From: Prorocentrum cordatum
Taxonomy: Eukaryota
DNA length: 57,628 bases
Assembly (NCBI GenBank): GCA_963575745.1
Contig: CAUYUJ010000009.1
Location: 62,001 to 119,628 of the forward strand
Direction of reading: 5' to 3'
The stretch's first letter is position 1, and each line of letters begins with the position of its first letter. This document shows positions 1-57,628 of this stretch, in pieces. The translations under genes were made by a program, and so were the position numbers. Under the pieces are notes generated by a model. The model saw only the letters and a list, made by a program, of their open reading frames with translations, was not told where the DNA came from and did not search any database.

Positions 1-1867
1 CCGCCTCCGCCTCCGCCTCCTCCTCCTGCCTCCTCCTGCCTCCTCCTGCCTCCTCCTCCTCCTCCTCCTCCTCCTCCTCCTCCTCCCTCCTCCTCCTCCT
101 CCTCCTCCTCCTCCCTCCTCCTCCTCCTCCTCCTCCTCTTCCTCCTCCTCCTTCTTCCCATGCGTGGAGGCGAGAGGGAGGAGGATGAGGACACCGGATC
201 CCAAAACAAACCCCCGTGACTGCATCGGAGTCGAGGGGCGGGAACAGGTTCCTCGTAGACAAAATTGCCGTACAGCGGCTTGCCGTTGCCAATGTCGTCA
301 AGGTCCTGAGGACTGGGCGGGACCGGGGGGATACGGATACGGATGTGGATGAGGATATGGATAATTACGGATACGGATACCCTTGCGCGGTGTGGCCCCG
401 GCGGGGGCTGGGGAAGGCTGCGCAGCAGCGAGGAGGGGAGCGACCACCTCCTTGATCCATCCCCCCGTCCTCCTTCTGAGCCCACTATGAAACCACAGCG
501 TTAAACCACCTTCTTGAAGTACCCCCTAAACCACATTCGTCACTGCAGCAGTGTAGTAAAAGTGTGCGAAATTATTTGTTGATGAAAAAAGGATGTGCGT
601 CGCTTCTTGCTGTCTCTGTTTTGGGCTACGACGTTACCAGTCGTTGAAGTTCCCTGCGCTGCTGGTGGTTTCAGTGCTCCAATGGTGCCAGCGCTGTACA
701 AACGCGAGCATGTTAGCAGCGGGTGAGACGCAGGCGCGCACCGATGTCCCATGCCACCGCGAGGCACTCCCCTCCAGTTGCAGGCACGCCTGCCAGCAGA
801 CCGGTTGCGGTGCGAATGCCCCCCGTGAGCACCACGAGCGAGGCGAGCAGTGCGGCGAACGTCTTGAGGACCATCTTTGAGAGGGTGCCAGAGCCACGTG
901 TGAATACGGAGTGAGCTTGATGCAGATGTGCTCTGGTCAGCACGACCTGAACCAGGATGCCTCACTGGATTGTTTTGACTGTCTGGGCGCCTCGGCTGGA
1001 TCAATCTTCGGGATGGGTCTCGACACGCAGCTACGCAGCAGGACGACCGAGTACGACACGCACGGATGATTATGTAGGTGGCGACATCCGGACCCTGCCC
1101 CCGCCAACCATCGACTCTCCTGAATAGATGAGAGGCGGGGTTACGATTCGGATTCCGCCACGTGTTCGACGCATTCCCAACCCTAACCCCTGCCGCCCAT
1201 CGAGCTGTCTCTGGATCGCTCCTCGGCGAGGGTAGGGCTCGGATGTCACCGCCGATAATGTGGCCGATTCCGGAAACCCTGAGACCAAATGTGCCATTAT
1301 GTATTTCAAAACCCGTTGCGATCTGGAAAGGAATTGCGTCTACCTTCCGAGGGTGTGCTGGAGCTCCATAGTGTGCGAATCGTCGGTGAGGGCCGAACGT
1401 CAAATCCACTATTAAATCTGCATCGCGAACCATAGGCCTGTTCATTTCGTGGCGAACGATAGGATCCCGAAAGCGTGTTCATCTCTCGGGGGCGCATCCT
1501 TTACTCCAGCGCCCCTCCCGCCGCGCCTCCGCCGGCGGAGCCGCCGCCATCCTGCTTCCGCCGCCTTCCGCCGCCCCTCCCGCCGCCCTTCCGCCGAGGA
1601 GGAGACCGCGACGCCTCCGACCCTCGCGGAAGCAGGGCCCTGTCTGGAACGCCCCCGTGTGACTTCGGGTGCGAGGGCCTGGAAGTCTCCTTCAAAGATG
1701 CGTCACGCATGGACTCGTCACACGAGCTCGCGCGCTTGCGACGGAACCGAGAGACAGCAGCAGCGCCGAGCGGGCGGCCCCCGGGTTGCAAGGAGGCGGG
1801 GGCGTCCTCACCAGACGAACAGCACACTGCTTGAGTTTGGAGCACTCACTTGAACGTCTAGCTATAT

Positions 1868-2073
1868 TTCGGCGGCGAGCGAGGGGGGGAAGCGAGAAGG
1901 AGAAGGCCATCCGAGAAGGCAGCGGGCCTTCTCAGAAGCCCTCGCGCCTTCTGAGAAACTTTCCGAGCCTTCGGGGAAGGCCTGGGAAACTCCGCAGAAG
2001 ACCGGGGGACTTCCGAGCCTTCTGCGGAAGCCTTCCCCTTCTCGCTAGCCCCCCCCCCCCGCTCGCCGCCGAA
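1868..2073. mobile_element. MITE-like fold-back element
   Basis: Terminal inverted ttcggcggcgagcg / cgctcgccgccgaa plus internal inverted agaaggc/gccttct motifs. Related copies at ~30239-30440 and ~33025-33228. Confidence 0.7.
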
Positions 2074-2421
2074 CACCTCCCCATCTCGGACGGAAACGTG
2101 AAAGCCACACTGAGCCCGGCGCCCCTCACCTCCCACCCCGCCCCCTCCCCCTTCTACCCTTAAGTCTGGCCTGTCCCCCTCCAGAGGGATTTTGGAGGAA
2201 AAAGTCGAAAAATAATCAAAAAATAATCCCCAGACTATTTAACCACTATTTTTGAAGATTCCTCCTGTAGAGGGACAGGCCCGACTTAACTCTACCCTCC
2301 GAGGCCCTGCGCACCTCCTCTCGACCTCCTCCCACCGCACTCCCCTGACCTCCCCTCTTCTCCTCCCGTCCGAGGCCCTCGCTCCCCTCCCCAGCTCTCC
2401 TCCCCTCACATTTCCCTTCCC

Positions 2422-2905
2422 AGGAGGGGGAGGAGGAGGAGGAGGAGGAGGAGGAGGAGGAGGAGGAGGAGGAGGAGGAGACGGAGGAGGAGGAGGAGGA
2501 GGAGGAGGAGGGAGGAGGAGGGAGGCGGAGGAAGGAGGAGGAGAAGGAGAAGGAGGAGAAGGAGGAGGAGGAGGAGGAGGAGGAGGAGGAGGAGGAGGAA
2601 GGAAGAGGAGGAGGGAGGAGGAGGAGGAGGGAGGAGGAGGAGGAGGAGGAGGAGGAGGAGGAGGAGGAGGAGGAGGAGGAGGGAGGAGGAGGAGGAGGAG
2701 GAGGAGAGGAGAGGAGGAGGAGGAGGAGGAGGAGGAGGAGGAGGAGGAGAGGAGAGGAGGAGGAGGAGGAGGAGGAGGAGGAGGAGGAGGAGGGAGGAGG
2801 GAGGAGGAGGAGGAGGAGGAGGAGAGAGGAGAAGGAGAAAGAGGAAGAGAGGAGGAGGAGGAGGAGGAGGAGGAGGAGGAGGAGGAGGAGGAGGAGGAGG
2901 GGAGA
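2422..2905. repeat. (GGA)n microsatellite (others at 1-150, 9162-9275, 29322-29685, 32360-32520, 50775-50835, 52920-52995)
   Basis: Directly visible. Confidence 0.98.
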
Positions 2906-3169
2906 AGGAGGACGGGTCGCCGAAGCCCTTCGGAGAAACCCTCCAGGGGGGCGGGGGGGTCCCCGGCGCAGCCCCACAGAGCCCCCGGAGCCTCAACGTC
3001 CACGGTGCGAGGCCGCCGAGGTGCCCAGGATGCCACCGAGGCTTGCGCAAGCTGGGCTCCAGCGCGCCAAGGACGCAAAAAAATAAAAAGCTGCCTCGGG
3101 TCGGCCCCAAAAGCTGCCAAGACGCCCCCCAGAGGGCCCCAAGAGAAGCCCCAACAGGGCCCCGAGATG

Positions 3170-3362
3170 CGGGACGGCGAAATGACCACAACCACTGCTT
3201 CTTGTTTGCGCCGCCTTCCAGCCGGCCGAAAAAGAAGCTGTGGTTGTGGTAATCTGCCTGGTGCCAACTTGAATGAAAATGACCACAACCACTGCTTTGT
3301 TTCTGCTGGCTGGAAGGCGGCAACAAAAGAAAAGCAATGGTTGTGGTCATTTTCCCGTCCCG
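3170..3362. mobile_element. MITE with ~30-bp TIRs
   Basis: cgggacggcgaaatgaccacaaccactgct ... agcaatggttgtggtcattttcccgtcccg; the TIR core is repeated internally. Confidence 0.75.
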
Positions 3363-4296
3363 TACGAGAGGCCGAAATCGCCCCAATGTCGATGAGAACG
3401 GCTTCAATCGCATCCGCAGCGGCTCAAAAGGCCTAAAAGAGCCTCAGGAGGTGCCCGAAAGGGGGGACTCGAAACGACACTTCGAGCGATCCCGCCCAGA
3501 GAAGACCCCCCGTGACCGCCCGCGGGCGCCCAGCAGAACCCCCAAGAGGCTCCAGGAGGCCCCCGGGAGACCCAGAAGACGCCCCAGGAGGCGCCCAGGA
3601 GATCCAGAGGGCCTCACCCGTGGACATCGTCTTCTTCCCCTGGGGGCCGGCGGAATGGCGCAGGCCGCCTCGACATCCAGCGCCTCCTCCCCCTCGTCAG
3701 ACAGAGAGCGTGAAAGCCGCACTGGGCCCCGCTCCCCGCCCCGCTCCGAACCCCCCCCCATGCCCTCCGAGGCCCCGGTCACCTCCCCATCACCCCCAAT
3801 CCCCTCACGCTCCTCTGCCCTTCCCTCCTCCCCTCCCGTCAGAGGCCCTCCCTGCCCTCCCCAGGCCCCCTCTCCCCATCACCTCCCCATCTCCACTCCT
3901 CCCTCCCCCCTTCCCCTTCCCTTCCCCCTTCCCTTCCCAGTCCCCTCTCTTCCTCTCCCAGTCCCTCCTCCCCTCGCCTCCGCTTCACCTCCCCCATACC
4001 TTCGCCGCCTCCTCCTCCCCCCTCCCCCTCCTCCTCCTCCTCCTCCCCTCTCCTCCTCCTCCTCCTCCTCCTCCTCCTCCTCCTCCTCCTCCTCCTCCTC
4101 CTCCTCCCCCTCCTCCTCACCGCCCCTCCGACACCACTCTGCCTCTGCCCTCCCGACTCCCCAGCCTTCCCCTCTTCCCCCCCCCCCGGGGTCCTCGAGG
4201 GTGAACGGGTCGACGTCGTCCTCGTCGAGTTCTCCCGCCTCGCCCTCGGCGTCGCCCTCCTTCTTGTCCTCGGGGGGCGCCAGCGTGCCATGCTTA

Positions 4297-4492
4297 GGGG
4301 AACGAAACATGGCACAAACAGAAAAACTCGGAGGTCCGCGCGGATGCCTCGGATCCGCGCTGGACCCCCCTCCACCTGGCGCGCGGAGCGCGCCAGGGGC
4401 AGCGCTGGAGGCGCCGCCAGGGGGCCCAGCGCGGATCCGAGAAACCCGCGCGGACCTCCGAGTTTTCATATTTATGCCACTTTTTGTTCCCC
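4297..4492. mobile_element. Palindromic MITE flanked by TA
   Basis: ggggaac...aaaactcggaggtccgcgcgg / ccgcgcggacctccgagtttt...gttcccc, with TA on both sides (4295-4296, 4493-4494). Related partial copies at ~7255-7330 and ~13340-13480, and one split around 43810 and 47170-47240. Confidence 0.75.
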
Positions 4493-4838
4493 TATCCTCC
4501 TCCTCCTCCTCCTCCTCCTCCCTCCTCCCTCCCTCCCTGCCTCCCTCCCTCCCCCTCCCTCCCTCCTCCTCCTCCTCCTCCTCCTCCTCCTCCTCCTCCT
4601 CCTCCTCCTCCTACTGCTCAGGCCATTCTTCGCTCCCCGAACGCGGTGGGTGCGGGCGCCGCCGCCGCCGGTGGCCGGGCGTAGGCCGTGGGGCAGCAGC
4701 GCACGACGCCGGCGTGGCCCCGGGGACGGAGCAGCACGCCGGCAGCACGGGCAGCTTGCGCCACGCCGCACCGGGCCCGGCAAGGGCAGGACAAGGGGCG
4801 CTCGCAGCGGGCGAGAAAGCAGGGAGGGGGAAGGCACC

Positions 4839-4979
4839 AACTATACACCAACACCGATCCTGGCCAGGATACCCTGGCCCAGGATCGGTGCATATGCCCT
4901 CTTGCCCAAGGCAGGGGGGCGTATACACCGATCCTGGGCCCAGGGTGATCCTGGCCAGGATCGGTGTTGGTGTATAGTT
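4839..4979. mobile_element. Near-perfect palindromic MITE
   Basis: aactatacaccaacaccgatcctggccaggat ... atcctggccaggatcggtgttggtgtatagtt. A diverged relative lies at ~25345-25487. Confidence 0.8.
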
Positions 4980-5164
4980 AATGCCCTCCGAGGGAGGGGG
5001 CGGGGGGTGGTAGGAAAAAAGCATGGCAACCAACGGACACAAACAGCAAACGGAAGCATCGAAACCATGGCCCCAACGAGCGAAGGGGACTGACAACACA
5101 TGAATTCATAACCTCAAAGAACACCTACCAACAAGAACAACAAGAACAACAACAACAACAACAA

Positions 5165-5977
5165 TCATTTTACCCGAACGCGTGGTGTTCTCCCCAGTGC
5201 CAGGGTTTTCATACGACACCAGGCAATACCCCCACTTCGTGGGGGGGCATTACAAGCTCTACCAAATATCCAAACGACTCTTCGCGACCACCCAAACCCA
5301 GCTTCCCGCCCTATGACGTTGGGACACTTCACTTCGTGGCGTGCGGACGACCGTGGCTACTACACTGGCGTGGGGTACACACCCACAGAACTTGGTCACT
5401 TATTCGGGGCGCGCATGTGCCCAGCATGGTGCAATTGTGCCATACAATACATAATACAGAGAGACGAATGTGTCCCGCATGGTATTATTTGACAGGGATG
5501 ATGGCCCTGGCAGGTGCGCAACCGTTGTCGCAGAAGTTCGAAAAAGTTGCTCGCAAAAGCCCGTTTGACAGAAATGTTTAAAAAGTGTTGGGTTTCCTAC
5601 GAATCCGCAAGAGCGCGCGGGATGAGATTTTGACATTTTTTTGTTGAAAAACCATTGGTTTTTTGATGTTTTTATGTTAAAATCGCTCCGAACACTAAGC
5701 TTTTGGAAGGATTTCGTCTTGCGCGCGCGAATGTCCACTTTACCTTATTTTTTGCAAGGGATTCTTGAAATTTGATTATATTAGAACAAGAAATGTCATT
5801 TTATAGTGTTTTTTGCAAGGGAAAGCGGATTACAACAAAACAACCGGATCTTGATCACCTCGAATTACCTGAGGCTTCCTCACGAAAATGATGAAAACGT
5901 GGCTGCGGCCTAGGCGCGGCGGGGGGGGCGCGCACCAGGGGGCCCAACAATAATTATTCTTTAGAATTAATAATGTT
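5165..5977. mobile_element. (CAA)n-flanked ~0.8-kb interspersed element, copy 1
   Basis: Shares long blocks with 6038-6799 and 16066-16894 (ccagtgccagggttttcata...; aaaagcccgtttgacagaaatgtttaaaaag...; ggggcccaacaataattattctttagaa...taatgtt). Both sides abut (CAA)n. Confidence 0.8.
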
Positions 5978-5978
5978 C

Positions 5979-6037
<59 letters not shown>

Positions 6038-6038
<1 letters not shown>

Positions 6039-6799
6039 TACTAGCACGTGGGGACACTCCGTTCTCACCAGTGCCAGGGTTTTCATAGGAGGCGGGCAAT
6101 ACCCCCACTTTGTGGGGGGGCCGGTTCAAGCTCTACCAAATTTCCAAACGACTCTTCGCCACCACCCACACCCAGCTTCCCGCCCTATGACGTTCGGACA
6201 CTTCACTTCGTGGCATGCGGACGACCGTGGCTACTATTCAGGGCCCCGCGGCCGACGACGACGGCGTGCGCGCGCGAAGAAAAAACGAATGTGTCCCGCA
6301 TGGTATTATTTGACAGGGATGATGGCCCTGGCAGGTGCGCAACCGTTGTCGCAGAAGTTCGAAAAAGTTGCTCGCAAAAGCCCGTTTGACAGAAATGTTT
6401 AAAAAGTGTTGGGTTTCCTACGAATCCGCAAGAGCGCGCGGGATGAGATTTTGACAATTTTTTGTTGAAAAACCATTGGTTTTTTTGATGTTTTTATGTT
6501 AAAATCGCTGCGAACACTAAGGTTTTGGAAGGATTTCGTCTTGCGCGCGCGAATGTCCACTTTACCTTATTTTTTGCAAGGGATTCTTGAAATTTGATTA
6601 TATTAGAACAAGAAATGTCATTTTCTATTGTTTTTTGCAAGGGAAAGCGGATTACAACAAAACAACCGGATCCTGTACACACCCTCTTTTCTGAGGCTTC
6701 CTCACGAAAATGATGAAAATGTAGCTGCGGCCTAGGCGGCGCAGGGGGGGCGCGCACCAGGGGGCCCAACAATAATTATTCTTTAGAATAAATAATGTT
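6038..6799. mobile_element. (CAA)n-flanked element, copy 2
   Basis: Direct repeat of copy 1, separated from it only by (CAA)n. Confidence 0.8.
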
Positions 6800-6821
6800 C
6801 AACAACAACAACAACAACAAT

Positions 6822-6875
<54 letters not shown>

Positions 6876-7625
6876 AAGAGCAACAACAGCAACCACAGTA
6901 ATAGCAGCAACAACAACAGCAACATGAGCAACAGCAACAACCGCAACAACAACAACAACAACAACCACCACCACGACAACAACAACAGCAACAAACAACA
7001 AAACAACCACCACAATCACAACAACCACAACAACAACCGCTACAAAAACACCAACAACAACAAACGCAACGACAACGACAACGACAACGACGGCAACGAC
7101 GACAACAACAACGATGACATCAACAATGACAACAACCACATTCACAACAACAAGCAAAATCACAACCACGACAACAACAATAACAGCAGCAACCAACCAC
7201 AACAACAACAGCAGCAGCAACAACGACAACAACAGCAACAACAACAACAACAGTCAGAGTTCTGCACGGATTCTTTGGATCTGCGCTGGATCCCTTCCCT
7301 GGCGCGCGAAGCGCGCCAGGCGTAATTAGCGCCAGGTCGGGCATGTCATCCTGCAGGCGGATGTTGGAGGGCACATAAAAGATAGGCAAAAAATGATCAG
7401 CCATAGCCAAAAAAAGAGCACAAACCAAAAAACACGTACCCAAACGGTTTTCAACCATTTTCGAATGTGCCTCCTGTAGAAAGCCAAAACCGATTCAAGA
7501 ACGGCGCCGGAAGCGCCGCCAAGGATAAAGGGGGGAGGAAGAGAAGGAGACGGAGAAGGAGGAGGATGAGGAGTTACGGAGTTACGGGTATAGCGATTAA
7601 GTCAACTACTGAGAGCAGCTTATAA

Positions 7626-9030
7626 TTACTGCTTCTGTTTCAGGACTCTCTTGGCTAGTTCGGCATTGCTGTAGACCTTCGGCCAGAGACCCCGCTCGAT
7701 ACGACTCAAGTAATCCTTACGATTACGAGTTAAATCCAGCTTAGGATCACACACCTCCCCCGGCTTCACCAGCTGCTGAACTGCGAAGCTACCACACGGG
7801 GTACAGAACCCAAGCCATAGCCCCAAGTGAAACTTCAAAGCGTGGCTTTCGTGAGCAAACTCCCCCGGGATGTGCACTTTGCCCCCAGGAGGTGGCTGAC
7901 GAATTTCACGACTTTAATTAACTAGGTCGAAACACAGTGAGCTCACCCACTCGCCCTTCGAGCGAGGTCGACCCCAAACAGCGAGTGCAACTACGGCCGC
8001 CGTCCCCAAGTCGATGCTTGGGCGAAAATGTAGCAAAAACACTGCCTGCGGGAGGTCTGACCACCTGGGAGCACGCGCGACGGTGTCGTCTCATGCCCTC
8101 AGCCTCGGCTAGGGCGTCTTCTGCTACAACTGCTTCTAACGTGCTCTGCAATACGCGCGATCCAACGACAAAGGCTCTGTACTCAGCTCGGTGCACACGC
8201 GCGCGCGCGCTCACGCTCGGGCAAACGCGCGGCCTGTGCGCCAGCTGCTGCGAAAAGGCCTGCAACGCTATTGCCGAGAAGGAGCAGGGGGAAGGGAGAA
8301 GCCGCCAGGCAGGCGGCATCGGAACGAAAGTGAACGAAAAGAACTACGCACCTCAAACGCTCACCTTTCAGACCGAGAACAACGCCGATCCTCCACCACA
8401 GATCTGCATCCTTGCCCGACGGTCGTTTCCACCTCTCCTCGTGCCAACCGTCACTCACGGTCGAATTGTCCGTCACGTATACGACGTCTCCGAGACTCTC
8501 ACAAAGGCATGCCCCAAGACAATGCAGTTCGCCTCCCACAACCGTCTGTCAGAGGTCTGGGAGGGGCCCACAAATGCCCACGGAAAGGTCCATGGAGGGG
8601 TCGAGGTGACGGCAGGCGGCACATCCAATCCCGATCCTGCGAAGCTGAGGGCGGTGCGTCTCCTGACCTCCGCAGGCACCTCCAGAAACGAGGAGGGAGG
8701 GTCGCAGCTGCCCCCTCCCCGAAACCTGCGAAAATGTGGTCTGCGCAGGTCCGGCTCTCTTCGGGCGGCGGCGGCAAAACTGCAACCCATTCACGAGGCA
8801 GCAGGCCCGGGGCCCGGAAACACTCCTCCACCTCGCCCCGAGAGTACGCCCGCGGACTGAACTGGCCACTCATAGGAGATATGGGGTGCTCGACCTTGCT
8901 AGCACATCCACACATGATGAAATACTACCTCTGGCTCCCGTTGGCAAAGCGGGCAAAGAACAGAGATCGTTTGTTTGCGACGGGTTTGTCGGCGGGCACG
9001 GGGCCACGAGGCCCCCGCGGCAGCAGCGCC
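7626..9030 (-). mobile_element. Decayed non-LTR retrotransposon 3' fragment (zf-RVT-like, RNase H, C-terminal Cys/His motifs)
   Basis: Broken minus-strand frames read, in order: WPRARR...LCPLCQREPEVVFHHVWMC (CxxC..H..C); GACGGQETHRPQLRRIGIG...GICGPLPDL*QTVVGGELHCL...VYVTDNSTVSDGW...KDADLWWRI...LGNSVAGLFAAAGA (RNase H motifs); HRLGDGGRSCTRC; HESHAL...FCTPCGSFA...LSRIERGLWP. Stops and frameshifts are present. Confidence 0.8.
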
Positions 9031-9769
9031 TCTCGGGCGCGCCTCCGACTCTGGGGACTCCGCTCATTGCAGGTGGCGGGCGGCTACCGCTTCTGCATGG
9101 CTGTGCACCCCCCCCCTTGGGAGACGTTCGACATTCTGGGCAGGTTGGGATCGGGCGCCGACTCCTCCTCCTCCTCCTCCTCCTCCTCTCCTCCTCCTCC
9201 TCCTCCTCCTCCTCCTCCTCCTCCTCCTCCTCCTCCTCCTCCTCCTCCTCCTCCTCCTCCTCCTCCTCCTCCTCCTCGCAACCACATCAACCCACCCATC
9301 CTCCGAGCCAGCGCCGTCTGCTGAGGGCCTCTCGCAGCCTCCGCACCTTCCGAATCGATCCACCACCCCCTGAAAGTGCGAAAGCGCGCGTCGAGCGGGG
9401 GGGGGAAGGGGAGAGGAGCCGAAGGAGCCAGCCGAAGCCAGGAACCAAGGCCCCCAACCAAGGGGGGGGGAGAGAAGGGACGGGGGGGAAGCCGCGGATA
9501 CGCGACAGCCGCAGTCCCCATTGGGTGCTGAGCGTAGCCACTCAGCGCTCTTATGAACCGTGTACTCAAAAGGGCAACAACACCACAAGCAAGTGCGAGC
9601 GCGAGCCGTGTGTAAGAAATATGGAGAAATATCCGCAATCCGCAATTCAAACATGTCGCCGCATTTCCTGGCAGCCCCAACTTCGACCCATGTCTCCAGT
9701 GCCAAAAGGATTATTTATTTGAGATCCTTGCTCCAAGTTTGCCAAGTTTGTGGTGCACTGCTTCCGCTG

Positions 9770-10222
9770 TCAATTCTCTTTATTGAGATGCAATGCTTCA
9801 AAAACCCCGTCGACGACTTGGCTCTCTGCGAGTTTTGCATGTAGCGCTGTCTCTGTGGTTGCTTGTGACCGTCTAGCAATCGTGTCCAAACCTTCCAAGT
9901 GACTGTCCACACCCTCCAAAAATTGATCCATAAATTTGTACGGTGCCTCGCTATTGCACACGTTTGCTTGCGGCGGTGCACACACGAACTGTAGGAATCC
10001 GAGCTGTCTCGTTCTGCTGGAGGAATCCGAGCTGCCTCGTTCTGCTTCCGTTGCGACATGTCCATCACTCTCAAGTCCAGGCGGCGCATCCTCATTTAGT
10101 GTCGTTTCTAACGCTAGCCCTGGGGGTTGTGTGATAGAGCGTGCCCCGTACGAGTACATGCCATCTCCTCCCGATTCCAGAAAGCCCAGCCCGGGCGACT
10201 CGCTGGTAATAATCTCTGTCAT
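9770..10222 (-). pseudogene. Possible coding relic of unknown function
   Basis: Non-repetitive 150-codon frame with repeated PPGL motifs and a helical-looking segment (FMDQFLEGVDSHLEGLDTIARR). No ATG start and no recognised domain. Confidence 0.25.
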
Positions 10223-10621
10223 TATACGTAAGCTTCTTGTTTGCTAAATTGTTGCATAGATTCTTTGGATGAGCATTCGACGCTTCATTGCAGGGGTCAC
10301 ACAAGTAGACGGCACAGTGCAATTCAACATCATGCTAACAGAAGGTACAGTATCGGATATGTAGCCGCGATGTGTCTCCTGCCCCTGCTTCGACGACGCT
10401 GGGAGCCCCCCAGGCCCCCTTGCCGAGCAGGCCTGCGAAGGGGGGGGCTGTTCAGGCGCTGGTGTACAAATGTACATGAGGTTCGGTCGCTCAAAATCCG
10501 AACCTCTACCCAGCGGCTTAGGAGGAGGAGGAGGAGAAGGGGATGGAGGAGGGGGAGGTGGATGCGGAGGAGCTGGAGGGCGAAGGCAGCACGGCACCCA
10601 GCCCGAGGCTCCGCGCCCGCC

Positions 10622-11041
<420 letters not shown>

Positions 11042-11384
11042 TCATTGTAAGACTGTTCGCCCTTATCTGCTCGAATGTCGAATAACTCGAATTTCCCAAA
11101 CCCTCGATACCCGCCCTTTTCGTCTTCGATAGAACCCCTTTTGGGGGGTATACCTTTCTTCCCTGCAGGCCGGGCCCCGGCAAGCGGCGGGGCGGCCGCG
11201 GACCGTCGGCCTGGCCAGCGGCAGCGCTGATCGGCGGGGCGGCCGCGGACCGTCGACCCGACCCCAAGAGGGACGGACAGGGGACCGACCACGACGACGA
11301 CGACGACGACGACGACGTCGACGACGACGGCAACGACGGCGACGGCGACGACGACGACGAGCGAAAGCGAGAGCGAGAGAGAAC

Positions 11385-12130
11385 GACAGCAGAGCCACGA
11401 AGGACACGAAGTAGGCCACGAAGGGCGACAGCGGGGACACGAAGGGAATGCGTATGGGGCCACGAAGAGCGCGAACGAGCGTGGGCCACGAAGGGCAGAT
11501 AATGCGGGGCCACAGAAGGCAACGATGGGGCCACTGAGGGTAGCACCTGGGCCACGTAGGACAATGAGGGGGCCACAAACGGCGACAGCGGGGCCACGAA
11601 GGGCATGCACATGGGGCCACAACGGGCGCGAACGAGCGGGGGCCACGAAGGGCATACGTATGTTGGGCCGCGGAGGGTACGGACGGGGCCACTGAGGGCA
11701 GCAACGGGGACACGAAGGGCAGCGAGGGGGCCACGAAGGGCGACAGCGGGGCCACGAAGGGCATGCATATGGGGCCACCACGGGCGCGAACGAGCGGGGG
11801 CCACGAAGGGCATACATATATGGGGCCACGAAACAAAGCGAGGGGGCCACGAAGGGCTGCAACGGGGCCACGAAGGGCAGCGAGGGGGCCACGAAGGGCT
11901 GCAACGGGGCCACGAGGGGCTGCTACGGGGCCACGAAGGGCTGCAACGGGGCCACGAAACAAAGCGAGGGGGCCACGAAGGGCTGCAACGGGGCCACGAA
12001 GGGCGACAGCGGGGCCACGAGGGGCTGCTACGGGGCCACGACACAAAACGAGGGGGCCACGAAGGGCTGCAACGGGGCCACGAAACAAAGCGAGGGGGCC
12101 ACGAAGGGCTGCAACGGGGCCACGGAGGGC
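11385..12130. repeat. Short-period minisatellite with a ggggccacgaa core
   Basis: ~21-bp variants such as ggggccacgaagggctgcaac and ggggccacgaaacaaagcgag. Confidence 0.9.
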
Positions 12131-12598
12131 AGCGAGATCCCGATCCCTAGGTAATCTGTGAAGGAGTCCTAAGCGTGAGCGCGACTCCTGGGTGCCTGGG
12201 TGTCGGGAGCGCGGCGCTGGAGTAAATTGCAAGAAATTCCAACGCAAGGGCGCTATTCTTCAGTAAATTGCAAGCAAGTCTCCAGCGAGAGCGCGACTCC
12301 AGAGCGCAGGAGGAGCGATTCCGGAATAAATCGTAAGGAAGTCCAAAGCGAGAGCGCGATTCTTGAATAAAATGCGAGGAAGTCTCGGGCGGGAGCGGGG
12401 GTCCTGGCTAAATTGTGAGGAAGTCTCAGGCGGTAGCCGTTGTTGTTGTAACCCGGGGGCCAAGGGGCCAGTTTGAGCAGGAAGACTTTCCTTGACAAAA
12501 AACAAGGTGCGAGCCCCGGAGAGGGCACTTCAATTGAAAAAAAAATGTGCACCGGTGAGGGGGGATCAACAATAACTATTATTCAAGAATGAGAACTC

Positions 12599-12645
<47 letters not shown>

Positions 12646-12652
12646 CCGTGGC

Positions 12653-12684
<32 letters not shown>

Positions 12685-12839
12685 CGACAACAACGACAAC
12701 AACAACAACAACAGCAGCAGCAGTAACAACAGCAACAACAGCAACAACAACAACCGCAACAACAACAACGACAACAACAACAACAACCACAACAACAGAA
12801 CAGCAACAGCAACAGCGATTGCAACAACAAAAACAACAA

Positions 12840-12893
<54 letters not shown>

Positions 12894-12961
12894 CCACAAC
12901 AACCACAACAACAACAACAACAACAACAACAATAAAAACAACAACAACAACAACAACAATA

Positions 12962-13000
<39 letters not shown>

Positions 13001-13047
13001 GCGAATACAACATCGACGACGACGACGACGACGACCACGACGACCAC

Positions 13048-13096
<49 letters not shown>

Positions 13097-16065
13097 GCGG
13101 CGGCGGCGCATGCGGTGGCGGTGGCGGCGGCGGCGGCAACAACGACGACGACATGGACGGCGACAGAGACGACGCACAGCGCACGACGCACGGCGACAAC
13201 GGCGACACGGGAGGAGGATAAGGGCTTCTGGGCGCTTCTCGGTTGGCACCAGCGAGCCGTTCTCGAATGGTGCGAGCCGTGAGCGCTTGATCTCGGATCC
13301 CTGGTGCCTCCAGTCGAGGAACCAAACACTGTATAGACATAAACTTTCGGAGCTCCACGAAGAGTTCTTGGATCGATGTGACTCCCCTGCCTGGCGCGCG
13401 GAGCGCGCCCACGGCGGCGCCCGAGACGCCGCCAGGGGGGCCTGGTGCAGAGCCGAGAAACCCGCACGGACCTTCGAGAGTTAATGTTCGTGCCGTGTTT
13501 GTTCTGCCATCGCTCGGACGTCCATTCCTCGCGCATTGTTCGACTTCGTGTGTTTTTTCCAAAAGGTGACCCGGGAGGCTCCGAGAAGAAATCCACACGC
13601 CCGAGCGACGCCAAGTTGCTCTTCTTCGATGATCCAACGATCTCGGAGCCCAGGTGGCTGCAGGCCGACCAGCCCTTGGGTCGGAGCAGGGCGGTCTGAG
13701 ACATTGGAGGTTCAAAATCGGCTCCTGGACCCCTCCCGGGGTCCAAACGCAGAAGTTTTTCGCGCTGCGTGCAGCAGTGGCGACGAGGGGGCCCCCCGAA
13801 GGCCAACTACCAGTGTTAGGTCGGGCATGTCCTCCCACATGCGGGTTTTGGATGCAAAAACTAAAACGAGCCAAAAACGAATCAACAAGAGCCGAAAACA
13901 GTCAAGAAATCGTCCCAAAAATATGTATGACTACTTGGGAATATTCCTCTCGTGAGAGGGACAGGACCGACTGGATACCGGCGTCTCAGACGGCCTTCCT
14001 CTCATAGGGACCCCGACGGCGGAGCGGCGGGGCGGGCGGGCGGGCGGCGGCCGGGCGGGGCGGGGAGGCCGCGGCTCCTCCGCGCCCTCCTCGCCGTCCT
14101 TCTTCTCCGCCTCCTCCGCCTCGCGGCGGGGGGGCGGGCAACGCAGAGCGCGTCGCGGAGCGGCTCGCCCTCGGGGCGCGCGCGGCGTCGGGGCGTCGCC
14201 CGCGAGGGCTGGCGCGCAGATCAGCCGACACAAGAAGAATACGATCAGCGCTGGCCTGAGATCGGCACCGGTAACGACGCGACGGTGTCGGCAGGGGGGG
14301 GGGAGGAGGATCACTGGCCAAACATCGGGGTCTACGAGCGGGCACATCACCATCAGACAGCCCTGCGGCGTTGAAAGATCGGTCAGTGGAGAGGAGCAAG
14401 AGCAACGAGGGGGGCCGCCTCCTCTCAACCCGTGTTGCCATGCCGCCGGCTGTGCGCAAATACATAGAATGTGTATACAAACATGATGGCTAAGACATGC
14501 TATATATATATATATATAGAACTTCAAAGAAAACCAAAAAATGCCCGCGTTCCGATGGGCCAGCAGGCGGCTTAGCTCAATGTCCTCCGTGGAAGAGGCC
14601 GCCCCGCTCTTGCTTCCTGCGTCGCGCCCCGCCCGCCCGTGATGCCACGTGTGGGTGGGTGGCGCGTCTTTCGACGTGGGGGGGGGCCTCACGAGGCCGC
14701 CCCTCCGTCTGCGCACGCCGGGCGCCCATTGGAGCGCAGCGTCCGCCAGGCAGAGTCGTATCCTCCAGATCACCCCCGTCGCCCTCCCCTCTTCCTTTGT
14801 GGATGCCATGACAGTGGACAACCTAACAGTCCTATCATTGAACTTAAAATGTGCTGAAAATGTCGGGAAGTGTTCTCAACATGTTTGAGCATGTTTTTTA
14901 TATGTCTAAGACAGTCTTAACACATGTGTTAGTCATCTGGAAATTATTTGGCAGCATGCTTTCTCTCCATTGATCATCCTACACAACTCTTCCTCATCCT
15001 CACTCGCTTCCTCGCCCCCATCCATCCTTCTCTCCGCTCCTCGTCCGTCTCCTCCTCACTGGTCTGTCACCCTCCCTCCCCGCCTTGTACCCCTCCGGCT
15101 CGCTCTCCTCATCATCATCCTCGCCCTCCTTCCCGCTCCTCATCCCCTCCTCCCACTCCTCGTCCTGCTCACCACTACCATCACCGTCACCACAATCATC
15201 AGAATCAGCTCACATCCCCCCCTCCCTGCCTTCCTCCCTCGTCCTCCTCCTCCTCCTCGTCGTCCTCCTCCTCCTCCTCTTCCTCCTCCTCCTCCTCCTC
15301 CTCCTCCTCCTCCTCCTCCTCCTCCTCCTCCTCCTCCCCCTCCTCGCTTCTCCTCGTCCTACCTCTGGCCTGCCCCATTCTCCCTCCACCCATCCGTTCC
15401 TCCCACCTCTCCACACTTACCGTCCCCTCCCTCCGCCTACCTCCACCAGCTTCAACATACGATCTCCCCTTCCGTCCCTTCCACGCCCTTCATCCTGTAG
15501 TCCATCCCTCACCCTGCATTATCCAGTCCTTCTTACCCCGCTGGCCCCTCCTCTACTCTCCCCTCCTCCTTCCCTCCATTCCCTCCCACCTCCTACTCAC
15601 CGCTACGTGCTCCACGTCCTGTGTTGAGATGTGCTTGTTGTCTTCGAGGTCCGTTTTCTCCTCCTCCTCCTCCTCCTCTTCCTCCTCCTCAGCATCAGCG
15701 TCACCTTCATCATCAGCAGCAGCAGTAGCAGCATCAGCATCCACATCCGCATCTGCATCAGCACCATCATCATCAGCCGCATCATCATCATCATCAGTAT
15801 CAGCATAATCATCATCATCAGCAGCATCATCGTCGTCGTCATCGTCATCGTCGTCATCGTCATCATCATCAACACTTTCAGCATACCCGTTCTCATTCTC
15901 GTCAGGATGACCACCACCACCACCACTAGCATCGTCATCAGCGTAATCATCAGCAGCAGCAGCATAATACGACACCAACAACAACAACAACAACCACAAC
16001 AGCAACAACAACAACAAAAGCCACAACCAAAACCACAACCACAACAACAACAACAACAACAACAA

Positions 16066-16894
16066 TTACTAGCACGTGGGGACACTCCGTTCTCACCAGT
16101 GCCAGGGTTTTCATACGACGCCCGCCAATACCCCCACTTTGTGGGGGGGCCGGTTCAAGCTCTACCACATTTCCAAACGACTCTTCGCCACCACCCACAC
16201 CCAGCTTCCCGCCCTATGACGTTCGGACACTTCACTTCGTGGCCTGCGGACGACCGTGGCTACTACACTGGCGCATGGGTACAGTGACTTGTTGTGGTAA
16301 CATTTTCTGGACGCTAGCTTAGTATACGACTTTTCCCCCTGTTCCAACACTGGACACCTGTACTGGTTTTTGGTGGTAACGTGTTCCTGACGCTAGAATA
16401 GGAAACCACGGTAAACCGCGGTTCGAAGCACGTGAATAGAGAAGTTCGAAGCATGTGAAAAAGTTGCTCGCAAAAGCCCGTTTGACAGAAATGTTTAAAA
16501 AGTGCTGGGTTTCCTACAAATCCGCAAGAGCGCGCGGAATGAAATGTTGACACTTTTTTTTTGAAAAACCATTGGTTTTTTGATGTGTTTATGTTAAAAT
16601 CGCTACGAACACTAAGGTTTTGGAAGGATTTCGTCTTGCGCGCGCGAATGTCCACTTTACCTTATTTTTGCAAGGGATTCTTGAAGTTTGGTTATGTTAG
16701 AACAAGAAATGTCCACTTTGCCTTATTTTTTGCAAGGGAAAACCGCCCGTAACAAAACAACCGGATCCGGACCAACCCGTTTTGCCAGAGACTTCCTCAC
16801 GAAAATGATGAAAACATGGCTGCGGCCTAGGCGCGGCGAGGGGGTCGTGCACCAGGGGCCCCAACAATAATTATTCTTTAGAAGTAATAATGTT
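16066..16894. mobile_element. (CAA)n-flanked element, copy 3
   Basis: Same start as copy 2 (ttactagcacgtggggacactccg) and same end (taatgtt), with a different central segment. Confidence 0.8.
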
Positions 16895-16895
16895 C

Positions 16896-16983
<88 letters not shown>

Positions 16984-16984
16984 T

Positions 16985-17021
<37 letters not shown>

Positions 17022-17399
17022 AACGACGACGACAACAACAACGACGACGACGGCAAGGATGAGGCGTACTTGAAAGCACCCGGGAGGGGCTGTAGGGTTA
17101 GAACGGTCCCCTGGGGTTGAGGCGTACTTGGAAGCCCTGGGGCAAACGTGGCAGCCGCCCTGGCAACCCAGGCAACCCCAGCAACCAGGCTGCAGCATTC
17201 CCACCAGGTATTCCAAGGAATCCCGTAGGGGTGTCCATGGATACTCCCTCGCTGACAAGTATGTCTACCAGCGAAGTTCCCCCATAGAAACATCTGCGAA
17301 TCCCATGGGATCCTCCCGAATCCAGACGACTCCTTGCGAATCCCAAAAATGCTGCGGAATCCTGCGGGAGGGTCCCTGACTAGCGCCTTCTTGATAAAG

Positions 17400-20300
17400 C
17401 CGCCTCAATAGAGAGTCCATAATAAAAAGTTCTGAGCGCGGAATCCTTCCTGGGAAGTTCTTCGTAAGGAATCATACGAGGAATCATTTTAGTAAGAAAC
17501 CCTCAGTAAGGAATCATCAATAAAGTATCCTTCGTAAGGAATCCTTAGAAGGAGTCCCTACTAAGAAGCCCTTAGTACGGTCCCATTACTAGGGGATCCT
17601 TACGAAGGATTTCGATATGGTACATCCGTACTACGGAGCCCTTGATAAGGCATCCTTTAGTAAGGAATCCTTAGTAATGACTCTGCAGCAAGGGGTCATG
17701 AAAAGACCATTGGACTGTTTCCGTACTAGGGGATCCTTCGTACGACATCCGTACTAATGAATACTGAACCACGAATCCTGAACAGTCCTTAGAAAGGAAT
17801 CAATCCTGACAGGCGACTCCTGAGAAACGAAATCTTGACGAAAATATCCGTGGCAAGAATGTCTTCGTACCGCCTCCTTAGAAAAGAGTCGCTGACCGAG
17901 GATCATAAGTAAAAGTCGTACGACTTCAGAACGAAATCTTGAACAACAACCCTTAATAACGAATCCTTAACAAGGAATGCTCCAACAAAGTCTTCATGAA
18001 AAAAACACTGTGGCAACCCTTAAAAAGAGATCCGTAATAAGCAATCCGTGATACGGACTTCTTAAATCATGACCTCCGTGTAAAGGGGGGTTCCCGAGTA
18101 CGGAAATCTTAGTACGGTTTCCTTACGAGGAAAACCGTATGAAGGAACATGTCATGTCATGCAGATCCACATGAAAAAACCCTTGGTAACGAATCCTGAA
18201 GAAACCCTTTGAAAGAATATTACTTACGAAACGTTTAGTCGGGAACCCTTTTAGTACGCTTACCTTACTATGGAATCCTTCGTACGGTATCCGTGATAGG
18301 GTTTCCTGAGAAAAATCCTTGGTAAGGAATCGTTCGTAGGGAATCCTGAGTAAGGTGTTCTTCCTAAAGAATCCTGCCAAATAAATGTTAGTAACAAGTC
18401 CTTCGTAGCGCCTCCGTAGTAAGGACGCCTTGGTAATGAATCATTAGTGAAGAGCTCTTGGTCGGGAATCCTGAATGGGAAATCCTCCACAAGGAAACCT
18501 GAGTTAGGAACCCGTAACAAGGAATCCTTCGTAAGAACTCCTCAATCAGGATGACGCTATAAGAGAATGCAGAGCAAGGGATCCTCAATAAGGCATCCTG
18601 CCTCAATAACACTTACTAACGCACGCTAGCGGAGGCAAACCTTCTGCAGGAGTCCGGAAGAAGGAGTCCAAGGCGAGGGACCCTTAGTCATGAATTCATG
18701 AATCCGTGGCAAGGACTCCTTCATAAGGAATCTGGAGGGAGGGTCCATACTATGATAATTGCTTTACCGTTGGATCAGGACTCCTTTATCAAGAACCCGT
18801 GGAAAGAATCCTTAATGAGGTATCCGCAAGAAGGAACACTAGGAAGGGGCCATTGAGAAGGGATCCTGAAGTAACAAACCCTGGCCAAGAATCAATTGTA
18901 CATATTCCTTGATAACGCCTCCTTGGGAATGGTTCATCCGTAGAGAATCCGGAATCCGGAAATCTGAATCCAGAATCGTGACTGGGAATCAAATGCCAAT
19001 GCCAATGCGATCCCAAATCCGATGCCGCCGATGCAATGTCTGTGGGGGCAATCCTTCGTGGTAGATTTCAAAAAGAATCCTTGTTGCTGAGGGTTTCAAT
19101 AGGAATCCTTCTGCGAAGAAAGGCATTAGGACTCGCCAGCGCATTGCTAAAGCAGTGCCAACGCAATGCCAAACCAATGCCAAGGCGACCCCAATACAAT
19201 GCCAACGCTATGCCAATGGGGGCAATCCTTTGTGGTAGATGTCAATAGGAATTCTTCTGGGGGTTGCAATATAAATCCTTCTCTGCGCAGGGAGGCATTA
19301 GAATCCGCCAGCGCAATGCCAGAGGAATGCCAAAGCAGTGCCAACGCAATGCCAGCGCAATGCCAATGCGATCCCAAATCCGATGCCGATGCACTGTCGG
19401 TGGGGGCAATCCTTTGTGGTAGAGTTCAAAAGGAGTCCTTGTTGCTGAGGGTTTCAATTGGAATCCGTCTGCGAAGGGAGGCATTAGGACTCGCCAGCGC
19501 AATGCTAAAGCAGTGCCAACGCAATGCCAAACCAATGCCAAGGGGCGACCCAAATCCAATGACAATTGGAGCAATCATTTGTGGTTGATTTCAATGGGGA
19601 TCCTTGTTGTGGAGGGTTGCTATAGGAATCCTTCTGCGAAGGGAGGCATTAGGACTTGCCAGCGCAATGCCAGCGCAATGCTCAAACAGTGCCAACGCAA
19701 TGCCAACTCAATGTCAAGGCGACCCGACTCCGATGGATGCCAATGCAACGTCATCGGGGGCAATCCTTTGTGGTGGATGTCAATGAGAATCTTTCTTCTG
19801 AGGGTTCCAATAGAAATCCTTCAGCGAAGGAAAGCATTAGGGCTCGCCAGCGCAATGCCAGCGCACTTCCAACGCAATGCCAACACTATGTTAAACCAAT
19901 GCCAAATGGGGGCATCCTCACTTGGCGCATTTCAGTGAGAATCCTTCTGGGGTGATGTCATTGCGAACCCATGTTCGGAGGACTCCAATAGGAATCCTTA
20001 TGTGAAGGGCATCGAATGTAATCCTTCTGCGGAGAATTTCAGTGTGAATCCTTCTTGTGCTTGTGGGGGGGGGTCACTAGGCATCCTTCATGTTGGGGTG
20101 GATTAGTAAGAATTGTCTTGTGGAGCGCCCGATTCGGATTCGCCAGCGCAATGCCAACGCAGTGTCAACGCAATGCAAAACCAATGCAATAGCGACAGAA
20201 TGCAATGACAATGGAAGCAACCCTTCGTGGTAGATGTCAATCGGAGTCCTTTCTTGTGGAGGGTTTCACTAGAAGAAATCCTTTTTTGCGAAAGGAGTAA

Positions 20301-20830
20301 TGAGGACTCGCCAGCGCAAGGCAAGAGCAATGCCAAAGCAGTGCCAACGCATTGCCAGCGCAATGCCAAGGCAATCCCAACCCAATGCCAATGCAATGCC
20401 AAGTGGGGAAATCCTGCGCTGTATATTCCTATAGGAATCCTTCAGCGGAGGGTTTCACATGGAAGCCTTCTGTGGGGGATTTCAATCTGAACCCTTTTTT
20501 TCATGGAGGGTTTCAATAGGAGTCCTTTTTGTAGAAGGGTTCTGTGTGAGTCCTTCGGTGGAGGGTTCCATCAGGATTCGCCAACGCAGTGCTTGCGATG
20601 TGCCAGCGTAATGCCAACGCACTGCAAAGCACACTTCCAGCGCAATGCCGGCCCATTGCCAAACCAATGCCAATGCAATGCCAGCCGGGTGACTCTTACT
20701 TTCGAAGCATATCACTAGCAATCATTCTGCAGGTGATTCCAATACATGTAGGGATGCTTCTGTGGAGGGTTTCGATCGGAATCCTCCTGTGGAGGATTTC
20801 ACTATGAACCCTTCCTGTGAGGGTTCTCCA
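17400..20830. repeat. Degenerate satellite region: aggaatcctt-rich (to ~18980), then ~180-bp units with caatgcca motifs
   Basis: Recurrent aaggaatcctt(a/c)gta; gcaatc(c/a)tt(c/t)gtgg anchors at ~19045, 19218, 19402, 19570 and 19757. Confidence 0.8.
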
Positions 20831-21130
20831 TCGGAATCCTTCCAGAGGTGAAGGCAAGTGAGGCCACGTCGGATTCTTCTGTTCGCCTTCCCTCCCCCCC
20901 CCGAAAACAAAAAAACAATTACCCTGGCGACGTACCCAACCCCTCCGCAAACGCGGGGCGCAAATAGTTTAGGACACTTTATAAAGGGGGGCGATGACGG
21001 AGCGAGGGTTACATATGCCTCCAGGCGGAATTCGGGAGACTCACAGGACACTGGTTACAGGACAAGGACTAGATAAAGCTGATTCGTTACAATCCCTGAG
21101 CAACCCTAGCCACTTCGAAAGCGGGGATCT

Positions 21131-22457
21131 CAGATCGCAGCCCCCCAGGGATGGCGAGGTCTAATTTGAATCCGCGCGTGGCGTCACTGTGCTGGGCCCC
21201 CCAGCAGGCCTCGAAAGTGGCGACAGTTTCACAGATCGCAGCCCCCCAGGGATGGCGAGGTCTAATTTGAATCTGCGTGTGGCGTCACTGTGCTGGGCCC
21301 CCCAGCAGGCCTCGAAAGTGGCGACAGTTTCACAGATCGCAGCCCCCCAGGGATGGCGAGGTCTAATTTGGGTCCGCGTGGGCACTGTGCTGGGCCCCCC
21401 AGCAGGCCTCGAAAGTGGCGACAGTTTCACAGATCGCAGCCCCCCAGGGATGGCGAGGTCTAATTTGAATCCCCGTGGGCGTCACTGTGCTGGGCCCCCC
21501 AGCAGGCCTCGAAAGTGGCGACAGTTTCACAGATCGCAGCCCCCCAGGGATGGCGAGGTCTAATTTGAATCCGCCGTGGCGTCACTGTGCTGGGCCCCCC
21601 AGCAGGCCTCGAAAGTGGCGACAGTTTCACAGATCGCAGCCCCCCAGGGATGGCGAGGTCTAATTTGAATCTGCGGTGGCGTCACTGTGCTGGGCCCCCC
21701 AGCAGGCCTCGAAAGTGGCGACAGTTTCACAGATCGCAGCCCCCCAGGGATGGCGAGGTCTAATTTGAATCCGCGGTGGCGTCCCACTGTGCTGGGCCCC
21801 CCAGCAGGCCTCGAAAGTGGCGACAGTTTCACAGATCGCAGCCCCCCAGGGATGGCGAGGTCTAATTTGAATCCGCCCGTGGCGTCACTGTGCTGGGCCC
21901 CCCAGCAGGCCTCGAAAGTGGCGACAGTTTCACAGATCGCAGCCCCCCAGGGATGGCGAGGTCTAATTTGAATCCGCGGTGGCCCACTGTGCTGGGCCCC
22001 CCAGCAGGCCTCGAAAGTGGCGACAGTTTCACAGATCGCAGCCCCCCAGGGATGGCGAGGTCTAATTTGAATCCGCGGTGGCCCACTGTGCTGGGCCCCC
22101 CAGCAGGCCTCGAAAGTGGCGACAGTTTCACAGATCGCAGCCCCCCAGGGAGGGCGAGGTCTAATTTGGATCTGCCGCGATTACCCTCTATGCTGGACCC
22201 CCCAGCAGGCCTCGAAAGTGGCGACAGTTTCACAGATCGCAGCCCCCCAGGGAGGCGAGGTCTAATTTGGATCTGCCGCGATTACCCTCTATGCTGGACC
22301 CCCCAGCAGGCCTCGAAAGTGGCGACAGTTTCACAGATCGCAGCCCCCCCCCCAGGGATGGCGAGGTCTAATTTGAATCTGCCGCGATTACCCTCTATGC
22401 TGAGCCCCCCAGCAGGCCTCGAAAGTGGCGACAGTTTCACAGATCGCAGCCCCCCGC
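21131..22457. repeat. Minisatellite, ~100-bp unit, about 13 copies
   Basis: cagatcgcagccccccagggatggcgaggtctaatttg[variable]tgctgggccccccagcaggcctcgaaagtggcgacagtttca repeated in tandem. Confidence 0.95.
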
Positions 22458-23224
22458 AGGCAAGACAGAAAGAGGCAGGAAAGAGGCGGGAGGCGGGAGG
22501 AGGAAGGACGCGACCACACTGCTCTATTCAAAACGAATACCCAACCAAGGAGGGTTGGGAAAAAAAACGCCTGACGAAGGACCCTAATGCAGGTGTGAGT
22601 ACCGCAATTGTGATTCACTTTTTCGGTGGTGATCCCTATGAGGCAACGAGGGTGTACCGAAATGAGTGTCGCGGTACACAACGCGAACGAAAACGATTGA
22701 TCAGAATACGTGGGGAGACCGAGCGCGGGTGAATCTGAGCGCGAGTGCGTCTGACTGCGAATGAATCTGCGCGCGGGCGAGTCTACGTGCATGAATGCGA
22801 ATATGACAAGGCATGGTGTAATTGTATATGAATGTCAATATTTTGAAAATGAGTGCCTCTGAATACTCGTGACGCTGGGCGTGGCCGCCGCAAAGAGCTT
22901 CCCCGAGACTCCTCGACGGCATCGCCCGCGCGCCGCGACGCCAATGTCGGCGCGCCACCCCGCGAGGATCGCGCCCGCTTCCTCCCGTTCTTTTACTCCT
23001 TCTTTGCCCGCGCACTCAAAAGTCCAAGGCTGCGGGCGCAGCGCAGCGCGGAGTCCCCGCGACGTGCGCAGGTCGCCCCGGAGGGGTCCCAGCGACGCGC
23101 GCGGATCGTCCGCTGCGCGGGACATGGCTGGCTGATAGCGGGCAAGGCTCTTGCCGCTGGGCAGAGCGACGACGGGCGAGCGAGGCGCGGAACTTCTACG
23201 GCCTCCGACGGCCTCCGACGGAGG

Positions 23225-24235
23225 TGTACTGGGTGGGGGAGACGCATGCGGACTGCGCCACGGGGACCTTCGGTGGGGCTCCATATGGGGTCACGACACG
23301 CTGTACTGGGTGGGGGAGAAGCATGCGGACTGCGCCACGGGGACCTTCGGTGGGGCTCCATATGGGCCCACGAAACGCTGTACTCATGCGGACTGCGCCA
23401 CGGGGACCTTCGGCGGAGCCCCTATGGGGCCACGAAACGCTGTACTGGGTGGGGGAGACGCATGCGGACTGCGCCACGGGGACCTTCGGCGAAGCCCCAT
23501 ATGGGGCCACGAAACGCTGTATTGGGTGAGGGGGACGCATGCGGACTGCGCCGCGGGGACCTTCGGCGGAGCCCCTTATGGGGCCACGACACGTTGTACT
23601 GGGTGGGGGAGACGCATGCGGACTGCGCCACGGGGACCTTCGGCGGAGCCCCTATGGGGCCACGAAACGCTGCACTGGGTGGGGGAGACGCATGCGGACT
23701 GCGCCACGGGGACCTTCGGCGAAGCCCCTTTTATGGAGCCACGAAACGCTATACTGGGTGAGGGGGACGCATGCGGACTGCGCCACGGGGACCTTCGGCG
23801 AAGCCCCTATGGGGCCACGAAACGTTGTACTGAGTGGGGGAGACGCATGCGGACTGCGCCACGGGGACCTTCGGTGGGGCTCCATATAGGGCCACGAAAC
23901 GCTGTACTGGGTGGGGGAGACGCATGCGGACTGCGCCACAGTGACCTTCGGTGGGGCTCCATATGGGGCCACGAAACGCTGTCCTGGGTGAGGGAGACGC
24001 ATGCGGACTGCGCCACGGGGACCTTCGGTGGAGCCCCTGTGGGGTCACGAATCGCTGTACTGGGTGAAGGAGACGCATGTGATACACACCAGTGGGGCCT
24101 TCGGTGGGGCTCCCCATGGGGCCACGAAACGCTGTACTGGGTGGGGGAGACGCATAAGATACACACAACTGGGGACCTCCGGTGGGGCTCCCTTTGGGGC
24201 CACGAAACGCTGTACTGGGTGGGGGAGACGCATGT
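23225..24235 (+). repeat. Minisatellite, ~77-bp unit, about 13 copies
   Basis: gtactgggtgggggagacgcatgcggactgcgccacggggaccttcggtggggctccatatggggccacgaaacgct. Confidence 0.95.
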
Positions 24236-24553
24236 GGAGGAGAAGCGTGAGAGGAGGAGAGAGGAGGGAGGAGGAGGAGGAGGAGGAGGAGGAGGAGGAG
24301 GAGGAGGAGGAGGAGACGCGGGGACCGTCCCTTCAAAACGAAGACCCAACAACACAGGTTGGCTGGGAAAAAAAACGAAAAACAAAAAAACAAAAAATGA
24401 CGAGAGGTGTTTCGCTATGTTCGGGTTCTGGGGGCCCTTCCTGGGCCTCGGGGCCGTCAAAAAACGACTCGGGATGAAAAAGCAGACCTCGGGAAGGGGT
24501 CTGAGCTTCTGGGGGTCACGTCATGTAAAGTTCACGACGTCGGTGGTCTGGGT

Positions 24554-24683
24554 CGGTGGTTCAAAGACGGGGTCCTGAGGGATGGGGTCCTGAGGACGAG
24601 GTGCCGGAAACAACGTCAATCCACCCTTGGATGTTTTTTATCCTCTGGACCCCATCCCTCAGGACCCCACCTTTAAACCACTG
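24554..24683. mobile_element. MITE with ~37-bp imperfect TIRs
   Basis: cggtggttcaaagacggggtcctgagggatggggtcc / ggaccccatccctcaggaccccacctttaaaccactg. Confidence 0.7.
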
Positions 24684-24892
24684 GCTGACCCCCCCACACC
24701 TCCCCCGCTTCTTCGCCGCCGCCGCCATCGCGGCCACCGCCGCCAACGCCGCCACCGCCACCGCCGCCGCCGTCGTGGTCGTCGTCGTCGTCGTCGTCCT
24801 CGTCGTCCTCGTCGGCATCGTGATCGTCGTCGTCCTCGTCGTCCTCGTCGTCCTCGTCGTCGTCGTCGTCGTCGCTGTCGTCGTCGTCGTCC

Positions 24893-24924
<32 letters not shown>

Positions 24925-25344
24925 GTCCTCGTCGTCGTCGTCGTCATCGTCGTCGTCGTCTGCGCCTCTCTCGTCCAGCAGGGCGCGTGCACGCGGCGGT
25001 GGGGCCTTCTTCACGGGCGGCGGCGGAGCCTTCTTCTTCCAGCTGGAGGCCTGCTCCTCCTCTCTCCTCTTCCTCCTCCTCCTCCTCCTGCTCCTCCTCC
25101 TCCTCCTCATCCTCCTCCTCGTCCTACTCCTCCTCCTCCTCCTCCTCCTCCTCCTCCTCCTCCTCCTCCTCCTCCTCCTCCTTCTCCTCCTGCTCCTCCT
25201 CATCCTCCTCCTCCACGCGCACCGCACGCTGCAGCCACCGCGTGCTGCCAGAAGGAGCGCTGGACCCTGCCATCCTCGCGCCATGAAAATCACTCGGCGC
25301 AGAGGTCTCCATATGTGCATCGCTGCTCCTTAGGAGAGCTACAA

Positions 25345-25487
25345 ACAATACACCACCACCAGCCCTGGCCAGGACTATCGTGGGCCCTGGACTGGTGTAC
25401 AGGCCTTCCTGGCCCAGGCTAGGAAGTCCGTACACCGATCCAGGGCCCAGGAAGTGTCTGGCCAGGGCTGGTGGTGGTGTATAGTTG
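25345..25487. mobile_element. MITE related to 4839-4979
   Basis: atacaccaccaccagccctggccag ... ctggccagggctggtggtggtgtat inverted ends. Confidence 0.7.
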
Positions 25488-25671
25488 AAGTCCCTCCGAC
25501 TCCTGGCGCTTCCGTCCGTGAGCGTCTGGGTGAGAGAATATCGCAGCCTGTGGCGACTAGGCGATCCCTGGCGGCTCCCCCTTGGAGTGCCCAAAAGGTA
25601 TGCCTGCTTCAGTGGGATGCTCTTGAGGCTCTGAAAGGAAAGGGGTCGGGGGGGGGGCTAATCCAGCGTTT

Positions 25672-26290
25672 CGTCTGACTCGCTCGAGACATCATCACGA
25701 TCTGCTCTGAAAGCGCAGAAGTCCAAGCCACCTAACGAGCACCTCGATCGAGACGTCCGTACAGTCTGGCCGCAGACGGGCCTGTGCAACACCCTCTGGC
25801 GCCCCCCCATTGGGGTGCTGAAGCCAGCGCCTCGCTCGAGGCAGCCTCGCGATCTGCTCTGAAAGCAGGAAGGTCCAAGCCGCCAAACAGGCAAACCGCA
25901 GGAGGCATACCGACACGCTTCTCCGCGAACGGGCCCGTGCAGCCCCCCCCTGGCGGCTCCCTCCTGGGGTGCTGAAGCCAGCGCCTCGCTCGAGACATCC
26001 TCTCGATCTGCTGCGAAAGCGAGTAAGTCCCAGCCACCAAACAGACAAACCGCCAGAGGCACCCCCGCGAGCTGGCCGCGACCGGGCCCGTGCAGCACAA
26101 CATGGCCCCCGCCCCCTCGGGGTGCTGAAGAAAGCGCCTCGCTCGAGACATCCTCACGATCTGCTCCGAAGGCAAAGAAATCCCAGCCACCAAACAGGCA
26201 AACCGCCTGAGACACCCAGCAAGCTGTCCGCGAACGGGCCCGTGCAACAGCCCATGGTCCCCGCCACATTGGGGTGCTGAAACCAGCGGT
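25672..26290. repeat. Tandem repeat, ~153-bp unit, 4 copies
   Basis: cgctcgag(a/g)c recurs at ~25681, 25833, 25987 and 26140, with shared cgatctgct, gggcccgtgca and ggggtgctgaa. Confidence 0.85.
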
Positions 26291-26566
26291 GAGGCGAGCC
26301 TGAGTGTGAGTGGTCTGTGCGAGTGAGTCTGAGTGTGAGTGAGTCTGAGCGCTCGAGACTCTGAGTGTGTATGAGTTTGAGTGTGAGAAATGAGTCTGAG
26401 CGTGTTTGTTTTTTGCTTCTGGCGTGATCCAGGTCCCTGAGGATTACTTGTGTGGCTCTGCATATTACAAACACGAGGCACTCGTAATTCGAATGCCAAG
26501 TGGTTCTTGTATTAGATCATTCGATAGCTGGGTCGCACCAGCACTTCTGCAGCCGAACAGTCTGGC

Positions 26567-28043
<1,477 letters not shown>

Positions 28044-29797
28044 AGAGTGCAGCTGAGGATGAGTGGGCCTGAGTGTTGAGTCTGAGTCTGAGTGGGTCTG
28101 AGTGCGAGTCTGAGTGTGAGTGAGTCTCAGTGTGAGCAAGTCTATGTGTGAGTAAGCCTGAGTGCGAGTAAGGAGAGGGACGGAGGTGGAGGGAAGAAGG
28201 ATGCATCAGAGCAATAACAACAACCCCATACTTAGGATGTGGGGAACAAGGAGGAGGCGGGAGGGAGTGAGTGAGGCGGAGCCGTCCCAGTAGTAACAAA
28301 AACTCCATACTTAGGATATTCGGAGGTGGCCCTTACCTGGCCCCAGGGCCGTCAACAAAAACTACTCAGGATAAGATGGTCGGTCCCCAGGACAGGGCCT
28401 AGACTTCTGGGAAGCCACGCTGGGAGAAGCACGACTTTTTGTCTGGGATAAGGAATACGAACCGAGGGACGGGCCCCTGCCTGGCCCAACAAAGCGCCTG
28501 GGTGCACGAGGAGTCCCAGAGGAACACCCAGGGCAGGACCTACACAACAGCAAACCCCTCTCGAAGCAGAACTGCTCCTTCTCTCAACGCCTCGACCGTA
28601 TGGGGAGAAGCACGGATCCAAGAATGCCCCTGGTCAACCCTCCGGCCAGCCCTCCGGCCAGCCCTCCGGCCAACTCTGGCCAGCCTACGGCCAATCCCAG
28701 CCAGCCCTGCCGTGCAACCAATTCGCCCAAGCCTGGAAAGGAGCATTCCTTCCAAGACATTTACACGGAGGCCGCCCAGACGGGGCCAGAGCACGTGGGG
28801 TCGGAAGCTCGCGCCACATCGCCGATGCGCATCGACGGTGTGCTGGCGACGTCGGAATGAGAAGAGTCGGGCTCCAGATCGCGCCGCATGGCTTCCCCGG
28901 CCCGACCCAAAAGCACCCGACGGCGCTCATGTTTCACAGCGTGGCTCCCCCGAGGTCCGGACCCCTTCCCAGGGACCGGCCTCCCATCCTGAGTCGTTCT
29001 GTGACGGTCGCGGGGCCCAGTGAGGGCCCCCCAGGGCCGAAGCCCGCCAACCCGAGCCCGTCGCGATTCGTTTGCAGCGCGAGGATGTCGGCTCTCGGGC
29101 CACAACTCGGGTCTCCCGCGGCCATTTGGAACGAGCCGGGCACCCCCCAAACGCTCTCGGCGAAGCGCAGCTGCTGAAGGCATCCAGAGGCACCGAAAAC
29201 CGACGGAGGCCGCCCAGAGCACCGCATTGATTATGGCCGTCGCGACCTCTCCACGGCAGGAGGAGCTCAAGGGCACGCCGGCGGCCTGGAGTTCCAAAGC
29301 ACGGGTGCGGAGCAGGGAGCGGGAGGAGGAGGAGGAGGAGGAGGAGGAGGAGGAGGAGGAGGAGGAGGAGGAGGAGGAGGGAGTAGAGAGGAGGAGGTGA
29401 GGGAGGAGGAGGAGGAGGAGGTGAGGGAGGAGGAGGAGGAGGAGGAGGAGGAGGAGGAGGAGGAGGAGGAGGGAGGAGGAGGAGGAGGAGGAGGAGGAGG
29501 AGGAGGAGGAGGAGGAGGAGGAGGAGGAGGAGCGAGGAGGGAGGAGGAGGAGGGAGGAGGAGGGAGGAAGGAGGAGGGAGCGGAGGGAGGAGGAGGAGGG
29601 AGGAGGAGGAGGAGGGAGGGAGGAGGAGAGGGAGGAGGAGGAGGAGGAGGAGGAGGAGGAGGAGGAGGAGGAGGAGGAGGAGAAGAGAAGAGACCCCTGG
29701 AAGCTGCGGCGGCACATCGTGGCGCGGGCTCCCGGCCCCCGCGGCCCAGAAGCACGGGCCAAAGGCGGCAGGGGTGCAGGAGCGGCCGCCGTGAATC

Positions 29798-29964
29798 TGA
29801 CTACCTACCAGACCACCCCAACCCAACCCGAAGACCCGAATTTCGGGTTGGGGGGGGTAAGGGTTCCACATGTGTTTTTTCGATGCTCCCAGACCCCCCC
29901 CAACTGGAAATGGAGGGCAAATTGAGGCCTTCGGGTTGGGTTGGGGTGGTTTGGTGGGTGGTGA
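29798..29964. mobile_element. 167-bp MITE with a 5-bp TSD (gaatc)
   Basis: Imperfect TIRs tgactacctaccagaccaccccaacccaacccgaag / cttcgggttgggttggggtggtttggtgggtggtga; gaatc at 29793-29797 and 29965-29969. Confidence 0.85.
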
Positions 29965-30048
29965 GAATCGGCGGCGAGCGTCCAACGAACACGAACGACA
30001 TCAGGGTACCCTCCCCGAGCCGACCTCGATCTTCTGCCTCCGCTGGAC

Positions 30049-33000
30049 GGCAGAAGGCTTCGCTCCGCTGGGCCCCCCCCAGGAAGCAGCGACGAACGCA
30101 GCGACGGTTGCAGGCGGCAGCGCCCATGGGCCCTGGATCCACGCAAAGCGCCACCCCGCTGGACCTCCGAGGAGCTTCTGAATGTGGCGACAGCTGCGCA
30201 GCAGCCAGGGGGCGGAGGTCTGGTCTGGATACACCCCATCGGCGGCGAACGAGGGGGGAAGTGAGAAGGAGAAGGCCTTCTCAGAAGGCGGCGGGACTTC
30301 TCGGAAGCCCTCGCGTTTTCTGAGAAGTTGCCGGTGTCCTCGGGGAAAGGATTAGAAAACTTCTGAGAAGGCCGGGGGGCATCCGAGCCTTCTGAGAAGG
30401 CCCGCCCCTTCTCACTCCTTCCCTGGGCTGCTCGCCGCCGAGTGGAGCGCTGCATCCTGCCCTGTCAGGGAGAAGGCCAAGTCTGGTGGGAGGACCACCG
30501 ATCCCAGGGCCTCCTCGCGTCGGGAAAAGATCAGGACGCGAAGTGTCGGGCTGTTTTCGGCCTTCGGGGGCCCTTGCTGGGCAGCGGGGCTCGTCAAAAA
30601 ACGGCTCAGGATGAGAAGCCGGCCCCCACGCTCCAAAATGGGGCCCACGTGACCTCAGATGGCACAATGACGACCCACTGTGGCCTCAAGACAGCTCCAG
30701 AAGTTTCCAAGACGCTTCAACACGGCTCCACGGGGACCACCCCCCGAAGGCTCCAACAAGCAAAAATCACCCCCATTCCCTTTGGAAACCAGACATGTTC
30801 AGCATTTTCGCTGTTTGCGTTTCTAACACGTCCAAGACGGCCTCCGAGGCCTCCTGGATCTCCCCAAGACTGCCCAAGAGGCTCTCGAGAGGGCCCAAAG
30901 ACGGCTCCACGCGGCCACAGGGCAGCCCAGAAGGCCTGATAGACAGCGCCAGATAACCCCAGGAACGGCCCAAGAAAGCCCAAGATGCTCCCAAGACGGC
31001 CCCAGAAGCGCCCAAGATAGCCCCCCCGACTGCCCAAAATGCACCTCTGAAACAAAAGAACAAAAAAAACGAAAATCGTCCCCAAACTACTCGTTTGACT
31101 ATTTTTTGATATTCCTCCTGTATGGGGGCATGCCCGACTTAACACTGGCCCGATGTCTGCTCTCTGGGCGGCATCGACGTCAGACCGACGATGGATGGAC
31201 GCTCATCATGGAGGACGGTAAGGCTCCAATAAGCAAGAAATAGCCCCATTCCGTTTGGAAGCCTTGCAGCTTCAGCATATTCGCATCTTGCGCGTCCAAC
31301 ACATCAGATCTAAAGGAACATGCACATTGATAAAGCGCATGCACAGTGATCCGCCGAGCCACGCGTGCCGGGGAGGGGGAGAGGCGTGTGAGACATGTAG
31401 CTGTCCCCATTTCCATCGCCCTCTGCCCTGGCGTCCAAAATCCTGTTCAAGGAGGCTGTAGAGGGTTGGGGCACGGAGAAAAGCATTTACATGTCCTCTC
31501 TGCTAGCCTGAGCCTCGTAGGACCGACCCCGCTGCCCAGAGACACCCAAGCGGCGGATGTGGCGTAAGCGTGCAGAATCACGGCGTCGGATGTCTCGGCA
31601 GATAGAGCCTGTTGGAGGCCGACCAAATGAGGCTGGTGCTGGGACTTGAAAATTAACACCGATGCCGCTACGGAGGGAGGTGCCTCCACCAGGGGAAGAT
31701 GACCCTGGATGTCGGTGCTGGTGGTCATCCCTCAGTCATCCGAGACGCCCGAACGTTACCACCATCACCGAAATCAGGGCAACCTTCCCCTGGAGGAGGC
31801 AACCGCCGCAACTGGTGTTGGAGCCCACCTCTGACATCCGATGTTGGTTCCAACCAGACTTGCTCCAACTGGACTTGGCGTCGCCTGGGAGGCCCACCAC
31901 ATTGAGCTTCCTGGCTCCGACTGGAGCTGCTCCAGCTCGACTTGCTCTGGGGACCCAGCGGGGGAATCCGACCTGCCAGAGGGGACGGGAGGATTATACC
32001 TATTGGTGGAGGAGGAGGAGGAGGAGGAGGAGGAGGAGGAGGAGGAGGAGGAGGAGAGGGAGGAGGAGGAGGAGTGATACGGCTATGAATAGTAGTATCA
32101 TTATTGTTGCTGCCATCCCTTCCTCGGGTCCTCGGCGCCTCTTTAAGCGGCCCAGGCCCCCCCCTCGGGCATCTGGAGGCGGAGGCTCTTGATCCTGTTT
32201 TCGGGGATCTACTCTTGAGCTACACTGTCAATGCCCCGCTCTCCTGGGGCTTTGCTGTGTTCTTGCTCGTTAAGATGTGTCACGTGTGCGGAACGACACT
32301 GTCAATGCCGCGCTCTCCTGTCGCTTTGCTGCGTTCCTGCTCGCAACGCACACAGCAAGAGGAGGAGGGAGGAGGAGGGAGGAGGAGGGAGGAGGAGGAG
32401 GAGGAGGAGGAGGAGGACGAGGAGGACGAGGAGGAGGAGGAGGAGGAGGACGAGGAAGAGGAGGAGGAGGAGGAGGAGGAGGAGGAGGAGGAGGAGGAGG
32501 AGGAGGAGGAGGAGGAGGGAGGGACGTCCTGGGGACGGGACCTCCGGGGGGATGTGCGAAGGGGGCAGGGAGAGCGGAGGGCGGGGAGCGGGGCGGAAGG
32601 CGGGGGGGCGAGGGATGGGGCGGGGGAGGACGGAGGACGAAGGCCGGCGGCGAGCCAAGGGGCGAGGAGTGGGCCCCCTTTGGGAGCGCCTTGGGCTTGC
32701 CGTCGCTCGGACGCCCATTTCCCGTGCATTGGTCGGTTTCGCGCGTGTTTTTGTCTTGCTCGATGGTCCAGGATAGGATGGTCCTCGATGCTTCTCGCCG
32801 AGAAAAATGCACACGCCCGAGCGATACCAAGAGGAGCGTGGGGGCCGGCTTCTCATCCTGAGCCGTTTTTTGACGAGCCCCGCTGCCCAGCAAGGGCCCC
32901 CGAAGGCCGAAAACAGCCCGACACTTCGCGTCCTGATCTTTTCCCGACGCGAGGAGGCCCTGGGATCTGTGGTCCTCCCACCAGACTTGGCCTTCTCCCT

Positions 33001-33418
33001 GACAGGGCAGGATGCAGCGCTCCACTCGGCGGCGAGCAGCCCAGGGAAGGAGTGAGAAGGGGCGGGCCTTCTCAGAGGCTCGGAAGTCCCCCGGCCTTCT
33101 CAGGAATGTCCTGAGCAGTTCCCCGAAGACACGGGAAACTTCCCGGAAGGCGCGAGGGCTTCCGAGAAGTCCCGCCGCCCTCTGAGGAGGCCTTCTGCTT
33201 CTCGCTTCCCCCCCTCGCTCGTCGCCGATTGGGTGTATCCAGACCAGACCTCCGCCCCCTGGCTGCTGCGCAGCTGTCGCCACATTCGGAAGCTCCTCGG
33301 AGGTCCAGCGGGGTGGCGCTTTGCGTGGATCCAGGGCCCATGGGCGCTGCCGCCTGCAACCGTCGCTACGTTCGTCGCTGCTTCCTAGGGGGGGCCCAGC
33401 GGAGCGAAGCCTTCTGCC
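30049..33418. repeat. Long inverted repeat pair (~585-bp arms, 30049-30634 and 32833-33418)
   Basis: The arms match in reverse complement from ggcagaaggcttcgctccgctgggcc to ggatgagaagccggcccccacgctcc; the spacer is ~2.2 kb. Confidence 0.85.
32697..32831. mobile_element. ~130-bp MITE family (also ~13503-13615 and ~52359-52492)
   Basis: Ends cttgccgtcgctcggacg / cgcccgagcgataccaag; three homologous copies in the window. Confidence 0.7.
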
Positions 33419-33792
33419 AGAAGTGAGGGGGGACGGACCCTGACCCCTTGCGCAGTGAAGCAAAGCACGAAAGGAGGCCTTTGTGCGTCTGCCCGGCATC
33501 TCGGCCCCCGGAGGACCCTGCCAGGCCCACCAAGGCCGTCGGGATGGCTCGGGATGAGAAGCCCGTCCACGGGCAGGGGCCCAGACCTCGGCATCGGACT
33601 TCAAGGCCCGAAGAAAAACTTGAGCCCAAATGGGCCGCGGACCATCCCCCTTACCAGGCACCCTCCCACTAAAACCTTACGTTCTGGGCTGCGCGCGAAC
33701 TCCCGCCTCCTGCTCCTCCTCCTGCTCCTCCTCCTGGCGAACAAGAACACGACGTCGGACGTCTGGGGAAGGGGGTTGGAGGTAGGAGGCTT

Positions 33793-34011
33793 GTGAACGT
33801 TCTGCTATTCGGCGTTGCGACATTGGGCGGAAGGGGGGGGGGTCTGGCTCTGGACCTCTGCTTACTGCGACGTTTTGCAACAGTGCGTCCTATCGGAAAG
33901 ACTCCACCTGCTTGAAACAGGCGCCCAAAAACGCAAAGATCTGCTCCAGGAGGGGGGAAAGGGGGGTGCGAGGGCCCGCGCCGCTCGGCTAAACTATAAG
34001 AAAACGATCAC
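33793..34011. repeat. ~220-bp dispersed direct repeat (second copy 37983-38213)
   Basis: Both begin gtgaacgtt(c/t)tgctattcggcgtt..cattgggcggaaggggggg and share ggacctctgc, cgtcctatcgg, gaaacaggcgcc and gtgcgagggccc. Confidence 0.8.
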
Positions 34012-35469
34012 CTTCCGTTCAATCAGCCGGGTTCTGACGTTGTTAAGCGTGTTCGGAAATTCTCAGAGTCTGTAAAGGAAGCGCTGGTACGAGGCAGTGG
34101 CGGGATGGGTTAGGGGGAGGAGCAAGGGGGCCTGGGCAGAAGGGTCCACGAAACCTTTTTTTTGTGCTCTAGGTGCGGCGCCACAACCCAAATACACTGC
34201 AAGACGAAGGAGACGCAGGGTGCCGTCAGCCCGCGGCTGCGTTCCCACCCAACCAAAAGAAGATATAAGAGGAGAGAGTGGGTACGAATCCCCGCAATAG
34301 AATAGCAAATTGTGCACATAACGGACATGATGACGTCGTAACTCCTTGGTCGCGGGGTCTGGACACGCGAAAACACAATGCGAGAGGAAAGGGACGCAGA
34401 GGACTGTCACAGCACAGAGCTGCAGTGCCACCCAGCAGAGACGCAAAATGCCTTCACAGGCAGTGGCTGCACAGTCTCGGACAGCGAAGGATGGGAAATT
34501 GCGGAACCGCTCTCTGGGAGGGGGGAAATTTGTAATGCTGCTTCGACCCGCCCCGGGCCCGACCCCCCCAAACGAAGAGAGCAAGCGCGCAACTGCGAAG
34601 AGGCCTCTGGCCCGCGACCCAGGCACGGTGGCGGGGTAAGCTGAAGGCAATCATTCTACAGACACGCGAAGCCCCTGTCGAATTTCGGCGGCAGGCGAGC
34701 GCGTTCAGGCCGCTGCTTTCAAACATAATGCGCGGGCTGTCACGCCGGGTGGCGGAGCACGTGCAAGTGGAACGATGAATGACAGAGGTCGACAGAGAAC
34801 AGCCGTGAAATAAAACGCACGCGCTGTCGGATCGCGTGCAGGAGGAACGCGGCATGCCGGAGGACGGAGAAAAGAAAGCTGCATTGGAAAACCATGCACG
34901 CGCTGACACGCCCGTTGGCCGATGTTGACAGACCACGTGCAGGAAGGATCAGGGCTCACGGGGGCGGGAAGCATGAAAATACATGGAGGAAGGGAACGGG
35001 GAGGAGGGAGAGGTCACCTTGAAGGAGGCGGTGGGGGGGGGGGGCGCGGCCCGCCCGCTGGGCGCAGCTCGCAGCCGCCCCAGAAGGCGCGCGGGGCCTC
35101 GCGACAGGCCAGCAGCGCAGCGGGTCCCAACGCGGCCGGATCAACCGTCGCCGCCTCGAAGAAGGAACACATGGTACCACGGGAGCATCGCAAAACTGAC
35201 GTGACCGATTGGGACTGTCTGGGGCAGCTCTTGGGACCTCGCGTCGATCGGCGTATGTCCGAGAAGATGGTGGACGAAACTGCCCAGGAGGCAGAAGCCA
35301 GTGGACAAGACGCCGTTACAGCGCAGGCCACAGACTTTGCGGGAGGCGACGGAACGTGACAGGCAGTAAGCTGGACTGCATTGTTAGATGCTAGACCTGC
35401 GCAGTGCATTGGAGTCACAGTTGGCTCACAGCAAGCCTCGCTCAGCGGTCGCGCCCCCGACCCTGCCAT

Positions 35470-35845
35470 TCATCCGCGGACACGTTCCCCACATCGCTGC
35501 GGACGCTCTCCTCTTGCAATCCTCTGCAGGCCACTGTTTCTGTGTCTGAGTGGTGCCGACGCGCAGCCATCACCCGCCGCTTCCGTCGGTGACTCGTGGA
35601 TCAGCGGCAATCTTCCTGAGAGTCTCTGCGGCCCGCTCTGCCAAGGCATGCGAAACTTCGACACCCCAGTCAGCTGCATCTGTACGATCGTATTGAAATC
35701 ATCGGAATCTTCATCTGAATCACGTGGGCCAATCACGGGGCCTTCGACTGCAAGCGCTGCGCACTCCGCCCGCAGAAACGTAGCTCCGCTTCTGGAAAAC
35801 CGCAGGGCCCCGAGGCCGACGCTCGCCGTGACCTCCTCGCCATCC
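35470..35845 (-). CDS. Exon 2 of the TM/PAS-like protein
   Basis: Removing 35846-36023 (GT...AG) joins NQEEY-R-DGEEVTASVGLGALRFSRSG... in frame: 1700 + 376 nt = 692 codons, ending at TGA 35470. Confidence 0.75.
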
Positions 35846-36023
35846 CTATACTCGGGGATGGACAGACCTCCCTTTAGTAAAACGTGGTTTAGTGAAAACG
35901 ACCTCGGGCCCAAACCTGGCGGGCGCAAGCCTGGAAAATAACGGCCGCGGCGCCCTCTCGAGAATCGAAAACGGACAATTCACTAATCGACGTGTCAAGG
36001 CAGGAGGTCTGTCCACCCCCGAC
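35846..36023 (-). mobile_element. Introner-like MITE forming a 178-nt GT-AG intron
   Basis: 20-bp TIRs at 35852-35871 (tcggggatggacagacctcc) and 36003-36022 (ggaggtctgtccacccccga), 1 mismatch. 7-bp direct repeat cctatac at 35845-35851 and 36023-36029. The minus-strand intron starts GT and ends AG. Confidence 0.9.
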
Positions 36024-37723
36024 CTATACTCCTCCTGATTCACCAGCTCTTGGACGGTCCTGTGGATCACATCCAGAGCCTCTCTTGGAAGCCACTCCTC
36101 CAAGCGGGGTGCCCGGCCGCTGTCGCCGAAGCGCAGGCACATGTCCTCGACGGGCAGACCGCTGCTCGCCGAGTCCAGCCGCAGGCAGATGGACGAGACG
36201 CAACCCTCGTCCGGCGCGCAGCTCCCGGACGAGGACGAGGCCCTCGAGGACGACGCGAGCGAGCTTCGCAACCCCAGGCCTGCGTGCTGAACGGGTGGCT
36301 GCGACGCCGCCCCTGGCTCCGCCGGGTGGCGGTGCGGCTGCTCGCGGGCCAGCGCCGGCGCCGCGCCAGGCGGCCGACGCGGGTCGCTGGCCGGCGGCGC
36401 CCCCGCAGGCGCGCCCGCCTCTGGGCCGGGCTCGCGCGCGGGCGCTGTGGCCGCCAGCTGCTGCAGTGCCACAACGCCTGGGGCATCCGTGCATGCCTCC
36501 CGCGGCAGCGCTTCGCAGGTCTCCCGGATCCCGACCAGGAGCTCGGGGGCATCGATGGCGTCGTCGAGGCAGATCAGGAACAGCTCCACGGGGATCGGGT
36601 TCGCCGACCCCTCCGTGCACAGATTCACCTGGATGGAAGCAGCAGGGCGCCGAGCGCATTCGCCCAAGATCGGATCATCGGCTGCTGAGTCTTCCGACTG
36701 CAATCCCGCCGTCGCCGAGATGAAGTCCTGGAAGCGCTGCTGGTCGGACTCTCCCACGTACTGAAGGAAATTGCGTCCATGAAGAGTGCTTCTCCTGTCA
36801 GTGCTTCTCATGTCTCTTGTCCCATCTTCTGCGCCCAGCAAATTCACAAGATGTGGAGAATGGGAGATGATGCCACATCGTGGGCAGATGTGCAGCTGGG
36901 CGTCGCAGAATACAGCGAGCAACCTTTGACATGCCAGATGCAAGCTAGACTCTCGGGAAGCATTGAGGATGTCCTTGTCGCAAACTCCCAGAAATACTGA
37001 GGCAGCGCAGACAAGTACACAAGTAACCAATTCAATCATGAAGTGGTGAAAAAACGCAGCCATGGAAGATTGTCCATCGATGCGTAGCTGCCCGCGCCGA
37101 TCCCAGACAGAGAGGCACATCACTGCAGAGAAGTAGATGTTCCATCTCACAGACATACTGCAATCAAGTGCCAATAATGCAATAATCACTCGTAGCGCGC
37201 TCCACAACCCGCCGTACATGAGAAAACTATGCGTGTCTGCAAAGTACCCACGACATGCAATGCCCAGCATGACCACTTTGAATATGCACTCTCCGCCGAC
37301 GGGGTAGGAACCGTACCGACGTTTCAAGTACCCCCAGTAAAACGTTGCAAAGTGACGCCCGCACATGAACACCGCCCTGAATGCAAGACCAATGTTGGAA
37401 GGACTTACTGTATACATGCAAATCACCAGCATCATAAATAGAGCCGAAAAAGGTAACAGCGCCAGGTCCAACGCATACACCATTCGCGCCAGCCTGGTCT
37501 TGTTGAAGTCTCTTGATCTTCTTCTCTCGAAGGACGTGAATTGACAAGGCGAGAACATCGATTTGACTGCTACTTTGCATGCGTGAAGCGATGCTACAAA
37601 ACCGCCCCAATCAAGCAAGACATCTGCAACGAAGCAGCATAGGCTGAAGGAGATACACGTGCGAACGACGACAGTGAAGAAATACTCTTGCTGCGCCACC
37701 TCAAGCAAGGGCGAGTAGGACAT
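36024..37723 (-). CDS. Exon 1 of a multi-pass membrane protein with a PAS-like domain (about 691 aa after splicing)
   Basis: ATG at 37723 and non-repetitive protein-like composition. Several hydrophobic segments in the first ~250 aa are followed by a PAS-like segment (LLAVFCDAQLHI...LHGRNFLQYVGESDQQRFQDFI...IQVNL...VELFLI...LLVGIRE). SL relic upstream. The PAS call is by eye. Confidence 0.8.
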
Positions 37724-37832
37724 ACCACCGGCTCACCACTAGGCTCTGCACCGTTTTCAGTGTCAGACAAGCCGGATCGCGCCCGAAAGGTCGTCTAACA
37801 CGATGGGGCACTCGAACCCGCCTGTTTGAGGG

Positions 37833-37852
37833 CTTGAGCCAACTGCTACGGA
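37833..37852 (-). other. Degenerate relic spliced leader upstream of the TM/PAS gene
   Basis: Minus strand TCCGTAGCAGTTGGCTCAAG: both 8-nt ends of DinoSL are exact (TCCGTAGC, GGCTCAAG) and the middle is altered. It lies 109 nt upstream of the ATG. Confidence 0.85.
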
Positions 37853-38275
37853 GGGTCAAGAAGGGTCCACGAAACCTGCTACGATGTACCACAAACTCAG
37901 CGTTTGACAGCACATTTGTAAATATAGAGGGCCAGAAAACTACGGACTCGAAGCCAAAAGCGCACGCATGTCGGGCTCGATGGTGAACGTTTTGCTATTC
38001 GGCGTTACGGCATTGGGCGGAAGGGGGGGAGCGGGGAGGGTCTGGCTCGGGACCTCTGCGTAATGCGACTGTTTGCATCAGTTCGTCCTATCGGGGAGGC
38101 CCCACCTGCCCGAAACAGGCGCCAAATAAAGCCAAGATCTACTTCAAGGGGGAAAGGGGGAGTGCGAGGGCCCTCGCCGATCGGCAAAACAACGCATAGG
38201 AAAACAATCGCACGCGTCAGGTGAGCAGTCGTTGACTCACAGGAGGCTTCACTTACTCAGTAGAAAATTGGGGTC

Positions 38276-38276
<1 letters not shown>

Positions 38277-38316
<40 letters not shown>

Positions 38317-38361
38317 GCACGCACGCACGCACGTACGCACGCACGCAAGCACACACAAACA

Positions 38362-38398
<37 letters not shown>

Positions 38399-38531
38399 AC
38401 ACACACACACACACGCACGCACGCACGCACGCACACGAACGCGCACACACACACACAAACACACAGGCACACGCACACACGCACACACACACACGCACAC
38501 TCTCTCTCTCACACACACACACTCACACACG

Positions 38532-38583
<52 letters not shown>

Positions 38584-38617
38584 ACACACACACAACACAC
38601 ACACACACAACACACAC

Positions 38618-38658
<41 letters not shown>

Positions 38659-38721
38659 TCAACACACACACACACACACAACACACAACACACACACACC
38701 ACAACACACACACACAGCGCG

Positions 38722-38769
<48 letters not shown>

Positions 38770-38842
38770 CCCCACACGCCACACGCCCACACACCCACAC
38801 ACACACACACACGCGCGCGCGCACACACATACACGCAAACAC

Positions 38843-38879
<37 letters not shown>

Positions 38880-39045
38880 GCGCGCGCACACACACACACT
38901 TTTTGCGTCGGCTGTTGGGCAGAAGGTGACTGCTCTGGCAGAATGGTAACAGGGGACACGCTGTTTGCAAATTAAGGCCGCAATGCACAAAGGAAGAGGA
39001 GGAGCAGAACACGCGCGCGCACACACGCACGCACGCACGCACGCA

Positions 39046-39087
<42 letters not shown>

Positions 39088-39133
39088 AAAAAAAGACACA
39101 CACACACACACAAACACACGCACGCACGCGCAT

Positions 39134-39184
<51 letters not shown>

Positions 39185-39195
39185 CACACACACAA
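38277..39195. repeat. (CA)n/(CGCA)n microsatellite
   Basis: Directly visible. Confidence 0.98.
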
Positions 39196-39405
39196 AAAAA
39201 AAAAACACAACGGCAACAACAACAACAACAACAAAAACGCTTCCCCCTCCCTCCGTGGTCCTCGTCCTGACCCTCATTCTACTCGCTCCTGTTCATCCTT
39301 GTCCTTCTCGTCCTCCTCTTCCTCCTGCAGCTCTCCTCTTCCCACTCCCACCGTCCTCGCCCTCCCCATCCGGTTCCTCCTCGTCGTCGCCCCGCCTCTC
39401 TTCTG

Positions 39406-39445
<40 letters not shown>

Positions 39446-39585
39446 CCTCCTCCTCTACCTCCTCCTCGTCCTCCTCCTCCTTTCCTCCTGCTCCCCCTCC
39501 TCCTGTTCCTCCTCCTCCTCGTCCCCCTTTTCCCTCCCCCTCCCCACCTCCTCCTCCTCCTCCTCCTCCTCCTCCTCATCATCAT

Positions 39586-39616
<31 letters not shown>

Positions 39617-40619
39617 AGCATCAGCAGCATCATCATCAGCATCATCAGCAGCATCAGCATCAGCATCAACATCAGCATCAGCATCATCATCAGCATCAAC
39701 ATCGGCATCAGCATCAGCATCAGCATCAGCATCATCAGCATCAGAATCAGCATCAGTATCATCAGCATCATCAGCATCAGAATCAGCATCAGCATCAGCA
39801 TCATCATCATCCACATCCACATCCACATCCCCCGCCCCCTCCCCTTCCCCTCCCACTCCCCCTCCTCCTCTCCGCCCCCGCAGCCCCCAAGGGGGCCTCG
39901 CACGAAAATTAAACGGCTGGTTTCCCCAAGGCTTGGCCTCTGGGTGCGGTTCCTTCGGAGCAGCGATAGGGGCAACACAGGGGCTGCTTCGGGGCAACGA
40001 TAGTTGCAACGATAGGGGCAAAGATGGTTGCTAGAAGTTGAGGGGCAACGATAGGGGGGATAGGCAAAGCGGGGTAGCATCCACCTCGGATGGGCGATAC
40101 ATCGCCGATAGATCGGCGGCAGGCCCCCGGTAGATGCCTGCCCCCCCCTATCGCTGCCCCTGAGAAGTGCCTCTGGCCCAAGGTGCCCCCAGGATCCCCG
40201 AGGAGGCCCGCGAGGCCTCCAGGGCACCCCATCGCGAGGTGGAGCGCCAAGCTGGTTGCGCCTCGGGCCAGGGGCACCGTGAGCGACCCCCGACTTCTGG
40301 GCCTCGGGGCCGCCAGTGCACGGCTCGGCATGGAGACCCGGCCCCGGGAGAGGGGATGGGGCCAACGCGTTCGAGAAGGCGGAGCACCCGATGTCTGCGG
40401 GGTCGTTTTCTGACAGTCCTGGGGCAAAAAAGGCGGGGTCGGGGCCCTCTTCCCTTGGGGCACCCTCCTCTCAGTGGTGCAGTATCCCTCCTCGTTCTCC
40501 TCACTCCTCCAAAATTTCCTCCTCCTCCTCTTCCTCCTCCTCCTCCTCTGCCTCCTCCTCCTCCATCCAATTTCCCTTTGAATAGCTCCTCCCTCTTGAG
40601 AACTGACAACAGTTTCACA

Positions 40620-41360
40620 AATGGGAGGTGGGTCGTTTCCAAACGTCACAATCGTTAAAAGCATGGCAAGAGCTTCACGGATTGAGGGCGGGTCGTGTTC
40701 AAAACGTGGCGTTCGCCCTAGCGCCGCGCACATTCGTGTTAAAAGTTCGCAGCAGCTTCACGCATGGAGGGCTGCTCGTTTTCAAAATGTAACTCTCGCC
40801 GTAGCGCTGCGCACATTCGTTGTTTAAAAAATCGCAAAAAAGGTTTTACGGATTGAGGGCGGTTCCTTTTTAAGAATGTGGCCCTCGCATGAGCGACGCG
40901 CTCATTCGACTTCAAAGGTCGCAACAACTCCACGCATGGAGGGCGGTTGGCTTTGAAAATGTGGCTCTCGTCTTCGCGCAGCGCACATTCGCTTTTAAAA
41001 ATTGCAGGAACTTCACAGCTAGAGGGCGGTTCCTGTTCAAAATGTCGTTCTCGCCTTAGCGCCGCGCACATTCGTTATGAAAATGTACAGCGGCTAACGT
41101 ACTGGAAATGGTGTTTGGAAAAGATTCGGGTGTGCCGATACGTTGATTCGCGGTGCTGGGATCCCAGGAATTGTGTTTGGCACGATTCAGGATCGTCAAG
41201 ACGCAACAGTCAGGTGGACTCGTGGCGTTGAAGTCCTGAGAATGGTGTTTTGGCACGCTTCAAGATTTTCGCACGGCTCCCAACGGGGCACTTCCCTCAG
41301 TGGAGATGAATCTTTGTAGGGGCCTATGAAGAGGGAGTTTGGAGGGAGGGTGTATTCCAA
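40620..41360. repeat. Composite repeat (~80-bp tandem units plus a unique tail); a second, interrupted copy at ~53110-53495 plus ~55060-55330
   Basis: ttcacggattgagggcgggtcgttttcaaaatgtggctctcgccttagcgccgcgcacattcg units, then ...ggggcacttccc.cagtg...ggggcctatg.agaggga..ttggagggagg in both places. Confidence 0.8.
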
Positions 41361-41549
41361 CATAGTCCACTAGTCCTCCTCCTCCTCCTCCTCCTCCTCC
41401 TCCTCCTCCGTCTCCTCCTCCTCAGGGGCCTTGTCTTTCCACTCCGACAGCTGCTTGTTCCACGCGGCCCACTTCTCCTATCCAAGATGTGGGTAAAAGA
41501 GAACGACAACGACGACGACAACGACGACGCCGACGAAGACTAGGAGAGA

Positions 41550-41582
<33 letters not shown>

Positions 41583-42399
41583 CACGATCAGGAGTTGAAG
41601 GTCGCTGGGGGGGCAGCGTTGTTTCCAGGGCCAGATCCCCGTACGCTCGGCAGGCGCGCTTGATCGGTCAACAGCAATCCTTACCGCCGCCCTTCGCGAG
41701 AAGCTCTGATTTCAGGTTTGCGCTTGCCCACGATTAGGCTACTCATGCTTGCTCTTGCCCCACAAAAGCATTGCCCTCTCCCCCGTCGCCCCGGAAACAC
41801 GGACCGCGTTCGCTGCCCCTCAGCGAGCTTCAAATCAGGAGGGCGACTAGGAAGGAGGGTAGGAAGGGGGGGGCGGAGTAAGCGGGGCCGGAGAACGAAG
41901 ACGACAAGAGGGAGGGGACGGACGAAATACGGCGCCAGGAGGGAGGAGGAGAGGAGGGAGCGCGGAGCGAGATGCGAGGCGCCCGGCGAGGAGCGAGGAG
42001 GAGGAGCAAGGAGCGAGGCGAAAGGGCGAGGAGCGAGGAGCGAAGCGGGAGGAGACAGAGGACGAGGAGAACGACGACGAGGGGCGGCGGATGCGGGGCG
42101 AGGACGGACAACGGGACTGGTGCAGCGTCGGAGGCCAGCACTGGCACCTCCCCCCAAGACTGCAGAAGCTCCACAGATCACCGAACACCTCCAGAGATTA
42201 CCAAGAACCTCCCGAGATCCCCAAACAAACGGAGACCCCAAACACCCCCGCTCCGACCGCAATCCCAGTGCACACCGTCCACGCCTTCTCCCCGCCCACC
42301 GGGACGACGCCAACTGCACACAACACACACACACACACACTGTTTGCGTCGGCGGCTAGGCCCAGGGGACGTCTGCGCTGGCGATGGGAGCACAAAAAC

Positions 42400-42702
42400 A
42401 TATATATATATATATATGTATATATATGTATATACATACATACATACATACATACATACATACACACACACACATACATACATACATACATACATACATA
42501 CATACATACATACATACATACATACATACATACATACATACATACATACATACATACATACATTTCATTTCATTGCATTGCATTGCATTGCATTGCATTT
42601 CATTTCATTTCCTTTCCTTTCATTACATTACATTACATTACATTACATTACATTACATTACATTACATTACATTACATTACATTACATTACTTTACATTA
42701 CA

Positions 42703-42733
<31 letters not shown>

Positions 42734-42906
42734 CATACATACATACATACATACATACATGCATACATACATACATACATGCATACATACATACATACAT
42801 ACATACATACATGCATACATACATACATGCATACATACATATACACACACACGCACACGCACACGCACACGCACACGCACACGCACACGCACACGCACAC
42901 GCACAC
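42400..42906. repeat. Compound (TA)n-(TACA)n-(CATTG/CATTA)n-(TACA)n-(GCACAC)n microsatellite
   Basis: Directly visible. Confidence 0.98.
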
Positions 42907-42907
42907 G

Positions 42908-43620
42908 TTGCCGCGGGCTAGGCCTGGCCGCCAGCCGAGCGTCGGCCCCGCGGGCGCGCGCGCGCGCACTGGCCGAGCAGCACGTGCCTCCGCCGGGCAC
43001 CCACGGGGCAGCGGCGAGGCCCAGGGAGCAGCGGCCGCGGGCGCCGGGGGCGGCGGCGGGGCCGCGGGAGTAGCGGGGCCGGCGGGCGGGGGCGGCAGGG
43101 CAGCAGCGCGCGGCGGGCGGAGGCGCGCCGGCGAGGCACATCGCAGGGGCATCGCAGGGGCGGGGCAGCGGGGCCCCGCGGGGCCGCGGCGAGGCCAGCG
43201 CCCCCGCGCCAGGGCGGCGCCGGGGGCGAGGCCGCGGCGAGCGCGGGGCGCGCAGGGGCGAGCGGCCGAGCCGCCCCGCGGAGGGGGCCGCGGGCGGCCC
43301 AGGCGGCGAGGGCGCCGCAGGAGGCCCGCGAGCAGCGGGCGCGCCTCGGCGGGCCGAGCGCTGCCCCCCGCGCAGGCAGGCGCAGCAGAGGGAGCGCGGC
43401 GCGCGGCGCGGAGGAGGACGGGCGCCGCGGCCGCGGAAGCGACCGCCGGCGTCAAAGAGCGGGAGGGGCGCGCGCCGGGGCCGGGCGGCAGGCCGAGGAG
43501 CGGCGGGCGGCCAGCACGGCGAGGACGCCGCCGGGGATCACCCGGCCGCAGGAGAGCGGGCCATGGCCCGCGGCCTGCGATCCTCGCGGTGAGGCCGTCT
43601 CCGGCGATGCGGCGGCCAGG
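42908..43620 (+). pseudogene. Possible decayed coiled-coil coding segment with AT-to-GC erosion
   Basis: The frame LAEQHVPPPGTHGAAARPREQRPRAPGAAAGPRE*... is rich in CCG/GGG/GGC codons that are one transition from CTG/GAG/GAC. Confidence 0.4.
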
Positions 43621-43835
43621 TGAGGCGAGAGGGAAGCTGTGTTCCTGCCGCGGGCGCACACACACACACACACACACACGCGCCAGTCCTGGCCGGGGCA
43701 ATTTCTGGCACAGGAGGCCTGAGCAGGATCGGTGTACAGTCTGTCCCCGCCCGAAGGAACCTCACAGGTTTAGCACTGATCGAAGCCCCGTTCTGGCACC
43801 CAGCTGCGCCTGGATCCGCGCTGAACCCCCTTCCC

Positions 43836-44081
43836 TGACTACCTACCAGACCACCCCAACCTAACCCGAAGCGAAGACCCAAGTTTCGGGTTGGGGGGGT
43901 ACGGGTTCCACATGTGTCTTTCCCCACATCCTAAGTGGGGTTCTTGTTTTCTCTGCACACCCTCCGCGCAGGATCTCCTCCTCCTCCCTCTCCTCTGCTC
44001 CTCTTTGTTTCCTCCTCCGTTCCTCCTCCGCATCATCATCACCATCACCATCACTCCCCACTCATCTTCATCATCTTCATC

Positions 44082-44151
<70 letters not shown>

Positions 44152-44358
44152 CCATCAGCATCACCATCACCATCGCACGATCACTCACCATCATCGGCAT
44201 CGAACGATCATCATTATCATCCTTCTATCTACCTAACGGTTGTCTTCATCATCTTCAGCATCATCATTCATCAATCATCATCATCATTCATCATCTCTTC
44301 ATCATCTCATCATCAACATCTATCATCATCTTCATCATCATTCATATCATCATCATCG

Positions 44359-44422
<64 letters not shown>

Positions 44423-45716
44423 CTACTCGCTGACTTGAGGCCTGAATATGGAAGAAGTATCAGGCGGGAGCCTCGTCTGTGAGTGAATTGTGAGGAAGTC
44501 TGAGGCGGGAACCCCTCCCTATGGGGCCCGCACTTCACGTTGGTAATCCGAGCGGGTCATCCTGAAACCTGTAACAGTCGTCACTTTTGCGCTCCTGAGG
44601 TTTGATTACTGAGGAAGTATCAGGCGGGAGCCTCGTATGTGAGTGAATTGCGAGGAAGTCTCAGGCGGGAGCCCCCTCCCTATGGGGCCCGCACATCATG
44701 TTGGTAATCCGAGCGGGTCATCCGCAACGTGTAACTGTCGTCATTTTGGGCTCTTGATGCCTGAATATTGGAGGAAGTCTCGAGAGGGAGCCCGTCTGTG
44801 TGTGAATTGCGAGGAAGTTCAGGCGGGAGGCCCCTCCCCATGGGGCCCGCCCTTCATGTTGGTTAATAAAATCCCATGAGCGGGTCATCCGCAAGGCAAC
44901 TGTCCGTTCACTTTTGGGCTCTTGGGGCCTTTTGAAAATGGAGGAAGTCTCGAGCGGGAGCCTCGTCTGTGAGTGAATTGCGAGGAAGTCTCAGGCGGGA
45001 GCCCCCTCCCTATGGGGCCCGCGCTTCATGTTGGTAATCCGAGCGGGTCATCCGAAACGTGCAACTGTCGTCACTTTTGGGCTCCTGAGGCCTGAATATG
45101 GAGGAAGTCTCGAGCGGGAGCCTCGTCTGTGAGTGAATTGCGAGGAAGTCTCAGGCGGGAGCCCCCTCCCTATGGGGCCCGCACTTCATGTTCGAATCCG
45201 AGCGGGTCATCCGAAACGTGTAACCGTCGTCACTTTTGGGCTCTTGAGGCCTGAATATGGAGGAAGTCTAAAGCGGGAGCCTCGTTTGTGAGCGAATTGC
45301 GAGGAAGTCTCAGGCGGGAGCCCCCTCCCTATGGGGCCCGCACTTCATGTTCGAATCCGAGCGGGTCATCCGCAACGTGCAACTGTCGTCACTTTTGGGC
45401 TCTTGAGACCTGAATATGGAGGAAGTCTCGAGCGGGAGCCTCGTCTGTGAGTGAATTGCGAGGGAGTCTCAGGCGGGAGCCCCCTCCCTATGGGGCCCTC
45501 TTCCCGAGGCGCTGGCCGAGGCAGCGACGGCGCTGAGGAAAATGGATTTGATTGCCCCGACGAGGGGGAAGGGGAGGTGCACATGGAGAAAAGGCAGGGG
45601 GATGAGGAGGGAAGGGGCATGGGGGAGGCCGACGACGAGGAGGAGGTGGCGCGAGAGGAGGAGGTCAGCATCACCATCACCATCGCACGATCACTCACCG
45701 TCATCGGCACCGAACG

Positions 45717-45805
<89 letters not shown>

Positions 45806-45816
45806 TCATCATCTCA

Positions 45817-45848
<32 letters not shown>

Positions 45849-47162
45849 TCACTACTTTTCGCTTGACTGAGGCCTGACTATGGAGGAAGTATCAGGCGGG
45901 GCCTCGTCTGTGAGTGAATTGTGAGGAAGTCTCAGGCGGGAGCCCCTCCCTATGGGGCCCGCAGATCATGTTACTAATCCGAGCGGGTCATCGGATTCCT
46001 GTAACTGTCGTCACGTTTGGGATCCTCAGGTTTGAATTTGGAGGAAGTATCAAGCGGAAGCCTCGTCTGTGAGTGAATTGTGAGGAAATCTCAGGCGGGA
46101 GCCCCCTCCCTATGGGGCCCGCAGATCATGTTACTAGTCCGAGCGGGTCATCGGATTCCTGTAACTGTCGTCACTTTTGGGATCCCCAGGTCTGAATTTG
46201 GAGGAAGTATCAAGCGGGAGCCTCGTCTGTCAGTGAATTGCGAACAAGTCTCAGGCGGGAGCCCCCTCCCTATGGGGCCCGACTTCATTTGGTAATCCGA
46301 GCGGGGTCATTCCAGAACGTGTAACTGTCTTCACTTTTGGGCTCTTGAGGCCGCTTGAATATGGAGAAATCTCGAGCGGGGAGCTCGTCTGTGAGTGAAT
46401 TGCGAGGAAGTTTCAGGCGGGGAGCCCACCCTCCCTATGGGGCCCGCACAATTATGTTGGTAATCGAGCGGGTCGATATCAGCCCCCTTCCCCCCTCCCC
46501 CTTCCCCTCTCCCATCACCCCCCGGTGTTCCCCCCCCCCCCCTTCCGCTCTCCCTTTCCTCCCCGCAGTGAACTCTTTGCCCGGTGTGGTCACTTTTGGG
46601 CTTTTGAGGCCTGAATAATGGAGGGAAGTCTCGAGCGGGGGAGCCTCGTTGTGTGTGAATTGCAGGAAGTTCTAGGCGGGGAGCGCGGCCGAACGAGATA
46701 TCACTTTCATGCTCGAATCCAGTAGCAACGACACTCATCGTGTAACTGTCGTCACTTTTGGGCTCGAGGCCTGAATATGGAGGAAGTCTCGAGCGGGAGC
46801 CTCGTCTGTGAGTGAATTGCGAGGAAGTCTCAGGCGGGAGCCCCCTCCCTATGGGGCCCGCACTTCATGCTCGAATCCGAGCGGGTCATCCGCAACGTGC
46901 AACTGTCGTCACTTTTGGGCTCTTGAGACCTGAATATGGAGGAGGAGGAAGAGAAATAGAAGGGGGAAGAGAGGGCAGTGCAGGGGGCGAGAGGAGAGGG
47001 CGTCCGCCAGGGGGAGGAGGAAAGAGCAAAGGGTAAGCTAAACAGATTCTCGTGTGGGGTCCTACCGTCGGAGTAATTTCGATGTTCCCCGACCCCCCCA
47101 TATGGAAATCGAGGGTAAAGTTGGGCCTTCGGGTTGGGTTGGGGTGGTTTGGTGGGTGGTGA
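43836..47162. mobile_element. Second copy of the 167-bp MITE, split by a ~3.15-kb insertion
   Basis: Left half 43836-43920 and right half ~47078-47162 match 29798-29964. The flanks ttccc / ctccc form a 5-bp TSD with one mismatch. Confidence 0.8.
44435..46945. repeat. ~159-bp satellite in two blocks separated by a (CAT)n linker
   Basis: cctgaatatggaggaagtctcgagcgggagcctcgtctgtgagtgaattgcgaggaagtctcaggcgggagccccctccctatggggcccgc...cacttttgggctc; anchors at 45091, 45250 and 45409. Confidence 0.95.
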
Positions 47163-47989
47163 CTCCCTGGGGCGAGGAGTACGCCATGGGCGGCGCCAGA
47201 GGGCTCCAGCGCCGATCCAGGAAATCCGCGAGGACCTCAAAAATCTCCGAAAAGTGCTTACATGAAAACATTATAAATGGTTACTTCTCTCAGAAGTAAC
47301 TGGGCCTGTCGCCAGTCCAGCCGGCTTGTGGCCGCCCGCCGCGTGTGCAAGGCTCGCAACTGGGGCTGTGCGCCTGTCTGGCTGGTTTGTGGCCGCCCGT
47401 CGACGTCGTCCGTCGCCGCACCATGTCGTAACGATGCTTATTGTGCGAAGATCGCATGTTTGGATTGTGATGCATTTTCCATTGCTTCAAATATCTTTGC
47501 ACCGCATGAGGTGATTTGGCTTGCGTCGCACTGTTTTTTGCATCAGATTGCATTGATTCGCGTTGCTTCGTGTTGCATTACATTGCTGCGCATTGCTCCG
47601 ATTGCATCGTGTGTGTCTGCATTGGTTCGCATTGATTTACATTGTGTTGTAATGATTTACAGCGCGTTGCATTGCTTTGGTTTGTGTTGCAGTGGTTTAC
47701 ATTACTCTGCACTGACTTGCAAATGCTTGCATCGTTTTGCATTATTGTCCTTTTGTTTCGCACTGATTCTCTTTGAAAATTAGGACCTATCCCTTCCCCC
47801 TGGGGTTAACGGGACACTCTTTTCGTACTGCCACTTACATACGAATCCGCCCCATCGCCCATCCGAACTATGAACTCTTACCATCCCAACAAAGCCCAAA
47901 GCCGGTATCGACCCCATCCCGTTATCCCTGTCAAATAAAACTATGCGGGCACTCTCGTTTATCAGAAACCAGTTTTCAAAGATATGCCT

Positions 47990-49940
47990 TGCAGAAACCG
48001 GGAAATTCACACGCGCGCGTCGTCGCGCGGGCATGCCGAAATCTCTCAAAAACCGCAGGTTCCGTAAGGATGTCACAATCGAATGTCCAAAACACACACT
48101 CACACACACATGAAGAAACACATGGTTTCGCAACAAAATGTTCAAACAAACTTCCGCGAGTTCTTGCGAGCTCTTAACAAAACCGTCAGCTTCTCCGCAT
48201 TGGTATAACATGCAACCACACAGGTCTCGCGCGCGCAAGCCGAAACCGTTCGAACGCCCTTGCGCGCGAGGTGTCGCAAGAATCCGCGTTGCAAAAAAAA
48301 TCGCCGAAGTACACAAACGCGCGTCTTCGTGCGCGAATGCCACAATCATTCGAAAACTTCTTGAATTTCGTAGCGATTGCAAGACCGAGTGTCCCGAAAC
48401 CATCCAACAAAAAAACAAATAGCTTCGCAACAACCAGATTCAAAAAAAAATGCGCTTCCGCTTTTGCGAACCCCCTTGGGAAAACCCATTTTCCAATGGT
48501 CATGGAATTCTGCCAAAACTGGCCCTCGCGCCGCATGCCGAAATCATTCGACCGGCCTTGCGCGCGTGCTGGAGGGCACGATCCCCGTCAATAATACCAC
48601 GAGGGCCACTCACGCGCGTCGGCCGCGCGCGCAAGTCCAACTCCGTCTATAACCTTCATCGCCGACGCGAAGGCGCCGTCATCGTCCACGGCGGGCGTGA
48701 TCAACATCGACGCCGACATCGGCCTTGCCGTCGTCAGCGCCACCATATTCACCAGAATCGTGACTTGCATAATCGTGTCTACCATTGTCGGCGTCGCCAA
48801 GATACCGCGCCCGCCAAATCGCCGACTCGCAGTGAAATGCCCGCTGGGACGTGCCAATCGGTCGGCGCCACCGCGGCCGAATCGGTCGCGCCAAACTAGC
48901 TGGCCACTGTGCGCGCGAGCATGCGCGGTCTAGCGCGGCCGCAGAGATGAACCAGCCAACGCCAAAAACTCATCGCAATCGCCGCCGCATGGGTTTTGCA
49001 AACCAATGTGCGGGTGGGTGAGTGGGATGCTTGCAAGAGTGTGGGATGTGTCAACTCGCTTGTAAAAACCACTGTGACCCACATAAATTGCACCACCTGG
49101 ATTGCACAGTCTAGGTTGCACCACATTGATTTTCTCCTTTCAAAAAATATTAGAATCTCCCCGCCCCTCCCCCCCGGACTTAACGGTTCCCTTCTTCTTG
49201 ATGCAATGTACACGCGATTCTGCCCCATCGTCCAACCTAAATAAGAACAAATTCCATCCCAGGCAGGCCGGTATCGCCCCCCTCCATCATCCTCTGCGAA
49301 GAAACTATGCGCGCGCACTCGTGTACTCCAAGTTTCTTCATAAGCGCCGGGGAGGCGTCACCCCCGCAGACAGCCCCACATCGACCCCCGTCGCGGGCCG
49401 CCACCGCGAGCCGAAGGCGCTCCGACCCCAGTCGCGGCGCGACGACGAGGCGAGGTCAACCCCCGTCGGGGGGGGAACCCCCCACGGTTATCACGAAACC
49501 CAGAATATCAAAAACCATCAGTTGTCAAAAACCGTTTGCAAAAAACGGGACGAAATGCACACGCGCGCGACGTCGCGCGCGTATGCGGAAATTCTTTAAA
49601 AACGCTCGGTGTCGCAAGGATTTCAGAATCGACTGTCCCGAATACATACAAAACACATGTCTTCGCAACAAAGTTGTTCAGACGAAGCTTTCGCTGGGGC
49701 CCCTGCGAATTCTCAAGAAAGCCATCGGTGTTTCAACATGTTCATACAGTTATACCAATCGTGACACTGGCACGCGCGCGTGTCGAAATCGTTCGAACGT
49801 CTTTTACCCGCGTATTGTCGCAAGAACCCTTTGCAAGAACTATACGAAGTGCGCACGCGCGCGTCGTCGCGCGCGCATATGAAATGCCTCCAGGAACCTT
49901 TTTGGTGTTTTACGGATGTCAAAATCGAGTGTCAAGCACG
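47990..49940. repeat. Old diverged ~300-bp repeats (47990-48570 and 49535-49940)
   Basis: Recurrent acgcgcg(cg)tcgtcgcgcg, ttcgcaacaa, cgttcgaacg and tgtcgcaagaa in the same order. Confidence 0.65.
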
Positions 49941-52900
49941 TGACAAACGCGTGTCAGGTCCACGCTGCTGGTTAACATCTTATGTTTATACAGTTTCTTG
50001 TTCCCCGACGGAGGGGCCCAAAGGAACGCCGAGCCCCGTCCGAAACCAAAGCGGCCCTTGCATCGAGGCTCCAGGGCTGTGGGCTGCAGGTGTGTAGCTG
50101 GCGCCGCTCGATCCTGCTACGTCTGGCTGCGGATGCGCTGGGGGTCGGGGAGGAGCGCAAGGAACAACCAGCTTAGGGGGCAACTCCTGGCAGGTCGCCG
50201 AGACAGCGATCAAAGACTCGCAATCCAGCTTAAGAACGGGCTGTGAAGCCAAATGAGGCCAAGAAGAAGGCCGGATACAGATGAAATATGGTGGGCGAAA
50301 AACCGCCTCGCGGACAGGGCCCCTGGGCCGCGACCCCGCGGATACGGGGCGTTTTTTCGCGCATGCCCCGCGAGGGGCGCATCCGTGCGACCGCGTAACC
50401 GCGGGATCGCGCCCCGCAGTCCAGACCGCGAGGGCGTCGGTATTGAGGACACGAAAAGGTACCGATACTGCTACTCCTCTGACCTCTCCCTGGGTGCTTC
50501 GGACCAGGATCTCGAGGCGAATCCAGCGGAGGCGACGAGGGCCTCCAAGGAGGCCCGAGCAGGCTGAAACGAAGAAAGGGTAGCAGTACCTAGACATGCG
50601 ATGTCTTGAGTTACTCAATGTGCGGTCCCTGGAAAACCCGACCCTTTCCTCAAGGCCGGTCTTTCGTTCCGAGTCCTTTTCAGACGGTCATGGGTCCACG
50701 CAAGGGCCCCCGAAGGCCGAAAAGAGGTATCGGTACATCTGATGGGCCTGTTTTCCACCACCACTACAATAGGTAGGAGGAGGAGGAGGAGGAGGAGGAG
50801 GAGGAGGAGGAGGAGGAGGAGGAGGAGGAGGAGGAGGGGGCCAGGCGGAGGAGAGAGGAGAGAGGAGTAGGGAGGGGGAGGGGGATGGAGGGGAGGAGCA
50901 GGAGGAGGAAGGGAAAGAGGAGGAGGAGGAGGACATCCCCATCCTCCTCTCTCCCCCGTCCTGCCTATGGTGGTGCTCGTGGAAGAGTGGCCCATCAGCG
51001 TCTTCCTGCTCTGAGGAGGCGGGTGCGCGCGCCGCTCGCGAAGAGCGGGCGGGAGAGGCGACGGGCTCCCCGCCGGAGCAGGCTGGGCCTCGGCCGAGAG
51101 GACGCACCACGGCCGCCCGGGCACGCCGTCGTGGCGAGGGGCCCCCGAGCCGCGCTGCCCTCAGGGGGGGGCTCCTCCTCCTCCTCCTTCCTCCTCCTCC
51201 TCCTCCTCCCTCTCTCCTCCTCTCTCCTCCCTCCTCATCCTCCTCCTCCTCACTCCTCCTCCTCCTACTCCTTCCTCCTCCTACCTCTCCCTCCTCCTCC
51301 TCCCTCCTCCTCCTCCTCCTCCTCCCTCCTCCTCCTCCTCCTCCTCCTCCTCCTCCTCCAGAGGCCCGGTAGGAGGGCAAAAACTTGTCTTGCGCTTCGT
51401 GCCCCCCCAGAGATCCAACGCACTGAACAAAAAATCAGGACGAGATTTTTCGCCATTCTCGGCCTCCAGGGGCCCTCGCCGGGCCACAGGGCCGTCAAGA
51501 AACGGCTCCTGGGGAAGGGGTCGAGACTTCGAGGGCCCGCGTGCTGAAAGAATCTCGGCATCGGATCTCTGGGTCTATGCGAGGCCGATGGGGAGCAAAG
51601 TCAATCCGCATAGCAAGGATGGGCAATGTTCCACAGGGTACCCTTGCATCCTTGCCTCCTCGGTCCATCCTTGGCCACTTTCGTTGGCTGCGCCCCGCTC
51701 GCAGAGTGTCAGCATGGCCTCACGAGGCCCTTGCATCCTTACCGCGCATTCTCATGATACGGTCTGGCTGTACATGTGAGCGACGATCAAAAAGAGGTGT
51801 TACGCGAGATGGCACAGCGACCTCACGCCGCAGCTTACGCGGGCCGCCAGCCCAGCGCGCCAGACCGGAGACGAGGTCGCTCACGCTCGACCTTGCGCGG
51901 GCAGCTTACGCGCCAATGTCGGCGGAGACGATCCCGTTATTCTGCGTCGGTCATGTGGTCATCCTCGCCGAGCGTCGGGGGCGAGAGAGCAAAGACGGCA
52001 TCACTGCCACGCCAGTCGGAGGCACGGCCCCACCCCACTGCCGAAGAAGGGCTGCTGGGCCCTGGCGCAGAAGGCGGCGCGGACGAGTAATGTGACTGAC
52101 TAGCTTGTTTTGTCACCGGACAAAAAAAAAACAACAACAAAAAACGAAAACCGAAAACTGGCAGCGTGACGACTAACAGGCAGTTGCCTCTCGTCTGGGC
52201 CGTTGGCTGCGGCCTGGAGGCCTCGACGGCAAAAGCAACGGCGAAACGTGAACATCTTTCCAGTCGTCCACCTCCCCAGTCGGGCGCTGCCACCACCACC
52301 GCTGGGTCATTTCAGAATCGCTTGGTCGCACTGCTGGTGTACTTGTAACCCCATCCCGCTTGCCATCGCTCGGACGCCCATGTCCCGTGCATTTTTCGGC
52401 TTCGTGCGTGTGTCTTGTTGCTCGATGGTCCAGGATGGTCCTCGATGGTCCCCGCCGAGAGAAAAGATGCACACGTCCGAGCGATGCCCAGCCCGTTGGG
52501 GGGCGGGGCCTGGCCCTCTCCGCGGACGCACGCGCGGGGCGGCGCGTGGCAGGAGCAGACGGGCCTACGCCGTCCCCGCTCTCGTGCTGCTCGTCGTCGT
52601 CGTCGTGGCCGTCGGGCGGAAGGCGGCGCGTGCGTCCTTGAACCACTCGGAGGGCTCCAGGCCCTCCACCCTCTGCGTCCTGCGGCGCCGCGGGCTGGCA
52701 GGGGGAAGGGGAGGGGGAGGGGGAGGGGGAGGGACGGGGAGGGACGGGGAGGGAGAGAGGAGCAGCGAGGGACGGGGAGCGAGGAGCGAGGACGAGGAGC
52801 GAGCGAAGGGCAGCGAGGGAGAGGGAGAGAGGACCACCGCAGCTCCGACTCCTCCTCCGCCAGCTCCTGTGCCACCACATCCCCCTCCTTACTCTCCTCC

Positions 52901-53619
52901 CTCCTCCTCGTTCCTCCTCGTTCCTCCTCCTCCTCCTCCTCCTCCTCCTCCTCCTCCTCCTCCTCCTCCTCCTCCTCCTCCTCCTCCTCCTCCTCCATTC
53001 CTTTTACTTATACGTAACCCCTCTCTGTCGCACCCCGAAGCGTGTCGGTAGGGCGGGCCGGGCCTTTCGCCCGAGACTCCCTCACCATCTGTGATCCCTA
53101 AGCTGAACGTCTGCAAGAGCTTCACGGATGGAGGGCGGGCCGTTTTCAAAAAGTGGCTCTCGTCTTAGCGCCGCGCACATTCGTCTTAAAGCTTGCAAGA
53201 ACATGCTGCACGGATGGCAGGCCGTTTTTATCAAAACGTGGCTCTCTCCTCGCCGGGAAATGCAAGAGTTTCACGGATTGAGGGCGGGTCGTTTTCAAAA
53301 TGTGGCTCTCGCCTTAGCGCCGCGCACATTCACTTTAAAAGCTTGCGGCAGTTTCGCGCATGGAGTGCGGCTCATGTTCAAAATGTTGCTCTCGCCTTAG
53401 CGCCGCGTACATTCGTGTTAAACATGTGCAAGAGCTTCACGGATGGAGAGCGGCTCCTGTTCAAAACGTGGCTCTCGCCCTGGCGCCGCGAACCTTTGCT
53501 TTTCCCAACCATCCTGTGGTGTTGGGTCCTCGTTTTGAAGAGACGTCGCCCCGCGTTCTCCTCCTCCTCGCCTCTCCTCTCCTCCTCCCTCCTCCTCCCT
53601 CCTCCCCCTCTTCCCTGCG

Positions 53620-54952
53620 TTTCACCCACCGAGTGCAGCGTTTCGTAGCCCCATAGGGAGCTCCACCGAAGGCCCCAGTGCCACCGTCCACATGCGTCCC
53701 CCCCACTCAGTACAGCGTTTCGTGGCCCCATAGGGAGCTCCACCGAAGGTCCCAGTGCCACCGTCCACATGCGTCCCCCCCACTCAGTACAGCGTTTCGT
53801 GGCCCCATAGGGAGCTCCACCGAAGGCCCCAGTGCCACCGTCCACATGCGTCCCCCCCACTCAGTACAGCGTTTCGTGGCCCCATAGGGAGCTCCACCGA
53901 AGGCCCCAGTGCCACCGTCCATATGCGCCCCCCCCCACTCAGTACAGCGTTTCGTGGCCCCATAGGGAGCTCCACCGAAGGCCCCAGTGCCACCGTCCAC
54001 ATGCGTCCCCCCCACTCAGTACAACGCTTCGTGGCCCCATAGGGAGCTCCACCGAAGGCCCCACTGCCACCGTCCACATGCGTCCCCCACTCAGTACAGC
54101 GTTTCGTTGGTCCCCATAGGGGAGCTCCAACGAAGGCCTAGTGGGGGTGCCCTAGTGCCCCCGTCCACATGCGTTCCCCACCACTCAGTACAGCGCTTCG
54201 TGGCCCCATAGGGAGCTCCACCGAAGCCCCCAGTGGGACCGTCCGAGTGCGTCCTGAAACATCCACTTTGGCATTTTCAGCCACCCATTACAGCGATTCG
54301 TGGCCCCACAGGGAGCTCCACCGAAGGCCCCAGTGCCACCGTCCGCATGCGTCCCGCACACACACACACACACAATGTGGCATTTTCACCCACCCAGTGC
54401 AGCGTTTCGTGGCCTCACAGGGAGCTCCGCCGAAGGCCCCAGTGGGACCGTCCGCAAGCGTCCCGAAACACCCAGTGTGGCATTTTCACCCACCCAGTCC
54501 AAAATTTCGTTGCCCCGTAGGGAACTCCACCGAAGGCCCCAGTGTCACCGTCCGCATGCGTCCCGAAAACCCCACGTTGCATTTTTACCCCCCCCCAATA
54601 CAGCGTTTCGTGGCCCCTTAGTGAGCTCCACCGAAGCCCCCGGTGGGACCGTACGCATGCGTCCCGAACCCAATTTGGCATTTTCACCCACCCAGTACAG
54701 CGCTTCGTGGCCCCATAGGGAGTTCCACCGAAGCCTCCAGTGGGACCGTCCGCATGCGTCCCGGCAGCCCAAGTTGGCATTTTCACTTACCCAGTACAGC
54801 GCTTCGTGGCCCCATAGGGAGCTCCACCGAAGCCCCCAGTGGGACCGTCCGCATGCGTCACGAAAACCTTACTTGACACACCACTCACCCAGAACAGCGT
54901 TCCCCCCCACCCAGTGCAGAGCTTCGTGGTACCATAGGGAGTTTCACCGAAG
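53620..54952 (-). repeat. Minisatellite of the same family as 23225-24235, inverted; the unit lengthens from ~77 to ~100+ bp distally
   Basis: cagtacagcgtttcgtggccccatagggagctccaccgaaggccccagtgccaccgtccacatgcgtcccccc. Distal units gain a ...tggcattttcacccacc segment. Confidence 0.9.
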
Positions 54953-55409
54953 AAGATGTTCAGAATTGCGGTACCCACAACTGCATATGGTTGGGTCCTT
55001 CGCCAGGATAATGTTTCAATTCGCAAGCGTCGTACTGATTATCATGGTTAACGTACTGGACATGGTGTTTTGGCACGATGTCGGACTGCCAGGGCGCAAC
55101 CGCTACCTTAACTCGCGGTGCTGAAGTCCCAAGAGTAATGCCTGGCACGGCGCAGGACCATCAAGACGCAACAATCACGGTGAGTCGCGGCGCCAAGGTC
55201 CCAGGAATAGTCTTCTGGCACAGTTCCCGATGTTCAAGCGTGCATCTGCCAGCGGGGCACTTCCCGCAGTGAGAATGAGTCATTGCAGGGGCCTATGGAG
55301 AGGGAACTTGGAGGGAGGTTTTGGGTTCCACCTCCCTCTCCCCCTCCTCCTCCTCATCCTGCTCCCCCTCCTCCTCCACCTCCTCCTCCTCCTCCTCCTC
55401 CTCCTCCTC

Positions 55410-55549
55410 CTCATCATCATCATCATCATCATCAACATCATCATCATCATCATCATCATCATCAGCATCATCATCATTATCTATCTTCATATCATATTCA
55501 TCATCATCATCATCAGCATCAGCATCATCATCATCATCATCATCATCAG

Positions 55550-55591
<42 letters not shown>

Positions 55592-55837
55592 CATCTGCCT
55601 CCTCCGCCTACTCCATTTTCTCCTCCTCCTCCTCTTCCTCCCCCACCTCATTCGTCATCATCTTCAACATCATAATCATCAGAATCACCCGAATCATCAA
55701 AATCGTCAGCATCATCATCATCGTCGTCATCATCATCAGCCTCATCATCATAAACAACAACAGCAACAACATCATCATCATCACGTCATCATCGCCATCA
55801 TCATCAGCAGCAGCATCATCATCAGCATCATGATCAT

Positions 55838-55890
<53 letters not shown>

Positions 55891-55894
55891 GTTG

Positions 55895-55932
<38 letters not shown>

Positions 55933-56777
55933 CCAACAACACCATCATCACGATCATCATCAGCATCATCACCATCATCATCATCACCACCAGCAGCAGC
56001 CTCAGCATAAGCATCAGCATCAGCATCATCATCATCATGATCATCAACATCATCATCAGCAGCATCATCATAATAATCATCATCATCAGCAGCAGCATCA
56101 TCATCATCATCACAATCACATTCATCATGGACAACATCATCATCATCAGCATCAGCATTATCGTCATCATCATCATCAGCATCATCATCACACGCATCAT
56201 CATACCATCATCATAATCAGCATCATCATGGTCGTCAGCATCATCATCAGCAGCATCGTCGTCATCATCATCATTCAGATCATCATCGGCATCATCATCA
56301 TCATCATCGTCAGCAACAGCACGATCATCATCATCCTCATGAACAGCAGCATCATCGTCATCAGAATGATCATCATCATCTTCATCATCATGATCGCAGT
56401 CATCAGCAGCATCATCAATAGCATTACCATCATCATCACCAGCATATGCATCATGGTGATCACCACCATCATCATCATCATCATCATCATCATCACTATC
56501 GTCATCAACAGCAACAACATCCTCGTCGTCAGCATCATCATACTCCTCATCATCATCATCGGTATCGCCATCATTATCATCGTTGCCGTCGTTAGCATCA
56601 TCAACATTATCGTCAGGAGCAGAATCGTCATCGACATCACCAGCATCAGCATCGGTGTCGTCGTATCATCATCATCACATCCATCATCATCTTTATCCTC
56701 ATCATCAGTATCATCATCATTATCATCAGCATCATCATAAACATCATCATCAGCAGCAGCATCGGCATCATGATCCT

Positions 56778-56818
<41 letters not shown>

Positions 56819-57316
56819 GCGTCATCATCAGCATCATCAGCATCATCGTCGTCATCATCAACATCGTCGTCACGAGCATCATCATCATGAACATCATCAG
56901 CAGCAGCAGCATCATCAGAATCATGATCATGATCATCAGCAGCATCATCATCATCAGCAGCGTCATCATCGTCTTCGTCAGGATCATCATCATCACAAGC
57001 AGCAGCATCAGCATCAGCATCAGCATCAGCATCAGCATCAGCAACATGAACATCACCATCATCATCATCATCGTCATCATCATTATCAGCATCATCATCT
57101 TGATGATCAGTTTCTTCATTAGCATCATCATGATCGCCATCGTCGTCAGCATCATCATCAGCAGCATCATCAGCATTAGCATCGGCGACGCAGCATCAAA
57201 ATCATCATCAGCAGCAGCAGCATCACCACCACCACCACCATCATCAGCACCATCACCATCATCACCACCACCACCACCATCATCATCATCAACATCATCA
57301 TCATCTTCATCATCAT
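55410..57316. repeat. ~1.9-kb degenerate (CAT)n tract
   Basis: Directly visible; smaller tracts at 15690-15965, 39575-39810, 44030-44422 and 45718-45848. Confidence 0.98.
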
Positions 57317-57628
57317 GGCGTCGAGGTCTGGTCCTCGAGACTGTGCGGCTGCCGAGGAAGAGGAGGAGCTACCGAGGAGAAGGAGGGTTAAGAGGCAACT
57401 TCTGGGAGGTGTTCGTGAGGACGATTCAGAGCTGGTAAGCCAAGCCGGATTAGCCCAAAATGCATACGGGATTGCAGCTGGATGAAGGCAGATCACTGGG
57501 ACAAAGCGGAAGTAGCTGGGATTATGCCAGATGTGGCCAGTTTTCGACCACGGAAATATCAGCGCCGATGCTAAATCCGCCAACCCCTTGGGGTCACGGC
57601 GTGTGAGATGCATGCTTCCCCCTCCCCA

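What the first reader, a model, noticed from the sequence alone, without database searches (positions are those of the whole stretch)
35845..36029. Transposon that makes its own intron: a TIR/TSD Introner inside a retrogene
Seen: a 171-bp element with 20-bp TIRs (1 mismatch) and a 7-bp TSD (GTATAGG on the coding strand) interrupts the gene. The last G of the first TSD plus the first T of the TIR make the GT donor, and the AG inside the second TSD makes the acceptor. Splicing 36023-35846 removes the element plus exactly one TSD length and restores E-E-Y-R-D-G-E-E-V in frame, adding 124 aa. Unspliced, the ORF reads through the element and stops at the TAG in the TSD. Known: Introners are non-autonomous DNA transposons that create introns by co-opting TSD splice sites, and they are reported in dinoflagellates. 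Inference: the host is a retrocopy (SL relic, poly(A), TSD) and so was presumably born intronless, which makes this a directional, recent case of intron gain. I cannot tell whether this TIR family is already described.
Basis: partly seen in the sequence, partly recalled or inferred. Interest (0 to 1): 0.9.

Follow-up and report, generated by a model that had tools for sequence, protein, structure and literature searches.

The report
Transposon-made intron in a dinoflagellate retrogene
A 171-base mobile DNA element sits inside a reverse-transcribed gene copy of a dinoflagellate in exactly the position that would let the cell splice it out as an intron, which is a neat example of a mechanism already well documented in these algae.

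Summary
A 171-bp element (35852-36022) has 20-nt inverted ends (19/20) and a perfect 7-bp target duplication. It interrupts a 691-codon reading frame on the minus strand. GT (last G of TSD plus first T of the element) and AG (inside the second TSD) delimit 178 nt, and removing them restores E-E-Y-R-D-G-E-E-V.

The spliced translation equals a public 691-aa protein model filed under Prorocentrum cordatum. Seven of 10 distant paralogues and 2 of 2 near-identical copies read across the junction. The element is dispersed: 21 other public proteins carry its read-through peptide with unrelated flanks, and RNA contigs leave it exactly at its ends. The host is a clear retrocopy, with a spliced-leader relic, an A8 tail and an 18-bp TSD.

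Two caveats apply:
- The RNA contigs that join 35844/36023 carry paralogue alleles, and a spliced product is identical to an empty site, so splicing of this copy is not shown.
- Dinoflagellate retrogenes often keep parental introns, so "born intronless" is not safe.

Introners that co-opt TSD splice sites are already described in dinoflagellates, and introner elements have been counted in this genome. Verdict: a real new member of a known kind, of modest interest.

The parts
35852..36022 (-). 171-bp non-autonomous TIR element (MITE/Introner copy)
   Evidence: TIRs (I1). Only copy in the window (blastn). Unit of similarity in 21 other proteins starts and ends at its termini. RNA contigs leave the window at 35850/35852 and 36022/36023 (table 7).
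36003..36022 (-). 5' TIR as read on the coding strand (TCGGGGGTGGACAGACCTCC)
35852..35871 (-). 3' TIR as read on the coding strand (…GGAGGTCTGTCCATCCCCGA); 1 mismatch to the other arm
36023..36029 (-). first copy of the 7-bp TSD GTATAGG. Its last G (36023) plus the first T of the TIR (36022) make the GT donor.
   Evidence: (D5)
35845..35851 (-). second copy of the TSD GTATAGG. AG at 35847-35846 is the acceptor. TAG at 35848-35846 stops the unspliced frame.
35846..36023 (-). 178-nt predicted intron (element plus one TSD length), GT..AG, phase 2
   Evidence: Joint 35844->36023 'skips 178' in contigs of X13, X1 and X5 (table 5). Folds as a long hairpin, -86.8 kcal/mol, z -7.07.
36024..37723 (-). 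exon 1 of the CDS (codons 1-566 plus 2 nt of codon 567)
   Evidence: Spliced translation is identical to P0001.
35470..35845 (-). exon 2 of the CDS (last nt of codon 567, codons 568-691, stop)
   Evidence: Conserved in 7 of 10 paralogues and 2 of 2 near-identical copies.
37833..37852 (-). degenerate spliced-leader relic TCCGTAGCAGTTGGCTCAAG
   Evidence: Compared with the 22-nt DinoSL printed in PMC6050394: 1 substitution and 2 missing bases.
37859..37876 (-). upstream copy of the 18-bp retrocopy TSD GGTTTCGTGGACCCTTCT
34156..34163 (-). A8 tract, remnant of the poly(A) tail, directly followed by the second retrocopy TSD
34138..34155 (-). downstream copy of the 18-bp retrocopy TSD

Best explanation
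The 171 bp are one copy of a dispersed, non-coding TIR DNA transposon (a MITE). It inserted, with a 7-bp target-site duplication, into the coding sequence of a spliced-leader-tagged retrocopy of a dinoflagellate membrane-protein gene.

The duplicated target ends in AGG and the element begins with T. The insertion therefore created a GT donor (last G of TSD 1 plus first T of the TIR) and an AG acceptor (inside TSD 2). These bracket exactly the element plus one TSD length (178 nt). The spliceosome can then remove the insertion and give back the pre-insertion mRNA. This is an Introner-type intron. The long TIR hairpin brings the two splice sites together.

Shown here:
- the element, its TIRs and TSD, and its multi-copy nature with sharp termini;
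- the frame restoration;
- conservation of the protein across the junction;
- the retrocopy marks;
- use of this intron by the public gene model.

Inferred:
- that this copy is transcribed and spliced;
- that the insertion happened after retroposition.
For: Anatomy: (TIR 19/20, TSD 7/7, GT..AG, 691-codon frame).

Chance controls: 0 of 100 shuffles. 0 of 40 simulated windows with a TIR of 14 or more plus a TSD of 7 or more.

Multi-copy family:
- In the four runs laid, the depth bin inside the element (35848-36001) is 125/11.9/444/89. The bins beside it are 6.4/0/55/30 and 9.8/1.5/50/26 (table 2).
- 5 of the 17 listed loose ends sit at 35850/35852 or 36022/36023, and 6 more lie inside the element (table 7; 12 more rows not shown).
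- The 58-aa read-through peptide finds 4+1 proteins and 20 cluster representatives at E<=1e-3, 10 of them at E<=1e-10. That is 21 different proteins in all.
- In 16 of these the match starts at query residue 1-2 behind an unrelated flank. In 12 it ends at residue 56-58 before an unrelated flank. In 9 both hold.
- Two are models from other P. cordatum contigs, one inside a serine hydroxymethyltransferase gene (PF00464).

Mobility: one RNA contig runs from the element's end (36022) straight into 27 nt identical to window 2263-2289, the end of another MITE plus its TTAA. The window's copy of that MITE is uninterrupted there.

Coding continuity:
- The spliced translation is identical to P0001 (691 aa).
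- 7 of 10 paralogues at 41-57% identity align through the junction with a conserved ...LVNQREYxDGEE....
- P0012 and P0013 (96/95% identity) both read EEYRDGEEV.

RNA: contigs join 35844 to 36023 ('skips 178', CT..AC on + strand, cut +1) in 3 of the 4 runs laid. X13 is poly(A) RNA (505-nt contig, 207 and 298 nt on the two sides). X1 has a 749-nt contig. X5 has a short side of 27 nt (table 5).

Hairpin: -86.8 kcal/mol, and 0 of 200 shuffles fold as well.

Retrocopy: SL relic, A8 and 18/18 TSD.

Precedent: Roy et al. preprint, class 12 and class 14 ILEs.
Against: No RNA evidence ties splicing to this copy.
- All 20 variant places in the CDS that I checked map to the alleles of P0013, and mostly of P0012 too. 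The 36-nt skip equals P0013's missing 12 residues. The X1 and X5 joined contigs are therefore the mRNA of a paralogous copy.
- X13's contig is a mosaic: window-like in exon 1, paralogue-like in exon 2.
- Every contig that covers 35676-35812 carries the paralogue letters. Contigs drop rare variants, so this does not prove silence.
- X19 does not cover the junction.
- X1 and X5 have no library kind on record.
- By construction a spliced mRNA equals an empty site, so the joint cannot separate the two.

A spliceable configuration arises by chance at 3.4% (GT) to 11.6% (GT/GC/GA) of positions.

The order of events is open. Dinoflagellate retrogenes often carry introns, some retained from the parent.

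The other copies found in proteins are read through as coding sequence by the gene callers. Their status as introns is not shown.

I could not see the DNA of any other copy, so TSD length and target preference of the family rest on this copy and one tentative second case.
Confidence: 0.62

Rival explanations
1. Plain MITE hit in a silent or decaying retrocopy. The element is real, but this copy is not expressed or not spliced. The annotated 'intron' is what one gets when transcripts of near-identical paralogues are mapped onto a copy that carries an extra 171+7 bp. The GT..AG is a lucky placement inside the 9-nt repeat.
For: - The joined contigs carry paralogue alleles.
- The joint can be placed at 10 positions ('both 9'), and one of them happens to be GT..AG.
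- 3.4-11.6% of random insertions in this CDS would be spliceable.
- Differences from the paralogues in exon 2 are 5 non-synonymous to 3 synonymous, which is compatible with relaxed constraint.
- The genome paper built its models with transcript mapping (PASA) (PMC10666404, methods passage).
Against: - The 691-codon frame is intact once the 178 nt are removed.
- X13 holds contigs with window-type letters at 36071-36315 and 35329-35666 (tables 3 and 8), so a copy close to this one is probably expressed.
- GT..AG with a TIR hairpin is the standard Introner layout.
Confidence: 0.25
2. Inherited Introner. The element was already an intron of the parent gene. The retrocopy was made from an SL-capped but still unspliced pre-mRNA, so nothing was gained in the retrocopy.
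For: - Song et al. 2017 (PMC5585692, passages) report that Symbiodinium retrogenes have about as many introns as other genes (3.74 vs 4.17; 16.74 vs 17.1). They also report that some retain parental introns.
- PMC6050394 (passages) says the same.
- P0012 and P0013 share the same junction.
Against: - The rest of the 3.7-kb retrocopy has no other annotated intron: the 691-aa model is exactly two exons. Mean intron length in this genome is 4.7 kb and mean gene length 24.5 kb (PMC10666404 supplement). The template was therefore otherwise fully spliced, or its parent was intronless.
- Roy et al. report median splicing efficiency above 99% for dinoflagellate introns.
- The element's TSD is perfect and its TIRs 19/20, so the insertion is young.
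Confidence: 0.2
3. Not a transposon: a chance or locally evolved palindrome within an ordinary intron.
For: None beyond the fact that no second copy lies in the window.
Against: Shuffle controls, 21 other proteins carrying the same unit with unrelated flanks, and RNA contigs branching off exactly at the termini.
Confidence: 0.01

Closest known systems
Introner-like elements of Polarella glacialis, especially class 12 (TSD NNAGG) and class 14 (TSD AGGH) (Roy et al., bioRxiv 10.1101/2020.10.14.339549; I read parts 1-2 of 4)
   Same: A non-autonomous element whose insertion creates the intron. The 3' splice site AG is taken from the TSD. [quoted passage not shown] Splicing removes the element plus one TSD.
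   Different: Here the TSD is 7 bp. The classes described in the parts I read have 3, 4, 5 or 8. Here the first base is T, giving a GT donor, whereas class 12 starts with C and gives GC. The species differs.
Introner elements counted in the Prorocentrum cordatum genome (Dougan et al., PMC10666404; passages and supplementary note)
   Same: Same genome by the protein's label. [quoted passage not shown] Found in 2.4% of introns.
   Different: That survey was a pattern count (inverted repeats of 8-20 nt, direct repeats of 3-5 nt within 30 nt of the intron ends). In what I read it gave no families, TSD lengths, splice-site co-option or link to retrogenes.
Symbiodinium / Micromonas / Aureococcus Introners (Gozashti et al. 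2022, PMC9860276, passages; Huff et al. 2016, seen only as a reference)
   Same: TIR+TSD DNA-transposon Introners that carry one splice site and co-opt the other, or both, from the TSD. There is no change in mRNA length.
   Different: 4-bp or 8-bp TSDs, and the splice sites sit at other positions relative to the element.
Amoebophrya invasive intronic elements (Farhat et al. 2021, PMC7789003; search listing only)
   Same: Dinoflagellate introns with terminal inverted and direct repeats that form hairpins.
   Different: Parasitic lineage with short repeats. I did not read the paper beyond the listing.
Dinoflagellate SL-relic retrogenes (Song et al. 2017, PMC5585692; PMC6050394; passages)
   Same: The host gene has a DinoSL relic upstream of the start codon.
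   Different: This copy also keeps an A8 tail and an 18-bp TSD. In the passages I read, 'target site' did not occur in PMC5585692.

Membership tests
Introner / Introner-like element | Many similar copies dispersed in the genome | tested here: met
   21 other proteins hold the element's read-through peptide with unrelated flanks. Depth is higher inside the element than beside it in all 4 runs, and contigs branch at its termini.
Introner / Introner-like element | The copy makes up (nearly) the whole of an annotated intron | tested here: met
   The intron is 178 nt, the element (171) plus one TSD (7). The public 691-aa model equals the translation spliced at these sites.
Introner / Introner-like element | Splice sites carried by the element or co-opted from the TSD, so that splicing restores the pre-insertion mRNA | tested here: met
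   G(TSD)+T(TIR) donor and AG acceptor in TSD 2. The frame is restored. Paralogues have no gap at the junction in 6 of the 7 that span it.
Introner / Introner-like element | The copy is actually spliced from transcripts of its own locus | tested here: inconclusive
   An exact joint is seen in 3 of the 4 runs laid, but on contigs with paralogue alleles. A spliced product is identical to an empty site.
Introner / Introner-like element | Other family members also form introns in unrelated genes | not testable with these tools
   No genome is held and no DNA of other copies could be fetched. The other copies were found only where gene callers read through them.
MITE (non-autonomous TIR DNA transposon) | Short, TIRs, TSD, no coding capacity for a transposase, multi-copy | tested here: met
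   171 bp, TIR 19/20, TSD 7/7. No Pfam family in proteins holding it other than the host's own SHMT. Multi-copy.
MITE (non-autonomous TIR DNA transposon) | Assignment to a transposase superfamily through an autonomous partner with the same TIRs | not testable with these tools
   No genome access. The TIR scan of viral contigs found 0. The metagenome scan gave 12 single-arm chance matches.
Dinoflagellate retrogene (processed retrocopy) | DinoSL relic upstream of the CDS | tested here: met
   TCCGTAGCAGTTGGCTCAAG at 37852-37833, compared with the DinoSL printed in PMC6050394.
Dinoflagellate retrogene (processed retrocopy) | Poly(A) remnant and flanking target-site duplication | tested here: met
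   A8 at 34163-34156, followed at once by the second copy of an 18-bp repeat. The first copy lies 6 nt upstream of the SL relic.
Dinoflagellate retrogene (processed retrocopy) | Lacks the introns of its parent gene | not testable with these tools

The most novel reading that the evidence does not exclude
This is a young, possibly still active 7-8-bp-TSD MITE family of Prorocentrum cordatum whose target preference (about TAYAGG on the coding strand) builds the AG|G(T) splice pair into each insertion. This copy is a truly polarised intron gain: it entered a retrocopy whose birth is marked by its own 18-bp TSD. If so, SL-tagged retrocopies with intact TSDs would be a genome-wide set of dated, initially intron-free substrates. 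On them the rate, target rules and splicing efficiency of Introner-driven intron gain could be measured directly.
Probability: 0.4. Interest if true: 0.5.

Novelty: new member of a known kind. Interest (0 to 1): 0.3.

Why it matters
Intron gain is rarely caught with its direction known. Here two nested insertion events each keep their target-site duplication: a retrocopy with an 18-bp TSD, and inside it a MITE with a 7-bp TSD. The order of events can therefore in principle be read from the sequence, and the empty state is known from paralogue mRNAs.

That makes a good teaching case. It also suggests a usable screen, namely Introners inside TSD-bounded retrocopies. It does not change the picture, though. 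Introners that borrow splice sites from their TSDs are established in dinoflagellates, and this genome was already reported to be rich in introner elements.

Tried and rejected
- Whole genome: none is held for this window. A genome-wide census of copies, TSDs, orientation and an autonomous partner was therefore impossible.
- Earlier notes of this scan: nothing by sequence or by place.
- TIR scan of viral contigs: 0 matches. Peptide scan of viral contigs: 56 pattern matches, none confirmed.
- Metagenome scan with the 18-mer TIR core: 12 loci, each with one arm only and no internal similarity to the element. These are chance matches and were dropped.
- Rfam on 34000-38000 at E<=1: no match.
- Pfam on the host protein P0001: no family, so the host function stays unknown.
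- Reading TSDs of other copies from the amino acids flanking the element peptide: not possible, because 7-8 nt is not a whole number of codons and the codons are ambiguous. Abandoned.
- A rule 'G before the TIR' did not hold either. In the class of proteins whose frame starts RG.., 2 of 4 have F before the element, so the base before the TIR is T.
- RNA cover: X19 has no depth at 35694-35847 and says nothing on the junction. In all four runs the bins 37850-38157 and 34000-34153 are empty. I draw nothing from these gaps.
- That no contig with this copy's own exon-2 alleles was seen is likewise no proof of silence.
- The second-copy TSD (TCCTGTAG, 8 bp) rests on pairing a left flank from X5 with a right flank from X19. 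Only 8 of the 10 visible left-flank letters fit the window's MITE. It is kept as tentative only.
- Superfamily assignment from TSD length alone (P, hAT, Mutator and Dada have TSDs of about 6-9 bp, from recall): not attempted as a claim.
Full report
**What is in the sequence**

- On the minus strand an ORF starts at 37723 and runs to a TAG at 35848-35846 (625 aa).
- Inside it lies a 171-bp stretch, 35852-36022. Its ends are 20-nt inverted repeats with one mismatch (I1).
- It is flanked by GTATAGG on both sides, at 36029-36023 and 35851-35845 (D5).
- The direct repeat is formally 9 nt (GAGTATAGG). The two extra letters of the right-hand copy are the last two letters of the TIR. With symmetric TIRs the TSD is therefore 7 bp, and the extra two are a 1-in-16 coincidence.
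- The last G of the first TSD and the first T of the element give GT. The AG at 35847-35846 lies inside the second TSD.
- Removing 36023..35846 (178 nt) yields ...GAG GAG TAT AG|G GAT GGC GAG GAG GTC..., that is EEYRDGEEV, and a 691-codon frame ending at 35470.

**Is it more than chance?**

- The TIR 20-mer with up to 3 mismatches occurs only at the two arms. 0 of 100 shuffles gave two matches.
- A scan of my own looked for TIRs of at least 14 nt with directly flanking TSDs of at least 4 nt. It found four structures in the window. 39 of 40 simulated windows had none and one had a single structure. None of the 40 had a TSD of 7 or more.
- The intron RNA folds into one long hairpin closed by the TIRs (-86.8 kcal/mol, z = -7.07). 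0 of 200 shuffles fold as well.

**It is a mobile, multi-copy element**

- No second copy lies in the window, and no genome is held. I therefore used two indirect routes.

*Route 1: public RNA contigs laid on 34000-38600.*
- Depth in the bin inside the element was 125/11.9/444/89 in runs X13/X19/X1/X5. The bins on either side were 6.4/0/55/30 and 9.8/1.5/50/26.
- Of the 17 loose ends listed (12 more not shown), five sit exactly at the termini: 35850 or 35852 'before', and 36022 or 36023 'behind'. Six more lie inside the element. Contigs therefore enter the element from several unrelated flanks.

*Route 2: the 58-residue read-through translation of the element, searched against protein collections.*
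- It finds 4 longer proteins and 1 of similar length. It also finds 20 cluster representatives at E<=1e-3, ten of them at E<=1e-10.
- Over the 21 different proteins, the match starts at query residue 1-2 behind an unrelated flank in 16. It ends at residue 56-58 before an unrelated flank in 12. Both hold in 9. The shared unit is thus the TIR-to-TIR element.
- Two of these are gene models on other contigs filed under Prorocentrum cordatum. One is a partial serine hydroxymethyltransferase (PF00464).
- These hits come from one of six frames, and only from places where a gene caller read through the element. The number is therefore a floor.

*One case shows transposition directly.*
- An X19 contig runs from the element's last base (36022) into 27 nt identical to window 2263-2289.
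- That stretch is the end of a different, 122-bp TTAA-flanked MITE at 2164-2285.
- In the window that MITE is uninterrupted, so it serves as an empty site.
- If the left flank seen in X5 belongs to the same locus, the duplication there is TCCTGTAG (8 bp). This pairing is tentative.

**The host frame is real**

- The protein spliced at the predicted sites is identical, residue for residue, to a 691-aa public model (P0001). NCBI and UniRef label it Prorocentrum cordatum; the nr name line also shows Polarella glacialis.
- Ten paralogues at 41-57% identity exist. Seven of them align through the junction with a conserved LVNQREYxDGEE motif, six without any gap there.
- Two further copies on other contigs, P0012 (691 aa) and P0013 (678 aa), are 96% and 95% identical. 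Both read EEYRDGEEV.
- The refuter 'homologous proteins do not continue into the exon-2 frame' fails, as does 'no other copies exist'.
- Pfam finds no family in the host protein.

**The host is a retrocopy**

- Twenty nucleotides at 37852-37833 are a degenerate DinoSL (TCCGTAGCAGTTGGCTCAAG). The 22-nt leader is printed in PMC6050394.
- Six nucleotides upstream of it lies GGTTTCGTGGACCCTTCT (37876-37859).
- The same 18-mer recurs at 34155-34138, immediately after an A8 tract at 34163-34156.
- SL relic, poly(A) remnant and an 18/18 TSD bound a 3.7-kb processed copy.

**What the RNA does and does not show**

- Contigs join 35844 to 36023 ('skips 178', ends CT..AC on the + strand with the cut one place on, which is GT..AG on the coding strand).
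- This is seen in 3 of the 4 runs laid. X13 is poly(A) RNA (207 and 298 nt on the two sides). X1 has a 749-nt contig. X5 has a short side of 27 nt. X19 does not cover the place.
- The predicted junction therefore exists in RNA of at least two studies.
- However, I mapped the 20 contig variants that I picked's table of differing letters and that lie in the CDS. All match the residues of P0013, and most also those of P0012.
- The 36-nt skip at 36353->36390 in X1 and X5 equals the 12 residues missing in P0013.
- The X1 and X5 joined contigs are therefore the mRNA of a paralogous copy.
- X13's contig is window-like in exon 1 and paralogue-like in exon 2. That suggests a further variant or a mosaic of majority alleles.
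- Splicing of an Introner gives back exactly the empty-site sequence. These contigs therefore cannot say whether their own loci carry the element, nor whether this copy is spliced.
- The tool warns that contigs drop rare variants. The lack of contigs with this copy's exon-2 letters is therefore no proof of silence.

**Most likely mechanism and its rivals**

- Best reading (about 0.6): a MITE inserted into the retrocopy's CDS. The AGG-ending target plus the T-starting TIR created GT...AG around the element plus one TSD, and the insertion is tolerated because it is spliced out.
- The configuration is not overwhelming on its own. 70 of 2070 positions of this CDS (3.4%) would allow an exact-restoring GT..AG, and 241 of 2070 (11.6%) with GT/GC/GA donors.
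- Rival 1 (about 0.25): a MITE hit in a silent retrocopy, with the intron being a by-product of mapping paralogue transcripts.
- Rival 2 (about 0.2): the Introner was inherited from the parent through an unspliced, SL-capped pre-mRNA.
- For rival 2, Song et al. report that Symbiodinium retrogenes have about as many introns as other genes and that some retain parental introns (PMC5585692, passages).
- Against rival 2, the model has no other intron, in a genome with mean intron length 4.7 kb and mean gene length 24.5 kb (PMC10666404 supplement).

**Comparison with what is known**

- Roy et al. (bioRxiv 10.1101/2020.10.14.339549, parts 1-2 of 4) describe 15 classes of Introner-like elements in Polarella glacialis, with TSDs of 3 to 8 nt.
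- Their class 12 takes the 3' site from an NNAGG TSD and makes the 5' site from the TSD's last G plus the element's first base. This is the same trick as here, with C instead of T and 5 instead of 7 bp.
- Gozashti et al. 2022 (PMC9860276, passages) list the same range of layouts across eukaryotes.
- The P. cordatum genome paper (PMC10666404, passages and supplementary note) reports introner elements in 2.4% of its introns. They were found by a pattern of 8-20-nt inverted and 3-5-nt direct repeats. I saw no family-level description there.
- 'Prorocentrum' does not occur in the main text of PMC9860276 or PMC12130899. Their datasets were not seen.
- A full-text search for 'introner' together with 'retrogene' gave 8 papers. 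By the titles of the 6 listed, none is on dinoflagellates.
- 'Prorocentrum' with 'introner' gave 7 papers, 6 of them listed. I read passages of two (the genome paper and a review). Neither describes a family. The other four I saw by title and abstract start only.
- The element family and its link to a TSD-bounded retrocopy therefore seem undescribed in that library. The kind of thing is well known.

**Verdict**

- The finding is real and nicely preserved, but it is a new member of a known kind.
I give 0.3.
- The case would rise if the paralogue or parent loci prove empty and copy-specific reads show splicing.

Noticed in passing
window 2164-2285: A 122-bp MITE-like element with 14-nt TIRs (1 mismatch), flanked by TTAA on both sides. 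Its last 23 nt plus TTAA (2263-2289) are identical to the sequence that follows the 171-bp element in an X19 RNA contig. Another copy of this MITE therefore seems to carry a nested copy of the Introner.
   Followed up: partly
window 4846-4972: A 127-bp element with perfect 24-nt TIRs, flanked by TATA. The inverted repeat extends through the flank to about 31 nt, so the TSD is ambiguous. It lies inside long ORFs on both strands. I did not examine whether it is an intron.
   Followed up: no
window 34741-35328 (3' UTR of the retrocopy): Contigs of X13 and X1 skip 588 nt here (short side 27 nt, 3 nt fit both sides). No offset gives an AG acceptor. Other contigs of X1, X19 and X5 cover or bridge the same stretch. 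This may be a deletion variant among the gene copies or a non-canonical intron.
   Followed up: no
window 36354-36389: A 36-nt in-frame indel in the Pro/Ala-rich low-complexity part. X1 and X5 contigs lack it, matching the 12 residues absent from the paralogous copy P0013.
   Followed up: yes
window 35676-35812: Eight differences lie within 137 nt next to the element between this copy and all covering RNA contigs. At all eight the window has G or C and the contigs have A or T. Five change the amino acid, to the residues of P0012/P0013. The cause is unexplained: a patch of private AT-to-GC changes, gene conversion, or simply older divergence.
   Followed up: partly
window 28022-28036 (-) and 33619-33633 (-): Two more spliced-leader relics on the minus strand, one exact over the 15 nt searched and one with 1 mismatch. 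The window therefore holds a row of same-strand SL-tagged retrocopies.
   Followed up: no
window 38232-38975: A long (GT)n/(CA)n-rich microsatellite just upstream of the retrocopy. The read-laying tool skipped 38269-38600 as repeat.
   Followed up: no
window 35852-35997: One X13 contig 'goes back 146' from 35997 to 35852, which is a rearranged or tandem form of the element in RNA contigs (table 5). In all four runs every contig has C at 35965 where the window has T, so this copy has at least one private base.
   Followed up: no
proteins P0001, P0012, P0013: The same three proteins are named Prorocentrum cordatum by NCBI and UniRef, but carry 'Polarella glacialis' in the nr name line. This is a labelling inconsistency in the source.
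   Followed up: no
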